Positions 1 to 64,000 of a stretch of DNA of 64,000 nucleotides are shown here, in pieces. Within the stretch, counting starts at the first letter, position 1. Each line of letters opens with the position of its first letter. The stretch is from a virus, in the IMG/VR virus record IMGVR_UViG_3300032242_003148, positions 32,001 to 96,000 of that record. The stretch is one strand, 5' to 3'. The notes beneath the pieces were generated by a model that saw nothing but the letters and a program-made list of their open reading frames with translations, was not told where the DNA came from and made no database searches. A program made the position numbers and the translations under genes.

Positions 1-1037
1 GCATTTGTATAAGTCTCTATGATGGTATAGATGTCAAACTCACCACCAAAGTTGAGTTTTTCGTATAGCACATCAAGTAGGTTATCGCCCTCTATGCTGA
101 TGTTCTCATACACAGCTGACTTCTTGGTAAGCATGATATTGTTGATGCTGGCTTTTTCAATTTCGCCGGCCTTTAACTTATTGATTACCAGCAGAGAAGT
201 GTTATTTTGATAATCCTTCTCTATGAACCCTCTGAGCTCATCATACTTACCACGTAGCTTAGGTGGTAGCTTCTTCTCCATTTTCAATCGCATCATCTGC
301 GCTTCTGTGGAGTGTACAAAGCTGTTATTTTTTAGCATTGTGCATAGCTTAGGATGTAGTGATGCCAGCAGATAGATATGCATTGTGTGTATATCTAGCT
401 CATTGGTTATAACAATATATCTTTCCTCTTTACCTGATAGGGAAGTATTTGAGAATCCCAGAATAAAGAATCCTTTATCTAGGTAATCATATATAGCGTC
501 ATCATCACGCCCTATAACAAGTATTTTATTATTTGTATGGGCAGTAGTAACAATCCTATAGGTGTGATTATTCTCCATTACCTCTAGTGGGCTATTCTGA
601 ATAACATAAGGAGTACGGATTGTATCCGGCATGTCCTTTGGAATAAATCTCATGGTTTTGAACCGCTTGGCAAGTTCAGGGCCATTAGCTTTGTTTATCT
701 TTTTAGCAGTTCCCTTCTTTTCAGATTCTCCATACTTTAGGGAATCATAGAATTTATGCCCTGGTGTTCCGGAGTTATTCTTATTTGCGAACAAATTTCC
801 AAGCTCTAGTCCGTTTGTGTTTATTTGTGCTACCTTGGCGTAATTCCATGCAGCTTGAAGTGTTTTGAACTTCAGCTTGTGAATCTTCATGGTGTAGGCA
901 TTATCATGTGGGAATGGCTTACCATGATTCACTTTTTGCCAGTCGATCTCGAATTCCACAGCACCCTCCGCAGGGAATGCTTTTAACTTATTGAATAAAT
1001 TAATGTATGATTTAAATTTTTTAATAGATAGTTCCAT
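1..1037 (-). CDS. Large hypothetical protein, 3'-truncated by the window edge (MELSIKKFKSYINLFNKLK...)
   Basis: ATG at 1037-1035. My manual translation stays open to position 1. Absent from the ORF track because there is no stop in the window. Confidence 0.75.
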   Translation of the reverse strand, partial: MELSIKKFKSYINLFNKLKAFPAEGAVEFEIDWQKVNHGKPFPHDNAYTMKIHKLKFKTLQAAWNYAKVAQINTNGLELGNLFANKNNSGTPGHKFYDSLKYGESEKKGTAKKINKANGPELAKRFKTMRFIPKDMPDTIRTPYVIQNSPLEVMENNHTYRIVTTAHTNNKILVIGRDDDAIYDYLDKGFFILGFSNTSLSGKEERYIVITNELDIHTMHIYLLASLHPKLCTMLKNNSFVHSTEAQMMRLKMEKKLPPKLRGKYDELRGFIEKDYQNNTSLLVINKLKAGEIEKASINNIMLTKKSAVYENISIEGDNLLDVLYEKLNFGGEFDIYTIIETYTN

Positions 1038-1068
1038 GTATGTATATGGTTAGTTGTTTAAAATAGAA

Positions 1069-1100
1069 GTGGGAGAAGGGAAATTAATCCCCTCTCCCAC
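1069..1100 (-). terminator. Hairpin, possible terminator or processing stem after the ubiquitin-like gene
   Basis: gtgggagaaggg-aaattaat-cccctctcccac inverted repeat, followed on the minus strand by TTCTATTTT. Confidence 0.5.
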
Positions 1101-1121
1101 AACATTATTGCCTAACGGCGA

Positions 1122-1385
1122 TTACTTGCTGCCGCCAACAAGAGTTCCAGAAAGAACAATGTTGGTATCCTCAGCTTTACCAAGACGAAGAGCGAGCTTC
1201 TCCTTGTTCTTGTCTGAGGTGACTTCTCCACCATCAAACTCGAAGAGCTGACCGTCGATCCATACCCAGTGGGCGTGTGAGGCCACCTTTTCGGTGATTG
1301 CGGTTACAGCCTGATCCAGGGTCTGGTCAGCGAGTTCAGTGTGTCCGGTGTTATCGGAGATTTTAACGATGTATTTCTTGTCCAT
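1122..1385 (-). CDS. Ubiquitin-like (beta-grasp, ThiS/MoaD-like) small protein
   Basis: 87 aa. Pattern: N-terminal beta-hairpin (YIVKISDNTGHTEL), helix, WVWIDGQ strand, C-terminal IVLSGTLVGG followed by SK. Strong AC-rich leader. Confidence 0.6.
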   Translation of the reverse strand: MDKKYIVKISDNTGHTELADQTLDQAVTAITEKVASHAHWVWIDGQLFEFDGGEVTSDKNKEKLALRLGKAEDTNIVLSGTLVGGSK

Positions 1386-1432
1386 ATGTGTATATGTTGT
1401 TTGTTGTTTGTGTTGTTTACCGAATTACTAAC

Positions 1433-2164
1433 TTACTTCTGCCCAAAAAGCGCCTGAGCAACGACGTGTAGGTTCTCTAGATAGCCTGCATCGATAATCC
1501 TATCGATATAGCTCTTTCCAGAGTAGTTCTTAGCTTTACCCAATCCGATCTCCTCCAAGGTATAACCCTGTTTGCCTAGCTCGATGCGCATAATGCGATC
1601 AAACTGTGCATAGAGTGCCTTGTAGGTATTACGATGATCTTCACGGTCACTTGCCTGAACCTGTTCAGGGGTTAAACCCTTCATCTCGATCTGGCGCATG
1701 GCTTCCTTGTGGACCAACTTGTTGATCTCATCCTTGAGATTACGCTTTAACGTTTCCTCAGGTGATGTGATGTGACTACGCACGGCATCAACAGTGAGCT
1801 TTGGCATCACTGGTTGAGCTTTTGGAATATCCGCTTCAATTTGAGGGATTTCTTTTTGCGCTTCTAGACTCGCACCCTGGGTAGGGTTAACACCCTTGAA
1901 GGTGTAACCCGCTGTGGTTGCGGATTTCTTGATTGGTGTTGGACCGCAAGATGCATTGTATAGATGCACGTTATTGGCCAACACAAACTGGCGATTACGT
2001 GTAACACCATCAATGGTAACGCGTTCTGTGAAGATTGCGTTTTCCTTTTTGAAGGCATTAACAGGAGTCATTCCGGCGTGTTCAACAAGATCACTCACGC
2101 AATATGCGGGGTGTCCGTTGACTGTGGCTGTTCTCAGGTTTGCTGTGTTTATAGGTACTTTCAT
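1433..2164 (-). CDS. BRO-N / antirepressor-like DNA-binding protein
   Basis: N-terminus LRTATVNGHPAYCVSDLVEHAGM resembles BRO-N, then a low-complexity linker and a helical antirepressor-like C-terminus. Confidence 0.5.
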   Translation of the reverse strand: MKVPINTANLRTATVNGHPAYCVSDLVEHAGMTPVNAFKKENAIFTERVTIDGVTRNRQFVLANNVHLYNASCGPTPIKKSATTAGYTFKGVNPTQGASLEAQKEIPQIEADIPKAQPVMPKLTVDAVRSHITSPEETLKRNLKDEINKLVHKEAMRQIEMKGLTPEQVQASDREDHRNTYKALYAQFDRIMRIELGKQGYTLEEIGLGKAKNYSGKSYIDRIIDAGYLENLHVVAQALFGQK

Positions 2165-2219
2165 GTGTGCTGTTTTGTTGCGTCCGGCCCATATGGGTGG
2201 ACTTTGTTTTCTGCTATTC

Positions 2220-2954
2220 CTATTTGTGTATAGGAAATTGTATATGCCTCAACTTACCCGTTTTAAGGGGTCTGTCAATGCATGCCCTGCATCTACTGCA
2301 GGCACCGTAATCTTTTGTACTCTTGGTCTGCTTGTTAACAGCAGGACAAGATAGATACTCTCTATCGTTTAAAAGTTCTTCTGGAAAGGTATCACCCATC
2401 CAAGCAATAGCCACATTAGGATAATCCCTGTATGGCTCGTATGCTTTTAGAACTTGTTTTATATTAACAGGGTCACAACTCAGATATATGGATAAGTTCT
2501 TAACCTCTGCTAGGATAGGTATGGCGAATAGAGACCTGGTATACCCCCAGAATCTAGTATTCGGCCATTCCTTCATAACATGGGCCCAAGCTCTTGCGTA
2601 GACTTCGTTAAAGAAATCTCCTCCCATATGCAGCCTGAAGAACTGCTTGGTGTTTCCACCGCCCAATAAAAACTTCAGTACTGTGTTTCTTATTATCTCC
2701 ACCATAAGAGGATAATCAGCTTTCAATATGATGTTGGTATTGTGATCCTCCACCTTTTGATAGTTCTTGTATATCCTGCTTGTGGTACAAGCATAACAAA
2801 CATCCTCACAACCCTCATCTCCACCTGTGGCTCCTGGACAAGTACCACCTCGTTCTGGTTTACCGGTTTTGAGTCCGAATGTGTTTTTATGGTTTTTGTG
2901 AAACCTTGTTTTCCTGTTCTCTGATAACTTAAAGCTTAATAGGCTGTTTAGCAT
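2220..2954 (-). CDS. GP88-family (radical-SAM-like, Cys-rich) phage protein
   Basis: TCPGAT..C...CYA, FRLHMGGDF, FWGYTRS and C-terminal CPA...CSRCRAC motifs. Confidence 0.75.
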   Translation of the reverse strand: MLNSLLSFKLSENRKTRFHKNHKNTFGLKTGKPERGGTCPGATGGDEGCEDVCYACTTSRIYKNYQKVEDHNTNIILKADYPLMVEIIRNTVLKFLLGGGNTKQFFRLHMGGDFFNEVYARAWAHVMKEWPNTRFWGYTRSLFAIPILAEVKNLSIYLSCDPVNIKQVLKAYEPYRDYPNVAIAWMGDTFPEELLNDREYLSCPAVNKQTKSTKDYGACSRCRACIDRPLKTGKLRHIQFPIHK

Positions 2955-3157
2955 TAGAAGTATGTGTGTTCTTTTATGTCCTCCCTACTATTTACATACC
3001 CGCCAAAACTTTCGAATTGGCAGGTGTTGCACATAGTAACTTGGTATTCTTTGCCTTTGTCATTTGTGCCCTCCCACGTGGAAACATTTCTGCTCCCGCA
3101 GCAAGGACAATCTCCATCGGCTTCGCTTGTGTATATTGTTTTTCTTTTGATTGGCAT
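2954..3157 (-). CDS. Small Zn-ribbon protein
   Basis: CPCCGS...CNTC. Start re-assigned to the ATG at 3157 in a TAATATG junction with the polymerase stop. Confidence 0.6.
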   Translation of the reverse strand: MPIKRKTIYTSEADGDCPCCGSRNVSTWEGTNDKGKEYQVTMCNTCQFESFGGYVNSREDIKEHTYF

Positions 3158-3158
3158 A

Positions 3159-5846
3159 TTAATGGCTCCAGTCCCATGATTGGGTCTGATTGTTCCAAAC
3201 TGTTTCTTTCTCGAAGAATTTCTTCTTACCTTTCCATCTGTCACTAACAACTAACTCACAACCTAGTTTATCTCCTGTGGCGATTCTTGTGTAATCACAG
3301 AAGACATGTCTTAGTATCTCAGGAAGATAGTTATCTTTCATAAGATCTTTGTGAGCAATCCAGTAGTTAGCATCATGTACCACATTAACAGGATAAATAT
3401 ATTTCATCCAGAGGCCCTCACTCTTTAGGAATTTTCTGATGTTCACAGAAGCATACCACATGAACAACGCCAATTCAGAAGCCACAGGAAAAGCTAAACT
3501 CTCATTCAGCCAACCTGCCTTGATTCCGAAATTGTCTGTTTTTTCATATGATAACTGCATACCTCTGGCATTAGATATTCTTTCGTAAGCGTTAACCTCA
3601 GCATTACATTCTTCTCTATACCCCATGTATGTACTATATCTCTTCCAGGTTTCCAAAGCATATTGAATCAGCTCTAGCGGAACATGTAATCCGTTTTCAG
3701 CGTAGATCTCAGCCTGAATAGGAATTGCGGCATAGTCCAGCCCTGCAGTATAAGAAACACGAAATGTGATACTCTTTGCGATAACATATTTAGAAACATC
3801 TTTCTTGGATAACCCAGGGTCTTGGAAGTATTCTCGCATCTTGGTTTGATGGAAATTTCCTGCCCTGATATCCTTGATAAACGCTTCATCCTTGCTAAGG
3901 AATGCCATAATTGCAAGGTCTGCACCTGCAATGTCTAGCTCTACCCAATGATAATCCTGACTACCGGAGTAGAATATATTCCTGATGTTGTCTGGTAGCT
4001 TACTGTTGTGATTAGCTTGTTCATCCTTGGTCATTAATGAATAACCAGGTACGAAGATATTAGGGATGTGAGCCAACACCTTTGATGCAGGATTTTGGAC
4101 GTTTGGAGAGCTAGATGCTCGGAAGTTTTTAAGAAGCTCAAAGAAGCTTGCATGTACTCTTCCGTCATTAGCAATCGCCGCCCAATAACTCTGCTTTAGT
4201 GGTTCATCATCATCGCCATCCTCTAACTCTGATTCATCCATGACCACACCTTTCTTGGATAAGAACTTAGTAGCGAATACTCCTATTCTGGAAATATTCA
4301 ACAATAGTTCTACCGCCTTGTGCTTGACTTTTAGATCTTCAGAGTCGTTCTCCTCCATATCCTCCTCTAGTTCGAACTTGATGGTGGATAGGGATTTACC
4401 ATTTGTGCTAGGTGAGAATAGCCTTTGTGTTTGGGGGCTCTGCTTCTCGTACCATACTCTAGGCTTTGGTGACTTTCCTGCTTTTGTATAGTATGCAGGA
4501 GGTAACGCCAAAGTACTGAATAAGAATTCTTTCTTTTGCAGTGAAGAGTTAGGATTGAACCCCTTGATACCAAAGTGGTTATCCATAAAGGTATCCATCT
4601 CCTCTCTCAAGCTGTTATATTTATTCAAATATTTATCAGTGATCTCATTTAATACATCAAGGTCTATGGGTATGCCGGTAAGCTCCATATCCAGGAAGTA
4701 ATTTGTGAGAGGTAGATAAACACCGTCATAATAACCCTTTAGCTCTTTTGGGAAACCCTCACGCATTCTTAAACACGCTTCACGATGAGCCACAGCATCA
4801 CCAGCACAATAATGATAATATGTGTCAGGTTCAAAGAACTTCATCTTTGCTAATGCTGCCTTTGGCAACTTATGCTCTTTCATCTTACGATAGAAAGGAA
4901 CATAGTATGGCTCATAGTTAGTAAACTTCTTAATGCCTGTTTCTAGGCCCTTGGCCATTCTAGAGTCAAAGAAAGCCACTGCCTTCATACCATCAAACCC
5001 TAGAGTCTCATCCGCTAGTTTAAACCCTCTATAGGTCAACCTGATATCGTCAGCGCGTATATTCCAGCCTAGCCTATCTGCTTTAGGATGCTCTAGAATA
5101 AGCTTCATGGTATCTAGTAGCTCACGGTTCTCTGTTACACCATCCTTGGATATGTTAAGAACCACGGCCACATGCTTTTCGCAAGAGTATTGAAACTCAT
5201 ACATCACCTCGTCATCAGTGAACTTACTCCCATACCACTCAGCATCATAACCAATAGAAAACATTTCCCTGGATATATAGTCTTTTAGTATGGCTATATT
5301 CTCTTCAGGACTATCCACTATCTTGTATGTATACTCTTGGTACTGGAGATTATTATCCACTGCTTTTTTGGCTAGCATGAATATATCTCTAAACTCAGGA
5401 CGTTTTGTAGGGTCCTGAACTGTGACCATTCCTGGTGAATAATTAGCTAGTAGCTTACCGTATGGGGAATCTATGATTTCGCCGAGGTAGTCTCCTACCT
5501 TCATATTGGTTTTCATGATTCTCTTGAATACTTCAGCGCCTAGACTAATGATTAGCTGTGGTTTGATTTCTTCTATCTCCTTATCCAGCTTTTCACTCCA
5601 GAATTCTATATCTTCTGCTGGTGGCTTTGGCTTGCTACCTATGCCATTTCTTACCATAGCAGTGAAGTAGCATTCTTCTACTGGTATCTCTGCCTCTTCC
5701 AGGGCATCTAATACTTCGTTGGCTGATCCCCCAGACCTACCAAAATGAGCAACCTGAAGGTCGTCCTTGGTGGGATGGGAGAATACGATCATATATTTCG
5801 CCCCCGGTCCTCCTCTGGGTTTTACTTCTACTTTTGTGTCGCTCAT
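3159..5846 (-). CDS. polA: Family A DNA polymerase with N-terminal uracil-DNA-glycosylase-like domain and 3'-5' exonuclease (SPO1-type architecture)
   Basis: UDG-4-like N-terminus (EIEEIKPQLIISLG). ExoI YDAEW, ExoII WNIRADD, ExoIII YCAGDA. Pol motifs A (ELDIAGADL), B (AKSITFRVSY), C (VVHDA). Confidence 0.9.
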   Translation of the reverse strand: MSDTKVEVKPRGGPGAKYMIVFSHPTKDDLQVAHFGRSGGSANEVLDALEEAEIPVEECYFTAMVRNGIGSKPKPPAEDIEFWSEKLDKEIEEIKPQLIISLGAEVFKRIMKTNMKVGDYLGEIIDSPYGKLLANYSPGMVTVQDPTKRPEFRDIFMLAKKAVDNNLQYQEYTYKIVDSPEENIAILKDYISREMFSIGYDAEWYGSKFTDDEVMYEFQYSCEKHVAVVLNISKDGVTENRELLDTMKLILEHPKADRLGWNIRADDIRLTYRGFKLADETLGFDGMKAVAFFDSRMAKGLETGIKKFTNYEPYYVPFYRKMKEHKLPKAALAKMKFFEPDTYYHYCAGDAVAHREACLRMREGFPKELKGYYDGVYLPLTNYFLDMELTGIPIDLDVLNEITDKYLNKYNSLREEMDTFMDNHFGIKGFNPNSSLQKKEFLFSTLALPPAYYTKAGKSPKPRVWYEKQSPQTQRLFSPSTNGKSLSTIKFELEEDMEENDSEDLKVKHKAVELLLNISRIGVFATKFLSKKGVVMDESELEDGDDDEPLKQSYWAAIANDGRVHASFFELLKNFRASSSPNVQNPASKVLAHIPNIFVPGYSLMTKDEQANHNSKLPDNIRNIFYSGSQDYHWVELDIAGADLAIMAFLSKDEAFIKDIRAGNFHQTKMREYFQDPGLSKKDVSKYVIAKSITFRVSYTAGLDYAAIPIQAEIYAENGLHVPLELIQYALETWKRYSTYMGYREECNAEVNAYERISNARGMQLSYEKTDNFGIKAGWLNESLAFPVASELALFMWYASVNIRKFLKSEGLWMKYIYPVNVVHDANYWIAHKDLMKDNYLPEILRHVFCDYTRIATGDKLGCELVVSDRWKGKKKFFEKETVWNNQTQSWDWSH

Positions 5847-5854
5847 GTGTTTTA

Positions 5855-6082
5855 TTATTTTTCTAAATCTATACCTGTGGATGGTTCATCGTATTCATAT
5901 CCAAGATGCGCTCCATCCGGCAAGCTATACCCAAGAGCCAACAAGAATCTTTCAAATGATTCTATGGCTTCGGGTAGCAGGGCATCAGTAAACATATTAA
6001 AATGTACTGTGGTGTGCGGGGCAGTCATCCAAGATGGTGTTGTTACTGTGAATGTGTGTTGTCTTTTCTCATTGTTCGTCAT
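5855..6082 (-). CDS. Hypothetical protein
   Basis: 75 aa from the ATG at 6082, packed in the operon. Confidence 0.6.
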   Translation of the reverse strand: MTNNEKRQHTFTVTTPSWMTAPHTTVHFNMFTDALLPEAIESFERFLLALGYSLPDGAHLGYEYDEPSTGIDLEK

Positions 6083-6617
6083 ATTCGTCGTAATCTTCTT
6101 GTTTTGGTAGTTCCCCGAAAAGATTAAGCATGATATTTCCAAATATTCCTATGTCATTAGTAATATCTAGCCCTGCTTCTCTCCAGCTCACTCCTGTGAA
6201 TTTGTTTTCTGTTTTCTCGTACACCACGCCTTTTTCTACCTTTAGGCATAGGTGGGGCTCTATAGAGCTATCGAATACTCTAGGATAGTTTACATTCATG
6301 CTCTCATCAGAGCTGTCCATGAATAACCCACCTATCTTTCTTTCTGAAATGATTTCATAATCATCCCTACCCAACTGGCATGAGAATCTTATTAGATCTT
6401 TTCCGTGTGTGTCTGAATAAGATGCTGATACTAGATAAACCGCGTCAAAACTCCTGGATAAGCATGTATACTTTCCGAACGTATATTTCATGTCGAAGGG
6501 ATGTTTCCCTACGACTTCATTATCCAAGAAGTCAAAGACTCCCAAGACAATATAGTCCTTTGTATGGTTAGCTTTTCCAAGAGCAAAGAATATACTATCT
6601 TGGGAGTGTATTTGCAT
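6069..6617 (-). CDS. Hypothetical protein
   Basis: 182 aa ORF, TAATG overlap with the helicase stop. Confidence 0.7.
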   Translation of the reverse strand: MQIHSQDSIFFALGKANHTKDYIVLGVFDFLDNEVVGKHPFDMKYTFGKYTCLSRSFDAVYLVSASYSDTHGKDLIRFSCQLGRDDYEIISERKIGGLFMDSSDESMNVNYPRVFDSSIEPHLCLKVEKGVVYEKTENKFTGVSWREAGLDITNDIGIFGNIMLNLFGELPKQEDYDEYDEQ

Positions 6618-8044
6618 TACATGAATTTACCGTTAGGGGAAGGAAGTAACTCCTCCTTTTCAGGTATGTTCTTGAAACTTGTTTGTTTTGATTTTTTGTT
6701 TTTCTTACCTGTGAGTTTAGGCACAAGTTCGAGTTCGATTTGTTCTCTTGCTTCTCCTCCAACATCTGCGGTATCAAACCTCATGAATTCCATATTGGCT
6801 CTGTGAGGTACAAAGAAGTTCTTGGTATGCCTAGACTTCAGAGAAAAGATATTTGCTATCTTTGCATCTGGACTGTCCTTACCTATACCAACAACTATAT
6901 CTGCAGGTTTGATAACACCCTTGAATCCGGATATTTCAGCGTTACTGAAGTGTCCTTTCATTTTTCCTGTGGCCTGGTGAAGTAACCACACAGAGAATTT
7001 ATGTTCTCCTAGGATTAGATGGTTAGAAAGCTCCTCTACCTCAAAAGAGATAGTCTCGTATTTCTGCCATTGAGCATCGTAGGTTTTGGACGGTTCCATA
7101 TAGTCCATCTGGTCTATATACACAACCTCAGGAATAAACCCTGACTTTTCCGCTTCTCTGTCCAAGAAGTTTGCTATATCTTTGGCGGTTTCAACATCAC
7201 TATCTTTCATGTTAATAACTCTGATATTTGCCATCACCTCTTTCTCGTCGTTAGTCATATCATGCCATTTACTCATTACCTCAGACTGAGCAATAGCTTT
7301 TCCATGGTGTAGATCAGAATAGCTCACATGAAAGTAGTTTGCATATATTCTGGCGAATATAGGCTCTTTTGGTTCTTCCATGCTTAGGAACATAACCTTG
7401 TAACCTAGCTTTGCTGCTTCTATTGCTGAGTGTATTGCCATTGCGGTTTTACCCCCACCAGAATAACCAAGGATTATTCCGTATTCCTGTACACCTAATC
7501 CCTTGATTATAGCGTCGATATCCTTGAATCCTGTTGGGAACGTTTTCTTATGCTCGGCGAATATAGGACGCTCAAAAGGATTGAATGTCATCTCTTCTCC
7601 ATTACTAGATGCATTTTTGAAATCAAATACTAATGAGTTCAAACTGGCAGCTACTGAGTCAGCATCTTTGGTATCACCCCTGAGGATAGCCCCAAATCTT
7701 CTGGCTTTTAACATTTTCGGCAAGTGCTCTATTATATAATCAGAATTCAATGGATCATCATTATAGATATACCCATGAAAATCCCCTATCTGCTCTTGCT
7801 GTCCTTGGCTTATCTTGCCATTAGTAATTGCCTCTTTCAACTTGATAAGCATGAGCTTAGGATTGATAGGCGCCTCATTAACATCCAGGGCTATTTGTAT
7901 GAATGCTCTGTATACATCCACACCTCCTAGATCTTCTGGGACTATTTTTAAGCTTTTGGCTAGGTTGAATACTTTTGCATCTCTTACGATATGCTTTATA
8001 ACCAACTCCATGAAGTCACCGTCTTGATATATATCATTAATCAT
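6617..8044 (-). CDS. dnaB: Replicative DNA helicase, DnaB/gp41-like
   Basis: Walker A GYSGGGKT, FLSMEE, Walker B VYIDQMD, LLHQ, ADIVVGI, KSRH arginine finger. Confidence 0.88.
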   Translation of the reverse strand: MINDIYQDGDFMELVIKHIVRDAKVFNLAKSLKIVPEDLGGVDVYRAFIQIALDVNEAPINPKLMLIKLKEAITNGKISQGQQEQIGDFHGYIYNDDPLNSDYIIEHLPKMLKARRFGAILRGDTKDADSVAASLNSLVFDFKNASSNGEEMTFNPFERPIFAEHKKTFPTGFKDIDAIIKGLGVQEYGIILGYSGGGKTAMAIHSAIEAAKLGYKVMFLSMEEPKEPIFARIYANYFHVSYSDLHHGKAIAQSEVMSKWHDMTNDEKEVMANIRVINMKDSDVETAKDIANFLDREAEKSGFIPEVVYIDQMDYMEPSKTYDAQWQKYETISFEVEELSNHLILGEHKFSVWLLHQATGKMKGHFSNAEISGFKGVIKPADIVVGIGKDSPDAKIANIFSLKSRHTKNFFVPHRANMEFMRFDTADVGGEAREQIELELVPKLTGKKNKKSKQTSFKNIPEKEELLPSPNGKFM

Positions 8045-8583
8045 ATTATTCTATTAACCGACAAGTTTTGTTCACGAAGAAAGGCAACCAGCTCAGGTGA
8101 AGCTTCTTTCTTCGCTGTTTCACTATATAACCTGATAATTTCAGGGACCGGTTCTTTGGTGGCGAGTATTCTAAACCAAGCATAGAAGCTCAGCCTGGGG
8201 TTCAATAATGTCTCTATAGGATCTTTTCCTAAGTCAACAACATGTCTCCTAAGCATTTCTTTCTGATGCTCGTATAGATCTGATGGGTGTACGCAATATT
8301 CCTTGCTGTATGTGAGTGCCGCCTGATTTCCAGAAGCCGATCCAAAATAACTAGGATAGAAATTTTCCTGGTGACCACTCAGGCTTTGAAACAACCCCAT
8401 TGCATATTGCTCTGGTGTTATTCTTTGAAGTTTGCAGAATTCTGCAGCTTTCTTGAATGCCTTATCGTGGGCGGGAGTACTGTTGTATAAGTAGTGGGAT
8501 TGCACCAAGCCACGTAAACGAACATACTCATTCTCTATCCGAGTTTTTAATTCTTGAATTTGTGGATCACCTATTTGTTCCAT
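8041..8583 (-). CDS. Hypothetical protein between primase and helicase
   Basis: 180 aa, overlaps both neighbours. Confidence 0.7.
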   Translation of the reverse strand: MEQIGDPQIQELKTRIENEYVRLRGLVQSHYLYNSTPAHDKAFKKAAEFCKLQRITPEQYAMGLFQSLSGHQENFYPSYFGSASGNQAALTYSKEYCVHPSDLYEHQKEMLRRHVVDLGKDPIETLLNPRLSFYAWFRILATKEPVPEIIRLYSETAKKEASPELVAFLREQNLSVNRII

Positions 8584-9494
8584 AATGATGTGACGATATT
8601 GTTTAATTCCTCTGTTGTAGCTTCATCGGGAGAATCAAAGCCATAATCTCTAGGATCAACATTAATACACTGACGGCCGTTGATCCTAAACTCTTCTGCC
8701 AACTCCCTGGCCTTTTCTTGGGTATTGTCTTCGCCATCGAGGATCAATGTAATCTTCTTCCATTCTTGAATCAACTGTTTTTGCGTGTGTGATATACCTT
8801 TCCCTAAAGTAGCAACAGCGTTCATTGCCTTTAATGCCTTCTTAGCTCCTTCAACCACAATAACATGTGGATGATGCAGCTTGGCATTATCGTAGTTGAA
8901 TAAATAATTGCCTTTGGGGAAAAGATGAAGGTATCTCATGAACTGAAAACGGTCTCCGTTGAAAGTTCCTGGGATAAATCTAATCTGCCAGCCAACATAT
9001 TCTCCCCTGTGAAATATAGGAAAGTGTATGCTCTCTGCTGTGTTGATCTTTGTTCCTGAGTCGAACGTTAGGTTTGTGCCTCCGTCTGCAGGTATATATC
9101 CTACACCTATAGAGGCATAGTAATTAAAATTTGTAAGATGATCTTTCTTTAGAAATTGTATAGCCGGATGATCTTCTGCTAACGAACTAAAGTCCTGCAG
9201 CTTTGTATATGGAGGAGTTTTAGCATATGGATAATTTTGTTCATCATTAACCCCTGTCTCAGGAGCTGCTGACTCAAAACTGAAGTTGTCTCCCTTGAGT
9301 AGCTCGCTTACTTTCAATAGCTCACCACAGATAAAGCAGTTACTCACAGCCCATCCAGGAGAGATATAACGCTTCATCTTTTTAGCGTTCTTTGCCTCAC
9401 AGGTGGGGCAATTAACTCTGTAACTACCACCACTTACTCCTTTGGCTTTTCCAAATCTTTCTTTTAATAATTTGAGTACGTAGGTATTTACCAT
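8571..9494 (-). CDS. DNA primase (Zn-binding + TOPRIM)
   Basis: CPTC...CFIC Zn finger, FPIFHRGEYVGWQIR, LFNYD, VVEG, ATLGK, LILDGED. Confidence 0.85.
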   Translation of the reverse strand: MVNTYVLKLLKERFGKAKGVSGGSYRVNCPTCEAKNAKKMKRYISPGWAVSNCFICGELLKVSELLKGDNFSFESAAPETGVNDEQNYPYAKTPPYTKLQDFSSLAEDHPAIQFLKKDHLTNFNYYASIGVGYIPADGGTNLTFDSGTKINTAESIHFPIFHRGEYVGWQIRFIPGTFNGDRFQFMRYLHLFPKGNYLFNYDNAKLHHPHVIVVEGAKKALKAMNAVATLGKGISHTQKQLIQEWKKITLILDGEDNTQEKARELAEEFRINGRQCINVDPRDYGFDSPDEATTEELNNIVTSLWNK

Positions 9495-9508
9495 GTTGTG
9501 TGTTTGAA

Positions 9509-9540
9509 AAGGGTGTGATGGAAATTACTCCACCACACCA
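9509..9540 (-). terminator. Hairpin plus U-tract downstream of the SF2 helicase
   Basis: ggtgtg(a)tgga...tccaccacacc inverted repeat next to aaaa (TTTT on the minus strand). Confidence 0.45.
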
Positions 9541-9558
9541 CGTATTGTCAAATGAAGT

Positions 9559-11034
9559 TTACTTGAGTTGCTTTTTTTCGCCGGTATTATGCCAGTCGAT
9601 CTGTTCAACCCTGTCAACTTCGTGAATTGTCCAACCCTGTTCTTTATAGTATTGGATTCTTTTTTTAGCCATTCCATTTAATACAGGATCATGGTTATCC
9701 ATGAAATCAACCAGAACAAAGTGAGTTTTATCGGTTAATCCGAATTTTTCCTTTTGTTCTTGTGTTAATATTCTGCTTCCTCGAAGAGCCTCCTGAAGAA
9801 CCTCTACTTTTGATGAACCTCCCGCACCCTGTATAACAACGCGACAGTTCGGAATATCCACACCAGCACGAAAAGCGTCAGTAGCAATTAACCTTTGGAA
9901 TTCATTATTAGCGAATTCTGTGGCTGTGTCCCTCTGTTGCTTGTTTGTGAGTGCGAATGTACCAACGGATTTTTTGCTGCTCTCCCTGTGTAGATATTTT
10001 GTTCCTGGTGGGAGATATTTATACAATGGAATCAGGTGATCCTTTACATGGTCTACAAATATGATTGTCTGCCATCCTTCTGGGATGTTGTTGCAGACTT
10101 CTCCTATCATTTCGTGACGAACAACGCAGGATTTTATACCATGCTTTATTTTCGCCTCTATAGAGCTGTATAGGTTGAACTCGTAGTCCCTGGGCATGTT
10201 TAGCATATAAACAACCCCAGGAACAACGGCACCGGATTCCTCTGCATCCATATATGGAAAATATATGAGATCTTCACCAAACAGCCCTACCAATAGCTTG
10301 TCACTATTGTTAAACAAGCCGTCTGTGGTAGCACTAAAACCAAACATCCTTTTAGGTCGCAATATCTCCATGCAATTCTTGAAAGTAGGACTTCCTGTGG
10401 ATTGCATTTCGTCTACCAGAAGTAATTCACATTTTTCCAGGGAACAACTCTTCAGGCTCTTGAACGTGGTTATCGTGATATCATTGCTAATATCATGACT
10501 TCCATCGCCTACCAAGCCCACATGTTTCTCCGGGAAGAATATTTTAAACTTCTGATATGTTTGCCTGACTACCTCCTTTAGAGGAATTGCCAATATCGTG
10601 TTCAAGCCATTCCATGCAGCATAAGTGATAGCAGCAAGATGTGTCTTGCCAATACCACCTGCGGCATTAATAACGCCACTATCTTCCGCTCCCTTTAATA
10701 CAAGGTCTGCTACGAGCGGTATCTGATAGTCTCTTAACTTGAACTCTTTTATTCTATTCCAATCTATAGGAGGTAGCGGTGTGCGCAAATCCGTCACCTG
10801 ATAGGTATCGTGATTCTTGTGTATCATCACGGTAATCTGGTAGAAGAACCCAGGGAGGGTAAATGCATATCCGTCACTATCCACGGAGTAGAGCATCTTC
10901 TCAACGAAAACGCATTCTCTCTTGTAGTTAAATGACTGCATTTCCCTATGGTGGTACCTGAGATACTTCATTAGGTATGGCGGAATAGGTTTAAACCTAA
11001 GACCTCCATCGAATCTGGTGATTTCTATATGCAT
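9559..11034 (-). CDS. Superfamily 2 DNA helicase (UvsW/ResIII-like)
   Basis: Q motif LRDYQ, AAGGIGKT, VDEMQ, GFSAT, GVDIP, LQEALRGSR. Confidence 0.88.
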   Translation of the reverse strand: MHIEITRFDGGLRFKPIPPYLMKYLRYHHREMQSFNYKRECVFVEKMLYSVDSDGYAFTLPGFFYQITVMIHKNHDTYQVTDLRTPLPPIDWNRIKEFKLRDYQIPLVADLVLKGAEDSGVINAAGGIGKTHLAAITYAAWNGLNTILAIPLKEVVRQTYQKFKIFFPEKHVGLVGDGSHDISNDITITTFKSLKSCSLEKCELLLVDEMQSTGSPTFKNCMEILRPKRMFGFSATTDGLFNNSDKLLVGLFGEDLIYFPYMDAEESGAVVPGVVYMLNMPRDYEFNLYSSIEAKIKHGIKSCVVRHEMIGEVCNNIPEGWQTIIFVDHVKDHLIPLYKYLPPGTKYLHRESSKKSVGTFALTNKQQRDTATEFANNEFQRLIATDAFRAGVDIPNCRVVIQGAGGSSKVEVLQEALRGSRILTQEQKEKFGLTDKTHFVLVDFMDNHDPVLNGMAKKRIQYYKEQGWTIHEVDRVEQIDWHNTGEKKQLK

Positions 11035-11035
11035 T

Positions 11036-11227
11036 CTAGTCTTCTATTAGGTCTTTGAGAAAGTTCTCCACTATAGGGTAGAGTAGAACTCCTCCTAAGC
11101 CACCTATAATGAAGTTAATCCAAGGCTTGTCCAATATAAAACTAATAATGATAGCCAAGAACATACAAGTTCTCCAAACAGGACTTAAACTATAAGATTT
11201 AAGCTTTTGGATTTCTTGATCGTCCAT
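11036..11227 (-). CDS. Small membrane protein
   Basis: 63 aa with two hydrophobic segments. Confidence 0.55.
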   Translation of the reverse strand: MDDQEIQKLKSYSLSPVWRTCMFLAIIISFILDKPWINFIIGGLGGVLLYPIVENFLKDLIED

Positions 11228-11408
11228 TATTATTTTTAGGTGGTCTGTTATAAGTCTTTTGTTTCTTTAGCACCCGTTCGGAGGCAGAAGAGGCAATATC
11301 TGTTAGTGTCTCACTCTTATCCTTACCTAATGCCGCACTAGCTATGGACAGTAATGAAATACCAATAGATATTAAGTTTTGTTTAAGCTCATTTTTATCT
11401 TCGCTCAT
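11199..11408 (-). CDS. Hypothetical protein
   Basis: 69 aa, ATGA overlap with the SbcC-like stop. Confidence 0.55.
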   Translation of the reverse strand: MSEDKNELKQNLISIGISLLSIASAALGKDKSETLTDIASSASERVLKKQKTYNRPPKNNNGRSRNPKA

Positions 11409-13462
11409 AATTTAATTGTGTTGTCGACCACATCAGAGAGATCCTCGTCGTGATCGATAATTATTATTTGTTTCAGTTTGCTCATGTTCTTCATATTCTT
11501 GATGACTTCGAAATAGTTTTTCTTGCTCTCTTGGGAGAGGTGCACAGAACCCTCATCGAATATCATCATAGGAAATGCTTCACCGAACATACTGTGTAGG
11601 GCAAGCCTCAATGCTACGCCAACCATTATCTCCTGACCTCCAGACACACACGGCAGTTTTCTACCCTGGTAATCAAATACATCTATACCAAAGCTATCAT
11701 TAACCTCTGCCCTATAGGGGAAGTTAAATTGCCTTAGATTTTCTGATAAGTACTCTGATACCGTGGAGCTGTATGTCTGTATTAGCTTTCTAGGAAACTG
11801 AGAAGTCGCCAGCATTTCATAGATTTCGTTAAGTATATTAACATACTTATTTCTAACCTTGTTCTGCTCTTTGGTTCTATTGTTCCTGTCTAGCTCCTCT
11901 TGCTTGAGTGTTAGTAGATTATTATATCCAGACAGCTCATTTTGTTTTAATTTCTGTTTTTCCTGATCTTCTTTTATATTTTTAATCCTACTGGCGATAT
12001 ATTCCTCCTCTACCTCTATAGTGATCTTGGCATAGTCGTAAGTTGTGAGAGTTATATTACTCATGTTCTGTGCCATTAGATTATCTTCTACACCATTTAA
12101 GGCAGCCACCAGAGTCTTTCTAGACTCAACGAAACTGCTATATTGAGAAACCACCGCAGAATAAATCTCGTAATCATTCTGGTCGAAAGAAATATCCTTT
12201 ATAGGATCTAGTCCGGCCAGAACTTTAACATTGTCGCTATTCCAGTTATCAAAAGTAACTTTCCTATATTCAATATCTGAGATACTAGACGTTACTTCTG
12301 ATAACTCTTTCTGAGCGGCTACTATTTTAGACTGTAGCTCTTCAACCTTTTTGGATACATGGGATATATACTCCCCTATATCTTTGAGGGTTGAACCGCA
12401 ATGAGGACAGTTATCAACATCTACTAAACCTTTTTCTTTGTATGTTTGAATAGTTTGATTTGATTCGTTGTACTCTTTAGATAAGTTATCATACCCAGCT
12501 TGCAGTAACCCCTTGTGGCTGTGTAAATACTCCAGCTCTGAAATATCTTCAACCGTAGGTTCTGCTGGTTTTTTACTTTGTAGTTCGGCTAATTGTTTTT
12601 CAAACGAGGTTTTTTTCTCGTATAGAGGACGACTCAGCTTTAGTTTCTCTAGGGATGAGGTTATTTCTGCGATATCCACAGTAGCCAATTTTGAATCTAT
12701 CTTGGTTATTTCACCTTTAATTTCTTCTTTTCTAGCTTCTAGTGCAGCTATTCTATCTGCTATTTCTATTCTCTTGGATTCTGCTGCCCTGCAAGAAACA
12801 AGATAGTTTGATCTAGAAATTAGGTCAGCATAAGTATCAGACAAATCTGGTGGAAATTTAGCCAGTTCTATTTGCGCAGTATCACGCATTTTTTTTATAT
12901 CCTCTATTTCAGAGATATACTGATTCTCATCTAGCAATGGGTATTCAGGTGGCGCGGTTTTGATATATTTATTCCATATAACATCCCTTACCTTTGTGGT
13001 GTTAGGGACGAGAAATATCTTTTGGAATATCTTTTCTTTTGTACTGTTATCACCAGAGAATAGAAGAGCTATGTCTCCCTGCTTGGCCACAACAATATTT
13101 TTAAAGATATTCTTGTCTATCTGAAACAGCTTATCCCAAATCTCTGCTACCTCACCTGATTTCTTGTATGTAATTCCATCATACTTGAATGCCACCTTAG
13201 AAGTGTCTAAGTGACGCTCTAGTACTGCCTCTTTGCCATTTATGTCTATGTGACCTATAACATATCCAGATTCCTCACCAACTGAAAGCATATCGGCTTT
13301 AAACCCATAGCCCTCACCAGTGAAGAGGAATATTATAGCCTCCACAATACTAGACTTGCCTGCACCATTAGTGCCAACAATTCCAGTAATACCCTGCTGG
13401 AAATTAATTTCCAGCTTACGGTGTGTTCTAAAGTTCTTTAGGTTTAATTTTTTAAGTTCCAT
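11405..13462 (-). CDS. sbcC: Rad50/SbcC/gp46-like SMC ATPase
   Basis: LKNFRTH, Walker A GTNGAGKSS, Q-loop KQGD, coiled coils with CPHC zinc hook, signature VSGGQ, Walker B FDEG, H-loop IDH. Confidence 0.92.
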   Translation of the reverse strand: MELKKLNLKNFRTHRKLEINFQQGITGIVGTNGAGKSSIVEAIIFLFTGEGYGFKADMLSVGEESGYVIGHIDINGKEAVLERHLDTSKVAFKYDGITYKKSGEVAEIWDKLFQIDKNIFKNIVVAKQGDIALLFSGDNSTKEKIFQKIFLVPNTTKVRDVIWNKYIKTAPPEYPLLDENQYISEIEDIKKMRDTAQIELAKFPPDLSDTYADLISRSNYLVSCRAAESKRIEIADRIAALEARKEEIKGEITKIDSKLATVDIAEITSSLEKLKLSRPLYEKKTSFEKQLAELQSKKPAEPTVEDISELEYLHSHKGLLQAGYDNLSKEYNESNQTIQTYKEKGLVDVDNCPHCGSTLKDIGEYISHVSKKVEELQSKIVAAQKELSEVTSSISDIEYRKVTFDNWNSDNVKVLAGLDPIKDISFDQNDYEIYSAVVSQYSSFVESRKTLVAALNGVEDNLMAQNMSNITLTTYDYAKITIEVEEEYIASRIKNIKEDQEKQKLKQNELSGYNNLLTLKQEELDRNNRTKEQNKVRNKYVNILNEIYEMLATSQFPRKLIQTYSSTVSEYLSENLRQFNFPYRAEVNDSFGIDVFDYQGRKLPCVSGGQEIMVGVALRLALHSMFGEAFPMMIFDEGSVHLSQESKKNYFEVIKNMKNMSKLKQIIIIDHDEDLSDVVDNTIKL

Positions 13463-13998
13463 TAGGTTAATTCTTCTTCATCTAATCTATTGCTAGCTTT
13501 AGCGTGATCAGGGCATAGTGTTCTATACCAGCCTCCTGTATACGTTTTTCCAGGCTTACCACATTCTTCACAGGTTCTGCCTGATAGATATTCTGTATAG
13601 GTTTCGTATGCCCTTATGGTTGTCCATACTTCCGTGAATACTTCTTCTATAGATTCTTCATCAAACATGTGATGATTCTCAGGCTCTTCTGCGTGAGTTA
13701 TACTATGATAAAGGCAGAGAGTGCCAAACTTTTCTTTTATTTGAAAGAATTTCAGAGAGGGAGAGGGATAAGGAGCACACACGTTATCACCATTATGATA
13801 CTCTGGTTTGAGTTTTACATAACGGCGATTAGGTTTGAGTGCATGCTTAGCCAGCCTACAGAATGTGTCTATAAGCTCATACCATCCATCCCCACACTCA
13901 CAGCCAAAGGCCATGAGGTTTTGCGTGAGTGGTTCATTTCTGCCCACAAAGAAATCAGGATAAGCCTCTACTAGCTTTTGTTCTAGTTCAGCGTTCAT
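13462..13998 (-). CDS. Conserved phage hypothetical protein with C-terminal Zn finger
   Basis: CGDGWYEL, QIKEKFGTL, TCEECGKPG...TLC pattern typical of a widespread phage family. Confidence 0.7.
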   Translation of the reverse strand: MNAELEQKLVEAYPDFFVGRNEPLTQNLMAFGCECGDGWYELIDTFCRLAKHALKPNRRYVKLKPEYHNGDNVCAPYPSPSLKFFQIKEKFGTLCLYHSITHAEEPENHHMFDEESIEEVFTEVWTTIRAYETYTEYLSGRTCEECGKPGKTYTGGWYRTLCPDHAKASNRLDEEELT

Positions 13999-14324
13999 TT
14001 CTTTTCTTCACCATCTTTTGTGGTTTCCTCATTTTCAAGGCGGTCTAATCCGGCCTTGAGCATATCCACAATTACATTATTAGCACTAACATCCCTGTCA
14101 CAGGATTCAGCTATAATATTTTCTAGGATCTCACGAGGGAGTTCAGAGAAGTCCACCTCTAGTTTAACATATGGCTTCATAAGCACATGTCCATCAGGAG
14201 TTAACTCAACACTGAAATTTTGCCCAGCCTCTAAGCCAAGTTGATCAACCTCCTCTTCTGTGAATTGGATATATACATCTTTGCTGGGCAGGATCTTTTT
14301 AGTTAATGTTGTTGATTCGTCCAT
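13995..14324 (-). CDS. AbrB/MazE-like DNA-binding protein
   Basis: VYIQFTEEEVDQLGLEAGQNFSVE...GHVLMKP swapped-hairpin pattern. Confidence 0.55.
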   Translation of the reverse strand: MDESTTLTKKILPSKDVYIQFTEEEVDQLGLEAGQNFSVELTPDGHVLMKPYVKLEVDFSELPREILENIIAESCDRDVSANNVIVDMLKAGLDRLENEETTKDGEEKK

Positions 14325-14325
14325 A

Positions 14326-15429
14326 TTATTTTGGTTGTTGTAGTAAAATTTCGTTCTTCAGACTATCCAGAACTTTCGCCGTGTCATCCTCTGTTAGTAA
14401 TTTTACTGCTGTGTTATATATGATATCGCTATCATCTTTACCGTTTGTGAGTTCGTGAAGAACATTAAATATACGATCTGCGGTTTTAAGCTCAGACCTT
14501 ATGTTGATATGTTCTTCCTGATTATTTTTATCTAGTTTTACTCTAGTGAATTTAACCATGCCAATCTTGTACAAGAACTGGAGCTTGTCTAGTTGGTCTG
14601 ATACCTCATGGGTATATTTACAAAGAAACACAGGTTTATTCTCACTCATCACATATTCTGCATATAGGGACGGAGAGAAGTTATCTATGTTATCTTTTGT
14701 AATATTCAAGGTAACAAACTTCCTAGGTAGCTGGTACTCAACTATTTCTAACTTATCGCCATTCCAATAGTACATGCCGTCCTTCTCTGTTTCATCAGCT
14801 GCTGTGACTCCTAGACTTCCGCAATAACCTACAAAGATTTTACGGTCACACACAGGGTCGTGATACCACATCTCTAGACGTTTATGAATATCTCCAAGGA
14901 ATATAGCCTGTATTGATCCGCATTGATTAGAGAAGTCTATATCCTTTATAGATACTTTTTTCTTCTCTGATATAAAGTGAAATAACTCAGGAACCTGCTG
15001 GTGCAGGAAAATAAACTTAACAGAGTTTGCTGGTCTGCTGTTTAATTCCATATTCAACAGGTCTATAACATGTTGAGGGTTATCATTATAATCTATTCCA
15101 ACGAACTCATTTTCTGTGTTAATAGGATCAAATCCTGCGATTTTTTCCCAAGTAACACCATCCACAGGTTTGCTGTGATCTCCAGCAATACCCAATGGAA
15201 TTATGTTTGCCCTGCGAAGCCTTCTAAGCTCTCCAGACACGAAGTCTATTGTCTCTGAAGACGGCTTGTTGTTGTCGAACAAGTCACCAATGCTAACAAG
15301 GTAGTCCACACCCAGCTCTATGGCTGTGTCTATGGCCTTTGTGAACACTACCCTACAATCATTTTCTAGCTCTGGGAAGTTGTATAATTTGCTACCCAGA
15401 TGTTCATCGGATATTGCTAAGAATTTCAT
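14326..15429 (-). CDS. sbcD: Mre11/SbcD/gp47-like metallophosphoesterase nuclease
   Basis: SDEHLG, GDLFD, AGDH, FLHQ, LGDIH, YCGS motifs. Near the SbcC-like gene. Confidence 0.88.
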   Translation of the reverse strand: MKFLAISDEHLGSKLYNFPELENDCRVVFTKAIDTAIELGVDYLVSIGDLFDNNKPSSETIDFVSGELRRLRRANIIPLGIAGDHSKPVDGVTWEKIAGFDPINTENEFVGIDYNDNPQHVIDLLNMELNSRPANSVKFIFLHQQVPELFHFISEKKKVSIKDIDFSNQCGSIQAIFLGDIHKRLEMWYHDPVCDRKIFVGYCGSLGVTAADETEKDGMYYWNGDKLEIVEYQLPRKFVTLNITKDNIDNFSPSLYAEYVMSENKPVFLCKYTHEVSDQLDKLQFLYKIGMVKFTRVKLDKNNQEEHINIRSELKTADRIFNVLHELTNGKDDSDIIYNTAVKLLTEDDTAKVLDSLKNEILLQQPK

Positions 15430-15827
15430 ACTTCTAGTTTTCTGTGTTGTTCTGTGAATACCACTTTAGGGGTTTCACTGATTGTGCCTGCGTTATAACC
15501 ATCCACGTATTCTTTCGTGTAGTCAAGTAGATGTGATAATCCCGTGAGATTATCTCCATCCTGTACAAATGCGTAGCCTCCATCAGAATTTTCACCACTT
15601 GACCTGTTTTCTACAGCAAGTTCGTAAATGTCTAAGGCTAATGAATCAGCCATCCAGACTGCAGCTATTTCTGCCTTACTGTACTTTCCAGTTTTGGTGT
15701 GGAATAGATTTTCAAATACATAGTACATGTTATTGCTATTCTTTACCAATTCTATGGCCATCACCTCAGTTATATTGCCTGCATGTATTTCCGCTTTTTT
15801 AAGAAAGCAGGTTTTGATTCTTTCCAT
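15426..15827 (-). CDS. Hypothetical protein
   Basis: 133 aa ORF in the operon. Confidence 0.65.
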   Translation of the reverse strand: MERIKTCFLKKAEIHAGNITEVMAIELVKNSNNMYYVFENLFHTKTGKYSKAEIAAVWMADSLALDIYELAVENRSSGENSDGGYAFVQDGDNLTGLSHLLDYTKEYVDGYNAGTISETPKVVFTEQHRKLEV

Positions 15828-16071
15828 AGTCTTCCTCTATTTTTGTGTTTAGATAATCTCGTTCTATCTCTATAAGTTTATCTCTAAACTCATGTACGCC
15901 TATGATGTTTCCATCTAGGTCCACTGCTTGCCATTTTTGAATTCTTGGATTGAACTCAATGTTAGAGACCCGCTGAACCGCCCTCCTACCGAGGGCAGCC
16001 AGCTTGTCGAATAGATTATCAGAAAGACCCGAAAGATTACCTTCCTTGTCGATATAGATAACGCTTCTCAT
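15799..16071 (-). CDS. Small conserved protein of AAA/DUF1257/DUF2997 clusters
   Basis: IYIDKEGNL...LGRRAVQRVSNIEF...WQA pattern, plus gene context. Confidence 0.6.
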   Translation of the reverse strand: MRSVIYIDKEGNLSGLSDNLFDKLAALGRRAVQRVSNIEFNPRIQKWQAVDLDGNIIGVHEFRDKLIEIERDYLNTKIEEDYGKNQNLLS

Positions 16072-16265
16072 AACTCTATAGTATTACCGCCGTTTTCAAT
16101 GGGTTTGTTATATTCTTCGGTCATCTCTCTGGTGCTCTCCTCAGCACCGCCAAGACGATCCTCTATGAGTTTAGTTGCCTCAAGACAACCAGAACCATAG
16201 CCTTCTACCTTGTCCACTTTCACATTCCCATCGCTATCAATGATGAATGTGATACTCTTAGACAT
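16068..16265 (-). CDS. DUF2997-family protein
   Basis: ITFIIDSDGNVKVDKVEGYGSGCLEATKLIEDRLG...TEEY. Start re-assigned to the ATG at 16265. Confidence 0.75.
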   Translation of the reverse strand: MSKSITFIIDSDGNVKVDKVEGYGSGCLEATKLIEDRLGGAEESTREMTEEYNKPIENGGNTIEL

Positions 16266-16521
16266 ATTGCATTGTGTTTCTGAGGAACCGTCCCAGCTTA
16301 TCATGCTGGAAACGGATGTTTACTGTGTGGAGTTTTTCTCCTGGGCAATAAACCACATATGTTACCTTTGCCCTTGCCCACCCGTGTGACCTCTCCGGGA
16401 TCAGGCTATAGTTGTGAACATACACCCTTGCTGGTGGGTATGGCTGACACTCCTGGTAGAGTGTTTCCACGATGGATCTTTCTAGCTGCTGCTTGATGGA
16501 GTCAAATTCTTGGTTAGTCAT
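16258..16521 (-). CDS. Hypothetical protein
   Basis: 87 aa ORF in the operon. Confidence 0.6.
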   Translation of the reverse strand: MTNQEFDSIKQQLERSIVETLYQECQPYPPARVYVHNYSLIPERSHGWARAKVTYVVYCPGEKLHTVNIRFQHDKLGRFLRNTMQYV

Positions 16522-16531
16522 ATATGCGTAT

Positions 16532-16921
16532 TTATTTGGTTGCGATTATTTTTAGTTCTCCTGACTTTAGGGTCTCTACCTGGTAGTTGAGATCCTCCTC
16601 ATTCATAAACTGCTTTAATTCAGTTAACGAATAATTCTGCTTAACATTCTTCAAGTTCTGTCCTAGCTGTCTAGCTATAGAGCTATCAAAGAAGTCGCAG
16701 GTGAATGTTGCCTCACCATCGCTATTTATATCAATTCCCACATCATATCCGCGAGGAGATGGATTTAATGCTACGTATTGATGAACAATGTTTCTACTGG
16801 GATCAGAGGGATACGTTGTGCATTTCTGATTCTCGACAATTTTCCATCCGAGATTTTCAAAAGTACTCAAAAGTAATCTCTTGTTTTTAAACTTTGTTTT
16901 GATTTTTACTGAGTGGCTCAT
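16532..16921 (-). CDS. DUF1257 / Ycf35-like protein
   Basis: MSHSVKIKTKFKN..LL..F..LGW, YDVGI, CDFF, LKNVKQNY, GELKI pattern. Confidence 0.75.
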   Translation of the reverse strand: MSHSVKIKTKFKNKRLLLSTFENLGWKIVENQKCTTYPSDPSRNIVHQYVALNPSPRGYDVGIDINSDGEATFTCDFFDSSIARQLGQNLKNVKQNYSLTELKQFMNEEDLNYQVETLKSGELKIIATK

Positions 16922-17247
16922 TGTGTTATTAGTATTTGTATAACGTCATTTGTTTTTGCCGGCTGAACGCTAAGTCGCGTTATTTTCTTCTTTTTGAACC
17001 CCTGGTGTTCCAATGCGTCATTGAGTTCATATTCTATGGCTTCCTTGAATTCTCCGTGCGAGAGTTCTATGTTTTCTTTTTTATGCGATACAATGATATC
17101 AGTTTGAGTAATTCCTATTATTACTCCGTTGATTACCTCGCAACACGGAACTATCAAGCTAAAGGTACCCTCTGGATCCCCCCTAAAGGAGATCCAGAGC
17201 ATATCAAAAGAGGGAATATTCATTACTGTTTCTTCTCCCTCGTACAT
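16918..17247 (-). CDS. Hypothetical protein
   Basis: Start re-assigned to the ATG at 17247 (TAATATG junction). Confidence 0.6.
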   Translation of the reverse strand: MYEGEETVMNIPSFDMLWISFRGDPEGTFSLIVPCCEVINGVIIGITQTDIIVSHKKENIELSHGEFKEAIEYELNDALEHQGFKKKKITRLSVQPAKTNDVIQILITQ

Positions 17248-17248
17248 A

Positions 17249-18253
17249 TTATACCTCAAGCTTACGGAAGTATTCCCCAGAGATATTGGCCACATCGGTC
17301 ATACTCTTGGCTTCCGAGATAACATTGGTTAACACTCCCTGCAGTTCTTTGACTGCGTCCTTGTCCTTAGCAAAGTCTGTTTCTCCTTTAAGGAGCTTTT
17401 CGACCTTGCTAAGCTCTGCCTCTATGGTCTTATCTTCTATGAAGTTAAGATCACGGAACTCGTTGATGTGTTTCATGAGTGTTTTGATGCTGGTCTCGGA
17501 AACAACCTCTTTCTTTGAGATTTTACCAAGTACAACAGAGCAATGTTCAACCACCTTGCTACGCAGGGTGTTGATAACATCGCCAACGAACTCGTTGATT
17601 TTACCCATGTGAGTATCCAACTGGTTCTTGTACTCCTGCTTGTACTGACGCGCAGCTGCAAGTTTAGCTTCACCAGCAGCCTGCTCACGATTGATTTCAG
17701 TATGAATATCAATGTCAGCAAACTCAGTAGGCAGTTTAACCTCGAAGGATACAATTTCGAATGAGAACTTGCTCTTCACGTTTTCAACGCTAGGATATAG
17801 ATATTCCATATCATCAACATTGATCTGGTCTGCAAACTGCTTGTAGTACTCTATAGCCTCCTCCTTGTAGGTTGGATACTTCTCGATAAACTCATCACGC
17901 ATTTGGATGAACGCTTCTTTATACTCATTCAGCTTCTGATAGACCTCTACATACCTTGCCTTAGGGACAAAGTGTGCTTGAGGAACCAGTGGAAACTGGA
18001 ATGAGTTGGCGTACAAGTAGTTACGGGCCTTGGCCTGTAGACTGCGGAACAGGTTATGTACCGCAGGCTTGATAAGCATTTTCTTGCCGAGCTGAATAAC
18101 CTCAGGAAGTTTGTTATCTAATTTGATATCTTCTTCCGTGAGGCTGTAGCTCATTCCCCACATTGCTATGTGTACATTCACAAGCTTTCCATCTTGGAAT
18201 ACCTTGTCGTAGTACTGCTGCAGTGTGTCTGATATTTTGTGTTCTCTTTCCAT
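17249..18253 (-). CDS. DUF3150-like protein
   Basis: LVNVHIAMWG...LTEED, LGKKMLI, HFVP, YPSVENVKSKFSF, then a helical C-terminus. Directly downstream of the AAA ATPase. Confidence 0.7.
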   Translation of the reverse strand: MEREHKISDTLQQYYDKVFQDGKLVNVHIAMWGMSYSLTEEDIKLDNKLPEVIQLGKKMLIKPAVHNLFRSLQAKARNYLYANSFQFPLVPQAHFVPKARYVEVYQKLNEYKEAFIQMRDEFIEKYPTYKEEAIEYYKQFADQINVDDMEYLYPSVENVKSKFSFEIVSFEVKLPTEFADIDIHTEINREQAAGEAKLAAARQYKQEYKNQLDTHMGKINEFVGDVINTLRSKVVEHCSVVLGKISKKEVVSETSIKTLMKHINEFRDLNFIEDKTIEAELSKVEKLLKGETDFAKDKDAVKELQGVLTNVISEAKSMTDVANISGEYFRKLEV

Positions 18254-18254
18254 A

Positions 18255-19823
18255 TTATTCCATTGAGATGCTAAGCTTTCGCATAGCGGTTTCTATTGTT
18301 TGGGTTTCGCCCTGATCGTTAAGCATGACTAGCTTGCCGCGGGCTTGTTTACGCATGGTCTGAAGATCTTCCTCGTGCGAATGGGCAAAAGGAATAAACT
18401 CATCCAACTCTGCTAATACATCCTTATCGGATATTTCTTTACCAACATCAAATGCCCTGAACAATGCAGATTTAACCACATCTTCAATCTCAGCACCTGT
18501 GAATTCATCTGATTCAACAACAAATTTCTTTAGATCGAAATCTGAGGGATTGCGGCCATATTTCTTCAATACTACATTGAAGATTTCACGACGTTCTTCA
18601 TCGCTAGGTAGATCAACCCAGAATAACTGGTCAAACCTACCCTTACGAATAAGAGGTGTTGGTAGTATGGTATGATCATTAGAGGTTGCCACAATAAAGG
18701 CAGGATTAGTCCTGTCATTGAGCCAGCCAAGGAACGTACCAAAAATACGAGAGCTAACACCCGTATCCCCCTTACCTGAAACTGCGTCCTTACTAAGACT
18801 CTTTTCAATCTCATCAATAAGGATTACGCATTTACCAATGCTCTCTATAACCTTGATTGCTTCTCGCATGTTACGCTCACTATTACCAACATGAGAATCA
18901 AAGATAGACCCCATGTCGAATTGGAACAATGGGCAGTCAAACTCCTTGGCAATAGATTTACTCACTAGAGTCTTACCCACACCAGGCACAGAGGCCAGCA
19001 ATATACCCTTTGGTAGAGGCAGCTTATAGTCTCTTGCATCCTGTGAATACGCCTTTTTCCTAGAGCGAATCCAACGTTTTAGGCCGTTAAGCCCACCCAC
19101 ATTATCAAACGATATATCAGATGGGATATAGGTTAGCAGTCCATTTTTCTTCAGCTGCTGAATCTTCTCATCGAATACCGTACCCACAAATGGCTGTTCA
19201 AAGCTCTTCGTGGTGGTGTATGCCATAGCAAAAGCATTCTCAATTTCACCAAAGGTCATACCCTTGGCTGCTTCTACTGCCGCTTCTTTGATTTCTTCAG
19301 GAACCACTAGGGCGTCCATTTTATTGTCCTCCCGGGCCTTGTTAACAGAATCAATAATAAATGCTAGACGCTCCTCTATGCTCTTTGCACCAGGGAGATC
19401 GTAGTCTATCAACTGAATCTCTTTTTCCATTTCCGCAGGTATTGCGAATTTATGGCCAACAAGAACCAACATGTTACCCTTGGTCTTTAGAATATTCCAA
19501 AGGTTCCTGAGCAGGCGGATGTTAATCACCTTGTCGAAGTGAAGGTGGAAGTCTTTTAGGATAAAGATATTATCCTCTTCTCTGTAGCTCTGTAGATACT
19601 TGAGAAGCTCTGTGCTGTTATTTAGCCCTTCTGGGTGAATTTGATTTGTATCTTTAAGATTAACCAATCCACGTTGGGCATCCCAGGTGTGTATCTTTGT
19701 TACCTCATCCGTGGAGAATAGCTCCAGGATATCTTTTACTACCCTCTCCTCCTCATGGGTTAGGATGAACAGGCTAGGATAGTGTGCTTTGTAATAGTTT
19801 TTGAATTTTTGTGTGAATTCCAT
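18255..19823 (-). CDS. Ycf46-like AAA+ ATPase (degenerate N-terminal AAA plus active AAA)
   Basis: AHYP...THEEER, ILKDFH, VGGLNGLKRW, Walker A VPGVGKT, Walker B LIDEIEK, ATSN, RKGRFD, FTGAEIE. Confidence 0.88.
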   Translation of the reverse strand: MEFTQKFKNYYKAHYPSLFILTHEEERVVKDILELFSTDEVTKIHTWDAQRGLVNLKDTNQIHPEGLNNSTELLKYLQSYREEDNIFILKDFHLHFDKVINIRLLRNLWNILKTKGNMLVLVGHKFAIPAEMEKEIQLIDYDLPGAKSIEERLAFIIDSVNKAREDNKMDALVVPEEIKEAAVEAAKGMTFGEIENAFAMAYTTTKSFEQPFVGTVFDEKIQQLKKNGLLTYIPSDISFDNVGGLNGLKRWIRSRKKAYSQDARDYKLPLPKGILLASVPGVGKTLVSKSIAKEFDCPLFQFDMGSIFDSHVGNSERNMREAIKVIESIGKCVILIDEIEKSLSKDAVSGKGDTGVSSRIFGTFLGWLNDRTNPAFIVATSNDHTILPTPLIRKGRFDQLFWVDLPSDEERREIFNVVLKKYGRNPSDFDLKKFVVESDEFTGAEIEDVVKSALFRAFDVGKEISDKDVLAELDEFIPFAHSHEEDLQTMRKQARGKLVMLNDQGETQTIETAMRKLSISME

Positions 19824-19824
19824 T

Positions 19825-20304
19825 TTATACGGGTTTGTGTGTTTCTTTTAATGCTTGACCAAGTTCTGTGCCTCTTATGGCAAAGAAATCAAGGATATGC
19901 TCCATAATAGTGTTTAATGGAGTGGTGCCTCTCTTTCTAGCCATTTTCTTAATATACTCCTCCTCATGTGGTGGCAGCTTGGAGAGTAACCACACAGAGC
20001 CATTATATAATGGGTGTGAGGCTATCTGTAGCTCCTGAGGAGATTGCGGGGTGTCATTGTACCCCATCGCAGGTTTGCTTCTTATAGCAAGCTTCACGGG
20101 CTTTCTAAACCCTGCCAGCTTGTCTTCCTTCTTAAGTGGAGCCGGCAATGGTGTTTTAACCTTTGGGGGCCTTCCACGTCTTTTAGCCGGAGTTACCTCT
20201 ACAGCTTTAACCTCTTTTCTAGGTCTACCCCTACCTCTTTTAACGGGAGGAGTCTCATTCTTAATTATTTTTTTGTTAACCTTTTTCTTTTTTCTTCTTT
20301 TCAA
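19825..20304 (-). CDS. Basic protein with two AT-hook-like motifs
   Basis: TTG start after an ACACAC leader. Lys-rich N-terminus, KRGRGRPRK and KRRGRPPK. Confidence 0.65.
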   Translation of the reverse strand: MKRRKKKKVNKKIIKNETPPVKRGRGRPRKEVKAVEVTPAKRRGRPPKVKTPLPAPLKKEDKLAGFRKPVKLAIRSKPAMGYNDTPQSPQELQIASHPLYNGSVWLLSKLPPHEEEYIKKMARKRGTTPLNTIMEHILDFFAIRGTELGQALKETHKPV

Positions 20305-20325
20305 TGTGTGTGTTGTTTTGAAGGG

Positions 20326-20517
20326 TTATACCTTTTTAGGTCTTGGTGGTTGTTGCATAGGTTTCTGAACTGGAGGTTCAGGAATATGCGTTAACTCTTT
20401 GCGTTGCTGAGACTTGCTGCTATCTGTATAATACTGACTAAGAATTGGTCTTAATACCGGCTCTACATATCCGCAAAGTCTGTCCCTAACTTTATAATAT
20501 ATTGCTGTTTTGCTCAT
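20326..20517 (-). CDS. Hypothetical protein
   Basis: 63 aa. A TGTATAAT (-10-like) lies just upstream at about 20524-20531. Confidence 0.5.
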   Translation of the reverse strand: MSKTAIYYKVRDRLCGYVEPVLRPILSQYYTDSSKSQQRKELTHIPEPPVQKPMQQPPRPKKV

Positions 20518-20687
20518 TAATTAATTATACACTACTTCTTTCCATAGATTGGATAATATTTTTTATTTCCCTTCACTTTAGGTGTTAGGGTGGATATTAG
20601 CGAATCTAATGATCTGTATGTAAAATCATATAGTGCAACAAAGTTGTTGCCTTGTTGCGGTTTTTTACTTAACTTCTTTCTTGTTCT

Positions 20688-22391
20688 ATGTCCCATTCTG
20701 ATGTCAAAGATACTATAGAAAAACTTTTCCAGGTTGGTACCAAGGATGCTGTTTTTCGTGCTCGACAGCTGATGTTTTCGGTACTTCCGCCCTCTCATTT
20801 TGTCGAGAACTATTTGTTCGATAACGAGGGGAGGCTTCAAGATTTAACTGATTTCCCGATGCTTAAACATGTGTATGACCACATGCCACAGAAACTGCTC
20901 CTTAAGTGTAGTCGTAAGACTTTAAAGAGTACACTTTTGAGTAACTTCGTGTGCTTGAATATGTTGAGATGGAACTACTACAAGATGCTCTATATTGGCC
21001 CTCAGGAATTAACTGTTAAGTATTTCTCTAGTAATTACCTTCCACCCAGATTTGATAGCCCTAAGGTTAAGAATATGTTGGTGAAAGGTTGGGATAAGAA
21101 TGATGTGTTTGAAAAAATTATGGGCGATACCAGAAGCAGTATCTTGTTTCGTTATGTTAAAGATGATGCTACGCGAGTCCGTGGACCTGCGGTTGATTGT
21201 ATTGTTTATGACGAGGTGCAAGACATGATGTATGACCAGATTCCTATTATCCAGGAAACTATGGCATTGAGCCCTTACAAAAGAGAGATCTTTGCAGGTA
21301 CTCCTTTGGATAGCACGAATACTATTCATAGTTTATGGAAAACAACGAATCAGCTTGAGTGGATGATGCGCTGTGGATGTGGTCATTGGAATAGTCTCAC
21401 AGAGGGTAATGACCCAATGAAAATGATTTTGGAGCACGGTTTGAGTTGTTCTAAGTGCTCTAAACGTATTAATGCAAGAGATGGTGAATGGGCGGCAGGA
21501 AATCCTACTAACTTCCTGATGACTGGTTATCATCTAGCCCAGCCTATACTGCCATTCTTTAATGAAACTGAAAAAGAGTGGAAAGAAATTTATGAAAAAT
21601 GTACTAGTGGTAAGTACGATCATAAAAAGATAATGAACGAAGTGTTTGGGCTTACTTTTGATATGGGTACAAAACCCATCACAGAAGAAGAACTTCGTCG
21701 TGTTTGTGTGTTAGGTAAGATGTTGGATAGTAATGGTAAAAAGCTTATTCATGAAAAGAACCGGCCGATGTATAAGATATACACGGTGGGAGTGGATTGG
21801 GGTGTTTCTATGGTTCAAAGCAGAACTATATGCACTGCAGGAGCCATGAGAAACGATGGAGTGTTTGAGATTTTCTATGTAAAGATATTCAATGGATTTG
21901 ATCATGAAGGGCATATTAGAAACATCTCAGAGTTAGCTAATGATTATAATGCCTTTTGTGTGGCTGACTCCGGTCCTGACCCTATCAGAGGAATTAAACT
22001 GTGTGAATTAACAAGCCCTACACGTTCGCAATTAGCAACATATAGGAGAAGTAAAGTTATTCAGTATTTTGATATGGGAGATTACGATTGGAGGCAAAAC
22101 CGTTGGGTGCTACATAGATCTGATGTTATTTCATTGGTTATACGCCAAATAAAGGCAGGTAAAATATTGTTCCCTAATTGGGAAGAGGTGTCCGACTATA
22201 TGCAGGACTTATTGAATGTTTATGTAGAAGTAAAGGATGGTATGTACGGTCAGGAAATGTTCTATAACCACAACCCCAACCAGCCTGATGATGCAATGCA
22301 CAGTCTTGTGTTTGCTGTTTGCGCCGCCTACATGGCCGCTGGAGATATTAGTCTCCAGGGCGCAAGTAGTAGTGCAAGAGATGTTATTTAA
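20688..22391 (+). CDS. terL: Terminase large subunit (GpA-like, with Zn finger)
   Basis: Walker A-like KCSRKTLKST, Walker B YDEVQD, AGTP, CGCGH..CSKC, NEVFGL, RNase H-like GVDWG, PDDAMHS. Confidence 0.85.
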   Translation: MSHSDVKDTIEKLFQVGTKDAVFRARQLMFSVLPPSHFVENYLFDNEGRLQDLTDFPMLKHVYDHMPQKLLLKCSRKTLKSTLLSNFVCLNMLRWNYYKMLYIGPQELTVKYFSSNYLPPRFDSPKVKNMLVKGWDKNDVFEKIMGDTRSSILFRYVKDDATRVRGPAVDCIVYDEVQDMMYDQIPIIQETMALSPYKREIFAGTPLDSTNTIHSLWKTTNQLEWMMRCGCGHWNSLTEGNDPMKMILEHGLSCSKCSKRINARDGEWAAGNPTNFLMTGYHLAQPILPFFNETEKEWKEIYEKCTSGKYDHKKIMNEVFGLTFDMGTKPITEEELRRVCVLGKMLDSNGKKLIHEKNRPMYKIYTVGVDWGVSMVQSRTICTAGAMRNDGVFEIFYVKIFNGFDHEGHIRNISELANDYNAFCVADSGPDPIRGIKLCELTSPTRSQLATYRRSKVIQYFDMGDYDWRQNRWVLHRSDVISLVIRQIKAGKILFPNWEEVSDYMQDLLNVYVEVKDGMYGQEMFYNHNPNQPDDAMHSLVFAVCAAYMAAGDISLQGASSSARDVI

Positions 22392-23509
22392 GCTTTACCA
22401 AAGCCAATAACTCTATCTTCTTCTTTATCTTCTTTGTGACGATTATCTTCGTCTAAATAATAGATATCAGCAATAGACATACTCTCTGTTGCGGTATGTT
22501 GTATACCTAGAGAGTCTATTAATTTCTGACTATCTTCTACCGATAATTTCTTGAACTCATGACTGACTTTCAACCTGCCTTTTCTTAACAAGGCCTTATC
22601 AAGATTTTCCTTTTTGGTATTGAATGTAGCAATAATACTTACATTCAAGGTACTGCTTATAAAGCTATCCGTAAGATTAAGTATGGTTGATACCAGTGAT
22701 GAGTTTCCTCTATCTTCTTCCCGGGATAATAGTGCCTTTTCTGCGTCTTCTATAACAAGAATCATGTTCCTATTACTCATGAGCAGTGGCAGGAAGTTTG
22801 GCGATGTCAGGCTATCAATAAGGCTAATAGGGATATAAACAATCTTTCTATTTTTTACTGTTGATAGCAGATGTTTGATATACGAGGATTTACCTGTGCC
22901 TGGATCCCCATAAAACAGGTATAAACCAGAGGATTTATTCTTTAATGAGTCTATAACACTATCATGTACTTCTTTAAACTCAGTACCGTAATTCAAATCA
23001 AGGTTAGTGTCTAATACAGGCACATCTAGTGGCTGTAAATCTGTATCCCCATGTTGGCTTACTAATAGGTATATCTTTGCTTCTGCTTCATGTTTGAACT
23101 TAGACAACTCCTCACCTAACTTTTTTAGTTTTTCAGGGGAGCCACCACAAGCCTGAACAGCGCAGGTTTTTACTTGTTTAGGTTTATTAAGATTATAACT
23201 TTCTTCGCTAATGTACGGCAGATATTCTCTTGATCTTCCGTAATCGCTAACCTCAAGAATAATATCCAGATATTCTCCTTTACCTAGCCAGAATCCTGAT
23301 TCTGATAGTTTTCCCCCTTTAAACGCAAATTCTGAATTTAATGGATCAAAATTATCAGATATAAACTGGCTAGTCTTTTCTAAATCAAGCGGATCTCCAA
23401 CGTATACCTTAGATGGTAATGTTCCGTTTTCTTTATTATATAAGTATTCTACTCTAGTGTCACCTAATCCAGACGGACGGTCGAATAGGTCTGTGTGTGC
23501 TTTTTTCAT
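22388..23509 (-). CDS. AAA+ ATPase
   Basis: YGDPGTGKSS, VIEDAE, ILNLTD, ATFN, DKALLRKGRL. Confidence 0.85.
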   Translation of the reverse strand: MKKAHTDLFDRPSGLGDTRVEYLYNKENGTLPSKVYVGDPLDLEKTSQFISDNFDPLNSEFAFKGGKLSESGFWLGKGEYLDIILEVSDYGRSREYLPYISEESYNLNKPKQVKTCAVQACGGSPEKLKKLGEELSKFKHEAEAKIYLLVSQHGDTDLQPLDVPVLDTNLDLNYGTEFKEVHDSVIDSLKNKSSGLYLFYGDPGTGKSSYIKHLLSTVKNRKIVYIPISLIDSLTSPNFLPLLMSNRNMILVIEDAEKALLSREEDRGNSSLVSTILNLTDSFISSTLNVSIIATFNTKKENLDKALLRKGRLKVSHEFKKLSVEDSQKLIDSLGIQHTATESMSIADIYYLDEDNRHKEDKEEDRVIGFGKA

Positions 23510-23511
23510 CT

Positions 23512-24066
23512 TTATTTAATGTCTGTCATATATTTCGTCACATTATCAATTTTCATATTAAATATTTCTTCTAGTGCCAGATTTTTTTCTTTGTCATCTC
23601 CGTCGGTTGGGGAACCTTCTGGCATGATAGCATTAGGAAAGATATCAGGAGCTTTGCAAAAACCGTATTCATGAAATACCCAGCCAGCATAAGCTTTAAC
23701 AGAGTCACTATATTCTAGCTGTTCCATTTTAAGCAATAGTGCTTCTGTAATTCCAATAACGGTCTCCTCTGCTTCTGAGGGCTCGAAGTCTTCAAAATCT
23801 TGATGATTATGATTTGTTAAACTGTTGAGTACTTCGAATGTTCGTACATCCGTCTCATACATATCTGTGGTTAACATAACAATCACAGCCTGAATCTTAT
23901 CGGACTGCAGATCAGTTATTTTTATGTCATACTTAGTCTCTAGCTCGTTTCTGAGAAGTTGAGGTTCCCATGTAAAAGAGTCCACGCCAAATTCCTCCTG
24001 TATAACGTAGGCCAAAGCCATTAGCGGAGCAGTTTGATCTTTTAATATTTCCTTAGAGGATTTCAT
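23512..24066 (-). CDS. Hypothetical acidic protein
   Basis: 184 aa ORF. Confidence 0.7.
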   Translation of the reverse strand: MKSSKEILKDQTAPLMALAYVIQEEFGVDSFTWEPQLLRNELETKYDIKITDLQSDKIQAVIVMLTTDMYETDVRTFEVLNSLTNHNHQDFEDFEPSEAEETVIGITEALLLKMEQLEYSDSVKAYAGWVFHEYGFCKAPDIFPNAIMPEGSPTDGDDKEKNLALEEIFNMKIDNVTKYMTDIK

Positions 24067-24083
24067 TTAGGTTTTATTAGATT

Positions 24084-24155
24084 TGGCAGAGGCAGGAGTT
24101 GAACCTGCTGTCTCAACGTTATGAGCGTTGCGAGATACCGTTTCTCTACTCTGCG
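24084..24155 (-). tRNA. tRNA-Met(CAT), initiator-like
   Basis: CGCAGAG TA GAGA AACGGTA TCTC G CAACG CTCATAA CGTTG ... GCAGG TTCAACT CCTGC CTCTGCC A. C1:C72 mismatch, no encoded CCA. Confidence 0.9.
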
Positions 24156-24211
24156 TTAAATCTTAATTCTTGTTAAGATATCAATGTTTCATATCTTTTG
24201 CAAGTTGTAGA

Positions 24212-24664
24212 TTAGGCCTGGTTCAAGATAAAGTAATCTTTACCCTGATCGTATACTGCTTTAATTGCTGCTGCTGCCCATACCACGTGCTCTACAGGGG
24301 TGTGCGCATAGTCGTAGAACTGTACCCTGTTGGTTGTCCATGGTGTTTCCGCAGCATCTCTGGTTGAGAAATAAATACGTGCAGAAGTTCTAGCCCACAG
24401 ATCAAACTCAGAGGGTTCGTAATTTTCTTGGGTATTCACATATGGCTTATCTAATAGAGTATGAACCTCGCAATAAGCCTTAAAGAAGGTTTTGTGCCAT
24501 AACTGAGGATCAGCGTGCACCATAGTGTTGTAACCCTCCATTCTGCATTGATGTAGAACATCTGCAAGATCTGGTCCGTTTTTCCAACTCCATTTGTATA
24601 CGTCTGCTCCCCATCTACGAACATGTCCGCAGTCATTCCAAAGTACTTTAATTCTAGCTTCCAT
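24212..24664 (-). CDS. Hypothetical protein
   Basis: Start re-assigned to the ATG at 24664, preceded by AAACACACAACAA. Confidence 0.65.
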   Translation of the reverse strand: MEARIKVLWNDCGHVRRWGADVYKWSWKNGPDLADVLHQCRMEGYNTMVHADPQLWHKTFFKAYCEVHTLLDKPYVNTQENYEPSEFDLWARTSARIYFSTRDAAETPWTTNRVQFYDYAHTPVEHVVWAAAAIKAVYDQGKDYFILNQA

Positions 24665-24675
24665 TTGTTGTGTGT

Positions 24676-24867
24676 TTATATTTCCCAGAAACCCCACTCT
24701 ACTTGAGGGAGTGTGTTTTCTGGTTTGAATGTAGGTATTTGTGATCCGTCCGAGTACTTACCTACACGTAGTATTTCGGCGGCTTTGTCTTTCGCATCCC
24801 AGGGGGCATCAGCCTCCACGGATATAATAGTAGTATATATTCTCTTAACCTTTACCTCATACTTCAT
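24676..24867 (-). CDS. DpnD/PcfM-like small protein
   Basis: MKYEVKVKRIYTTIISVEADAPWDAKDKA pattern. Confidence 0.5.
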   Translation of the reverse strand: MKYEVKVKRIYTTIISVEADAPWDAKDKAAEILRVGKYSDGSQIPTFKPENTLPQVEWGFWEI

Positions 24868-24880
24868 ATTGTGTGTACAA

Positions 24881-24930
24881 TAAAAAACCTCCCTGGTGCG
24901 CTTCAGTGAGAGGCGTGGGAGGTATTATTT
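24881..24930 (-). terminator. Intrinsic terminator-like hairpin
   Basis: aaaaaacctccc...gggaggt with A/T tracts on both sides. Confidence 0.55.
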
Positions 24931-24945
24931 TATTTTTTTACTTTT

Positions 24946-25998
24946 TTATACTGGGCGGATACCCGAGATCTCTTCGAACAGCTTGATGTCTGAACGTGGC
25001 ATTGTAGGGAATACTTCTGCAAGCTTTGTGGAATCTGCTGGATCCAGGTCGAATCCAAAAGCTTCCTCATACTTGTCCTTACCTACCTTTTGAAGGTCAT
25101 CAATGAGATACTTGTCGCCGTGAGCCTCAACAAAGTTAAGATCACTTGCAACTTTCTCTATGCTCTTCGTGAAGATCATGTCAACAGGGTCACGAAGAAC
25201 CTGTGCGACTTTAACATTATCATATAGACCTTCCATATTCTCAATATGGGCTAGGGTCTCTGCGAGTTTCATAACCTCTTCTGATGAGCTTATGTTTTCG
25301 ATATCTGCAGAGATTTTCTCATACATCTCTTTATGTTCTGCTTGCTTGAGCTTTGTGCTTCTTCTCCAGACTTCTGTTTTTAAACCAGCAAAGTCAGGAT
25401 AGAAATAACCGGCATACTTAAGGAGCAGATCAGGAACCTCGTCCACGCCTAGCTCACCGGCGACCTTAACGGAATTCTCTGCTAGCTTGGTTCTCCACTC
25501 AAATGGATAGTTATGGATGTTGTTTACAATGTGGTCCATATTCTCCCTGAGGTCAGCTGCAGTTTTAACAGGATAAAGATCCATAGCACCCAAACCGGCA
25601 AGTTCAAAGTTACCTAAGTGTGTTTCTGGATAATCTGAGCTAGCCTGTTTTGTGAACTCATTAGAGTAACTATTGATATCTTCCTCAATTTGGAATATCT
25701 CAGCGGCCTCTTTAATCTTGTTTTCTAGTTGACGAACATACCCATCACCGTATAGCTTTTCTATATCAGCTTTCTTGCTGATGAAATAAGCATTACTCAC
25801 ATATGTACGGGCAGCACTATTCAGGGGATAAATCCTACGATCTTCATCCGCAAACGCCTCTTTGGGTAGGCCTTGGAGGGTATCATAGTCATCCACAGAA
25901 GCGGTCTTCACATATTCAGGAAGTGCTGCAACGCGGAGTAATTGATAAAGCTCCTTATTGGAGTAGTCGGTGGATTGGTCAAAATTTAATGAACTCAT
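24946..25998 (-). CDS. Putative virion (head-associated) protein rich in K-x-A motifs
   Basis: 350 aa with about a dozen KxA motifs (KTAS, KQAS, KTAA, KLAE, KVAG, KVAS...). The function is inference. Confidence 0.5.
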   Translation of the reverse strand: MSSLNFDQSTDYSNKELYQLLRVAALPEYVKTASVDDYDTLQGLPKEAFADEDRRIYPLNSAARTYVSNAYFISKKADIEKLYGDGYVRQLENKIKEAAEIFQIEEDINSYSNEFTKQASSDYPETHLGNFELAGLGAMDLYPVKTAADLRENMDHIVNNIHNYPFEWRTKLAENSVKVAGELGVDEVPDLLLKYAGYFYPDFAGLKTEVWRRSTKLKQAEHKEMYEKISADIENISSSEEVMKLAETLAHIENMEGLYDNVKVAQVLRDPVDMIFTKSIEKVASDLNFVEAHGDKYLIDDLQKVGKDKYEEAFGFDLDPADSTKLAEVFPTMPRSDIKLFEEISGIRPV

Positions 25999-26023
25999 AA
26001 TTTTATATTTACCTTATTTTAGC

Positions 26024-27307
26024 ATGAATATCAACGACTTTAATAGCAAAATTAATCTGCCTCGTTTAGTATCCAAACTGGGGTTGAAAGTGGATGATTT
26101 CGATTTTGTAAGAATACCAGTCTTTGGCTGGTTTGCAAGGTCTAAAACCTCTAACTTTGTTGGTACAGTATTTGACTTTTTTGAGGGTAAGGACTGGCCT
26201 ACCCTATATACCACAGTATTAGATAACTTTGATGACTGCTTGGATTTTAAACTTCCTAGGTCTGAATATGCGGAAAGGAAGCTATGGAATAACTATTATC
26301 TACACGCCCAGTATCAAGGGGCATGGCAACTCTCTAAAGAGGAAGCCAAGAACCATAGAGCAAGGCACGGAGATAAGGTTATGTATTTTAAAGATATATT
26401 AACTGTAGGAGGTATGCCTGGGTTCTTAGAGAACGAAGTAGGATACCTCACAGAAAATGTGGTTAAGGCCTTTCCTAAATTGAATCTGGGCCCTAAGCAG
26501 AAGTATAAGAAGGTTTTGCTCATACCTTCATTTGTATCTCCTAAACATATTTGTTCTCTAGAGCTGGCTAAGTTTCAAACACCAGCCGAAAGAGAAAAAC
26601 TATATATGAATGCCGAAATGGGTTGGTATGGTAAAATTGGCTCTGAGGTTCTAGGAGATTTCAATGAGCTAAAAATCAGATCCGGTTTTACCTGGAACTA
26701 CAAGGCTGATTGGTGGACGAACCAACCTATCAAATTATCTGATAGTATTGATACGTCCAGCCTAATCAAAATATGGAGTGAGGCAAAAAGGTCAGAATTT
26801 AAAACAAACCCTATGGATTTACTCATAGGCAAAGAGGGAACCACTAATCTTCATCACTATGTGGCAAACCTATCCTATGAGCAGGTAAAAGAGCTTGGAG
26901 AGCGCTCTGGAGAGGATTTGATGCGCTCCTGGAGAGAATCCAGAGAGCAGCAATTCACTGTGCAGGGTAAAACATTCGTAAGAAGAGGAACCTCATACTT
27001 TCTTGTTAAAGAACGTGAGGAAGAACAACTTACAAATTTTGCACTAGAAATTAACGAAATCCGTAAAAAGACAGAAGATAATGAAGAAGCGTTCTACTGG
27101 AGTGGTATGATTCATCATGGAAATAGCGTTGTGCCTTTCCAGATGAGCGATAAGTTCTTCAATAGCTCACATCTGTTCTCTAAAGGAATTAGAAAGCAGT
27201 TTATGACCTTAGGTATGGGTATACCGTTCATTAACGAAAGATATGTCCGACAGGTGTTAAATATGATTCAACTTACATCATACAAGGTACCTATTATAGC
27301 AGAATAG
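26024..27307 (+). CDS. Hypothetical protein (plus strand)
   Basis: Long ORF. The ATG at 26024 avoids overlap with the divergent gene. Confidence 0.75.
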   Translation: MNINDFNSKINLPRLVSKLGLKVDDFDFVRIPVFGWFARSKTSNFVGTVFDFFEGKDWPTLYTTVLDNFDDCLDFKLPRSEYAERKLWNNYYLHAQYQGAWQLSKEEAKNHRARHGDKVMYFKDILTVGGMPGFLENEVGYLTENVVKAFPKLNLGPKQKYKKVLLIPSFVSPKHICSLELAKFQTPAEREKLYMNAEMGWYGKIGSEVLGDFNELKIRSGFTWNYKADWWTNQPIKLSDSIDTSSLIKIWSEAKRSEFKTNPMDLLIGKEGTTNLHHYVANLSYEQVKELGERSGEDLMRSWRESREQQFTVQGKTFVRRGTSYFLVKEREEEQLTNFALEINEIRKKTEDNEEAFYWSGMIHHGNSVVPFQMSDKFFNSSHLFSKGIRKQFMTLGMGIPFINERYVRQVLNMIQLTSYKVPIIAE

Positions 27308-27350
27308 GCTGACCTCCCCCTAATTTGCGGGGTTTAAGGGGAGGTTGCCT
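27306..27350. terminator. Hairpin between convergent genes
   Basis: aggctgacctcccc...ggggaggttgcct inverted repeat. Confidence 0.5.
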
Positions 27351-27432
27351 GATCCACACCATCCAGCATTAGTGCTATCGTTTTTTTAAACCTTCACACT
27401 ATGGATGCAGGGACAGAGTCAATAGCTGTATG

Positions 27433-27807
27433 TTACCACCAGCTAGAATAATATACTAGTCTTCCTTGACGGATTTCATCTCTGGATTTACGAATAAACT
27501 CCATGTCATCCTCTAATGAATCTTCATCAGGAGGGTTATTTCCAAAGAAGAATCCTGTGGTAGGAGGTAATCCTTCCATCTTAAGGTCTTTTTCTAACCT
27601 ATCCAGATCTTCCATATCTAGATTTACATATTCACAGTTGAACTCTTTGGTTCCGCCTTTCTCTAAATATAGCTTGTGCATCCAACCATGAAGGTCATGA
27701 TGCTTTCTCCAATAGTGTATTTCACTACTATCGTTATTTGGTTTAACTTTTACAGGGCCAAGGGTATCCACGACCTTGTAGCTTCTTGCATACATGTCTA
27801 ATCCCAT
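27433..27807 (-). CDS. Conserved phage hypothetical protein
   Basis: MGLDMY...YWRKHHDLHGWM...FNC...GFFFG...YSSWW family pattern. Confidence 0.75.
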   Translation of the reverse strand: MGLDMYARSYKVVDTLGPVKVKPNNDSSEIHYWRKHHDLHGWMHKLYLEKGGTKEFNCEYVNLDMEDLDRLEKDLKMEGLPPTTGFFFGNNPPDEDSLEDDMEFIRKSRDEIRQGRLVYYSSWW

Positions 27808-27814
27808 ATGTGTG

Positions 27815-28006
27815 TTATGATTTGGTGTTTGGTTTGGTTTTTACTGCGGCAATATATACTGCCCCTAGTAATGTTTCTTCTGATTCCTTAGCACCGAGTC
27901 TAATCGCTGCCTTGGCATCTTTAATGAGGTTATGTGTGTAGTTTTTGGACAATACTATATTGCCAACTATCAACTGCTCTAATCTATTCAGGTACTTTAC
28001 TTTCAT
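27815..28006 (-). CDS. Hypothetical protein
   Basis: 63 aa ORF. Confidence 0.55.
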   Translation of the reverse strand: MKVKYLNRLEQLIVGNIVLSKNYTHNLIKDAKAAIRLGAKESEETLLGAVYIAAVKTKPNTKS

Positions 28007-28199
28007 CTTTAACGGTCTTTTTGGGTTTGTAGTACATTCCCATATATCCAGCTATTAACTTTTCTTTGTCGAATGTGAGGTCTGGAAATAGCTCCAGGTC
28101 CTCAGCAGCTTTCTTTTTACAATACTTCAAGCATTCCACTTCTGTCATTTTTTCAGTAGCCTTGTAATGGTCTATTTTATTTTCTTTTGTTTTAGTCAT
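27984..28199 (-). CDS. Hypothetical protein
   Basis: Start re-assigned to the ATG at 28199 (AACAAACAATATG leader). The upstream extension runs into a structured RNA. Confidence 0.55.
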   Translation of the reverse strand: MTKTKENKIDHYKATEKMTEVECLKYCKKKAAEDLELFPDLTFDKEKLIAGYMGMYYKPKKTVKDESKVPE

Positions 28200-28221
28200 A
28201 TTGTTTGTTAATAAAAATATA

Positions 28222-28353
28222 CTCATCTGTAGTGTGTTCGAATCCTGTGCTGTCGAATTCCTCCCAATGTCTGGTTCTAAGTCTACTGTAGCAGACCCCA
28301 CTCTGGGTTTTCCGTAAAGGGACGTAGATACACACAAGCACCCTACAGATGAG
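28222..28353 (-). ncRNA. Unknown structured RNA module with an 11-bp closing helix
   Basis: ctcatctgtag (28222-28232) / ctacagatgag (28343-28353) perfect inverted repeat enclosing internal hairpins. Confidence 0.55.
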
Positions 28354-28426
28354 CAAATTGAACGGGGCGCGACTATAGGGCCATCGTCGTTTAATACAAC
28401 CCGACCGCAAAAGGTTGTACCCGCTA

Positions 28427-28505
28427 GCCAAACTAGGGTAAGCCTTTGTCGTTTACCTAGGAACTTACAGGACGGGGCATGGAGCCCCTTTTCCCCTAGT
28501 TTAGC
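28427..28505 (-). ncRNA. Unknown structured RNA module starting 4 nt after the tRNA-Tyr CCA
   Basis: Minus strand GCTAAACTAGGG...CCCTAGTTTGGC (12 bp, one G-U) enclosing GGGGC-TCCAT-GCCCC. Confidence 0.55.
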
Positions 28506-28509
28506 AAAT

Positions 28510-28594
28510 TGGTGGGTAGAGAAGGACTCGAACCTTCGAACTCCAAGGAGAGGAGATTTACAGTCTCCGGCAATTGCCGCTATGCGATCTACCC
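28510..28594 (-). tRNA. tRNA-Tyr(GTA)
   Basis: GGGTAGA...GGAGA CTGTAAA TCTCC, long variable arm, GAAGG TTCGAGT CCTTC, TCTACCC ACCA. Confidence 0.95.
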
Positions 28595-28604
28595 ATTAAA
28601 ATTG

Positions 28605-28677
<73 letters not shown>

Positions 28678-28678
28678 G

Positions 28679-28753
28679 TGGTGCACGATGAGGGGATCGA
28701 ACCCCCGACCTTGCCCGTGTAAAGGGCCTGCTCTACCGCTAAGCTAATCGTGC
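28679..28753 (-). tRNA. tRNA-Val(TAC)
   Basis: GCACGAT...GCCC TTTACAC GGGC...GGGGG TTCGATC CCCTC ATCGTGC ACCA. Confidence 0.93.
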
Positions 28754-28759
28754 ATTAAT

Positions 28760-29200
28760 TTATTTATTTTTAATCTTTTTTGCTCCAGGTGCAACTATTT
28801 TATAACCTAAAGAAGATAAAGTTTTTTTACTACTCTCTATTTTCTCAGCTATCAGTTTAGCGCAACGTTTTTCAATAGCCTTCAAGGTCAATTTAGCTGT
28901 CTTCCATTCAAGCTCGTTTACTTCAAAATAGAAGTCTGAACCTAACTCTGCTAGTTCATAGTCCACAGGTTCTCCATCTGAGTTTCTTTCTAGGATACTG
29001 CACTGATTTCCGCAGGCACAAGTAACCCATTCACTAGACATCTTGATTTCTTTCTTAAAGCGCTTTCTAGCTTCTTTAATATAATCATCAGACATGTCGA
29101 GATAACTTTTTATTTCTTTTGGCTGTTCTGCTATACGCTCGTCTAGGAATTTATTCCAATCAAACTTTTCTTTATTTTTAGTCTCTGAATATGTTTTCAT
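28760..29200 (-). CDS. Hypothetical protein
   Basis: 146 aa with a WVTCACG motif and an (AC)n leader. Confidence 0.7.
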   Translation of the reverse strand: MKTYSETKNKEKFDWNKFLDERIAEQPKEIKSYLDMSDDYIKEARKRFKKEIKMSSEWVTCACGNQCSILERNSDGEPVDYELAELGSDFYFEVNELEWKTAKLTLKAIEKRCAKLIAEKIESSKKTLSSLGYKIVAPGAKKIKNK

Positions 29201-29293
29201 TTGTGTGTGTGTGTTAAGATTGTGCGAGTTTTATTTTTATCTCATTGGCCTTTACTCGCATTTGCCCTTCAGTTGGGTGCGACCACAACATAT

Positions 29294-29367
29294 TGGCTAC
29301 CCCGCATGGATTTGAACCATGAATGTTAGTGCCAAAAACTAAAGTGTTACCGTTACACTACAGGGTA
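29294..29367 (-). tRNA. tRNA-Gln(TTG)
   Basis: TACCCTG TA GTGT AACGGTA ACAC, TTAGT TTTTGGC ACTAA, CATGG TTCAAAT CCATG, GCCA end. Confidence 0.92.
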
Positions 29368-29376
29368 ATTTAAAAT

Positions 29377-29451
29377 TGGCTCCTGATGCTGGGCTCGAAC
29401 CAACAACATGCGAGTTAACAGCTCGCTGCTCTACCATTGAGCTAATCAGGA
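29377..29451 (-). tRNA. tRNA-Asn(GTT)
   Basis: TCCTGAT TAGCTCAATGGTAGAGC, GCGAG CTGTTAA CTCGC, TTCGAG T-loop, ATCAGGA GCCA. Confidence 0.95.
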
Positions 29452-29455
29452 GTAG

Positions 29456-29639
29456 TTTTGACGGAACGATCCTGCAGAACCTTTTCAACATCCGGGTTAC
29501 CATGGTTAAAGAAGTTACTCAGCACTATTATAGTGTGCCAAACATAAGAGCCCTTCTACCCGACCACACCGGCGCACCTACACCATCGGGGGATGGGGGA
29601 AGGGGCACTCCGGTCGTATTTATGATGCTGCCGTCAAAA
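29456..29639 (-). ncRNA. Unknown 184-nt GC-rich structured RNA immediately upstream of tRNA-Asn
   Basis: ttttgacgg / ccgtcaaaa closing helix. Internal hairpins (ccatc-gggg-gatgg, gcactattatagtgtgc, accgg/ccggt). Confidence 0.55.
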
Positions 29640-29645
29640 ATCATA

Positions 29646-30275
29646 TTACATATTTCTAAAGATCCAAAATCCTAGCTTGTCTAGGCCTTGGCCTGCTTTT
29701 CTTGAGGTTTTTGCTATGAACCTCCAAGTAGCTGCCCAGTAACCAAAAGATACCTTGTTTAGCACCTTTCTGGTTTTGTTCCATGGATGATTCAGGTCAG
29801 CGTCAAGTCTGGCCCTGAATTCATCATCAGCTTTTTTAACTTCTGCGGCTGTTCTGGTTAGCTCTATTCTGTGGGCTTTAAGTGATAATAACTTACCACC
29901 ATTAAACACAGCCACAAATTCTAGCCACCATTCATTGCCGTCGTTATCGTCTCGCCCTGTGTAGAAATTAACACTCTGGGTAATTTTCTGTTTAACTAAA
30001 GATCTTCCGGTCTCCGTGAATCTAATGTTTGGAAAATACCGGTGCTTCTTCTTTTTAATTTCTTTAATCTCTTTTTCTGACAGCTCCTCGTAAGTTCCTT
30101 CAATTTTTTCTAACAAAAGGTCACCATTCTTTTTGAGGTAATATGTTTGCATACATTCCTCTAGATCTTTCGTCTGGAAATCTACTTTACCCCAATCTTT
30201 ACCCTTAAAAGCTTCTTTGGCTTTCTTGGGCAGGGGCAGGGCTTTTTCTACTATAATGGTATCAAATAATCCCAT
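29646..30275 (-). CDS. Conserved phage hypothetical protein
   Basis: MGLFDTI...DFQTKDLEECM...WLEFVAVFNGGKL family pattern. Confidence 0.75.
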   Translation of the reverse strand: MGLFDTIIVEKALPLPKKAKEAFKGKDWGKVDFQTKDLEECMQTYYLKKNGDLLLEKIEGTYEELSEKEIKEIKKKKHRYFPNIRFTETGRSLVKQKITQSVNFYTGRDDNDGNEWWLEFVAVFNGGKLLSLKAHRIELTRTAAEVKKADDEFRARLDADLNHPWNKTRKVLNKVSFGYWAATWRFIAKTSRKAGQGLDKLGFWIFRNM

Positions 30276-30276
30276 A

Positions 30277-30483
30277 TTATTCTTTATCCTGGGTGAACCT
30301 AGGATCTTTCTTTAATAGGTGTTTTGGGACTTGGTTTAAAACAATAAGTTTTTCCATCTTTGCGTTAGACACCATTTCTTTCCATTCGTCATCTTTCAAA
30401 CCCTTGGGTCTGTTAGCCATCATTTTTTTAACGTCCCATGTTGGAAGGGATTTAGTAATTTGTTTGGTTTGCCAAATGTGCAT
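30277..30483 (-). CDS. Hypothetical protein
   Basis: 68 aa, TAATATG junction to the next gene. Confidence 0.6.
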   Translation of the reverse strand: MHIWQTKQITKSLPTWDVKKMMANRPKGLKDDEWKEMVSNAKMEKLIVLNQVPKHLLKKDPRFTQDKE

Positions 30484-30504
30484 AATTTTATGTGTTAATT
30501 TTAA

Positions 30505-30645
30505 TGATCTGGATGGTCACTACTCCATCACTGTTTTGGTTTCCCTCGGCTTGCAAGCTCGCCCCCGGAATTTCCAGAAGCACAGGGTTGCTGCGGACAA
30601 CTTACCGCGTAGCAAATGTATGTTCTTTTCCATACTGTCAGATCA
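30505..30645. ncRNA. Unknown multi-hairpin RNA module
   Basis: tgatctg/cagatca closing helix enclosing gatgg/ccatc, ttgctgcgg/ccgcgtagcaa and gtatg/catac hairpins, in AT-rich flanks. Confidence 0.5.
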
Positions 30646-30670
30646 AATTTTTATTTATACTGTTGGTTAA

Positions 30671-30973
30671 TTATTGTTCTTCGTATCCTGCGATAATAGC
30701 TGCACAACGGATATAACCGATAGCATCAACGAAGTTATCGCGCTTGGATGTATATACATCCCTGGCCACCTTTAGTAGCATCATCATCATTGCTGCGTCG
30801 TAGGCAGAAATCTCTGCCTCTGGATCTTTTCTAACTGATAGATAAGCATTCCATAGTGTGGATATTCTTTCGTGATTTGGTGCTGGGTGGTCATAGTCTC
30901 TACGACGATCACCAGACGTCAAACGAAGGGCTTCCTCTAGGATGCTTTCTTTTTGTGTGGTAGTTTTACTCAT
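30671..30973 (-). CDS. DUF6378-like protein (all-alpha NTP pyrophosphohydrolase-like)
   Basis: SILEEA...GDRRRDY...HERISTLWNAYL...MMLLKVAR...RDNFVDAIGY. Confidence 0.75.
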   Translation of the reverse strand: MSKTTTQKESILEEALRLTSGDRRRDYDHPAPNHERISTLWNAYLSVRKDPEAEISAYDAAMMMMLLKVARDVYTSKRDNFVDAIGYIRCAAIIAGYEEQ

Positions 30974-31006
30974 GGATTTTGACCCTAAGCTAGTATTGCA
31001 GCCCTG

Positions 31007-31228
31007 TCAAACGGATTTCTCGGAATATTTTTCAATAACCTGGTCAGGTCGTTTACCTACCCAAAATATAGCCAAATATGGGGGAGTGTTGTATTGGGCT
31101 ATCTCTTTATAGCTTGTGTTTAATCCTGCTAGGCTGTACGCCCTTTGCATATTCCAGAAGTCATTATAGTTGTCTGCTGTTGCTTCCCACCATTGTGGAA
31201 TTTCTACTGTGGTTTTTTTGTGTGTCAT
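31007..31228 (-). CDS. Hypothetical protein
   Basis: 73 aa with AAAACAC leader. Confidence 0.6.
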   Translation of the reverse strand: MTHKKTTVEIPQWWEATADNYNDFWNMQRAYSLAGLNTSYKEIAQYNTPPYLAIFWVGKRPDQVIEKYSEKSV

Positions 31229-31256
31229 GTGTTTTATGTTGATAGCTAAAAATTAG

Positions 31257-31337
31257 AGCTCAGGACAGGACTTAAAATACTCCACGTGCCATTGGAGCAT
31301 ACGCCTAATACCAGAGGGTTATTGGTTGTCCTGAGCT
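31257..31337 (-). ncRNA. Unknown 81-nt three-way-junction RNA module
   Basis: agctcaggaca / tgtcctgagct 11-bp perfect closing helix with two internal hairpins. Confidence 0.55.
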
Positions 31338-31608
31338 AGAATCACATTAGCCCTATATAGGCTATGTGGCAAATAAAATTTTCCGGATTGTGTTAGTCAC
31401 TGCCGGACCAGTGCTCCCAAGCCTGAGTGTGTCAGATTTAGAAAATGGTTAATGGTTGTTACTTTATAGGGCTAGAATAAATCTACAGGTTTGGACCCCT
31501 TTGAATTATTCTATCTGTTATTTTTTTGGGCGGGAAAGATATGATATCTCGCGGCCACAGACGGTTGTAACATTAATGATTTAACCGATAAAATACATTA
31601 CCAAATTT

Positions 31609-31767
31609 TCCCAGTAGTTGTAGCTCCTAGATGGTTGATTTCCTTTGTTCTCACATTCATCACCTGTATGCCTATGAGAGGATGTATCGTTTATCTTCAG
31701 GATTTCCACGTATACACACGGCGGCTGACGTGCTTCTCAGTGTGGGTTTTATATACAACTACTGGGA
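31609..31767 (-). ncRNA. Unknown 159-nt structured RNA module
   Basis: tcccagtagttgta (31609-31622) / tacaactactggga (31754-31767) 14-bp perfect closing helix. Internal cacgt/acgtg and tcctagat/atcttcagga arms. Confidence 0.6.
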
Positions 31768-31776
31768 TAAAAAGTG

Positions 31777-31961
31777 TTCCTCCACCCGCAGCTAGCTTCT
31801 CTCCCCCATGATGACTAGTCATGTTTCTTATTACTCATGCCTGATATAATAGAGGGATTACACGTGCAGGGAACTGCGGTCTCTTTCGCTTTAACGATAA
31901 CTGTAGTCGTGCAGTATTCGTCAAGCTATGAGCAAGGGGAGCGACCTCACCCTAGGAGGAA
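31777..31961. ncRNA. Unknown structured RNA module
   Basis: ttcctcc/ggaggaa closing pair and an internal ccgcag/ctgcgg pairing, in non-coding context. Confidence 0.4.
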
Positions 31962-32146
31962 AATTAATTGACCTATTCGCCCAAAACGTCTTCGGTCTAC
32001 GAGTTCTTCTGACACACTGGATCAGCTCTAATGTGCTGCCAGCTTATCGCAATGGGATTTCTCGGATAAAATGTTGCTCCCCTCAGTCCATGGTATTGGA
32101 CAAGAAGGGAGCGGGTTCGACATTCAAATTGGTGGAGGCGAGGGGA

Positions 32147-32799
32147 CAGATAATTCAAGAATTTTCATCCTTGTCTGGACTATTCCTTTTTCTTGGAGTA
32201 TGGTTGTGCTTTAACCGTGTTCAAGAAAAACCGCATTTATGAAATTGTCTATCCAATACACCGCTGGACTTATTGACGGAGAAGGAACCATTACTCTTAG
32301 TTATGATAATAAAAAAGATAAATGGCGAGCTCCTATCGTCTCAGTCAGCAGCACTACCCTTGAAATACTTGATGCCCTTAAAGAATCCTACGGAGGATGT
32401 ATTTGTAAGCATAAAGTATATAAGGATCACCATAAGCAGGCATATAGTTGGAGATGTCCAAGAGGTGGCGCAGTTAATCTTTGCGCCAGTCTTAAAGACG
32501 TCTTACTTGTACCTGAAAAGGCTTATCGCGCAAAAATGATTTCAGATAAGTATCCTAAATGTACACCTAGAAACGGTAAATACACAAAAGAACTTTCTGA
32601 AGCCAAATCTGAGTTTGAATATGATTTTTTCCATCCTAGTAAGCCATAGCACTTTCGTGATTTAGGCTCCTATGAGTCTCTAGCCAGCTTACTCCTTTCG
32701 GATTCACCGGACGGTGTTAGCATCAGCATTACCTGGAAGCTTTCGCCGTTTGAGCGGTTTTTTCACTGGATAATTACTTATCCAGGCGACTCTTTATGA
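32147..32799 (-). mobile_element. Group I intron in the tmRNA T-loop (653 nt)
   Basis: P1 CGAT|TC-ATAAA-GAGTCG with U-G wobble at the splice site. P2 hairpin 32766-32785. P/Q AAACGGCGAAAG / AACACCGT. R TAGAGACTCATA. S AAGGAATAGTCC. P9 hairpin, terminal G at 32147. Confidence 0.9.
32239..32649 (+). CDS. Single-motif LAGLIDADG homing endonuclease inside the intron, antisense to it
   Basis: YTAGLIDGEGTI motif, VSVSST...LDALKESYGG, YSW, 136 aa. Confidence 0.88.
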   Translation: MKLSIQYTAGLIDGEGTITLSYDNKKDKWRAPIVSVSSTTLEILDALKESYGGCICKHKVYKDHHKQAYSWRCPRGGAVNLCASLKDVLLVPEKAYRAKMISDKYPKCTPRNGKYTKELSEAKSEFEYDFFHPSKP

Positions 32800-33239
32800 A
32801 TCGAACCCCTGTCACTTACTCATTTCAATCAACCGTGTACATGCTTTTCACATTTAATATAAGAACCACAATAATGTGTAAAAGCGCAGTTCAGATTTCC
32901 AACTTAACGCAATTGGTGCGTATGCGAGTTATACCCTCACAACATAATCGAGGTACCCTTTTGTAGTACTGGGCATCGGGCGTCCCTGTACCGTTATTGC
33001 TACTAGCGGCTCTTGCCGCTGCGGTTAGGCAGCGAGAAGCTCAGCGTCAGCATAGCCATACTTTGCAAGAATGGCATCTGCCTCGGCGAGGCTAGGAGCA
33101 AGCATCTCGTTAGAGTTTGCTTTTATTTTTGTTCTCAGATGATTAAGGAGGCCAACTGAGTTCCTCCGCATGTGGGTGTGATATCTATTTGTAAGCTCGA
33201 GTGCCTGTAACGCCCCCAAATTTTTATAAGTGTATTAAA

Positions 33240-34022
33240 TTATTTAAGCCTAGTAAAGCAAAAGCTGCCTTCTGGAAGTTCTGCTCCGTTAGCTCCTGGG
33301 CTATAATAAACGTGAGGTTTAGAGGGTATTAATACCTTACCAAACTTCTTGGCGATTAACACCACTGTTTCCATAATGCCCAGAGCATATGTATGTACCA
33401 GATTTGAGGTGTTGTTTTTGGTGTTCCGTAGCCACATCTTATCGTCATCAACATAGAGCTGATGTCTATAAGCGGATTTCTCCCCGATCTTTATTGTTTC
33501 CTCTCTGGTATATTTACATCCACGAGCAAGCATGAATGTAAAAATAATATTACCAAGAGGTTTTAACATTTCGGTATCACTCAATAGTTCTTCTATATAG
33601 CCTATAATGCCTCTATTAAATGTACCCATGAAGTCTCCGTAAATGATGTCAAAACCAGCATCTGTGGGATTAAACATCCTAGAGTTAAAATCTCTAACCA
33701 CCACTTCTTCCCATTTGTTGGGTAGTAGTTCTGTTTTTACGTTTTTACCATTAATCGTGGCAGCTACTTCTAGCGCTTTCTTATAAACTACAGGATTTGA
33801 CTCTGTGCCTAGAAAGTTAATCTTATTATTAGGGAAGTTCTGAATCAACTGGCTCTCCCACAGCCACTTCTCTGCAGGTAATGATAAAACATTAACTGGT
33901 TGATTTCTATACTCACGATATGTCATGAGCTTCTTGAGATCCCTATTGATATAAAGATCATTGTCTCTTTTTGCCTTACGGGCAGGTGAAGCCCAATCTA
34001 TTACTTCTACGTTTTTAGCCAT
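33240..34022 (-). CDS. Class I SAM-dependent methyltransferase-like protein
   Basis: VLSLPAE motif I-like, FLGTESNP motif II, FDIIYGDFMG motif IV, GNIIFTF. Confidence 0.55.
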   Translation of the reverse strand: MAKNVEVIDWASPARKAKRDNDLYINRDLKKLMTYREYRNQPVNVLSLPAEKWLWESQLIQNFPNNKINFLGTESNPVVYKKALEVAATINGKNVKTELLPNKWEEVVVRDFNSRMFNPTDAGFDIIYGDFMGTFNRGIIGYIEELLSDTEMLKPLGNIIFTFMLARGCKYTREETIKIGEKSAYRHQLYVDDDKMWLRNTKNNTSNLVHTYALGIMETVVLIAKKFGKVLIPSKPHVYYSPGANGAELPEGSFCFTRLK

Positions 34023-34074
34023 GTTTGTTTTATGGTTATGGTTGGTGTTTTGGTTTAGGGGAGGGGACAGTTAA

Positions 34075-34192
34075 AAATAAGTTTGTGTGATCATCACCAC
34101 TTAGCAGATTAAATACCACCAGCGTGTGGTTAAAAATCAATCTACTAACCGTGTCGCCAGATCTCCTGGGCGCTCTACTCACAAGCTTATTT
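34075..34192. ncRNA. Unknown 118-nt three-way-junction RNA module
   Basis: aaataagtttgtg / cacaagcttattt closing helix. Internal ttagcagatt/aatctactaa and cgccag/ctgggcg arms. Confidence 0.55.
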
Positions 34193-34429
34193 AAATTCGG
34201 GGCGCGTTCCTGCCAAGACTTCTGCAATTGTCATTAGCAAGGCGGGTGGTTTGTTCATTGTCTTTGCAGAGAACCTATGAGGTTGTCACCAAATATGGGG
34301 TTATACCATATTGACCTATTAGGAGCGTACTTAATTACGATACGTTCCATTTTTGCTGCGCCCAATCCCCCAGCTAGTTTAGCCGGGACGCTCTATGCCT
34401 AGTTGGCTATTTATACTCGCATAGACGAG

Positions 34430-34533
34430 TTTGAAACACACCCGTGTTGTACCATACACAATCCAAAGCACGCACTAATTGGCTATGTATCGTCGCAGGA
34501 TCTCCCTGCACCCTATTCGGGGAGTGCTTCAAA
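34430..34533 (-). ncRNA. Unknown structured RNA module
   Basis: tttgaaacac / gtgcttcaaa closing helix (G-U on the minus strand), continued by cccg/cggg. Confidence 0.45.
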
Positions 34534-34536
34534 AAT

Positions 34537-34658
34537 GAGGATCTGTACGCCCGTTTGCTATCTATCTCGGAGCAAGGCAGGGGTCTCGAGATCCCGCTTG
34601 CTTGTATAGACAATATCAACCGTGGACCTTTGGTTAATTAGCGGGCGTACAGATCTTC
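34537..34658 (-). ncRNA. Unknown 122-nt three-way-junction RNA module
   Basis: gatctgtacgcccg (34540-34553) / cgggcgtacagatc (34642-34655) 14-bp perfect closing helix with two internal arms. Confidence 0.6.
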
Positions 34659-34671
34659 CCCCCAAAAAGCT

Positions 34672-34790
34672 AAATGTAACATGCTATCTTCTGTAAGGAA
34701 GATGCACGTTGTTGGGTGTGGGGTTTGTTAACCGATTGATTTACCGCTATACCCTAAATTAATAGAGCCCAGCAAATCGTGGTTACATTT
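34672..34790 (-). ncRNA. Unknown 119-nt RNA module directly after the putative promoter
   Basis: aaatgtaac/gttacattt closing helix. Internal atcttc/gaagat and ttgttggg/cccagcaa arms. Confidence 0.5.
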
Positions 34791-34791
34791 T

Positions 34792-34828
34792 ATTATACCG
34801 CAAAAAATGTGTGTTCTAAATGGGGGGG
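34792..34828 (-). promoter_or_regulatory. Putative promoter: C7-N24-TATAAT (TTTAGA-N17-TATAAT)
   Basis: Minus strand CCCCCCCATTTAGAACACACATTTTTTGCGGTATAAT. Same geometry as 35441-35476. Confidence 0.6.
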
Positions 34829-35116
34829 TTAGCACCCATTTAGAAGCTGATTAAGTCTCTTTATTTCTGCCTTGTCGGCTCTACGTATCTCAAACAAATC
34901 ATCAATACTTACGAATGTTCTATCATCATTCTTATTAACTTTCACAATCTTGGGATGGTTCTCTAGCACCTTAATCTTTTCATTAAGTTTCTCTAGTTCT
35001 GCCATTAATTCATTCCTGGTGACCGTTAGCTGTACTGCCATATTGGCGTGAACTTCTAAGTTGTTCTTAAGCTCTGTGTTTTCCCTGATCAACTTGTCTA
35101 CTATTTCGTGGCTCAT
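34829..35116 (-). CDS. Coiled-coil hypothetical protein
   Basis: Start re-assigned to the ATG at 35116 (AAAACATACATG leader). Confidence 0.6.
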   Translation of the reverse strand: MSHEIVDKLIRENTELKNNLEVHANMAVQLTVTRNELMAELEKLNEKIKVLENHPKIVKVNKNDDRTFVSIDDLFEIRRADKAEIKRLNQLLNGC

Positions 35117-35138
35117 GTATGTTTTGGGTTTGTGTGGT

Positions 35139-35402
35139 TTAGTTGTAGAAAGGGGTGTAGCCCGCTCTAGTGATTCCTTCATCGTGATTAATACTTCCTC
35201 CGTGTGTTCCTGGTAATTCCGCAAAATCGATAGGATTACCTCTCTCATCCGCTCCGAAAATTAACGTTTCCGGTTTATCAAAATCTGGTTTTGAGCAGGT
35301 GACAATTATATAGCTGTGCCCATCTAATGGATGGGAGAGACTGTATAGTCTGCTATCAGCTGCCCAGTCTTCTAACTTTTTTATATATTTGGCTATCTTC
35401 AT
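35139..35402 (-). CDS. Conserved phage hypothetical protein
   Basis: PETLIFGADERG...ELPG...H.E....AGY pattern. Confidence 0.65.
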   Translation of the reverse strand: MKIAKYIKKLEDWAADSRLYSLSHPLDGHSYIIVTCSKPDFDKPETLIFGADERGNPIDFAELPGTHGGSINHDEGITRAGYTPFYN

Positions 35403-35406
35403 GGTT

Positions 35407-35436
35407 AAAAAATAGACAGCGATAACTTGCCGTCTA
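35407..35436 (-). terminator. Intrinsic terminator-like hairpin
   Basis: Minus strand TAGACGGC-AAGTTATC-GCTGTCTA-TTTTTT. Confidence 0.6.
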
Positions 35437-35440
35437 ATTA

Positions 35441-35476
35441 ATTATACCAATCAGTTAAGCTATTTAAGCTGGGGGG
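35441..35476 (-). promoter_or_regulatory. Putative promoter: C6-N24-TATAAT
   Basis: Minus strand CCCCCCAGCTTAAATAGCTTAACTGATTGGTATAAT. Confidence 0.55.
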
Positions 35477-35503
35477 TGTAAAACTATCTTAGCGAGATAG
35501 ATT

Positions 35504-36163
35504 CTAGCGGGATTTTGATGTTCCTATGGTATCTGCTCCTGGGGGCCATGATGGCTTTAAATCATTCCTGTGTAATTGATTTTCGCCAACGTCCGCGCTC
35601 TCTGCGTGAGGACTTGCTGAGCTATACTCTAAGTTGAAAATATAACTAGCAACAAAGATTGTTCTATCTTTTGGACCTTTACCAGAACCCACTGGTTCTT
35701 TTAAAACTATGTCTAGATAGTATGCACCAGCAAACATTCTGGAAGTGATATAGCTTGGAATCCATATCTCATACATACCTGTTTTTTTGCCTTTGTATAT
35801 ACCATTATCCATAATACCAGTCCAGGTTGTGTTAAGGGCGTGAGGATCGGACTTAACAACGGTAGTAATATGATACTTTTCATCATTCACGGGTTCTCCC
35901 TTATAGTAAAGCACAGCATCAAGAACTACGTCCTCTCCCTGAAAATAAGTTGATGGGTTTGGTACACCCTGCTCGTAGGGTATACCTGGGAAACCCATAA
36001 AACCAATAGGAGAAGTATATTCTCTAAGTGGTGAGTTCTTTCTGCCTCTTATTATGCTCTGTCTGGGCTCTACAGTACCATCAATAGATTCTAAAGGCAC
36101 AGGTATACTTGTACCATCTGCAGAATTTATATAGTATGCTGGATGCTGGTTTGGATTACTCAT
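35504..36163 (-). CDS. Putative structural (beta-sandwich) protein
   Basis: 219 aa, last gene of the tail block. YFQGEDVVL...AGAYYLDI beta pattern. Confidence 0.6.
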   Translation of the reverse strand: MSNPNQHPAYYINSADGTSIPVPLESIDGTVEPRQSIIRGRKNSPLREYTSPIGFMGFPGIPYEQGVPNPSTYFQGEDVVLDAVLYYKGEPVNDEKYHITTVVKSDPHALNTTWTGIMDNGIYKGKKTGMYEIWIPSYITSRMFAGAYYLDIVLKEPVGSGKGPKDRTIFVASYIFNLEYSSASPHAESADVGENQLHRNDLKPSWPPGADTIGTSKSR

Positions 36164-36184
36164 ATAATCGAGTATACCAGTAAA

Positions 36185-36502
36185 CTAGATGCAAATCATC
36201 TCTAATTTATTAGTAGCATTATTCCTCTTATAGTAGCATAGTTCATCCAGTAGGAGAGCATTCTTTATAGCTAAAAAATCAGAGTCATTGAGTGAATTTA
36301 ATGCACTTTCTAGAATTTGTTTATTAACATCTGGGGTTATAATATTTCTAGAGCAATTGCAGCTGTTCGTTGGGGTTGTGCTAAGCTCGTTTTCTTTTAA
36401 ACTCGCAAACCTAGGCATTTCTTGCAATGCAGGTGTGGTTTTTATAAGTGTTAATATCTGGTTTACGCTGGTAAACACCATTCTTCTTTTAGCTGTGGAC
36501 AT
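36185..36502 (-). CDS. Hypothetical protein
   Basis: 105 aa with a CNC motif. Confidence 0.65.
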   Translation of the reverse strand: MSTAKRRMVFTSVNQILTLIKTTPALQEMPRFASLKENELSTTPTNSCNCSRNIITPDVNKQILESALNSLNDSDFLAIKNALLLDELCYYKRNNATNKLEMICI

Positions 36503-36511
36503 ATATGTATT

Positions 36512-37669
36512 TTAGTTGTTTGTAGGTAATAGTTGTACAGGAGAGCATAAATCGGATTCCAGAAATGTCAACCCAACAAATATAGTATTGTTGTTTAAAC
36601 CTGCCTGTCGGTTTCCGGATATATCTGTGTAACTGCTCAGGGTGGGAGTTATATTTGTGTCTTGAATAGGCTGCTGCACAGAATTTCCGTCAAAAAGATA
36701 AATATTGCTGCCTGCTGTGAATTTAAAAACACCGTTTTCATCTGGTGGTATTCCATTAATATATGAAATAATATCACCACAGTCATGGTATGCATCAGGT
36801 AAAAATCTAGTTGTACAGTCCATCTGTAAACCTAACCGATAACCTGCAGTCATGTTTATTAAGTTATTATTAAAATTTATAGCGTAGTTATATCCAGGAG
36901 CAAATTCTATATCTCCTGTTATACCTATGCTTGTTGCTGACTGCAATGGAAGAGATGGAACCAATGTATCGGTGTTTTTAGATCTAATAGTTAATGGTGC
37001 TCCACTAGAATTAGCTGGCCACAATCCAGTAAAAGTCCATTGAGCTCCAGGTGAAGGGTTACCAGAGGCTCCTGTTATTCCAGCAACCAAACCTCCGTTA
37101 AAAACAATTTCATAATTTTTGGGATTAGCTTGTATTTGTGGTCCCCATGCGGGATTACCTAATCCAACACTCACTGTGTTTTGACCAACAGTGGCCTGTC
37201 CCTGAAAGTTCATTATGTTTTCTATTTTGAACCCTCCGCTAACATAATTAGGATTACTTGAGATACTAACAACCCCATTCCATGCTCCACCAAACTGATA
37301 AACAACCGCAGGCTCTACAGGAACAGCAACGTTAAAAACAGTATTTCTTGTTACCTTTTTTAAGTCCTCACCTAGAACCAATAAACTTCCTGCGGTGTTT
37401 CTTAAATAAAGTGGAAATTTTATAGCATCCACGCCAGAAACGCCGTGCTCTGCATAGTTATAGTCAAAAAAGTTATCAGTGAAAATGACAGTTATATCTG
37501 TGGAATTAACTACCAATGCTGTTAATTTAGCTGTATTTGGGTTTGTTGAAGTGTTGATATTCAAAGACAAGTCAAGTATAGCTCCATCCGGGATCTGTGA
37601 AACCGTCTTACCCTCAATTAGTGGGTAAGCTCTCAGTGCGTTTTCATTAAGCCATTCTAATACTTCCAT
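36512..37669 (-). CDS. Tail/baseplate-associated paralogue 5
   Basis: N-terminal LEWLNENALRAYPL...IPD..ILD and C-terminal C..IISYINGIPPD..G. Confidence 0.65.
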   Translation of the reverse strand: MEVLEWLNENALRAYPLIEGKTVSQIPDGAILDLSLNINTSTNPNTAKLTALVVNSTDITVIFTDNFFDYNYAEHGVSGVDAIKFPLYLRNTAGSLLVLGEDLKKVTRNTVFNVAVPVEPAVVYQFGGAWNGVVSISSNPNYVSGGFKIENIMNFQGQATVGQNTVSVGLGNPAWGPQIQANPKNYEIVFNGGLVAGITGASGNPSPGAQWTFTGLWPANSSGAPLTIRSKNTDTLVPSLPLQSATSIGITGDIEFAPGYNYAINFNNNLINMTAGYRLGLQMDCTTRFLPDAYHDCGDIISYINGIPPDENGVFKFTAGSNIYLFDGNSVQQPIQDTNITPTLSSYTDISGNRQAGLNNNTIFVGLTFLESDLCSPVQLLPTNN

Positions 37670-37670
37670 A

Positions 37671-38441
37671 TTATGCAGATAATGTTGTTAGGGCTAGGCT
37701 GGATGTGTTGGCTGACGCCTGACCAACAACATATATTGAGAGATTCTGATTACTGATAGACTTAAACTTAACTATATCATTTCCACTTAATGTAATATTA
37801 TTGTTTAAAGGTTTAGTTAGGTTTATTTGTTTGAGTGGGTGTATTTTGCTATTTGTTGGCACAACGGCATTGGCAACAGCATTAAATGTAATAGATGCTG
37901 GCGAAGTAGAGGTGTTATAAAATATTGTATTTACACCGGCGGATGTCTGGTAAACTATACCACCTATTTCTGTGAAACTATCTGCTGTATCTTGGTTGGC
38001 TCCCAAAACGAGACTACCATAAGAATTATCCAATCGGTATACAGCGTCATTTAGAGGAATACTTCTAACTGTTGTTGGTATGAACGGGAGTGTTGTGTTT
38101 AACTGCTCTCCTACATAACTACCCCAAGCTGTGTTGGCTCCTTCGCCTATAGTTAAACATCCAAGATACCTATCTCTTCCTGAGTCATACATTCTTAAAT
38201 TTTTTATACCAGAATAAAAGTCAGTTTTTTGATATCTTGCGGTTACTTCACCATTATCAAACGATATTGTGAATTCCATATAATCTTCACCTACCAGTAA
38301 AGATGTAAACACAGGTATAAAATTATCAAATTGTATAAATGATGCATCAACCAACAGGTCGTTTATTTGAAATGGTGCAAAAAATGGATAATTAGTTAAT
38401 CCATTTTCATTTTGCCATCCTAATGTAGTATATTCAGCCAT
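37671..38441 (-). CDS. Tail/baseplate-associated paralogue 4
   Basis: N-terminal LGWQNENGLTNYPF...LLVDAS, later LKQINLTKP.NNNI. Confidence 0.65.
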   Translation of the reverse strand: MAEYTTLGWQNENGLTNYPFFAPFQINDLLVDASFIQFDNFIPVFTSLLVGEDYMEFTISFDNGEVTARYQKTDFYSGIKNLRMYDSGRDRYLGCLTIGEGANTAWGSYVGEQLNTTLPFIPTTVRSIPLNDAVYRLDNSYGSLVLGANQDTADSFTEIGGIVYQTSAGVNTIFYNTSTSPASITFNAVANAVVPTNSKIHPLKQINLTKPLNNNITLSGNDIVKFKSISNQNLSIYVVGQASANTSSLALTTLSA

Positions 38442-38443
38442 GA

Positions 38444-39886
38444 TTATCTGTAGTAGAGATATGGTTGAAGGGTAGAAACTCCTCCAGATACACTATTAAA
38501 ATAAACCGAAAATGTGTCACCATCAACAATATTCATAGGTATGGCATAACCTAGACCGGGGTTACTGTGAGTTGGATAAATACTGTCATTCACGGTTCTT
38601 ACGGTGGTAGAGCTATTAGGTGGGATAACTATTCTCTGGAATCCCTCTACGTTGGATGTACTCGGTGCTCCTGATATAAGTTTCGTAGTGCGTAGTAGAG
38701 ATACAGTTAATGTGGCTGCTCCTGTGTTTACATATACTAATGATAATGAGTATTTTTGTTTTGCCGCAGCTGGGTTTATGGAGACCTTGCCTATTAACAC
38801 AGTTGAGTCCGCATTAGCAGTAATTGGACTTATAGGTGTTATGCTGCTATACGTAAAGAATTGAGGCCACCACATAAACTCTGGGTCTGTTACAGAATAT
38901 AAATTGCTGGCGTGATATGCTGATTTAGTATAATAGCTATCTAGTCCTGTTGCTGAGGGGTTGGATCCTGGGAGTGTTCCTCTTTTTATATATATAGGTG
39001 AAATAGGGGGAAGTACTGAATTTCTTGCATTACACAAAGTATTAAGGGTTATAGGGGCGCCGCTGGTAATTGAATTTGCGGTTACTGACAATCCACCTAA
39101 ATCAGTCAATTGGTTTGAATTATCTATATTTTGCTGACTCTGAAAAGATAACGGAGCGACCCCCACCATGAATAAATTACCCTGTAATGCAGGTAGATAA
39201 TTATAAGTATTATGAGAATCAACAGACGTAGGAGATTGATAAAACGGTATAGCTCCATCAATGTATCTAATAACTGGTGTAGGGCAATTATTGAACAGAG
39301 AGGACTTATCTCCTAAGCTCGTAACACTAGCAGAATCTATAACTCCAAAATCAATTTTTTTTGGTGAGTCTACTGGTCTAGATTTTATAATGTTAGACAA
39401 CACCCCAAAATTTACATTTCCTGTTAACCTGGCTCCCCTATAGTTAATACTGGTGACTCCAGGAGGGGTATAATAAAAAATAGTAGACTCCTCTAATTCC
39501 ATTGCGAAAGGTTCAAAAGTATAAACACCAGATAAGGCACTCATGGCCTCCACAGTACCTACAATTAAATTACCACTAGTGAATTTCATTGACTCTGTGA
39601 GTCTTAGTGATGTGAACTCTGAAGTTATGGTTCCATAAAATATACCGATAGTTTCAAAAAAAGAATTAGATAATTTAGCTGCTAAAGTTATTCTTATATC
39701 AGCACCATCCACATATATCTGCCTAATAAATATATTCTTTCTGTCTAAGGTTGTGGTTATGCTTGCACCTACCAATAATTCGTTACTCACTTTTCTTCCG
39801 TCTATAGCGGTGAGAGAAGATTCCGCTTTTAACGGATAACTTCTGAATTGATTCTTGTTTAAAAATTCTAATGAGCTTAAAGACAT
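38444..39886 (-). CDS. Tail/baseplate-associated paralogue 3
   Basis: N-terminal LEFLNKNQFRSYPL, later CPTPVIRYIDGAIP. Confidence 0.65.
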   Translation of the reverse strand: MSLSSLEFLNKNQFRSYPLKAESSLTAIDGRKVSNELLVGASITTTLDRKNIFIRQIYVDGADIRITLAAKLSNSFFETIGIFYGTITSEFTSLRLTESMKFTSGNLIVGTVEAMSALSGVYTFEPFAMELEESTIFYYTPPGVTSINYRGARLTGNVNFGVLSNIIKSRPVDSPKKIDFGVIDSASVTSLGDKSSLFNNCPTPVIRYIDGAIPFYQSPTSVDSHNTYNYLPALQGNLFMVGVAPLSFQSQQNIDNSNQLTDLGGLSVTANSITSGAPITLNTLCNARNSVLPPISPIYIKRGTLPGSNPSATGLDSYYTKSAYHASNLYSVTDPEFMWWPQFFTYSSITPISPITANADSTVLIGKVSINPAAAKQKYSLSLVYVNTGAATLTVSLLRTTKLISGAPSTSNVEGFQRIVIPPNSSTTVRTVNDSIYPTHSNPGLGYAIPMNIVDGDTFSVYFNSVSGGVSTLQPYLYYR

Positions 39887-39900
39887 AGCTATACGTTAAT

Positions 39901-42900
39901 TTATACCTTCCTAACCTGTAATTGTACAGTCTTTGTTACCGTGGATGAGCTCCAACAAGGGTCTGAAATTGGGGTAAATGAAACAAGCAGTGGATAGCTT
40001 GCTATAGTTCCTACAGCCTGCCCTGTCATAGGGTATACTGTTCCTACTGCTGGGGAATATGTAAATTCCCCCTGTACCTCTGAGTTATTGTCTGTAGTTA
40101 GCACAGCTATTGCGTTTAATTGATCACCACTCAATGGGGTTGTGGAGGTTATCTGATCTGGGGTGGGCCACAATATTGTAACCGGACCAGCAGTTACATC
40201 GAATTGGCGATTCACAGTGGTTATTGCTATATTTGCATTGTCAGTAGGTGTAAAGGTTATTGAAATTGAAGAACTACCTGCGGCAAGTCTCGAGTTTGAA
40301 TATAATGAATATGAGAAAGTTCCAGGATACGGTGGAGTAGATCCCTCTGTAGCGGTTAATAATCCCGCGGATAGTGCAGTAGCGCCGCAATATATATTGG
40401 TTGGCGGAGTCCAATTTATTGTTGCTGCTGCTTTGGTTACATTTAATGCCACAGATAATATGGAATCTGCGTAGTCGGCATCAGTTGATGTGAATGTGGC
40501 GGTTAGTAAACTTATTCCTGCATTGAGTCTTGTGCCAGCTGCGGGAGAGTATGATATACTTCCTGCTGCCGGGGTTGTTTGTGTGGCGTTTAACTGAGTC
40601 GAACTGAGCAGGGTACCATAACTGATGCTTGCTGGAGTTGCCCAATTTAATATGGATGGTAATTTTGTTAAATCCAAAGTGATATTAAAATTCTGTGAAG
40701 TACCTGCAGGATTACTAGCAGTAATGGTGATTTGATATGATTGTCCTACATCACCATTAGATGGAGTGCCTATAATATTGCCATAGCAGTCTATGCTCAG
40801 GGATGATGGTAATCCCACAGCTACAAATGCCGTTGGATTATTATAAGTATTAAATTTAATTAATGGCTTGTCTGCTGTGTATGGTCCTGATGAAGTATAA
40901 ACAGATGGTTTGAACTTGTATGTGGTAGGCCCAGAGGTTACTGCAGTTATTGTGGTGGTAGCTTCAATAATCGATGGAACTCCTGTATAATTAATCGTAT
41001 ATTTGGTGTTTGATGACCCCCCAACATAGTTATCAGTAACAACTATATCATAATTTCCTGATCTATTTACATATGTTGGAGAACCATAAATGTTGCACGT
41101 GGCTGTCACATTTGCATTAAACGACACACCAACTGGAAGACTTCCAGAAGTTAAAGTGTAGGCCGTAGAAGAATCTTGACTGGTTATGGCCACACATACG
41201 TTACCTCCCTGTATAACAGGTATATTTTGAGTTGTGTCTTTTACTATGATTTGACAAGCAACTGTGGCCGAGGTTCTTGCATTATTTGCCGTGAGATTGA
41301 CATTATATGTACCTGACCCTATAGAAGCTACCGGACCACCAATCACAGCCCCGGTTGCGCTATCGATTGTTAATGGGGATGGTAAACCTGTAGCGGAGTA
41401 ACTTGTTGGAAATCCAGAGCACGTTAAAGAAAGCAATGGAGAATTATTTGTATATACTCTGTTTTGATAGTCCGGTGGATTGATAGTATAAATATTACTC
41501 GCGGTTGGTGAAGAGATGGTAACCTTGTCAGCACGATAGTCTATTAAAAAACTAAATGGTATAGATATACCGTTTTTGCGGGCATAAATAGTAATTGGAT
41601 ATTTGGCGCTTGTGTCTATTGTACTAGTTCCTGATATGTTGCAACCCGCTAAACTAGATGTATTAAAGGTTAATCCTTGCGGTAGGCTTCCTGAATATGT
41701 GTAACTGTCAGAAGCTCCGAGACCAGTTATCTTATAGCAGTAGTTTGAGTTATTATATACAACGTCAGATACCGGCGAAGCTGAAATATAAATAGTTATA
41801 ACTACATAAGATTTTGCTCCAGCTATGTTTTTCGCTGTGATGGTTGGATAGTAATATCCCTCAGCAACAGAAGTAGATCCTACTATTTGACCAGCGTTAT
41901 TAATGCTAAGTCCTGTGGGTAATCTGTCAGCCGTATAGCTTGTAGGAGAATTATCGGCCAGAACCTGTAACAGTGGTGCGAGTGTAGTATAGTTAGTTGT
42001 ACTATATGTGGGAGATACAATGTAGAATGTTTGCTGACTGACTGGATAAGTTATTTTAGGTGCTGGTATATAATTTATATTAAACTGGCGACTAGATATA
42101 ATTTTTCCTTTTGTTATTTTTAATACTATGTGATATGTAGCAGCGGTGGTTTGTGCTAGCAGACCTGATGGATAATATAAGTGGCAAGAGCTATTCACAC
42201 TAGAGTTTACATATAACCAAGAAGGCAGGGATTCTCCGTATACTGGCTCCACCGCGAATGAAACATTAGGTGTAGTTTTTAGCTCATTTAAATCCGCGAA
42301 CTGGTAACAAAAAGCTGTGCCCTCATAAGCATTTATAGTTTCAGGTGTGGAATTAAGTAAAATATTTAATGTTACTGTTGAGGAGTTGCCTGCCGAGTTG
42401 GTGGCGTATATGCTTACAGGATAGTTTCCTGCAGTGGTTGTGGTTATTTTACCAATAATATTTCCATAGTTATCTATTGATAGTCCTGCAGGTAGTCCTG
42501 TGGCCGAGAAAGACGTAGGCAAATTATCAGCAGCAACAACAAGGAGAGGATGGTTTGTTGTGAAGGTTGAAGATTGCCCGAAAGTATTATTAAAATCTGG
42601 GGGATATATGGTTAAGGTTGAGCCGTCTAATGGATATTTGATATTCGGGATAGATGAGTTTGGAATATCATATTGTATTTGCCTATACCCTCCGGATACT
42701 AAATCTTGTCTAACAATCACAGAAGTTACACCTGAAGTTAACTCATAGTTAGTTCCTGAAAAATTAGCTACAGCTCCATTGCTACTTAAGTTTAATTTAG
42801 GATCAAATATCAGCCAACCCGGTAAAACAGCATTTACCGACATAGATACAACGTCACTTCCTACTATAATAATATAATTAAATGGAACCCCATAAACAGC

Positions 42901-45594
42901 TGCTGGAGTTGTTATAGGATTTCCCTGTATTACTAATGCCACTGTTGATGTTAATGAACTTCCAGCTTCGTTGGTTGCCCCGAATGTTAAATTATATGTA
43001 GCAGGATAATTTGTGTTGCTAGGCATCTGTATTTTACCAACCAGCCCTGCGCCAGAAACAGACAGCCCTGGAGGTAGGCTAGGTGATCCAATAATAGAAT
43101 AACTCGTTGGAATGTTGGTTGCTATTATAGGGAGTAGTGGGGAGTATTTAGAAAATACTCTAGTCGTTAGGGTTTGTGGACCACCATCAGGTGGATATAT
43201 TGTAAAGGTTGAACCTGAAGGTGGGTAACTTATGACAGGGCGGGCAATATATTTTAATGCTAATGATATGGCTGATATTTGTGCGCCCCTTCCAGTGATT
43301 GTTATAAAGTATGTTCTGCTAGTAACCCCTGTTGGATTGCCTGAATAGAGTCTGGGGCTTGATTGGGTTGTGCTGACCGTTAACCATGAGGGTATGTCAC
43401 CCGACACTGTGTAGGATGTTGCTCCATCGATTGATATGGGGTAATTAAACTGTTTTCCTGCTGTTGCTGTTGCGGTGTCTGACCTGGATGAAGTGGCTAC
43501 GCATAATGCAGCCGTAAGTGTGCTTGAGGGGGCGGGAATTGTGGCTGCGGCTACTGCACCATTAAGATAATACGGTATAGTAACATTAGGTGTAGCTGAT
43601 GTATTTGTTACAACAAACGAAACTCCCCCACTGTTTAAATTACTAGAGCTAGGAGAACATGGTATGAAATATATAGATTCGTATATATTATAGTCTTGGC
43701 AAGCTATACTTCCACTTGTTGCTCCATAAGCTATTTCACCTTTACTGTTTTTTATTTTAACAGAGGAGTTAACCAACTGAGCCAAACCTGAAGATTCTGA
43801 AGCTACGCTATATGTGATAGGGGCAGCTGATGGATTATATATAATAATTACAGAAGTAACGAAAGTACCATAATTTCTAGAATCGTTGTATGCTTCTACC
43901 GTACCATAATTTAAGTCTATGTACGGTATGTTTTGTGTTGATACTTTTAAATTTTTAGTAATTATTGCAGAATTAAGCGCATTCTTAAACCCAAGATCCA
44001 TCACAGTAAAAGGATAATATACTGTGTTAGTATTTAATAAATTACATTGAGTGGTAAACTCGCTAGGGGTTTGTGTGGTGGGACCTATAAGAATTTGACT
44101 AGAGGTTAGTACTTGCTTTATTTGAAATGTATATGTTTTTGAGCCTTTTGTAATTTTTATATCTCTACCCTCATGAAAATACTTTTTAAATTCTCCCGTG
44201 CATGTCTGTGACTGGTTTCCTGTTGGTGTTGGGCACCATGAGTGCGCTGCAAAATAAGCGCTATTCACTATGTTGGACGAACTCTCTAATGAGAATGGTG
44301 ATCCAACTATATTACCTGAGCCATAGGCCTGGCTAGGATTGTTTACAATCTTATATAACTCAGCTGCACCGTCTGTAATTCTATTTAAATATGTTGCAAA
44401 CGCGCTTAAATTTTCAGGAGCACATTTAGCGCTACAGTTATTTTTAAATATAAGTCCATGACCGCCCGCGCTAGACGATATAGCATTAAACACTGTTTTT
44501 TTCTGCTTTATAGTAATAGGAAATCCTGTGGTTATGATTGGCCAGGCGCCAGTAATTATCCAGTCTGTTACTGAGCCTGACACGCGAGTGGCCCCTGTTA
44601 ATTTTTCAGCCACATAACCACCATTAAAAATAATACCGTAATACCCAGGGTTAGCGGCTATCGCGGGCCCTAGCGATGGGTCAGTTAATCTTACAGTTAT
44701 TGTGTTTGCCCGTACTAATCTTGGAGGATATGGAACAACATCGTGCTGAATTGTATAAGTTATCCCGTCATTTATCGGTGTAACAAATTTTGAATAATCT
44801 GAGGCAGTTTTTATGTGGTTGGGATCAGATGACAACCCAGTTATGTCTGTTAGTTGTGCTGCAGACAATAAACCAAGTGAGTAACAATCATCTGCATTTA
44901 AAAAAAGTGAACCAGCGTCATTAGGGCTAACTTCATTAACTGTGTATAGATCTTTTATATTGCCTGTGCTGCAGGGATCCCATAAGCCTGTACCGTTACC
45001 ACGTAGCACATCTAAATAAATTGTCTGGTTTGTTCCGCTGCTGAATTCATTGTTAGCTCCGTTGCTTATATAGGCAGTACTTCCAGAAAAATATGTATGA
45101 ACATTAGTTAGTGCCTGTCCAGAAATAGCCCCCTGGGGTGTATAGGCGTTAAATGTTAATGACTTTACAGCTCTTGGGTAATATTGAATTACAGAAGAAA
45201 CAAACTCGGTTTGATCTGCTGTGTAAGCGGTTGGGCTATAGTCGCCCACCAAAAAAGATATCCCAGGACCGAACACCAATTTAATACTCCATTTTAACGA
45301 TGAATAAGATATAAAACTTGTGGTCTGATTAAACAAATGACTTTCTGCTGCAGCAATAGGAAAAACAATATTTCCTATTATTCCTAAATTTACCTCAGAC
45401 AACTCTATAGAAATATTTATAGAGATTTTAGAAATTTTTGAGATATAAACCCTTTTTATATCATGCTCGTTTGTTATAAACAAAGCGTCAAGAAAAGCAT
45501 CATCAGGAATACTAAGACTAGAATTAACCGCCCTACTATCCTTGAAGGGGTAGCTAATTAAACTATTAGTGCTTAAATATTCTAGCGCAGGCAT
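39901..45594 (-). CDS. 1897-aa tail fibre/adhesin with tandem Ig-like repeats (paralogue 2)
   Basis: N-terminal LEYLSTNSLISYPF. Repeated PTSxSATGLPxGLSID-type putative Ig domains and three C-terminal W-x-T/P-P repeats. Confidence 0.75.
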   Translation of the reverse strand: MPALEYLSTNSLISYPFKDSRAVNSSLSIPDDAFLDALFITNEHDIKRVYISKISKISINISIELSEVNLGIIGNIVFPIAAAESHLFNQTTSFISYSSLKWSIKLVFGPGISFLVGDYSPTAYTADQTEFVSSVIQYYPRAVKSLTFNAYTPQGAISGQALTNVHTYFSGSTAYISNGANNEFSSGTNQTIYLDVLRGNGTGLWDPCSTGNIKDLYTVNEVSPNDAGSLFLNADDCYSLGLLSAAQLTDITGLSSDPNHIKTASDYSKFVTPINDGITYTIQHDVVPYPPRLVRANTITVRLTDPSLGPAIAANPGYYGIIFNGGYVAEKLTGATRVSGSVTDWIITGAWPIITTGFPITIKQKKTVFNAISSSAGGHGLIFKNNCSAKCAPENLSAFATYLNRITDGAAELYKIVNNPSQAYGSGNIVGSPFSLESSSNIVNSAYFAAHSWCPTPTGNQSQTCTGEFKKYFHEGRDIKITKGSKTYTFQIKQVLTSSQILIGPTTQTPSEFTTQCNLLNTNTVYYPFTVMDLGFKNALNSAIITKNLKVSTQNIPYIDLNYGTVEAYNDSRNYGTFVTSVIIIYNPSAAPITYSVASESSGLAQLVNSSVKIKNSKGEIAYGATSGSIACQDYNIYESIYFIPCSPSSSNLNSGGVSFVVTNTSATPNVTIPYYLNGAVAAATIPAPSSTLTAALCVATSSRSDTATATAGKQFNYPISIDGATSYTVSGDIPSWLTVSTTQSSPRLYSGNPTGVTSRTYFITITGRGAQISAISLALKYIARPVISYPPSGSTFTIYPPDGGPQTLTTRVFSKYSPLLPIIATNIPTSYSIIGSPSLPPGLSVSGAGLVGKIQMPSNTNYPATYNLTFGATNEAGSSLTSTVALVIQGNPITTPAAVYGVPFNYIIIVGSDVVSMSVNAVLPGWLIFDPKLNLSSNGAVANFSGTNYELTSGVTSVIVRQDLVSGGYRQIQYDIPNSSIPNIKYPLDGSTLTIYPPDFNNTFGQSSTFTTNHPLLVVAADNLPTSFSATGLPAGLSIDNYGNIIGKITTTTAGNYPVSIYATNSAGNSSTVTLNILLNSTPETINAYEGTAFCYQFADLNELKTTPNVSFAVEPVYGESLPSWLYVNSSVNSSCHLYYPSGLLAQTTAATYHIVLKITKGKIISSRQFNINYIPAPKITYPVSQQTFYIVSPTYSTTNYTTLAPLLQVLADNSPTSYTADRLPTGLSINNAGQIVGSTSVAEGYYYPTITAKNIAGAKSYVVITIYISASPVSDVVYNNSNYCYKITGLGASDSYTYSGSLPQGLTFNTSSLAGCNISGTSTIDTSAKYPITIYARKNGISIPFSFLIDYRADKVTISSPTASNIYTINPPDYQNRVYTNNSPLLSLTCSGFPTSYSATGLPSPLTIDSATGAVIGGPVASIGSGTYNVNLTANNARTSATVACQIIVKDTTQNIPVIQGGNVCVAITSQDSSTAYTLTSGSLPVGVSFNANVTATCNIYGSPTYVNRSGNYDIVVTDNYVGGSSNTKYTINYTGVPSIIEATTTITAVTSGPTTYKFKPSVYTSSGPYTADKPLIKFNTYNNPTAFVAVGLPSSLSIDCYGNIIGTPSNGDVGQSYQITITASNPAGTSQNFNITLDLTKLPSILNWATPASISYGTLLSSTQLNATQTTPAAGSISYSPAAGTRLNAGISLLTATFTSTDADYADSILSVALNVTKAAATINWTPPTNIYCGATALSAGLLTATEGSTPPYPGTFSYSLYSNSRLAAGSSSISITFTPTDNANIAITTVNRQFDVTAGPVTILWPTPDQITSTTPLSGDQLNAIAVLTTDNNSEVQGEFTYSPAVGTVYPMTGQAVGTIASYPLLVSFTPISDPCWSSSTVTKTVQLQVRKV

Positions 45595-45606
45595 ATACCG
45601 GTAATT

Positions 45607-46503
45607 TTAACTTCCACATGAGCAGCTAGAATTAACGGTTGTTAAGTAACTGACCAGCTGCCCATTCAATGTATTATAATAGTTCTTCAAATCAATGAAA
45701 CTATTTTCTAAGCTGGTTAATCTGGTGGTTAGCGTGGATAGATCTGTACATCCTGAACAAGGGGTACAACAAGAATCATTGAACTGTAGTGTATATGCGT
45801 TGCCGCTAGATATCTGCATACAATCCACACCTATTAATGTGAGATTTCCAGAAGCGGGATCTGGTGTAACACCATTTATTTTTTGTATACAATTTGTTTT
45901 AGTACAAATCTGATTTAATCCTAAGTTATCTCCAACATCCATAGCAACACTATTGTTTATTGCGTTATACGTGAATGTCATGTTGGTTCTGGCATTCATG
46001 GTTATGTCACCTGTGAATGTATCTGTGTTTCCATCAGCATCAATATATGTGATAGAATTTACTCCTAATAGTCCTGGTACTATGGTTCTTGTTTCTAGCT
46101 CTGTAGAGGTATTTAAAAATGTGAATTGTCCGGCAGGTTGGAGTTGGAGGGCATCTCCAGTGCCTATTGTTATTTTTCCTGTACTCCCAGCATAAGTACC
46201 AATAGGGGTTAAGTAATATGTATCGTTTAATTTGTGACTATTAAAATCCACAAAAAAACTTCCAACTATGGTGCCACTAGTATATTCCGCAATTTGTATA
46301 GTGCATGAAAATAAGTTATTAAAAAATGCAGATATATAAAATCTTGCTGCAGTATTTGTACTTGCAGATATAGATATATCCACAATAAGTGAATCAGGAA
46401 TTTGGAAAAGTCCATCAGTGCTCGTTACGCTGCTACCTTCTCTTATGGGGTATCTGCGTAATGAGTTTAGGTCAAGATAGTCTAATGAATCAATCCAGGG
46501 CAT
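45607..46503 (-). CDS. Tail/baseplate-associated paralogue 1
   Basis: LDYLDLNSLRRYPI...IPDSLIVD, CIQKINGVTPD..GN, CCTPCSGC, then a C-terminal coiled coil. Confidence 0.65.
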   Translation of the reverse strand: MPWIDSLDYLDLNSLRRYPIREGSSVTSTDGLFQIPDSLIVDISISASTNTAARFYISAFFNNLFSCTIQIAEYTSGTIVGSFFVDFNSHKLNDTYYLTPIGTYAGSTGKITIGTGDALQLQPAGQFTFLNTSTELETRTIVPGLLGVNSITYIDADGNTDTFTGDITMNARTNMTFTYNAINNSVAMDVGDNLGLNQICTKTNCIQKINGVTPDPASGNLTLIGVDCMQISSGNAYTLQFNDSCCTPCSGCTDLSTLTTRLTSLENSFIDLKNYYNTLNGQLVSYLTTVNSSCSCGS

Positions 46504-46505
46504 CG

Positions 46506-48854
46506 TTAAGAGTTAGTTATTCCCCAGTAGATGCCTAAAATTCCAACATCCCCAGTATAGTCATTTGCGGAACCTGTTAGAGTTCTTGTGAGCTTGAAGT
46601 TTACAACGGTATCTTTTCCTATGTACTGTGACGGTATAGTAAGACCACCGGTAAGGTTTATCGGTGTATATGCCGTATATCCCCCGGTCGGCATGCTTAA
46701 TGTAACTCGAGATGATGAGAAAGATGTTAATCCAACAGTGTTATTTATACCTAGAGTGCTCGGGGAAGCTGAACCATTCTGTGCTGAGGTTGCACTATAC
46801 TCAAAAGTAATGGCTAAGTTTGTATTTGTGCTGTTAGCGTTATATGGGGTATTTCCAAATACTTGAAGTACCAAGTTTAATGGGGCGTTGTTAAAAGCAT
46901 CTTTTGTTAAAACTATTTTACCAATCAATCCGTATGGTACAGTTACTGGATTGTTATATGGGAACTTGATATAGGAATTTAAACCTCTGAATTCAAGTCT
47001 TGAGTTTACCGGCTCTATAGAGTCAACTAATCCATATGCTCCTCCGGAAAGATAAGAGACATTGTATGCTCCAGGGCTGCCTGATACTGGTGAAACATTT
47101 ATACCACCTGTGCCTACTAGCTTAGCAACAACAGGGGTTACTTTTTTTGTGAATTTTCCCTGTATATTGTCCCATGTTAGGTCTGCGATAGCGCTACCTG
47201 CAGTATATGTTGAATTAACCGACGAAGATACCGGTACGCTTGTTGCGTTATTGCTAATAGCTGCAGTACCAATAACTATTGGATTTGCTGTTGGGCCAAC
47301 AATAGAAACTTGCGTGGTTGATGTGATTGTAGCGGAAAAAACCGAATTCCAACTATTGTTAACATCGTAGAAGCCGGAAAGAGTAATAGAGGTACTGGAG
47401 TTTAAACCGTGCGGAGATGTAAAAGTTATCACGCTAGGAATACCTGCAGACCATGTGACTGAAGCTATCTCTGGAAGATCTGAATATCCTCTTTTTATAA
47501 ACTTAGGAGTAACGTTAACAAGTAAATCTCCTGTGGTAGAAGACTCTCCTGGCTTATTTTTTAACTGAAATGAAATAAAATTGCTGCTGTTGTTTGGTTG
47601 CGTTCCTGTGGGGGGATTGGCTGTTATATTGTATGGATCAACAGAACTAACTAATTGTGTGCGTAGAGCAGGATTAAACTTAGCAAAAGATATAAAAAGT
47701 CTAGGCCTGCGGAAATTACTTCCTTTATACGTTTCCCATGCTGTTGGGTCCCAAGTACCTCCAGGTGAAGCTGTGAGGATATCATCCGCCCATGGTTGTG
47801 TATTGGCTTGATTTGAGAACCACCAAATACCGTAATTATCTATAGAGAAAATTCCATCAGGGGAATTAACGTCGGCATAGCGTTGAACAATTCCATTTGC
47901 AAGAATCTGCACAAAGTTTGACGGTACAGGAGGCAGGTTTCCACCCAGTTCTATAGCTTCAGCAATTTCGTTACTGTTAAGTATTGTGGAGTCTGGTCCG
48001 CTTGTTAAATTACTTGGAATATAATAAAGAAACTTTGCTACCTGCCCACTCGGTGAAGTTGGTATTGTATAGCCTGGTAAATTAGCTGAGGTGGCAGCTA
48101 TCCATCCAAGCCTGTTAGGATTATTAGGTGATCCATTAGGTGTGGGTATACTCCATGTTGTACCATCATTACTTAATACAGGAGGATAAACAGGACGGTC
48201 TAATATATTATATCTATAGTTTATAAAAAATTGTGTGAATTCATCCACAGATGGTTGAAGAAAGAATTTAGTCGGTGATACTGCATATCCAACATAAACT
48301 GGTAGACCATCAGGATTTTGGGTGAGTTTACCTGGCATCTTTCTAGAAACATAGTATGGTCCAACATTAAATGTGGGCTTAATCCTATTTCCATATTGGT
48401 CTAAAGAATACTCTATCAACCCACTATATGGATCATCTATAGGTATAGAAAAATCGCACATACCCTGGATATAACAATCAGCAAGATTACCAGGATTAAT
48501 ATTTCTTATAATACCAAAAATATAGTTTGAGTTATTAGGCTGAAACATACTGTTGGTTGGGGATGTTGAAAACCCTGTGGATGCCCTGGATAAACCCGAT
48601 CCACCATTATCGTCACGATAATACACAACAGCGAGTTGTCCTGCTTGAATGGGGGATGAACCAGTTAGATCTGCTGGATGAATAGGTTGATTAAAACTCA
48701 TCAATGCAGACTTATTTTGAAGTGCGTCAAAGGCATCATATAGATGCTGTTCTCTTTGAATAAGCTGCTCTAACGGAACATTAACAACAGACTGAGATAC
48801 CTCTTGTCCGTCTTGAATTAATTTTACTGTGGGTACCCAGGGAGTTATTGGCAT
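46506..48854 (-). CDS. Baseplate/tail fibre structural protein
   Basis: IQDGQEVSQSVVNVPLEQLIQR..L N-terminus typical of tail fibre anchors. S/T/G/P-rich. Confidence 0.6.
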   Translation of the reverse strand: MPITPWVPTVKLIQDGQEVSQSVVNVPLEQLIQREQHLYDAFDALQNKSALMSFNQPIHPADLTGSSPIQAGQLAVVYYRDDNGGSGLSRASTGFSTSPTNSMFQPNNSNYIFGIIRNINPGNLADCYIQGMCDFSIPIDDPYSGLIEYSLDQYGNRIKPTFNVGPYYVSRKMPGKLTQNPDGLPVYVGYAVSPTKFFLQPSVDEFTQFFINYRYNILDRPVYPPVLSNDGTTWSIPTPNGSPNNPNRLGWIAATSANLPGYTIPTSPSGQVAKFLYYIPSNLTSGPDSTILNSNEIAEAIELGGNLPPVPSNFVQILANGIVQRYADVNSPDGIFSIDNYGIWWFSNQANTQPWADDILTASPGGTWDPTAWETYKGSNFRRPRLFISFAKFNPALRTQLVSSVDPYNITANPPTGTQPNNSSNFISFQLKNKPGESSTTGDLLVNVTPKFIKRGYSDLPEIASVTWSAGIPSVITFTSPHGLNSSTSITLSGFYDVNNSWNSVFSATITSTTQVSIVGPTANPIVIGTAAISNNATSVPVSSSVNSTYTAGSAIADLTWDNIQGKFTKKVTPVVAKLVGTGGINVSPVSGSPGAYNVSYLSGGAYGLVDSIEPVNSRLEFRGLNSYIKFPYNNPVTVPYGLIGKIVLTKDAFNNAPLNLVLQVFGNTPYNANSTNTNLAITFEYSATSAQNGSASPSTLGINNTVGLTSFSSSRVTLSMPTGGYTAYTPINLTGGLTIPSQYIGKDTVVNFKLTRTLTGSANDYTGDVGILGIYWGITNS

Positions 48855-48861
48855 AGCTGTT

Positions 48862-49425
48862 TTAATTTACGAGGAATTTAATTCCCCAAGTAACCGTAAA
48901 ATTAAAGGTGGCGTCATAATTAACTTTGTTAAATGACGTTCTAGAGAAGACTATATCAGTAGCTATATTTGTAGGATTAGGGGCACTCACCAGAGCTACC
49001 TCATAAATATTGCTAGACCCACCTAAAAATTGTGCTCCAGTGATAGCTGTGGAGGATGTTATCATGGTGCTAAATAGAACAGTATTATTCTTGTAGTTAG
49101 TGTCTGAAAGATACGTTGGGGCAAATGTTAACGGCTCCCTCAAATAACCAAATGGTGATGTAAAATTTGCAAATGGTTGAGAATAAGCAACATCTATAGT
49201 CGGTGGAGTGAACGAAGTGCTGTTGTTATATCCTATATACATACCCCAGATACCCGCGTTGGGAACGCCTGCCAAGGCATTAGCCATCACTGTGGCTCCA
49301 CCATATAACACAAGATTAGGCTGATCTACCACTAATTCAGATTCTCCCGTGACTGGACAGGACTTCCAAATCTTTACAAAGCCAGATATTGACTTGTTTA
49401 AATTATTTTTTTCTAGGGATCCCAT
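48862..49425 (-). CDS. Baseplate/tail fibre attachment protein
   Basis: 187 aa. NLVL.GG..VMA.AL...IYEVAL...FSR...FTVTW pattern. Confidence 0.55.
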   Translation of the reverse strand: MGSLEKNNLNKSISGFVKIWKSCPVTGESELVVDQPNLVLYGGATVMANALAGVPNAGIWGMYIGYNNSTSFTPPTIDVAYSQPFANFTSPFGYLREPLTFAPTYLSDTNYKNNTVLFSTMITSSTAITGAQFLGGSSNIYEVALVSAPNPTNIATDIVFSRTSFNKVNYDATFNFTVTWGIKFLVN

Positions 49426-49447
49426 ATTTTCTTATTATACTTTAAGG

Positions 49448-52012
49448 CTATGAAAAGTCTATCAATAACACAGTAGGAACTGTGGCATTTGTTGGAGGCG
49501 GATTAGTGGCAGGAATACTTGTAAAAACTTTACCATCAAATGCCCTAGGAATACCAGCAGTTCTTTGGGTATTTGTTAGTGTAAACTGATCTAAGCTACT
49601 CGCCGAATGTAGCGGGATAGCTACCTTGGCTGGTCTTGGGTAACTACTAGACAACGTCGTGGCGTTATTAACAGAGGATTGTATTAAATGATTGCCTCCC
49701 GAAACACCAGAAACATAGGGAGCAGAATCAATATATGTAGAAGAACCTGCCGGCTCATCTAGTTCCCACCATGAAACAAGGTTTAATCCTAACCCAGATC
49801 CTAATGTCGGCGGCAGTGTAAGCCCTACTCCACTGTTATATAGTGCAGTAATTTGCCCGGTTGTAAGTAAAGTATTCCAATAACCTATTGAAGATATTGC
49901 TCCTTGAAAAAATTGTGCCGCGCCATTACATGCCCCAGCTATTGTAATTCTATTATTTCCGCCGCTACGAGAATTAACTTTAGATGTACCTACGGCAGTG
50001 CTCTGGTAGACTGTTCCGTTATCAACAGATATATAAGCCTTTTGAGTTGATGAATTAAACGCCGCCGTAAAAAAATGCCATGTGTTTAGCTGTACAGTTG
50101 AATTGGGTGTCTCCGCTGCCACATATCCAGATGCTCCGTTCAACAAAGGGTCAATCCCATCCATGTAAATGTCAAATCTAAGTTTACCATTGGGCCAGAG
50201 TCTAATCATATATGTATCCCATACAGGACCACCAATAATTGAATGAATAAAACTACTTGAGTTTTCGGTGGCTCTAAACCAACCTGTAAATGTAAAACTC
50301 CCACTGGGGCTGAGTAAGCTGTTAATAGGGCAATATAAATTTTGGCCTGTGCCATCTTCTCCCCTAAAACTTGCACCATTTATAGAAGATATGGTGCTCG
50401 TGCTGGGTGTTTTACTTAGTGAAAAAAGCCTGCTCTTATAGTCCTTGTAATAGTTAGAATCTCCGACCCCGGTTGTGGGTCTGGTTCCGTCTGAATTGGA
50501 TCCATCAACACTGAGAGAAACTCCAGGAAGAGCTGGGATAGTATACCCTGAATTCATCTTACCATAAACATCAGCAGACAAATTTAAATTTACATATAAC
50601 ACCGTGTATACGTGAGAAGGTAAGTATTTTTGTAATAGTGGATAATAGCTAAAAAATGTAGAAACATCCTCAGGGCTATAAAAGTTAAACTTAAGCAACA
50701 CGGTATTATTTTTAATAAAGTTATTAAATATAAAGTCGGCAGGCACAATAACGGCAGTGTTCCCTGGGTTTTTTAAACCTAGCGCCTTTTTATTAGCATT
50801 TATATTTTCTGAGCGGTTAATAAAATTGTTAAACTCAGCGACATCTCCAGCTTCGCCCAACACAGGAAAATTTATTCTTCCATTAGCGTCTAGTGTTGCA
50901 AGACTAGTAGAAGTAGAGAAGAATAACTGGTGTCTATAATTTCCTAAAAATATATGAGAAGATAAGCCTACCTGAGGAGTGTTTAATATACTATTCCACC
51001 ATCCTGGTTTTACTAATGTATCGTAGTATTGAACAACATCAACAAGTATGTCACCGGCGTGAACAACCTTACCTATTTTGGCTCCCGCTATTAAATTTTG
51101 GTTATTTTTAAATCTATAAACTTCCTTATCAGTAATAACGTATTTATAGATATTGTCAGAATAAATATCCTGTATTGTCTCAGTTATATTAACCACAGGA
51201 GTAACTCCACTAAACGCGGCCATAATTGATTTAATAGCATTAACTGTGGGGCCTGATACAAATAAATTAAATATACCCTCTAGCATAGCTTTATAAGCGG
51301 CTGAAGATGGTAGTTCAAAATCAAACAAAACACCGAAGTTATCATACAGATAATTTTGGTCGTTCTCTGCGTTATAGCACCAAAGAATAATTAATTCATC
51401 ATTATGCTTAACGCCATTACTATCTACAAACGTGGCTGGTGCTCCTTTTTCGGTTATTATTGTAGCCTTAGGGATATTTGAGTTTTGAAACAAATCTGAG
51501 TTAAAATAAAGCACATTAGAAGAGTCGATCACGACATCCACACCGTTTATATACACTGACTGAGGTCCGAGTACCCTATCAGCTATCACAGAAAATTTTC
51601 TTAGCGGTATATTAGGGGATAGGCTATAAACACCAGCAGACGCGCTTTTAGATTTACCGAATAAAAATGTTTGTCCCGCATAATAAGCATCACTTGCTGG
51701 CTGAGATCCAAAAACCGTAGATTTAGGTGCAAACTGTGATGGAACATAATTAAATTCTGATCTCTTTATTATTAGTGGCTGCCATTTTGTTCTAGATAAT
51801 ACAGGTGTATCTTTAATAGAATATGAGTTTAATACATCTATTAAATTGTAATAGCTCTGGATCAGCTCCTCTGCCATACCAAGAGTATATCCTCTAATCG
51901 TTCCTTGTTCCTGGAACACTTGAGTCCAAAACGACCCAAGAGACATAAACAAATTATTTCTATTTGTATAGTCTCCTGAGGGATATATAGAAGATAAAAA
52001 ACCTAAATCCAT
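49448..52012 (-). CDS. Baseplate wedge protein with C-terminal LamG/concanavalin A-like domain
   Basis: LGSFWT.VF N-terminus. SFTFTGWF, NTWHFFT, FFQGAISSIGYWNTLLT.GQITALY, LVSWWELDE. Confidence 0.7.
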   Translation of the reverse strand: MDLGFLSSIYPSGDYTNRNNLFMSLGSFWTQVFQEQGTIRGYTLGMAEELIQSYYNLIDVLNSYSIKDTPVLSRTKWQPLIIKRSEFNYVPSQFAPKSTVFGSQPASDAYYAGQTFLFGKSKSASAGVYSLSPNIPLRKFSVIADRVLGPQSVYINGVDVVIDSSNVLYFNSDLFQNSNIPKATIITEKGAPATFVDSNGVKHNDELIILWCYNAENDQNYLYDNFGVLFDFELPSSAAYKAMLEGIFNLFVSGPTVNAIKSIMAAFSGVTPVVNITETIQDIYSDNIYKYVITDKEVYRFKNNQNLIAGAKIGKVVHAGDILVDVVQYYDTLVKPGWWNSILNTPQVGLSSHIFLGNYRHQLFFSTSTSLATLDANGRINFPVLGEAGDVAEFNNFINRSENINANKKALGLKNPGNTAVIVPADFIFNNFIKNNTVLLKFNFYSPEDVSTFFSYYPLLQKYLPSHVYTVLYVNLNLSADVYGKMNSGYTIPALPGVSLSVDGSNSDGTRPTTGVGDSNYYKDYKSRLFSLSKTPSTSTISSINGASFRGEDGTGQNLYCPINSLLSPSGSFTFTGWFRATENSSSFIHSIIGGPVWDTYMIRLWPNGKLRFDIYMDGIDPLLNGASGYVAAETPNSTVQLNTWHFFTAAFNSSTQKAYISVDNGTVYQSTAVGTSKVNSRSGGNNRITIAGACNGAAQFFQGAISSIGYWNTLLTTGQITALYNSGVGLTLPPTLGSGLGLNLVSWWELDEPAGSSTYIDSAPYVSGVSGGNHLIQSSVNNATTLSSSYPRPAKVAIPLHSASSLDQFTLTNTQRTAGIPRAFDGKVFTSIPATNPPPTNATVPTVLLIDFS

Positions 52013-53628
52013 TAGATTAATGTGATACCTATATTATCAATCACGTTTGTGCCACCAACTGATGTGTCATAATAGTTTATAAAAAACTGTGTGGTTTTAG
52101 GAGAAACACCAAGAGAGATATTTGTCGGAATCTTAAGATAATCTCCTCCCTCGACTTTTAGTGAAGATCCATCATTACACAAGATATTTCCTGTCATACT
52201 AATAGGTAATTCTACTCTTGATATATTATAGTTGTGGCAAATTGTTACTATTTTAGAGGCATGCACTGTTTCTCCAAATGGTATTGTGTTTATATATGTG
52301 AATAAGTCCTGTTTGAGTTGATTTATATTGAGAGAAGTATATGTGTCGTTAGAATTAGCCTTTGCTAAGGTTAAGTCTAGCTCAACAAAACAAGGAAGGG
52401 CGGCTTTTATAAGATAATCCGCACAAGCTAGTCTTTCAGAGCTAGAGGTTACTAAATCTTGTATTTCCCCTATATTAGGCTGGTAATATGCCGAGACTAT
52501 AAAATTTAAATTACTTCCTACAGCTAATCCTGGGCTCTCATCATATGTAAATGTTACTTCAGCGGTTTGATACTTCGTAAATCGGGCATCTCTATAACTG
52601 TTAATCGCGTTGTTTATACCTGACTCAAATGATCTATAGCCATATGTGACATTTGTAATAGGAAAAGTACCTCCTGTGAGCTGTGGGGTATCTGGGATTA
52701 TAGAGAACACCCTGTAGAAACCTGCGCAGTAACTACTATCTAGTTTTAAAACCCAAGTTTTATCTCCTGTTTTTTTTCCTACAATTGAAGCACTATAAGT
52801 CTCTGCACCTACACAATTTCTGATATACACGTCAGCCATACCAAAGGTTGAAATACCCATAGCATTATTCTTAGACCTCACCATCTCTATATCATTAGCT
52901 CCACAAACAGATAATGTTTGAAATGTTGGATATAGATTAGAAAGTCTATTTTGAATACCTGCAGGAGACTCAAACCGTGTGCTGCCTAATGTGTTTTTAA
53001 AACTAGCTATCAACTGCTTATCTGTTTGCTCTGGTAGGGCTGACGTAAAATTACCGTAAGCTTGAGCAGAAACAAAATTAGTTATTGTGGCCCCTTTAGG
53101 AGATAATGAGAAAGTGGTGCCAGAAGATACCTGTGAGTTATAACCTACTTGTGTCGCGATCACAGGTAAAATAAAATAGTATTTTTCTCCCTCTGTGTAT
53201 AGTTGTAATTCACCTAAAGCGGTATTGGGGGTGGGAGATATTCTGAGTAGTCCAGTAACATTATATGTAAGCCCTAATGTGGGTTGAACAAACTGCAGGC
53301 CTGTCGGTACTGCATAATTACCAAAATAAGACACATATACCTGTATGTTTCCAGTAGAGTATGTTCCTTTATTGCGGGATGTATTATAGTTGGATGCAAT
53401 TAAGTCCACAACTGGACTATAAGTATCATTAGTACTGGACAGTGCCTGACTAATCGCAGCACCTTGCGAAAGGGTTGTAATTTTGTTGTATTGCTCGTTT
53501 TGGACTGAGGCTGCCAACTTTATAACTAATTCACTAATAACAGAACCTGGTGCGGTATCTGCGCTACTATAGTTTTCAGATATGAATTTGGTAATTCTGC
53601 TGGCTGTATCTTGTATTAATTCACTCAT
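52012..53628 (-). CDS. Baseplate J-like protein
   Basis: DTAPGSVISELVI, G.IQVY, VPTG.QF, EQTD..L, GMADVYI. Confidence 0.75.
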   Translation of the reverse strand: MSELIQDTASRITKFISENYSSADTAPGSVISELVIKLAASVQNEQYNKITTLSQGAAISQALSSTNDTYSPVVDLIASNYNTSRNKGTYSTGNIQVYVSYFGNYAVPTGLQFVQPTLGLTYNVTGLLRISPTPNTALGELQLYTEGEKYYFILPVIATQVGYNSQVSSGTTFSLSPKGATITNFVSAQAYGNFTSALPEQTDKQLIASFKNTLGSTRFESPAGIQNRLSNLYPTFQTLSVCGANDIEMVRSKNNAMGISTFGMADVYIRNCVGAETYSASIVGKKTGDKTWVLKLDSSYCAGFYRVFSIIPDTPQLTGGTFPITNVTYGYRSFESGINNAINSYRDARFTKYQTAEVTFTYDESPGLAVGSNLNFIVSAYYQPNIGEIQDLVTSSSERLACADYLIKAALPCFVELDLTLAKANSNDTYTSLNINQLKQDLFTYINTIPFGETVHASKIVTICHNYNISRVELPISMTGNILCNDGSSLKVEGGDYLKIPTNISLGVSPKTTQFFINYYDTSVGGTNVIDNIGITLI

Positions 53629-53630
53629 AA

Positions 53631-54110
53631 TTATATAGGTAAGGGTAACAGAAAGTTAGCAATATCTCCAGCCAATGTTGTTAACTGTACAGAAAAACTA
53701 ATAGACCCTGAATATAACGTGAGGTCCAATAATTGGGTGCCAGAAAGTTGCTCATCTGCAGGAATATCGGGATTTGTTATTTGATACCCTTTTATAACAT
53801 TAACTGTATTATAGTCGGCCAAAGAAAATATTTGTCGAGCTCTGATGGCGTCCACGGGAGATAGGCCCTGCTGTAAAGTTTTTAAAAAGTCTGTACCGAA
53901 GGTTGGGTATCCTGACTGAGAGCCTGAATTACTAAGCAATATTATAGCATATCTTTGTACTAGTTTTTGAACACCGGAGCAAAGCTGAGAGGGGTTACCA
54001 AAAGCTGGTGTCACAGTTACAGGGTCAATAGCCTGCGCGTTAGGTGTTCGCAAAATGCTAACATCTACTGTTCTACCTGAATAATTTGTTGAAATTCCAG
54101 AAATAGGCAT
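53631..54110 (-). CDS. gp25-like baseplate wedge protein
   Basis: SGVQKLVQR....LLSNSGS...PTFGT..., ADEQL. Lies directly upstream of baseplate J. Confidence 0.7.
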   Translation of the reverse strand: MPISGISTNYSGRTVDVSILRTPNAQAIDPVTVTPAFGNPSQLCSGVQKLVQRYAIILLSNSGSQSGYPTFGTDFLKTLQQGLSPVDAIRARQIFSLADYNTVNVIKGYQITNPDIPADEQLSGTQLLDLTLYSGSISFSVQLTTLAGDIANFLLPLPI

Positions 54111-54111
54111 A

Positions 54112-54525
54112 TTATAAATCTAATTTCTGTTTAAATTTTAGGAATATTGCGGTAGATTGCCAAGCGTTATATATATTTCTTGCACCTTTTTGAGATAAAT
54201 CTGCGCGGTAATACTGTAACCTGGGTTGATATCTCTGAATAAAACATCTATTAAACGAGTATAACTGGCTTATCTCTAGCTTTATCGCAGATATGCCTTT
54301 TCTGGATTTGGGGTCGGTTTCTTCGAATCTATCTTTATAGTCACTGTTGAGTTTTTCTCTGTCGGTAACTTTTCGCATATCTTCCATCTTCAGCGTATCA
54401 GTATATTCAACAGAAGATAAAAACCACTTTCTGGGCTTTCCTTGTTCTACCATTGATTTAGGAGTATCCACAGCTACCCAAGTTTTTATCTTTTTAACTA
54501 AATCTTCTAATGTATTGGCTATCAT
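54112..54525 (-). CDS. Hypothetical protein
   Basis: 137 aa, TAATATG junctions on both sides. Confidence 0.7.
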   Translation of the reverse strand: MIANTLEDLVKKIKTWVAVDTPKSMVEQGKPRKWFLSSVEYTDTLKMEDMRKVTDREKLNSDYKDRFEETDPKSRKGISAIKLEISQLYSFNRCFIQRYQPRLQYYRADLSQKGARNIYNAWQSTAIFLKFKQKLDL

Positions 54526-54526
54526 A

Positions 54527-55162
54527 TTATTTCCATCCCTTGTTGAGCATATCGCTTATTATTTTTATGCGTTGATTTACTTGAGGTTCTGAAATTTTTA
54601 GCTTTTTAGATATTCCGTGAGTGTCCAGTACTGGTTTACCTCCAAAACCGGTCATATGCTCGAATATTAATTTATCTTTGGGTACAAGATCATGGTATAC
54701 GAATGTCGCCCATTCGTCATTCGAGCTATCCATTATTGTGGGGGTATTGAGCATGTTTGTAAAAGAAATTATAGATTTTCTATTTTTAAGTAAGCTATTA
54801 ACCGTTTTTATGCCCATACCTGAGTTGTCGGCGAGTTCTTCTGCTGTGGGCGGTCTTCCAAATTCACTCTCTAATTGTTTTTCCAAATTATTTAATTTAT
54901 TTATTCCAAATTGGGTATTTTCAGGAAGTCTAACAGAACTGCCGTATTGTGTGGATAATCTAGATAACTTCTTAAGTTTATTTACTAGGTGTGTACTAAA
55001 TTTTCCTGCGGCAGGAGAATATGTCTCGGCGGCCTGTCTCGCCAATTTATGCGCCTCTATTTGCACAGTAATAAATGGAATATTTGTAGAATACTTTTTA
55101 GCCTCCGAGTCTATCAACTTTCTGTGCTCTGATAATAATTTATTTATGTCTGTGTTATTCAT
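54527..55162 (-). CDS. Sigma-70-family RNA polymerase sigma factor (FliA/SigB-like regions 2-4)
   Basis: AAETYSP..GKFSTH (region 2), VRLPE, LESEFGRPPTAEELAD (region 3), ISKKLKISEPQVNQ HTH (region 4). Confidence 0.8.
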   Translation of the reverse strand: MNNTDINKLLSEHRKLIDSEAKKYSTNIPFITVQIEAHKLARQAAETYSPAAGKFSTHLVNKLKKLSRLSTQYGSSVRLPENTQFGINKLNNLEKQLESEFGRPPTAEELADNSGMGIKTVNSLLKNRKSIISFTNMLNTPTIMDSSNDEWATFVYHDLVPKDKLIFEHMTGFGGKPVLDTHGISKKLKISEPQVNQRIKIISDMLNKGWK

Positions 55163-55165
55163 ATG

Positions 55166-56848
55166 TTAACTAGCTCCTATGTCTGAAATAAAAGAACTTT
55201 TAAATGAGGTTTCCTTGCCCTGATTGAACCCCGTGAATGCGTCTTCGCTAATACCCACAGGAGTTGAACCCATCCTACCACAACAAAAATTAACAATAGT
55301 CATGGCTGAGCCTCCTGCTGGCGGCGCCATATCTACTCTGTGCGTAACACTCTCTACCCAGAAGTCTAAATTAAAATTTGTTTCTCTTACAAACAATGTT
55401 CCACTAGCCCCTGGAACCCAATTAGGATTAAACGATAGTGTTATGCTGCCTTTTCTATCTCCATATCTAGCCTGATAAAATTTAATCTGGGCGTAATTTT
55501 TAAGCGTAGGGGACAGTGTTTCTTGGTATTTTGTTTGTTTTTCTTCTGCCCTCTGCTGTTGATTTTCTTTAATTTCGTTACCTCCATATTCATGAGGTTT
55601 ATCGTAATAAGAAGTATCTTTTCCCTGATCTGCCTTTTGCTTTAATTCATTGGCGTCTCTGCCGTTATTTTCATTTGTAGAATAAAAAAGTGAAAATGGA
55701 TGCTGCTCAACAATCAAAATACCTGAAGCTTGCGTTAATTCATGCTCGTCTTTATAGTAACCTACTGTACCTGGGTCATAAGCTACGTTAGCGAGGTTTT
55801 GTCCTCCCACAGGTAACTTGTTAGAAAGTATTACTGCGTAGATATCCCTATATCCATTATCACTGTATGAATAACCATTATAATCAGCTGGATAGGCTGT
55901 ATTAGGTCTACTAGATTGTGATTTTACACCAGGAGAAGAATGTTCTTGTAGAATAAATGATCTTTCTGGAACTACGAATATTTTATTACTACCAAAAACC
56001 AAAGTACATCCCATGAAACTTAAAAAATTCATTAAATTTTCCAGTATCACATTAGACCCCTTGAAAAAGTAATCTTTCATCTTTGCTGAAGCATTAGGAT
56101 AACAGGTAGTCATAGAGGATAAAGTACCTCCATCCACGGCAGAAGCGTCTAATTGAGATATTAAGTCTAGTCCCTTTTGTATAGCTTGTGTGTATTTTGG
56201 CGCATTATACACTTCCGACATTACTTGCTCTGAATATATGTCCTGCTCACTTCCCATATAGTTGTCAAACCCCCCCTGCTGTAATGTTAGAAGGTGCTTA
56301 ATCAACGATATATAAAACTTTATAGGACTAAGATTGAAGTCTAGCCCTTCGCTAAAATCAAAACTGCTCCAGGCTTTCTCTACATTATCGTCTTGGCTAT
56401 CAGATGAAACTATAAGAGAGTAATAAGGATTTTTATAGATATCCACAGAATTTGGTGTTAACCCCGGGGTCATGGTTGTTAGCTCTAATAGGGTCTGTGC
56501 TTTACCTTTAAGCACAGCCTGGTAAGTATTACTACCCACATTATTGCTTAGACTTACTCCATCTAATAGTCCCTCCCAATTTAATCTATGGGTTGTGGTT
56601 TGCCCTGGACCAGTGGTACTTTTAACACTGATTGACACATGTATAGGAGTTTTACGTTTAAACTGGTCAGGACTGGTTAATATCCCTGACGCGCCTCCAC
56701 TGATTTTCACAGGAGGGCCTGGAGATGCCGGAGCGAAATCTACAGAACAAACGGGAATAGCCCCAACACTAAAATTAAGGCTAACTCCTACAGGTGTTAC
56801 CCCCGGTAGTGGGGATACCGACAATGTTACGTCTGATGTCTTTGGCAT
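55166..56848 (-). CDS. Baseplate hub-like protein
   Basis: 560 aa. Ends with GSITLSFNPNWVPG...WVESVTHRVD, as in hub/late-control-D proteins. Context fits. Confidence 0.6.
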   Translation of the reverse strand: MPKTSDVTLSVSPLPGVTPVGVSLNFSVGAIPVCSVDFAPASPGPPVKISGGASGILTSPDQFKRKTPIHVSISVKSTTGPGQTTTHRLNWEGLLDGVSLSNNVGSNTYQAVLKGKAQTLLELTTMTPGLTPNSVDIYKNPYYSLIVSSDSQDDNVEKAWSSFDFSEGLDFNLSPIKFYISLIKHLLTLQQGGFDNYMGSEQDIYSEQVMSEVYNAPKYTQAIQKGLDLISQLDASAVDGGTLSSMTTCYPNASAKMKDYFFKGSNVILENLMNFLSFMGCTLVFGSNKIFVVPERSFILQEHSSPGVKSQSSRPNTAYPADYNGYSYSDNGYRDIYAVILSNKLPVGGQNLANVAYDPGTVGYYKDEHELTQASGILIVEQHPFSLFYSTNENNGRDANELKQKADQGKDTSYYDKPHEYGGNEIKENQQQRAEEKQTKYQETLSPTLKNYAQIKFYQARYGDRKGSITLSFNPNWVPGASGTLFVRETNFNLDFWVESVTHRVDMAPPAGGSAMTIVNFCCGRMGSTPVGISEDAFTGFNQGKETSFKSSFISDIGAS

Positions 56849-56854
56849 AAACTA

Positions 56855-57691
56855 TTAGAGTAATCCGTTTACTCTCTCCACATAACAATTGAGTAATCCA
56901 GCAAACCTATAAATATCGTTAAAATGAGTAGCCCAAATATTTTCATTTGTTTTTGTATCATCAGGGTAGCTGTAAGAAAGCATACTATCAACTATGTTAT
57001 TCTGTGAAACTAAAGAATTAAACAAATCGTTAAAATTAAAAGATAGCGGGGACTCCGCGATAAAACTCCAGGCCTTGTTTGAAGATTGATTGAATATATT
57101 TATAGGCCCGTTAATACTAAAAGAAAGTCCTGTATCGCCAACAGGGATTATTGTAGAGCTTGTGGAGGAGCCGGCAGATTGTATTACATCTATAACAAGC
57201 TCAGGATTCAACTTATTTCCTTTATTCCCACCTTTTAGGTATGCGTGGTCTATGTCAGAAAAAACCGAAATAGTGTTAGTGGACCCAAGCTGGGTGACTG
57301 AAAATGAATTATAATAATAATTATTTTTACCTGTTGTGATATATTTCCCAAAAACAAGAATAGAATAGCTGGAGTTATTAGTAGTGGGCTGAGATATTCT
57401 ATACGTCCTGAAATACTCTGTTAAACTATCTAGGTCGTATGTCACCCTGGGATCATGCTTGGTCACAGAGGAAATCAATCTGGTTGCATTTAAAATGCGT
57501 AGGTAGTTATAACATAAAAACTGTTTTTGATATCCTGAGGTATTTGGAGGAAATAATATATCGTAAAAAGATTTTAACTTAACAGGTAGGTTTAACTTAG
57601 AATACCCTCTGTTTACGAAATAAGAACTTATCCCACCAGGAGTATTTTCTCCTGATAGATTGAGCAATAAGGTAGCATAATGGTTAACCAT
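56855..57691 (-). CDS. Putative tail/baseplate protein
   Basis: 278 aa ORF within the tail operon. Confidence 0.55.
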   Translation of the reverse strand: MVNHYATLLLNLSGENTPGGISSYFVNRGYSKLNLPVKLKSFYDILFPPNTSGYQKQFLCYNYLRILNATRLISSVTKHDPRVTYDLDSLTEYFRTYRISQPTTNNSSYSILVFGKYITTGKNNYYYNSFSVTQLGSTNTISVFSDIDHAYLKGGNKGNKLNPELVIDVIQSAGSSTSSTIIPVGDTGLSFSINGPINIFNQSSNKAWSFIAESPLSFNFNDLFNSLVSQNNIVDSMLSYSYPDDTKTNENIWATHFNDIYRFAGLLNCYVERVNGLL

Positions 57692-57696
57692 ATTAA

Positions 57697-58143
57697 TTAT
57701 AGTTGGTGGTCTACCACAGAAAACACCATTTGAAAGTTTGCCATAAAATCAGGCTCTGCCACCAGGGTCAAATTACAGTTAGTCACAACAACTGTAAATG
57801 TTTGTCCTCCTAATGTAATCTGCTGACTCTTTCCTCTTAAAGATGAAAAAGCCTGTAAAAATCTACTCGCGCCAGGCATAGACCCTGAACAGTCAGAGAA
57901 CAGTATGCCGTTTACTGTTATATTACCCACACCCTTTCCGAAATGTACATATTTAATAACATCATCAAAAGTTAAAAAATACTGAATAGTTTCGCCTAAT
58001 TGCAGTGTTACATCAGAGTAAATTGCAAGTCCACTAGAACCTACGATTCCATCTAACGTAGGTATAGTTAAAACCGAAGAGGCTCCTCCAGTTTGTCTTT
58101 TAAATAGGTCATTACCACCTGCTGAATAGAATGTTGCGGCCAT
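57697..58143 (-). CDS. Tail-tube-fold protein downstream of tape measure
   Basis: ETIQYFLTFDD..YV.FG.GVGNITVNG pattern, plus position. Confidence 0.5.
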   Translation of the reverse strand: MAATFYSAGGNDLFKRQTGGASSVLTIPTLDGIVGSSGLAIYSDVTLQLGETIQYFLTFDDVIKYVHFGKGVGNITVNGILFSDCSGSMPGASRFLQAFSSLRGKSQQITLGGQTFTVVVTNCNLTLVAEPDFMANFQMVFSVVDHQL

Positions 58144-58154
58144 AATGTTTAATA

Positions 58155-61100
58155 TTATACTTTAGTAGCCAAGAGTTCAACCGCTTTTGCTAGTGTGCCG
58201 CCCTGCAATTCCGCCGTTAAAGCAGATAAGCTTTTATTCATATCTGCGGTAGTATCAGCTGCGCTAGCTCCATTACCGGTATCTCCAGTTATTTTTTTCT
58301 TTTCCTCGTCATACTTGTCCCCTGTCTCCGAAATATCTTTTCTAACCTGGTCAAATTTCTCGCTAGAGAGGTCTACGCCATATTTCTTCGCAGCATCACC
58401 TTTTGCATCGAATATTCCTGTGCCTTCTTTAGCATCTTTTATCATTTTCTCTGTGTCTCCCTTATAGTAGTCTTGGATTGCGTTTATTCCCTTACCTACC
58501 GCGGAATCTTTCGTGTCTTTTGCTACTCCAGCTAAAAGTTTATCCAGTCCTCCTAGAAGCTCTTTACCCTCTCCTTTATTGAATTCTTCTAGTGTTATTT
58601 TATCTTTCTGCCCCTCTATTGCAGCTGCGGTTATTGCGGCCGCATCATGCCCTTGCCCTATGGCGTCTTTGCCTGTTTTAAAAGCTTTATCACTACTTAA
58701 AATACCTAGTCTTTTTTCATCCTGTAAGGCCTTTAATTGCTTTTTTTCTGTATCTGTTATGGTTCCTTTTTTCTCCTTATCCGTGAGTGTATCTAGTCGT
58801 TTTAAAGCGTCTGCCGCAGTTTTATCTTTTGTTGAGAAACCGGCAACAGCCATATTTTTAAGATCTTCGGCTGTTACATTTTCTCCTGTGGCTGCAGCTA
58901 ATCCTGCGGCAGTGCCCTTATAATCCTCTGTACCTGCGGACGTTATTGCCTGCTGAAATCCTCCCTTGAGCTTTTCAGCCCCTGCGCCCTCTCCAAACAC
59001 TCCCAGCAATTTCGAGGCCTGGGCATCACTAAAGCTATCGCCGCTAGCTAGTGTTGACATCAATTGTGTTATTGCTGGGGCGTATCTAGCTCCGTATTTT
59101 TTATCGAGCTTTGCGTCTATCTTTGCCTCATCTGCTCTCTTCTTATCTAATTTTTTAAAATACTCTGGATTTAATTGTCTAGCAATTCCCTCGTTGATTG
59201 TGGTGGAATACTGCCCGTATAAATTAGCGGAGTAACCGTCCTTATTCATAAAGGTACCCACATAATCCTTCATTGTTAAATCAGGATCTTTTTTAACCGC
59301 CTCTTTGTAGCCATCGGCAATTTGCTTCTGAACGTATTGAGCCTTGAAGTCTTCTTTGTTTAATTCTGGGTGTTCTTGCTTTGCTTTTTGGTAGGCCGCA
59401 TCAAACCCGGCACGATCTAATTTAACTTTCGTGGAATTAAATATGTGAGAATATAATGAACTCTGTACCCCTTTTTCCATCATGCTTGTGGCGGTACCTG
59501 TGAAGTTTTTATTTTTTTGACCCTCTTCCTTGAAGAAAGTGTTGTTCATCCCGATCATTAATTCGGCCCTACTCATGCCCTCCATACCCGGCTGCTTCAT
59601 TACGGCATCCAATAATTGTGGCATTTGGTTTGGTTTTACACCCTGGGGAAATTGTTTTAATGCTTCCTGTACAGCTGCGGATTTCTTGGCGTCTCCTGCA
59701 AACATCTGTTGTAGAGCTACAAGATTTTGCCCCATATCAGAGCTAAGTAATTTTTGTTGTTCTGATATTTTAGAGGCAACCATGCCCTGAGTGTCTCCTG
59801 CTCTTCTCATGTCTCCGGCACTCATAACTCCAGACATGGCTGATACTGTCTGGAACGCCTTTATACTCATATCAGCAACTGCGCCTGAATTTAAGTTCTG
59901 TAATCTTGGGTTATTTTTAGCCAGGTCCTTGGCAGCATCTATGGTAGCCAACATCGCATTCATGCTAACTCCCGCAACACGAGCAGTAGCCTTCATATCT
60001 CTTAAATACTTTTCAACCTCTGCTGATCCTTTTTTAGAGGACATATCTACCGCAGAGGTTCCCAATAGATCACTTATTTTTCCAACAAGCTCACCGGCTG
60101 ATTTATTACCAAATACAGATCTTGCGGCGCTAAGTGCGCCACCTGAGTTCTGCATAAATTCATCAAATTTTTTACCGACTCCTCCTTTAGTACCAAGCAT
60201 ACCTAACTCCGCAGAAGATTTGAAAGCGGATGTAAAATCCTCTACATTAAATCCTCTGGTGTTAGCAAAATTAATTCCACTATATCTTCCGCCAGCTGCT
60301 TTGTATTGTTGATATTGTGAAGCCTGATATTCTGCATAATTAGAAGCTTTGAGCTTAGCCTCTTGTTCATTTAGAAATTTTGTATCTATCTTTTTGGACG
60401 CCCCGAAACCTAAAATACCTTCGGGGACTTTTACCCCAGAGGCAGCAAGCTGTTCTTTTATTTTTTTATTAGCTGCCGCTCTCTCATCATCTGTGGTGGC
60501 CTTATCATACTCTTGTCTAGCTTGACTGATTATATTTAATCTTACATCTTTAGCTTCACGTCCCTCGCTAATTTTATCAGCTATATCACTTAACTTTGTA
60601 TTTTTAATAGCATTATAGTCTAACCCGGCCTCCTCAATTCCAGCCCTTTGAAGCTCTGTTCTTGTAAGATTACGAATAACCTCAGGCTTAACAACTCCGT
60701 TAGAATCTCTCGCGTTTTTTAACTCTTCTGCTGTGAGATTATTTGCTTTTGTTAGTACCTGCTCAATATGGTCATTAAGCTCCTTAGAGAGTTTTTTATT
60801 AAAATCTTTTGTGCCTCTTCTGGCCTCGTTATCAAGAAGACTAGTTGCATCTTTAGCTAGTCCCTCCATTCTTATTCTACGGTCACGCCCTGTACTTTTT
60901 GCGTCATTAGCGGCATCTTCTGATAAAGCTCCAATACCCGACTGTGTGGCTAGTGCTGGATCACTGAGAAGTCTATTAGTAAACGCACTGTCCATTTTAT
61001 TTGCCACACTACCCATCCCCTCTTTTTGATAAAAACTTTTTTCCAGGGTGCGCATCATTTGAGAGGTTTCATTAGAGTTGACTCCCTCGGGTCTGCCAAA

Positions 61101-61502
61101 GGCACCCATTATATTAGCCCCCTGCAGGCCTGCGTATAGCCCTTGAGCCGCAGCCATAGGATTACCACCAATCATAGGAGATAACAGTCTTGCCACTCCA
61201 CTGTCAGGGGATGCGAAATTTCTACCGAACATTTGCATCGCTGGATTATCTGGATTAAGACCTGCAGCTTTAAACGCCATATTACCAGCAAATTCAGACC
61301 CTTGAAGCCCCATGAACTGTCGGGTTCTAGTTCGCTCTATAGAGGCATCATAGTAGCTCTGTCCCTCTCCTGGGCGAGGTGCATAGTTAAGCCCAAAAGC
61401 CCCAAAAGCTAAGCTATTAATGATAGGATTATCGTAGTTATTACCGTATGGACGATATTGACTATATGTTTCGTATCCTGGAAATGCTGATGGATCTGGC
61501 AT
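58155..61502 (-). CDS. Tape-measure-like protein
   Basis: 1115 aa, helical A/G/K/M-rich, directly downstream of the chaperone pair. Confidence 0.7.
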   Translation of the reverse strand: MPDPSAFPGYETYSQYRPYGNNYDNPIINSLAFGAFGLNYAPRPGEGQSYYDASIERTRTRQFMGLQGSEFAGNMAFKAAGLNPDNPAMQMFGRNFASPDSGVARLLSPMIGGNPMAAAQGLYAGLQGANIMGAFGRPEGVNSNETSQMMRTLEKSFYQKEGMGSVANKMDSAFTNRLLSDPALATQSGIGALSEDAANDAKSTGRDRRIRMEGLAKDATSLLDNEARRGTKDFNKKLSKELNDHIEQVLTKANNLTAEELKNARDSNGVVKPEVIRNLTRTELQRAGIEEAGLDYNAIKNTKLSDIADKISEGREAKDVRLNIISQARQEYDKATTDDERAAANKKIKEQLAASGVKVPEGILGFGASKKIDTKFLNEQEAKLKASNYAEYQASQYQQYKAAGGRYSGINFANTRGFNVEDFTSAFKSSAELGMLGTKGGVGKKFDEFMQNSGGALSAARSVFGNKSAGELVGKISDLLGTSAVDMSSKKGSAEVEKYLRDMKATARVAGVSMNAMLATIDAAKDLAKNNPRLQNLNSGAVADMSIKAFQTVSAMSGVMSAGDMRRAGDTQGMVASKISEQQKLLSSDMGQNLVALQQMFAGDAKKSAAVQEALKQFPQGVKPNQMPQLLDAVMKQPGMEGMSRAELMIGMNNTFFKEEGQKNKNFTGTATSMMEKGVQSSLYSHIFNSTKVKLDRAGFDAAYQKAKQEHPELNKEDFKAQYVQKQIADGYKEAVKKDPDLTMKDYVGTFMNKDGYSANLYGQYSTTINEGIARQLNPEYFKKLDKKRADEAKIDAKLDKKYGARYAPAITQLMSTLASGDSFSDAQASKLLGVFGEGAGAEKLKGGFQQAITSAGTEDYKGTAAGLAAATGENVTAEDLKNMAVAGFSTKDKTAADALKRLDTLTDKEKKGTITDTEKKQLKALQDEKRLGILSSDKAFKTGKDAIGQGHDAAAITAAAIEGQKDKITLEEFNKGEGKELLGGLDKLLAGVAKDTKDSAVGKGINAIQDYYKGDTEKMIKDAKEGTGIFDAKGDAAKKYGVDLSSEKFDQVRKDISETGDKYDEEKKKITGDTGNGASAADTTADMNKSLSALTAELQGGTLAKAVELLATKV

Positions 61503-61504
61503 GA

Positions 61505-61873
61505 TTATTTAGTTGAAGCAGCCTTTTTTTTGGCTTCTTCTAGAAGTTTGCGCATGTCTGAGAGTGATTGTGACGACAGTTCATGTTTAACCCCTATTTT
61601 AAGCTCCTTGGCGAGTTCTGGCAATTTCAATCCAAGGTATAATTGATAGGTGTCCTCTATCATTTTTAAGAGCTTATCGGTCTTGTTAGATAGCCCTGCA
61701 ACCAGCACAGTATCTTTACGTAGTCTCTCCTTAAGGAGGTTCTCGTATTCTTCTCCTTCTAGCCTATATAATATTATTTCTTCTCTTACAGCAGAAGTTC
61801 TCTGTTTATATTCAAAATTCAGCCAGCCACGAAGGTAACCTCTAGTTAACAACCTTACGCGCTGGCTGTCCAA
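61505..61873 (-). CDS. Tail assembly chaperone, -1 frame extension (lambda T-like)
   Basis: No ATG start. Opens in the -1 frame right at the slippery site of the upstream ORF. Confidence 0.65.
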   Translation of the reverse strand: MDSQRVRLLTRGYLRGWLNFEYKQRTSAVREEIILYRLEGEEYENLLKERLRKDTVLVAGLSNKTDKLLKMIEDTYQLYLGLKLPELAKELKIGVKHELSSQSLSDMRKLLEEAKKKAASTK

Positions 61874-62394
61874 AAATTTGTGGTTCTGACCTCGCTTGTT
61901 AGTTTAACCACCTTTGCCTCAAAGTCATTAAATGCAGATAAGAAAGCGGATAGCTTAAATGTTGGCCAATTTAACATGGCCTTGGCTCTTGCCCTAACAT
62001 AAGTTACACCGTCATCTGTAGGCTTGAAGGAGCTCTTGTCTATAGCCTGATATACTTGTCCATCTATCTCCATAAGACATAGAGCAAGTCTGTATGTCGA
62101 AATAGTGATAAAGTATGCATCATTATTTTCAGCGATATCTTTATTTTTATCGTTTTCTATTTGCGCGACCACATCATTATTTTCGGACACGCTCATAGTT
62201 CTGAGTAAAATACTCATTTTTCCTCCGAATAAATCAATCTTTTCAGAATACGGCTGGTCTGAAAGAACGGATTTAAAAAACTTTTCTTTTTCATCTTCCG
62301 TAACTGCAGGACCATTATCTACAGGAGACGAATTTGTGAATCCAGATTCTTCTACGTTTTGAATTTCTTCGTTTGTTTGTTCTTGCTCTTCCAT
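61855..62394 (-). CDS. Tail assembly chaperone (lambda G-like)
   Basis: 179 aa, ends ACA AAT TTT TGG (NFW), upstream of the tape measure. Confidence 0.65.
   Translation of the reverse strand: MEEQEQTNEEIQNVEESGFTNSSPVDNGPAVTEDEKEKFFKSVLSDQPYSEKIDLFGGKMSILLRTMSVSENNDVVAQIENDKNKDIAENNDAYFITISTYRLALCLMEIDGQVYQAIDKSSFKPTDDGVTYVRARAKAMLNWPTFKLSAFLSAFNDFEAKVVKLTSEVRTTNFWTASA
61873..61879 (-). other. Programmed -1 ribosomal frameshift site A-AAT-TTT
   Basis: Canonical X XXY YYZ heptamer in frame 0 of 62394-61855. The -1 frame reads AAA TTT TTG GAC into 61873-61505. Confidence 0.75.
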
Positions 62395-62399
62395 ATGTT

Positions 62400-64000
62400 T
62401 TATTTTTGTATTTTGTATTCGTTTAATGACTTTAGTGTAATTTTACCTGGCTTATTTTCTGATTTAGCTTTGCTTGATGATCCTTTGCCTGAAGGATCGA
62501 CCTGTAGATTTTTAGGAGCTTCCGAAGCCAGATAAAAAGCATCGAACTTATCTTTGCCTGGATATGGAAAACTACTATTAATTTCTTTTTCTTCCCAGGC
62601 ACTCAAACTATATAGTCCTGTAACCTGATCCTCTTGTTGTGCCATCGTGGATGGAATTGCATCTGTTTGTGGATCTATGCTGCCGTAATCCGAAGATGAT
62701 AAAAACTTAAAGTCTAGTTTTTGAAATTTCTCTTCACTCTGGAATACTGTGTTTTGTATTGGGTTGTCTAAATCAGGATAAATTTTTGTGACCTGGTCAA
62801 TGATTTCACTCATTGGTACAATCCCCTTAAGAATATCAATAAAGAAGCTTTTTTTGTCGTACATTACTCCAAGATTTGTATCTTTTTTACCAAACACACT
62901 TCCATTATTACCTGCGTATACTCCGGAACCTCCTGTGGAAATAAATAATGCAGACCCTTCCCCGTCAGCTATCAGATTCTTGCCGTGGGCAATTAATGTA
63001 CCTTTTGAGCTTAAACCTAATAGTTGATTTGCCTCCACAAAAACATTCTGCAGGGATTGGAGTGTTAGGTTTTGCTTTGCGTAATACAAGATCTCTGTTT
63101 CTGCGTAATTATATATACCCACCTTGGATTTGAGTACAATCCCCCCAATATCTGATATGGCATTATCTGCTGGGTCTGGTGAACCTGTGCTGGGTGTCTG
63201 AGAGTTTGACTGCAGTACTATACCTGATTCATCGCTATAAAAATATTGAGATTTTTGTGTTTTTAATCTGAACCCTTTTTCACTAGATGATAAGTCTATG
63301 TCCTCTTTTGATGCAATGCTCGTCCAACCTCCAACTTTAGCAATAAAGTTACGCAGTGGCTGAACTATAAGGTCTTTTGCTGGTTGGATATATATATTTC
63401 CACCCTCCATCACTATCGCGCTATTCCAAGCGTCTCTAATAGTTATCCCGCCATTTGGCATTAAATAAAACCCAGCCGATCTTAGCTTGTACTGCTCTTG
63501 GCCCAACGGAGTATGCTCATCTACGTTTTGAATATCACTTAGCTTTTTTTCTTTATCTAGCTCATCATTAACATAGAAATCTTTTTCATGGGTTTTAAAA
63601 TTTTGGTATGCAGAGACTTCATTGACGTAAGCAACATAATCTCTGATTTGTAAAAAATAATTATAAGGATTACTTTTATATTGATAGTCGTCCGTCCATT
63701 CAAATGCTTCTTTTTTATCGTAAGTTATTTCGGTTGCATCATCTCCTTTTGGATCTTCTGGTGCGCTATATCTGGTCGGTACACGAATCCAGCTAGTTTT
63801 TTCAAGGAATATTTCTTTAACACTTCTAATATGTACCCCTCCGTCTGTGCCTAGATGGAAGTCGAATAAGCCGGTGTCTGGCTTTGTGGGTTTATTCTCT
63901 GGGTTTAAAGTACGAACTTCTTTGTCGTCCGGCTTAACCAAAAAAACATGAAGAAAATCTCCAAGGCGACCAAGAAAAACTTTAAAGCGCTCTATTGCTA
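62400..64000 (-). CDS. Baseplate spike / VgrG-gp5-like protein, 5'-truncated by the window edge
   Basis: Frame open to the window edge (...AIERFKVFLGRLGDFLHVFLVKPDD). Beta-helix-like GGITIRDAWNSAIVMEGGNIYI segment. Confidence 0.55.
   Translation of the reverse strand, partial: AIERFKVFLGRLGDFLHVFLVKPDDKEVRTLNPENKPTKPDTGLFDFHLGTDGGVHIRSVKEIFLEKTSWIRVPTRYSAPEDPKGDDATEITYDKKEAFEWTDDYQYKSNPYNYFLQIRDYVAYVNEVSAYQNFKTHEKDFYVNDELDKEKKLSDIQNVDEHTPLGQEQYKLRSAGFYLMPNGGITIRDAWNSAIVMEGGNIYIQPAKDLIVQPLRNFIAKVGGWTSIASKEDIDLSSSEKGFRLKTQKSQYFYSDESGIVLQSNSQTPSTGSPDPADNAISDIGGIVLKSKVGIYNYAETEILYYAKQNLTLQSLQNVFVEANQLLGLSSKGTLIAHGKNLIADGEGSALFISTGGSGVYAGNNGSVFGKKDTNLGVMYDKKSFFIDILKGIVPMSEIIDQVTKIYPDLDNPIQNTVFQSEEKFQKLDFKFLSSSDYGSIDPQTDAIPSTMAQQEDQVTGLYSLSAWEEKEINSSFPYPGKDKFDAFYLASEAPKNLQVDPSGKGSSSKAKSENKPGKITLKSLNEYKIQK

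Follow-up and report, generated by a model that had tools for sequence, protein, structure and literature searches.

An intron-form tmRNA gene in a large uncultured phage, with an antisense LAGLIDADG endonuclease gene within its group I intron

We have found, in the genome of a large uncultured phage, a tmRNA gene divided within its T-loop by a group I intron, with the gene of a LAGLIDADG homing endonuclease lying inside the intron on the opposite strand. The DNA examined was a stretch of 64,000 nucleotides (the window, positions 32,001 to 96,000 of the IMG/VR record IMGVR_UViG_3300032242_003148), and all coordinates below refer to it. Taking the evidence together, we consider it highly probable that this is a phage-borne tmRNA gene of the intron form, whose group I intron self-splices and behaves as a homing element. 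Genes of this form have been listed for hundreds of bacteria, so that the novelty here is limited to the occurrence in a phage and to indications of recent movement.

The split gene and its reassembled product

The gene and the elements within it have the following extents:

32800..33217, minus strand: tmRNA exon 1, 418 nt (ARAGORN on the in-silico spliced sequence)
33025..33120, minus strand: tag reading frame (ARAGORN, tmRNA positions 98-193)
32147..32799, minus strand: group I intron, 653 nt (matches of the covariance model R1, covariation, precise absence in the sister contig L003)
32239..32649, plus strand: LAGLIDADG homing endonuclease gene, 136 aa, filling the loop of P7.2 antisense to the tmRNA
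32130..32146, minus strand: tmRNA exon 2, 17 nt, TCCCCTCGCCTCCACCA (sequence and ARAGORN)

Exon 1 contains the 5' acceptor strand GGGGGCG, the pseudoknot region and the tag reading frame, and finishes with the 5' T-stem and six T-loop bases (AGGGG-TTCGAT), its last base being T32800. Exon 2 supplies the final T-loop base, the 3' T-stem CCCCU, the 3' acceptor strand CGCCUCC and ACCA. The intron sits between T-loop bases 6 and 7 (TTCGAU/U, the slash marking the junction; position 7 is numbered here as in the text of PMC11915505), beginning with U32799 and ending with the terminal G32147. The initial annotation had proposed that the tRNA-like domain is restored by removing precisely 32799-32147, with ARAGORN as a check, and its coordinates were exact: once this segment was taken out ARAGORN called a tmRNA of 435 nt, and in the raw window with the insert left in it called none. 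The reassembled junction reads AGGGG-TTCGAT/T-CCCCT-CGCCTCC-ACCA, giving a complete tRNA-like domain with a 7-bp acceptor stem (GGGGGCG/CGCCUCC) that includes G3·U70, a 7-nt T-loop and ACCA. The unspliced gene scored 35.1 bits against Rfam RF00023 (aligned over 32797..33200), below the gathering threshold of 47 bits, because its 3' end sits 653 nt off; the uninterrupted allele of L003, with about 88% identity to the window within the tmRNA gene, scored 76.8 bits.

The tag frame starts at the resume codon GCA and runs for 31 codons (ANSNEMLAPSLAEADAILAKYGYADAELLAA) to a TAA stop, encoding a tag of 31 aa with C-terminal LLAA. It is preserved with conservative changes in L003 and in another viral contig, L014. 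It is unlike any of the standard tags, for which reason a host assignment from it was dropped. Since this is the sole tmRNA gene of the whole 165.6-kb record, and both T-arm and acceptor stem require the exons to be joined, it is reasonable to suppose that a functional tmRNA would require splicing.

Fold of the intron and the gene on its opposite strand

The helices assigned to the intron, listed from its 5' end, are:

32787..32803, minus strand: P1 (sequence; U·G in 14/15 homologs)
32766..32785, minus strand: P2 hairpin, CUGGAUAA-GUAA-UUAUCCAG (changes on both sides in 6/8 pairs)
32754..32762, minus strand: 5' strand of P3, AAAAACCGC, whose partner at 32226..32234 lies across the endonuclease gene
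32684..32749, minus strand: P4-P5-P6 domain (covariance-model alignment and pair table)
32672..32678, minus strand: 5' strand of P7, GACU(C)AU, partner AUAGUC at 32183..32178
32641..32669, minus strand: P7.1 hairpin, GAGCC...GGCUU with inner CAC-GAAA-GUG (3/5 pairs covary)
32629..32634 and 32244..32239, minus strand: P7.2, 5' strand AUGGAA and 3' strand UUUCAU (6/6 pairs in 14 or 15/15 homologs)
32226..32234, minus strand: 3' strand of P3, GCGGUUUUU (pair table, covariation)
32192..32225, minus strand: P8 hairpin, CUUG...CAAG with inner GGUU/AACC, which forms in the window sequence
32178..32183, minus strand: 3' strand of P7, AUAGUC (covariance-model alignment, covariation)
32156..32173, minus strand: P9 hairpin, CAAGGAU-GAAA-AUUCUUG (6/7 pairs covary)

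In P1 the exon bases CGAU and the intron bases UC (32803..32798) are paired with the guide GAGUCG (32792..32787), so that the base before the splice site, U32800, forms a wobble with the internal G32790. P4 consists of 32749..32744 with 32716..32711, P5 of 32740..32720, and P6/P6a of 32710..32684 closed by a GAAA loop. P3, with covariation in 6/7 pairs of its consensus, and P7 cross as a pseudoknot. P9 is followed by AAUUAUCUG, finishing at G32147, and P10 would have 2 bp at most. The initial annotation had listed the U-G wobble of P1, P2, the P/Q/R/S core elements (P4 and P7), P9 and the terminal G; all of them were found, backed by covariation.

The consensus structure was examined in a separate full-length alignment of 15 endonuclease-bearing introns including that of the window, since a joint MAFFT alignment with the endonuclease-free set misregistered P3, P7.2 and P8; P8, whose register differs among the homologs, was omitted from the count. 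In this alignment 95.7% of the cells were paired and changes on both sides occurred in 35/63 pairs, among them those of the long-range P3 that spans the endonuclease gene. None of 500 shuffles reached as high a value, and slid controls gave 35-45% of paired cells. The figures for 27 endonuclease-free introns were 97.2% of cells paired and double changes in 41/69 pairs, again with 0/500 shuffles as high. P7, which is the guanosine-binding helix of group I introns, was invariant in these 27 and had 98.9% of its cells paired in the 15 that bear the endonuclease.

A covariance model (R1) built from the 27 bacterial tmRNA introns, with the window excluded and spanning P3 to the terminal G, matched the insert twice on the tmRNA strand: at 32765..32529 (69.9 bits, E 4e-20 in the 64-kb window) and at 32255..32147 (20.9 bits, E 5e-5), the second match stopping exactly at G32147. 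There was no match outside the insert, either in the 64 kb or in the 165.6-kb record. Rfam Intron_gpI (RF00028), a search that the initial annotation had put forward as a check, with a missing match counting as refutation, gave no match over 31900..33500 at the gathering threshold or at E<=10. This silence carries no evidence because the model misses known tmRNA introns too: it was equally silent on 7/7 endonuclease-free ones tested (from Clostridium, Bacillus and metagenome-assembled genomes) and gave only sub-threshold matches on L013 and L168. Its seed consists of 12 sequences, none of them bacterial. Read as a refutation, the result would be a false negative, as the silence on homologous introns shows.

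By its sequence and predicted fold, then, the insert belongs to the known family of tmRNA group I introns, with the P1–P9 architecture. We take this family to belong to subgroup IA. P7 and the 3' strand of P3 here enclose the extra helices of that subgroup, P7.1 and P7.2, both of them covarying or conserved. Williams is said to have placed the tmRNA intron in subgroup IA3 in 2002, the founding intron-form tmRNA reportedly being that of Clostridium botulinum.

As the initial annotation had stated, the intron carries its own endonuclease; what had been absent was the orientation, the gene lying on the plus strand. Its ends coincide with ribozyme helices. The 5' strand of P7.2 is the antisense of TTC CAT (F-H, near the C-terminus of the protein), the 3' strand is the antisense of the start ATG AAA, and the 3' strand of P7.1 overlaps the final codons and the stop. 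In the endonuclease-free introns a short P7.2 hairpin is found in the same place. The protein has one LAGLIDADG motif (AGLIDGEG), and G10, D13, G14, E15 and G16 were invariant in 589 homologs. Pfam LAGLIDADG_1 (PF00961) matched with E 5e-4 and 21.4 bits, under the cut-off of 23.1, and phrog_5046 with E 1.6e-19. The AlphaFold2 model (pLDDT 93.2) has the order alpha-beta-beta-alpha-beta-beta-alpha and its best PDB match by Foldseek was I-CreI (probability 1.00, TM about 0.67); on this model, the enzyme is of the I-CreI-like single-motif type. Members of the same endonuclease family were also seen as free-standing genes directly 3' of ssrA in Clostridium and Bacillus, and in sense orientation within the intron of an Elusimicrobiota genome.

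It could be argued that all this is a dead relic, with the intron or the endonuclease defunct, the tmRNA a pseudogene and the precursor never matured. Splicing is deduced here from sequence, a search of sequencing runs having given no RNA run that contains the gene, and P4 contains a C·A mismatch at 32745/32715; a C·A may be able to mimic a U·G wobble in shape, U·G is what 10/15 relatives have at this place, and C·A recurs in L014 and L018. For the antisense gene we recognised neither a promoter nor a ribosome-binding site (the promoter and terminator scans gave counts at chance level), and the catalogue of Williams includes decaying endonuclease genes adjoining tmRNA introns. Against this, all the core helices are intact, and the intron differs by 15% from that of L014 with pairing kept by compensatory changes in P6, P7.1 and P9. 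P7 and its flanking junction bases agree with the family consensus, the tag frame is preserved in the window, L003 and L014, and the endonuclease frame is full length, keeps its catalytic motif and shows a dN/dS of 0.19 against L014, from which we take the gene to be intact and under selection, presumably expressed by some route from the plus strand. We regard decay as unlikely.

For a living gene we infer that the minus strand is transcribed from 33217 to 32130 as a precursor of 1088 nt, in which the 653-nt insert would take the fold of a group I ribozyme. P7 would bind a free guanosine, which would attack after U32800, positioned by the U·G wobble of P1, and the released exon 1 would attack after G32147. 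Ligation of GGUUCGAU to UCCCCU would restore a full T-arm and a 7-bp acceptor stem with G3·U70 in the 435-nt tmRNA, with GGUUCGAU/UCCCCUCGCC as the predicted ligated junction. Alanine would then be loaded onto the product, which would act together with SmpB, presumably that of the host because the record encodes none.

The intron-less allele and the phage that carries the gene

The search for intron-less alleles among related phages, which the initial annotation had called for, gave one in the sister phage contig L003, where the tmRNA gene is uninterrupted and has exactly the predicted junction. The neighbour genes of L003 are 99-100% identical to those of the window. Over 406 nt of exon 1, reaching to the base before the insertion site and including it, the two differ at 49 positions, that last base being A in L003, whose T-loop reads TTCGAAT, and U in the window, where it reads TTCGATT. 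Beyond the insertion site exon 2 has 0 differences and the following 125 nt only 2. The two contigs represent an intron-minus/intron-plus polymorphism in which the exon divergence is one-sided and bounded by the insertion site. Given the L003 junction, the arrangement in the window is, as judged from the sequences, far beyond what chance would produce. In four DNA runs we found no intron-less contig, rare alleles being beyond the reach of that comparison. The insert would act as a homing element. Its enzyme, presumably working as a homodimer, would cleave tmRNA alleles that lack the intron, at their nearly palindromic T-arm DNA, and repair from the intron-bearing copy would carry over both the intron and adjacent exon sequence.

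The L003 gene also bears on whether the exons are joined at all. The intron might only cut, by hydrolysis or by the first step, leaving a two-piece tmRNA held together by its acceptor and T stems. Natural two-piece tmRNAs exist, for instance from permuted genes (PMC11915505), the 17-nt exon 2 could form 12 bp with exon 1, P10 is weak, and relatives of the endonuclease adjoin permuted tmRNA genes in the viral contigs L017, L020 and L024. On the other side, the conservation seen in the Clostridium family extends here to the terminal G, the P9 region and the U·G site; the Clostridium botulinum tmRNA intron, with which that family was founded, is cited in PMC2729099 as self-splicing with ligation. 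The sister phage has a one-piece gene with the identical joined sequence. Cutting without joining is therefore very improbable, and splicing with ligation stays our reading.

Matching architecture was detected in at least five viral contigs besides the window (L014, L015, L016, L018/L019 and L088) and also in bacterial genomes, so that the phage setting is not unique to the window. All the spliced forms tested, viral and bacterial, were valid tmRNAs except two. A strict search for the split-tmRNA pattern overlooked L010, L012 and L013, which have no encoded CCA, and L018, which has a different T-loop; these were mapped by hand.

The record is metagenomic, labelled 'linear', 165.6 kb long and an estimated 85% complete, and in principle the contig might not be from a phage or might be an assembly chimera, a bacterial ssrA of the intron form having been misassembled or misbinned into it. 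Most of the proteins have no PHROG match, and the block of tmRNA plus intron is 96% shared with a contig (X4) whose flanks are unlike those of the window. Such an origin is nonetheless highly improbable. Three other runs each contain a single contig that covers the gene, X1 and X3 having matching flanks and X2 flanks that match in part, and the independent IMG/VR contigs L003 and L004 have the same flanks. The window codes for a phage DNA polymerase, a SbcC-like nuclease, a baseplate wedge protein and a tRNA array, and we saw none of the housekeeping genes of bacteria in it. Besides, bacterial intron-form genes have tags of 9-12 aa vs the 31 aa found here. The DNA polymerase has relatives only at about 24% identity, and blastn of the tmRNA gene against 50,697 GenBank phage records gave no match. 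Samples that contain the phage come from freshwater and ponds. The tmRNA gene is carried by a large uncultured phage, and the identification of the phage-encoded tmRNA with its T-loop group I intron, already made in the initial annotation, is borne out by the R1 matches, the covariation and ARAGORN.

Known intron-form tmRNAs and other homing introns

The initial annotation had described group I introns in the tmRNA T-loop as rare and reported from some clostridia. This is outdated: 883 unique intron-form tmRNAs from 21 phyla have been compiled (PMC11915505, published in 2025), most of them interrupted at T-loop position 7. In that collection 36 of the 883 carry LAGLIDADG genes, and a LAGLIDADG gene in the 'P7.1 region' is the most frequent endonuclease placement (19/23). 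RefSeq viruses were screened as well, and the text and two supplements mention no viral intron form. The gene described here is like those genes in its identical insertion point, the U·G before the splice site in P1, the terminal G, the core matched by R1, P7.1/P7.2 and the conserved ACUAGGAUGG and AUAGUC blocks. It is unlike them in being carried by a phage instead of bacteria and in its tag (31 aa vs about 10). The endonuclease is antisense here, and on orientation PMC11915505 is silent.

For the scattered occurrence of intron-form tmRNA genes in 21 bacterial phyla no carrier has been stated, and the presence of the same intron with its endonuclease in several large phages bears on this gap. 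The minus allele of L003 and the tract of divergence ending at the insertion site offer a testable route of horizontal spread, with a natural pair of alleles. As a tentative extension, which we hold to be possible rather than probable, large phages might ferry tmRNA introns between distant bacterial phyla, the phage tmRNA gene being both homing target and donor where the invariant T-arm is shared with the host ssrA, and the placements seen in the endonuclease family might represent several steps in its association with the intron. There is also a consequence for annotation: ARAGORN and Rfam miss this form of the gene, Intron_gpI misses the tmRNA-intron family, and phage tmRNAs of the intron form are under-counted for that reason.

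Phage tmRNAs are known from the mycobacteriophages Bxz1, Cali, Catera and others and from Bacillus phage G, DS6A having the tRNA-like domain only (PMC4131195). The present case resembles them in the large phage, the tmRNA gene adjoining tRNA genes and the lack of a phage SmpB among the genes found, and departs from them in that its gene is split, whereas that paper mentions no intron. The introns of phage T4 (td/I-TevI, nrdB, sunY; PMC2988022) share with it the combination of intron and endonuclease in a conserved phage gene, the plus/minus polymorphism between related phages and the exon co-conversion near the insertion site. They differ from it in that they interrupt protein genes and not the gene of a stable RNA, and in that their enzymes are GIY-YIG or HNH and not LAGLIDADG; in the window, moreover, the endonuclease is encoded on the opposite strand, and its gene shares bases with ribozyme helices. 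P7.2 is formed by the first and last codons of this gene, a compact case in which a protein and a ribozyme both constrain the same bases.

Among the endonucleases, the homodimers I-CreI, I-MsoI and I-CvuI, from group I introns of rRNA genes, have the same single motif and fold with about 150-160 aa (136 here), in spite of an identity of only 14-19% in fold alignments, and the predicted target here is the tmRNA gene. A nearly palindromic target would be expected for an enzyme of the I-CreI type, and the T-arm DNA (AGGGG-N7-CCCCT) would provide one. The nuclear group I introns of rDNA (PMC9548176) have His-Cys box enzymes, lie in eukaryotic rDNA and involve spliceosomal introns, unlike the phage LAGLIDADG gene described here, but like it they carry the endonuclease gene opposite the ribozyme strand.

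A phage tmRNA gene split in its T-loop

The 165.6-kb IMG/VR virus record that contains the window is that of a phage, with genes for a phage DNA polymerase, an SbcC-like nuclease and a baseplate wedge protein in the window, together with a tRNA array. When ARAGORN was run on the raw window no tmRNA was called. After deleting 32799..32147 in silico, the same program called a 435-nt tmRNA, with ACCA, the T-arm AGGGG/TTCGATT/CCCCT and an acceptor stem of 7 bp that includes G3·U70. The coordinates and the junction proposed in the initial annotation were exact. The tag frame (33025-33120, minus strand) begins with GCA and reads ANSNEMLAPSLAEADAILAKYGYADAELLAA. The Rfam tmRNA model RF00023 gave 35.1 bits on the unspliced 5' part, below its threshold of 47, versus 76.8 bits on the uninterrupted allele of a sister phage contig (L003). 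The features are:

33217..32800, minus strand: tmRNA exon 1, which starts GGGGGCG and terminates AGGGGTTCGAT
32146..32130, minus strand: tmRNA exon 2, sequence TCCCCTCGCCTCCACCA
32239..32649, plus strand: LAGLIDADG endonuclease gene (136 aa; one AGLIDGEG motif only)

A search of the whole record (165.6 kb, estimated 85% complete) turned up no SmpB gene (PF01668), and the phage tmRNA would therefore depend on the SmpB of the host.

Other RNA elements were detected as well. A Pistol ribozyme (RF02679, 60.5 bits, threshold 34.5) lies at 34362-34430 (minus strand), ca. 1.1 kb upstream of the tmRNA gene, and is kept at the same place in three sister contigs (L003, L004 and L006). The abiF RNA match (RF03085) at 24887-24922 (minus strand) is barely above threshold (37.3 bits, threshold 37). 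The viral locus L088, which also has an intron-split tmRNA, carries a Twister-P5 ribozyme (RF02684, 38.0 bits, threshold 37.6) ca. 0.5 kb upstream of it (2675-2751, minus strand).

The intron and its relatives

The Rfam group I model (Intron_gpI, RF00028), suggested in the initial annotation as one test of its reading, found nothing in the insert even at E<=10. This test is misleading, since the model also misses seven endonuclease-free tmRNA introns of Clostridium, Bacillus and metagenome-assembled genomes, detects two others only below threshold, and has no bacterial sequence among the 12 of its seed. Its silence being uninformative, relatives were gathered through the endonuclease protein: 589 homologs were found, and the split tmRNA genes were mapped in 80 viral and 80 genome loci.

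An alignment of 27 endonuclease-free introns from bacterial genomes (252-301 nt), which align well, backs the hand-drawn structure with P1, P2, P3, P4, P5, P6/P6a, P7, P7.1, P7.2, P8 and P9 and a P3 x P7 pseudoknot. In it 97.2% of the cells are paired and 41 of 69 pairs show changes on both sides; none of 500 shuffles was as high, and sliding the partners by 1-3 columns left 32-42% paired. A covariance model of the part from P3 to the terminal G, built from bacterial tmRNA introns with the window and all viral sequences left out, gave only two matches in the 64-kb window, both on the tmRNA strand and within the insert. The first (32765..32529, 69.9 bits, E 4e-20) goes from P3 to the P7.2 5' strand and the second (32255..32147, 20.9 bits, E 5e-5) from the P3 3' strand to P9, ending exactly at G32147. 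No further match appeared in the whole record, and none in the intron-less L003. The same helices are backed by a full-length alignment of 15 endonuclease-bearing introns (besides that of the window, five from viral contigs, three from metagenomic contigs, of which two look like phage, and six from bacterial genomes), with 95.7% of cells paired, changes on both sides in 35 of 63 pairs and 0/500 shuffles reaching the observed level. P3 covaries in 6 of its 7 pairs despite spanning the 411-nt endonuclease gene. The matches, the covariation and the terminal G bear out the group I intron proposed for the T-loop.

At the splice site, U32800 and G32790 form the wobble pair. The intron and exon 2 both begin with UC, and the guide sequence can therefore pair with the start of either one, which makes P10 2 bp long. 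P4 has one blemish, a C·A at 32745/32715, common to the viral loci L014 and L018, where most relatives have U·G. Such a C·A pair may adopt U·G wobble geometry. Judging from the sequence, the window tmRNA precursor would be spliced.

The endonuclease gene

As had been proposed, the intron has its own endonuclease, here a gene antisense to the tmRNA that occupies the P7.2 loop. The Pfam LAGLIDADG_1 score was slightly under the cut-off and phrog_5046 matched with E 1.6e-19. Residues G10, D13, G14, E15 and G16 are invariant among 27 diverse relatives. The AlphaFold model (pLDDT 93.2) has an alpha-beta-beta-alpha-beta-beta-alpha order, and its best matches among solved structures are I-CreI, I-CvuI, I-MsoI and I-Vdi141I (probability 1.00, TM ~0.67). 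Between the window and L014 copies (85% protein identity) dN/dS was 0.19. The protein probably cleaves at a specific site, and the antisense gene is presumably expressed.

Gene and ribozyme overlap: the codons TTC CAT close to the C-terminus of the endonuclease give, as reverse complement, the P7.2 5' strand AUGGAA, the start codons ATG AAA likewise give the 3' strand UUUCAU, and the final seven codons (FFHPSKP) are antisense to the conserved core block ACUAGGAUGG and to the P7.1 3' strand. The antisense P7.2-loop layout was found in all 15 endonuclease-bearing introns aligned. A terminator-like hairpin with a T run behind it lies at 32745-32758 (plus strand), ca. 100 nt beyond the stop codon of the endonuclease gene; the antisense of the P3/P4 region forms this hairpin, and terminator scan counts were at chance level.

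Other placements exist. In the Elusimicrobiota genome L168 the gene appears, from coordinates alone, to be within the intron and co-oriented with the tmRNA. Among loci L104-L173, a homolog lies outside the gene in most of those from Clostridium and Bacillus whose tmRNA intron has no endonuclease (e.g., L110, L130 and L115), convergent with the tmRNA and ca. 45 nt beyond its 3' end; in L123, L128 and L131 the homolog is also downstream but has the orientation of the tmRNA, and the L130 copy has no ATG start ahead of the motif. These outside copies look like free-standing endonucleases cooperating with the intron. Relatives with 40-43% identity are found in the viral contigs L017, L020 and L024, either next to or within tmRNA genes that are circularly permuted (two-piece, alpha-type; RF01849, 102.8 bits in L024; RF04321, 70.6 bits in L020, spanning the endonuclease gene). 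The 139-kb viral contig L031 has a group I intron of another kind (1553-1779, minus strand; RF00028, 101.4 bits), which adjoins a distant relative of the endonuclease (27% identity).

Alleles with and without the intron, and known systems

The intron-less allele that the initial annotation had advised looking for in related phages was found in L003, where a neighbour protein is 99% identical to that of the window. Aligned with the spliced window, the flanks are 99-100% identical on both sides, exon 1 has 49 differences in 406 nt, denser toward the insertion site (identity falling from 94% to 86%), exon 2 has none and the 125 nt after it have 2. The exon 1 differences include the -1 base, U in the window (32800) and A in L003 (5223-5224), whose T-loop TTCGAAT may represent the ancestor as it was before co-conversion, or else a cleavage-resistant escape variant. 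A one-sided exon tract that stops at the insertion site is what co-conversion would produce when homing starts from a diverged donor (reviewed in PMC2988022); a swap of the 5' portion of the tmRNA gene would produce the same pattern. In another study's freshwater metagenome, the 13-kb contig X4 is 96% identical to the window over 32124..33220 only, i.e., gene plus intron, with flanks unlike those of the window on both sides. The alignment with L014 is likewise limited to the tmRNA gene (85%).

The initial annotation holds in substance (phage tmRNA, group I intron, endonuclease), leaving aside its Rfam test and its claim of rarity, which is outdated. Such introns, described there as reported only rarely and from some clostridia, now number 883 unique intron-form tmRNAs from 21 phyla, mostly at T-loop position 7, in the text of a 2025 catalogue (PMC11915505), which also reports LAGLIDADG genes in 36 of them, mostly in the 'P7.1 region'. 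The gene form, insertion site and endonuclease position were therefore already known. The catalogue screened RefSeq viruses, and its text and two supplementary files mention no viral intron form; endonuclease orientation is not mentioned in that text. A 2014 list of phage tmRNAs (PMC4131195) has no intron case. We have found the same arrangement in IMG/VR in L014, L015 (275-kb contig), L016 (151 kb), L018/L019 (215 kb) and L088, all valid tmRNAs once spliced. What is of interest here is mainly that the carrier is a phage and that alleles with and without the intron occur as a natural pair. The phage copies tend to have longer tags, 31 aa in the window and in L014, 29 in L015, 24 in L018 and 26 in L088, whereas tags of 9-12 aa were seen in the bacterial intron-form genes examined.

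Follow-up and report, generated by a model that had tools for sequence, protein, structure and literature searches.

Homing endonuclease genes (HEGs) in bacterial group I introns usually have the intron RNA as their message, and their translation can clash with the folding of the ribozyme. Introns in the T-loop of tmRNA genes (ssrA) have been known since the first tmRNA intron was described (Williams, 2002), and a tmRNA database survey of 2025 lists 883 intron-bearing tmRNA genes from 21 phyla (NAR Genom Bioinform, PMC11915505). LAGLIDADG HEGs were reported in 36 of these 883 genes, and 19 of the 23 in the founding set were placed in the 'P7.1 region' (PMC11915505). The words orientation, strand, antisense and opposite are not used in that paper, and its supplementary text files are silent on HEG orientation. 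The locus described here is like the published tmRNA T-loop introns in its site (position 7 of the T-loop, U at -1, terminal G), in its intron family and in the location of the HEG in the P7.1 region; it differs in that this copy is found on a phage genome and that its gene is antisense and interlocked with P7.1 and P7.2.

Endonuclease genes antisense to their introns are known from eukaryotic nuclear rDNA (PMC9548176), among them I-DirII and others in nuclear rDNA group I introns (Johansen et al., 2006, as cited in PMC3073962). As far as the summary in PMC3073962 describes it, I-DirII resembles the present gene in lying opposite to both intron and host gene and in needing its own promoter; the I-DirII type as summarised there is a His-Cys box enzyme of eukaryotic nuclei whose expression uses RNA polymerase II, spliceosomal introns and poly(A), whereas the present gene is of the LAGLIDADG type and belongs to phages and bacteria. 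In terms of protein structure, the closest systems are I-CreI, I-MsoI, I-TnaI and I-Vdi141I, which share their fold with the protein encoded here (Foldseek probability 1.00, TM 0.65-0.70). Members of this I-CreI group likewise possess one LAGLIDADG motif with an acidic residue and are intron-borne. However, they are only 14-20% identical to our protein, which is shorter (136 aa) and has ssrA T-arm DNA as its inferred target, and their genes are situated on the sense strand of rRNA group I introns, whereas ours is antisense. Regarding gene arrangement, Zeng, Bonocora and Shub reportedly described in 2009 a 'collaborative homing' of F-CphI and the psbA intron of cyanophage S-PM2. The likeness lies in relatives of our endonuclease that are free-standing near tmRNA genes with an ORF-less intron belonging to the family described here; it is a likeness of gene arrangement only, and the gene studied here is inside the intron. 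No description of an antisense HEG in a bacterial or phage group I intron was found in the literature searched, and papers on archaeal and cyanobacterial rRNA introns are silent on HEG orientation.

The analysed stretch, called the window in the following, comprises 64 kb (positions 32001-96000) of a 165.6-kb record of an uncultured virus. We consider it likely that the locus represents a mobile, IA-like group I intron in the T-loop of a phage tmRNA gene, which bears in P7.2 an antisense I-CreI-type gene with its own promoter, the product of which would putatively home on the T-arm of ssrA.

The interrupted tmRNA gene

The tmRNA gene on the minus strand consists of two exons (Table 1). Its acceptor stem, GGGGGCG/CGCCTCC, includes the tRNA-Ala-like pair G3-U70 and is followed by ACCA; the pairing of acceptor stem and T-stem was checked. 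In minus-strand reading, the 5' acceptor strand GGGGGCG begins at 33217, T-stem and T-loop AGGGG TTCGAT are found at 32810-32800, and after 653 nt the sequence continues with T CCCCT CGCCTCC ACCA at 32146-32130. When the intron 32799-32147 was excised in silico, ARAGORN recognized a tmRNA of 435 nt, the tag of which has 31 aa and ends in ELLAA; at the predicted ligated exon junction GGGGTTCGAT is joined to TCCCCT. The tag is unusually long, 10 aa being the commonest length of tmRNA tags (2025 survey, PMC11915505).

Table 1. Features of the interrupted tmRNA gene and of the gene on its opposite strand (positions refer to the window)
Feature	Position	Strand	Evidence or remarks
tmRNA gene, two exons plus intron	32130..33217	-	acceptor stem, Rfam tmRNA, ARAGORN after in-silico splicing
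tmRNA exon 1	32800..33217	-	5' acceptor strand, tag frame, pseudoknot region, T-stem 5' strand, T-loop bases 1-6
Tag reading frame ANSNEMLAPSLAEADAILAKYGYADAELLAA plus stop	33025..33120	-	ARAGORN, spliced sequence
tmRNA exon 2	32130..32146	-	last base of the T-loop, 3' strands of T-stem and acceptor stem, then ACCA
Group I intron, 653 nt, T-loop position 7	32147..32799	-	P1-P9 plus P7.1 and P7.2; IA-like subgroup
P7.1 3' strand, conserved core ACUAGG	32637..32645	-	complement encodes Pro-Ser-Lys of the C-terminal His-Pro-Ser-Lys-Pro tail
P7.2 5' strand	32629..32634	-	plus strand: Phe-His codons near ORF end
P7.2 3' strand	32239..32244	-	complement is the ATG plus second codon of the ORF
P3 3' strand	32229..32234	-	pairs with 32759-32754 across the entire ORF
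P7 3' strand, S element AAUAGUCC	32177..32181	-	pairs with 32680-32675; helix 10, 100% paired
Single-motif LAGLIDADG homing endonuclease gene, 136 aa	32239..32649	+	ATG-to-TAG, antisense to intron, fills P7.2 loop
LAGLIDADG motif AGLIDGEGT, residues 9-17	32263..32289	+	D13 and E15 invariant in 34 homologues
Candidate promoter	32176..32204	+	TGGACT, 17-nt spacer, TATGGT inside the complement of P8

Standard annotation with ARAGORN and Rfam overlooks this phage tmRNA gene entirely or scores it below threshold. ARAGORN found no tmRNA in the unspliced gene, and together with Rfam at curated thresholds it yielded six tRNA genes and no tmRNA in the 64-kb window. With a relaxed threshold, the Rfam tmRNA model RF00023 matched 33200-32797 on the minus strand with 35.1 bits (E 1e-11), a match that ends inside the T-loop; the cut-off of this model is 47 bits, and what was scored is the unspliced gene, in which the intron cuts the 3' end off the match. 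Against a bacterial tmRNA exon-1 profile, exon 1 obtained an E value of 1e-28 (nhmmer). A blastn search with 31200-33300 gave no match among isolated phages, and the large terminase, in which a hint to the host was sought, had its best matches, at less than 30% identity, in Salmonella, Vibrio and Bacillus phages.

Some features of the neighbourhood may be mentioned as well. Directly downstream of the tmRNA gene, about 870 nt (31250-32125) are without a credible ORF. Upstream of the tmRNA gene, a tract free of ORFs contains a Pistol self-cleaving ribozyme (34362-34430, minus strand, 60.5 bits with a cut-off of 34.5), and a borderline abiF RNA motif was detected at 24887-24922 on the minus strand (37.3 bits with a cut-off of 37).

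Fold and strand of the intron

Judged by its sequence, the intervening segment is clearly a minus-strand group I intron, and its splicing is predicted from the fold. As reference we used the RNAalifold consensus of 24 ORF-less relatives of 257-297 nt, which comprises P1, P2, P3, P4-P6, P7.1, P7.2, P8 and P9 with compensatory changes in 39 of the 59 pairs. This consensus was mapped onto the window and then tested on alignment A4, which contains eleven ORF-bearing copies. Across 71 pairs and 11 copies, 94.1% of the cells were paired, compared to 34-42% when the 3' partners were slid, and both-side (compensatory) changes occurred in 40 of the 71 pairs; these values were reached by none of 500 shuffles. 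In P3, the two strands of which enclose the ORF, all six pairs change on both sides and 97% of the cells are paired, and P7.2 (helices 14-15) is paired to 100%. The additional stems P7.1 and P7.2, which follow P7 and precede P3', correspond to subgroup IA. The base at -1 is U and the last intron base is G; ten of the 11 copies retain the U-G pair of P1 (columns 8/20 of the alignment) at the 5' splice site, and the terminal G before the 3' strand of the T-stem is present in 11/11 ORF-bearing copies. One P4 pair (32745/32715, columns 67/105 of A4) is U-G in seven copies, and in the window and three others a C stands opposite an A, a combination that corresponds to the classic isosteric exchange of U-G by C-A.

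Since G-U pairs and GNRA loops exist on the minus strand only, the ribozyme strand is settled as minus. Covariation and G-U pairs thus fix the strand of the ribozyme, and hence the ORF is truly antisense to it. Homologues of the intron occupy the corresponding T-loop position in bacterial tmRNA genes, and ORF-less ones in loci L014, L028 and L035 reach 42-46 bits (E 1e-7 to 1e-8) with the Rfam model Intron_gpI, the cut-off of which is 50 bits. In the window, the Rfam group I model (RF00028) gave no match, even when E values up to 10 were admitted and the search was narrowed down to a stretch of 751 nt; the published tmRNA_intron covariance model is absent from Rfam.

The endonuclease gene and its overlap with ribozyme stems

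The ORF on the plus strand matches PHROG 5046 (E 1.6e-19) and Pfam LAGLIDADG_1 (PF00961; E 5e-4, 21.4 bits, under the gathering cut-off of 23.1), and a precomputed PF00961 match is present on several of its homologues. A large protein database contains 589 homologues of about equal length. Among 34 of these in an alignment, M1, G-x-x-D-G-E-G and T-x-R-N-G-K-Y are conserved, and the motif itself is invariant at G, D, G, E and G. In comparison to the 85%-identical copy in the related viral contig L002, dN/dS is 0.19 and 36 of the 59 differences fall on third codon positions; by this measure the ORF is under purifying selection. The 589 homologues and the dN/dS value rule out a chance frame. Within 22-45 kb nearly all ORFs of at least 90 aa are on the minus strand, and the endonuclease ORF is almost the sole one on the plus strand. 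The AlphaFold model (pLDDT 93.7) shows the order H-E-E-H-E-E-H of the LAGLIDADG fold, and the top 20 structure matches in the PDB are all of the I-CreI type, with the homodimeric enzymes I-CreI, I-MsoI, I-Vdi141I, I-TnaI and I-CvuI, each bearing a single motif, as the best (TM 0.65-0.70). A sequence search of the PDB matched LAGLIDADG chains only weakly (E about 0.5).

A preliminary description of this DNA, made from its letters, had reported a plus-strand ORF with a single LAGLIDADG motif inside the intron of a minus-strand tmRNA gene and antisense to it. The ORF from ATG to TAG together with the in-silico splicing, the AGLIDGEGT motif with its PHROG match and below-cut-off Pfam match, and the strand assignment of the ribozyme bear this out. 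The position within the ribozyme had to be corrected: P3' had been put at about 32666 and the ORF in the P8 region, while P3' is at 32234-32229 and thus follows the ORF in the RNA. In terms of the RNA, the ORF is inside the terminal loop of P7.2, between P7 (32680-32675) and P3'.

The gene shares its two ends with the stems that surround it (Table 1). At the start, CAT is already present at the position of the P7.2 3' strand in ORF-less introns. At the other end, after the Pro-Ser-Lys codons that complement P7.1, the ORF closes with one more Pro codon and TAG (32647-32649). The C-terminal His-Pro-Ser tail is limited to those relatives that are likewise encoded inside the intron and antisense to it (class A, see below). 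It is found in 29 of the 34 sampled homologues, and class A is hence common in metagenomes.

Expression of the antisense gene

Because gene and ribozyme are on opposite strands, the endonuclease is untranslatable from the intron RNA and a plus-strand transcript is needed, as the preliminary description had also concluded. The gene is probably expressed from its own plus-strand promoter, for which the sequence offers TGGACT-N17-TATGGT as a candidate. TGGACT at 32176-32181 is the complement of the P7 3' strand plus a flanking base and reads TTGACT in one viral copy; TATGGT at 32199-32204 lies 34 nt before the ATG, and TATGGTTG at 32199-32206 resembles the Bacteroidota -7 box. Altogether the candidate matches 8 of 12 consensus positions. 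A -10-like hexamer 16-18 nt after the anchor is found in 8/11 class A introns compared to 0/20 ORF-less introns with the TGGACT anchor, a contrast that is confounded by GC content and shared ancestry. A generic scan for promoters and terminators returned no promoter upstream of the ORF, the candidate site being under its threshold. Furthermore, a weak plus-strand hairpin with a T-run at 32745-32758 was noticed, which is not conserved in the other copies.

Regarding translation, GGAG or GGAGG precedes the ATG by 7-9 nt in 9/11 class A copies and represents the complement of the P3'/P8 junction. Neither the window nor the closely related L002 has a Shine-Dalgarno GGAG before the ATG, which fits this phage, where a Shine-Dalgarno-type motif was found in 3 of 39 genes. 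In the sole RNA run (X8), contigs cover exon 1 of a 91%-alike relative, and intron and endonuclease gene are uncovered.

Alternatively, instead of a promoter in the intron, a distant plus-strand promoter could drive the endonuclease gene through read-through, or its translation could be coupled to that of the plus-strand ORF 31928-32242 upstream. The upstream ORF ends in ATGA and thereby overlaps the endonuclease start codon, a shorter ORF with an identical ending exists in L002, and the match of the internal promoter is weak. Nevertheless, we regard this way of expression as unlikely: the upstream ORF crosses tmRNA exon 2 and the 3' half of the ribozyme, it is not conserved in length or start (104 aa versus 57 aa in L002), the neighbouring genes are almost all on the minus strand, and in the bacterial copies a Shine-Dalgarno motif and a -10-like box of their own are present within the intron.

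Mobility and possible targets

Contigs of public sequencing runs were compared against 31900-33300. In a 3.5-kb contig of a related phage from the freshwater DNA run X6, position 32146 is joined to 32822 via 22 other letters and the T-arm is intact, AGGGG TTCGAAT CCCCT, which represents a natural intron-less allele from another lake. The intron-less T-arm sequence is ACAGGGGTTCGAATCCCCTCGCC, that of the natural allele ACAGGGGTTCGAATCCCCTCGCCTCCACCA. Contigs from X2 and X4 carry the intron. In the 13-kb freshwater contig of X4, the unit of tmRNA, intron and endonuclease gene (32124-33220) is about 96% identical, and its flanks are unlike those of the window on both sides, hence the unit occurs in a mosaic context. 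Among close relatives the intron is therefore polymorphic in presence and absence at one site, the pattern by which mobile introns are recognised, and an intron-less allele in a related phage is what would be expected for a homing intron. In this indirect way, the earlier suggestion of homing between phages gains support.

According to the reading we favour, a homing intron with an antisense HEG, the precursor of the tmRNA comes from the minus strand, its ribozyme fold is intact, and a canonical tmRNA results once the intron is exactly removed, all of which follows from the sequence analysis. The protein would act as a homodimer and cut the uninterrupted T-arm DNA of intron-less ssrA alleles, with co-infecting related phages and possibly bacteria as targets, and repair from the intron-bearing copy would spread intron and endonuclease gene jointly. 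The antisense placement would keep ribosomes off the ribozyme core and uncouple the dosage of the endonuclease from the strongly transcribed tmRNA.

The record of the phage itself contains no uninterrupted target-like 21-mer with up to three mismatches. The T-arm of its own tRNA-Val is only 2 of 15 bases off the core site, so that recognition must reach beyond the T-arm into ssrA-specific flanks. The intron-less site had been called a pseudo-palindrome, which we could not reproduce: there is merely the 5-bp T-stem, and the best two-fold symmetry over 22 bp is no better than in shuffled sequences. The spliced junction scores 5/11, a value attained in 2000 of 2000 shuffles, and the natural intron-less allele scores 7/11, attained in 717 of 2000.

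Two other roles of the endonuclease have to be weighed against homing. It seems quite improbable to us that the gene is a passenger no longer promoting mobility, its product being inactive or a recruited maturase and its conservation coming from the overlap with the ribozyme or from the maturase role. Some LAGLIDADG proteins are indeed maturases, the ends of the ORF overlap conserved ribozyme stems, and the intron cores of the window phage and L002 are almost identical. However, third-position changes dominate over the whole length of the ORF and not at its ends alone, the catalytic D and E are invariant in the 34 homologues, ORF-less relatives hold the same fold without an internal protein gene, and the intron-less allele in the related phage represents a recent gain or loss. 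Very unlikely, finally, is a function in which the endonuclease mainly cuts the ssrA of the host or T-arm loci of tRNA genes and thereby lets the phage tmRNA take the place of the host copy, with the counter-transcript regulating splicing. In its favour, strong conservation of the T-arm and 3' acceptor strand of ssrA could make a host site similar to the target, the endonuclease family is tied to ssrA loci across many phyla, and a plus-strand transcript would fully complement P7.1-P7.2 of the precursor. However, the unit of endonuclease and intron is stably resident in chromosomal ssrA genes of several bacterial phyla, which points to ordinary intron mobility and not to a phage weapon, presence and absence between related phages is the ordinary homing pattern, and the near match of the tRNA-Val T-arm noted above demands a specificity exceeding the T-arm.

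Gene arrangements among the relatives

Eighty bacterial and about 80 viral loci, all encoding relatives of the endonuclease, were compared. At each locus tmRNA exon 1, T-stem, acceptor strand and CCA end were located, and a subset was checked with Rfam. At nearly all of the 80 bacterial loci a tmRNA gene is present within 1 kb. The loci were sorted into five classes. In class A, to which the window belongs together with three viral contigs, Marithrix, Methylococcaceae, Competibacteraceae, a Bacteroidaceae-labelled genome and others, the gene is antisense inside the P7.2 loop of introns of 640-677 nt. In class B (six loci) it is inside the intron after P9 in sense orientation. Class C comprises about 30 loci of Gamma- and Betaproteobacteria and Nitrospirota, where the tmRNA gene holds an ORF-less intron and its CCA end is followed after 41-237 nt by a free-standing endonuclease gene on the same strand. 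In class D (about 24 loci, mostly Bacillaceae) the gene is free-standing and convergent, and in class P (three viral contigs and one Acidobacteria genome) it adjoins permuted tmRNA genes.

The classes cluster in the protein tree, which needs 16 changes compared to 48.7 with shuffled labels; support is 95 for class B, 99 for class C and 93 for class D, and class A together with the neighbours of permuted genes forms one side of the tree (support 84). The antisense layout is common to eleven intron copies from phages and bacteria; on this sequence comparison it is a trait of the clade and not peculiar to this phage. Since bacterial tmRNA introns share it, the layout is only moderately new. What matters is that an intron family of phages and bacteria puts the endonuclease gene on the other strand, where its start, its end and its probable promoter are shared with ribozyme stems. 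Moreover, the free-standing, sense-internal and antisense-internal forms represent a natural series for testing how endonucleases invade introns. The occurrence on a phage genome, together with the intron-less allele of a related phage, suggests that phages as carriers could explain the spread of tmRNA introns over 21 phyla.

A more far-reaching reading, which we put forward tentatively and regard as possible, though less than probable, takes the intron and the backwards endonuclease gene as one interlocked two-strand unit, in which all expression signals would complement ribozyme elements: the -35 box would come from P7', the -10 box from P8, the ribosome binding site from the P3'/P8 junction, the start codon from P7.2 and the end of the ORF from P7.1. 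If so, the family at large may trace how a free-standing, tmRNA-specific endonuclease repeatedly entered the neighbouring intron, and phage tmRNA genes may ferry the unit between bacterial phyla.

Several loci deserve mention in their own right. At a distance of 33-600 nt, free-standing relatives follow the CCA end of tmRNA genes holding an ORF-less copy of the intron, either convergent in Bacillaceae (L014, L018, L020, L025-L027, L032, L045 and others) or on the same strand in Gamma- and Betaproteobacteria and Nitrospirota (L015-L017, L029-L047 and others). By analogy, this arrangement looks like a bacterial counterpart of 'collaborative homing'. At three loci a second tmRNA 3' end is found just past the free-standing endonuclease gene (L052 at about 2985, L053 at about 2919, L076 at about 2990), in L052 and L053 with complete T-loop, T-stem 3' strand, acceptor strand and CCA; this duplicate could be the displaced original 3' end. 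An intron-less tmRNA gene adjoins the endonuclease gene in L043 (2362-2389) and L079 (about 3000-3030), and both have the unusual T-stem GCGAG/CTCGC in place of GCGGG/CCCGC, which could be a change of the target site that protects the tmRNA gene; the endonuclease gene of L079 is degenerate in appearance. Permuted (two-piece) tmRNA genes stand directly beside relatives of the endonuclease in the viral contigs L085, L087 and L089 and in the Acidobacteriaceae locus L013.
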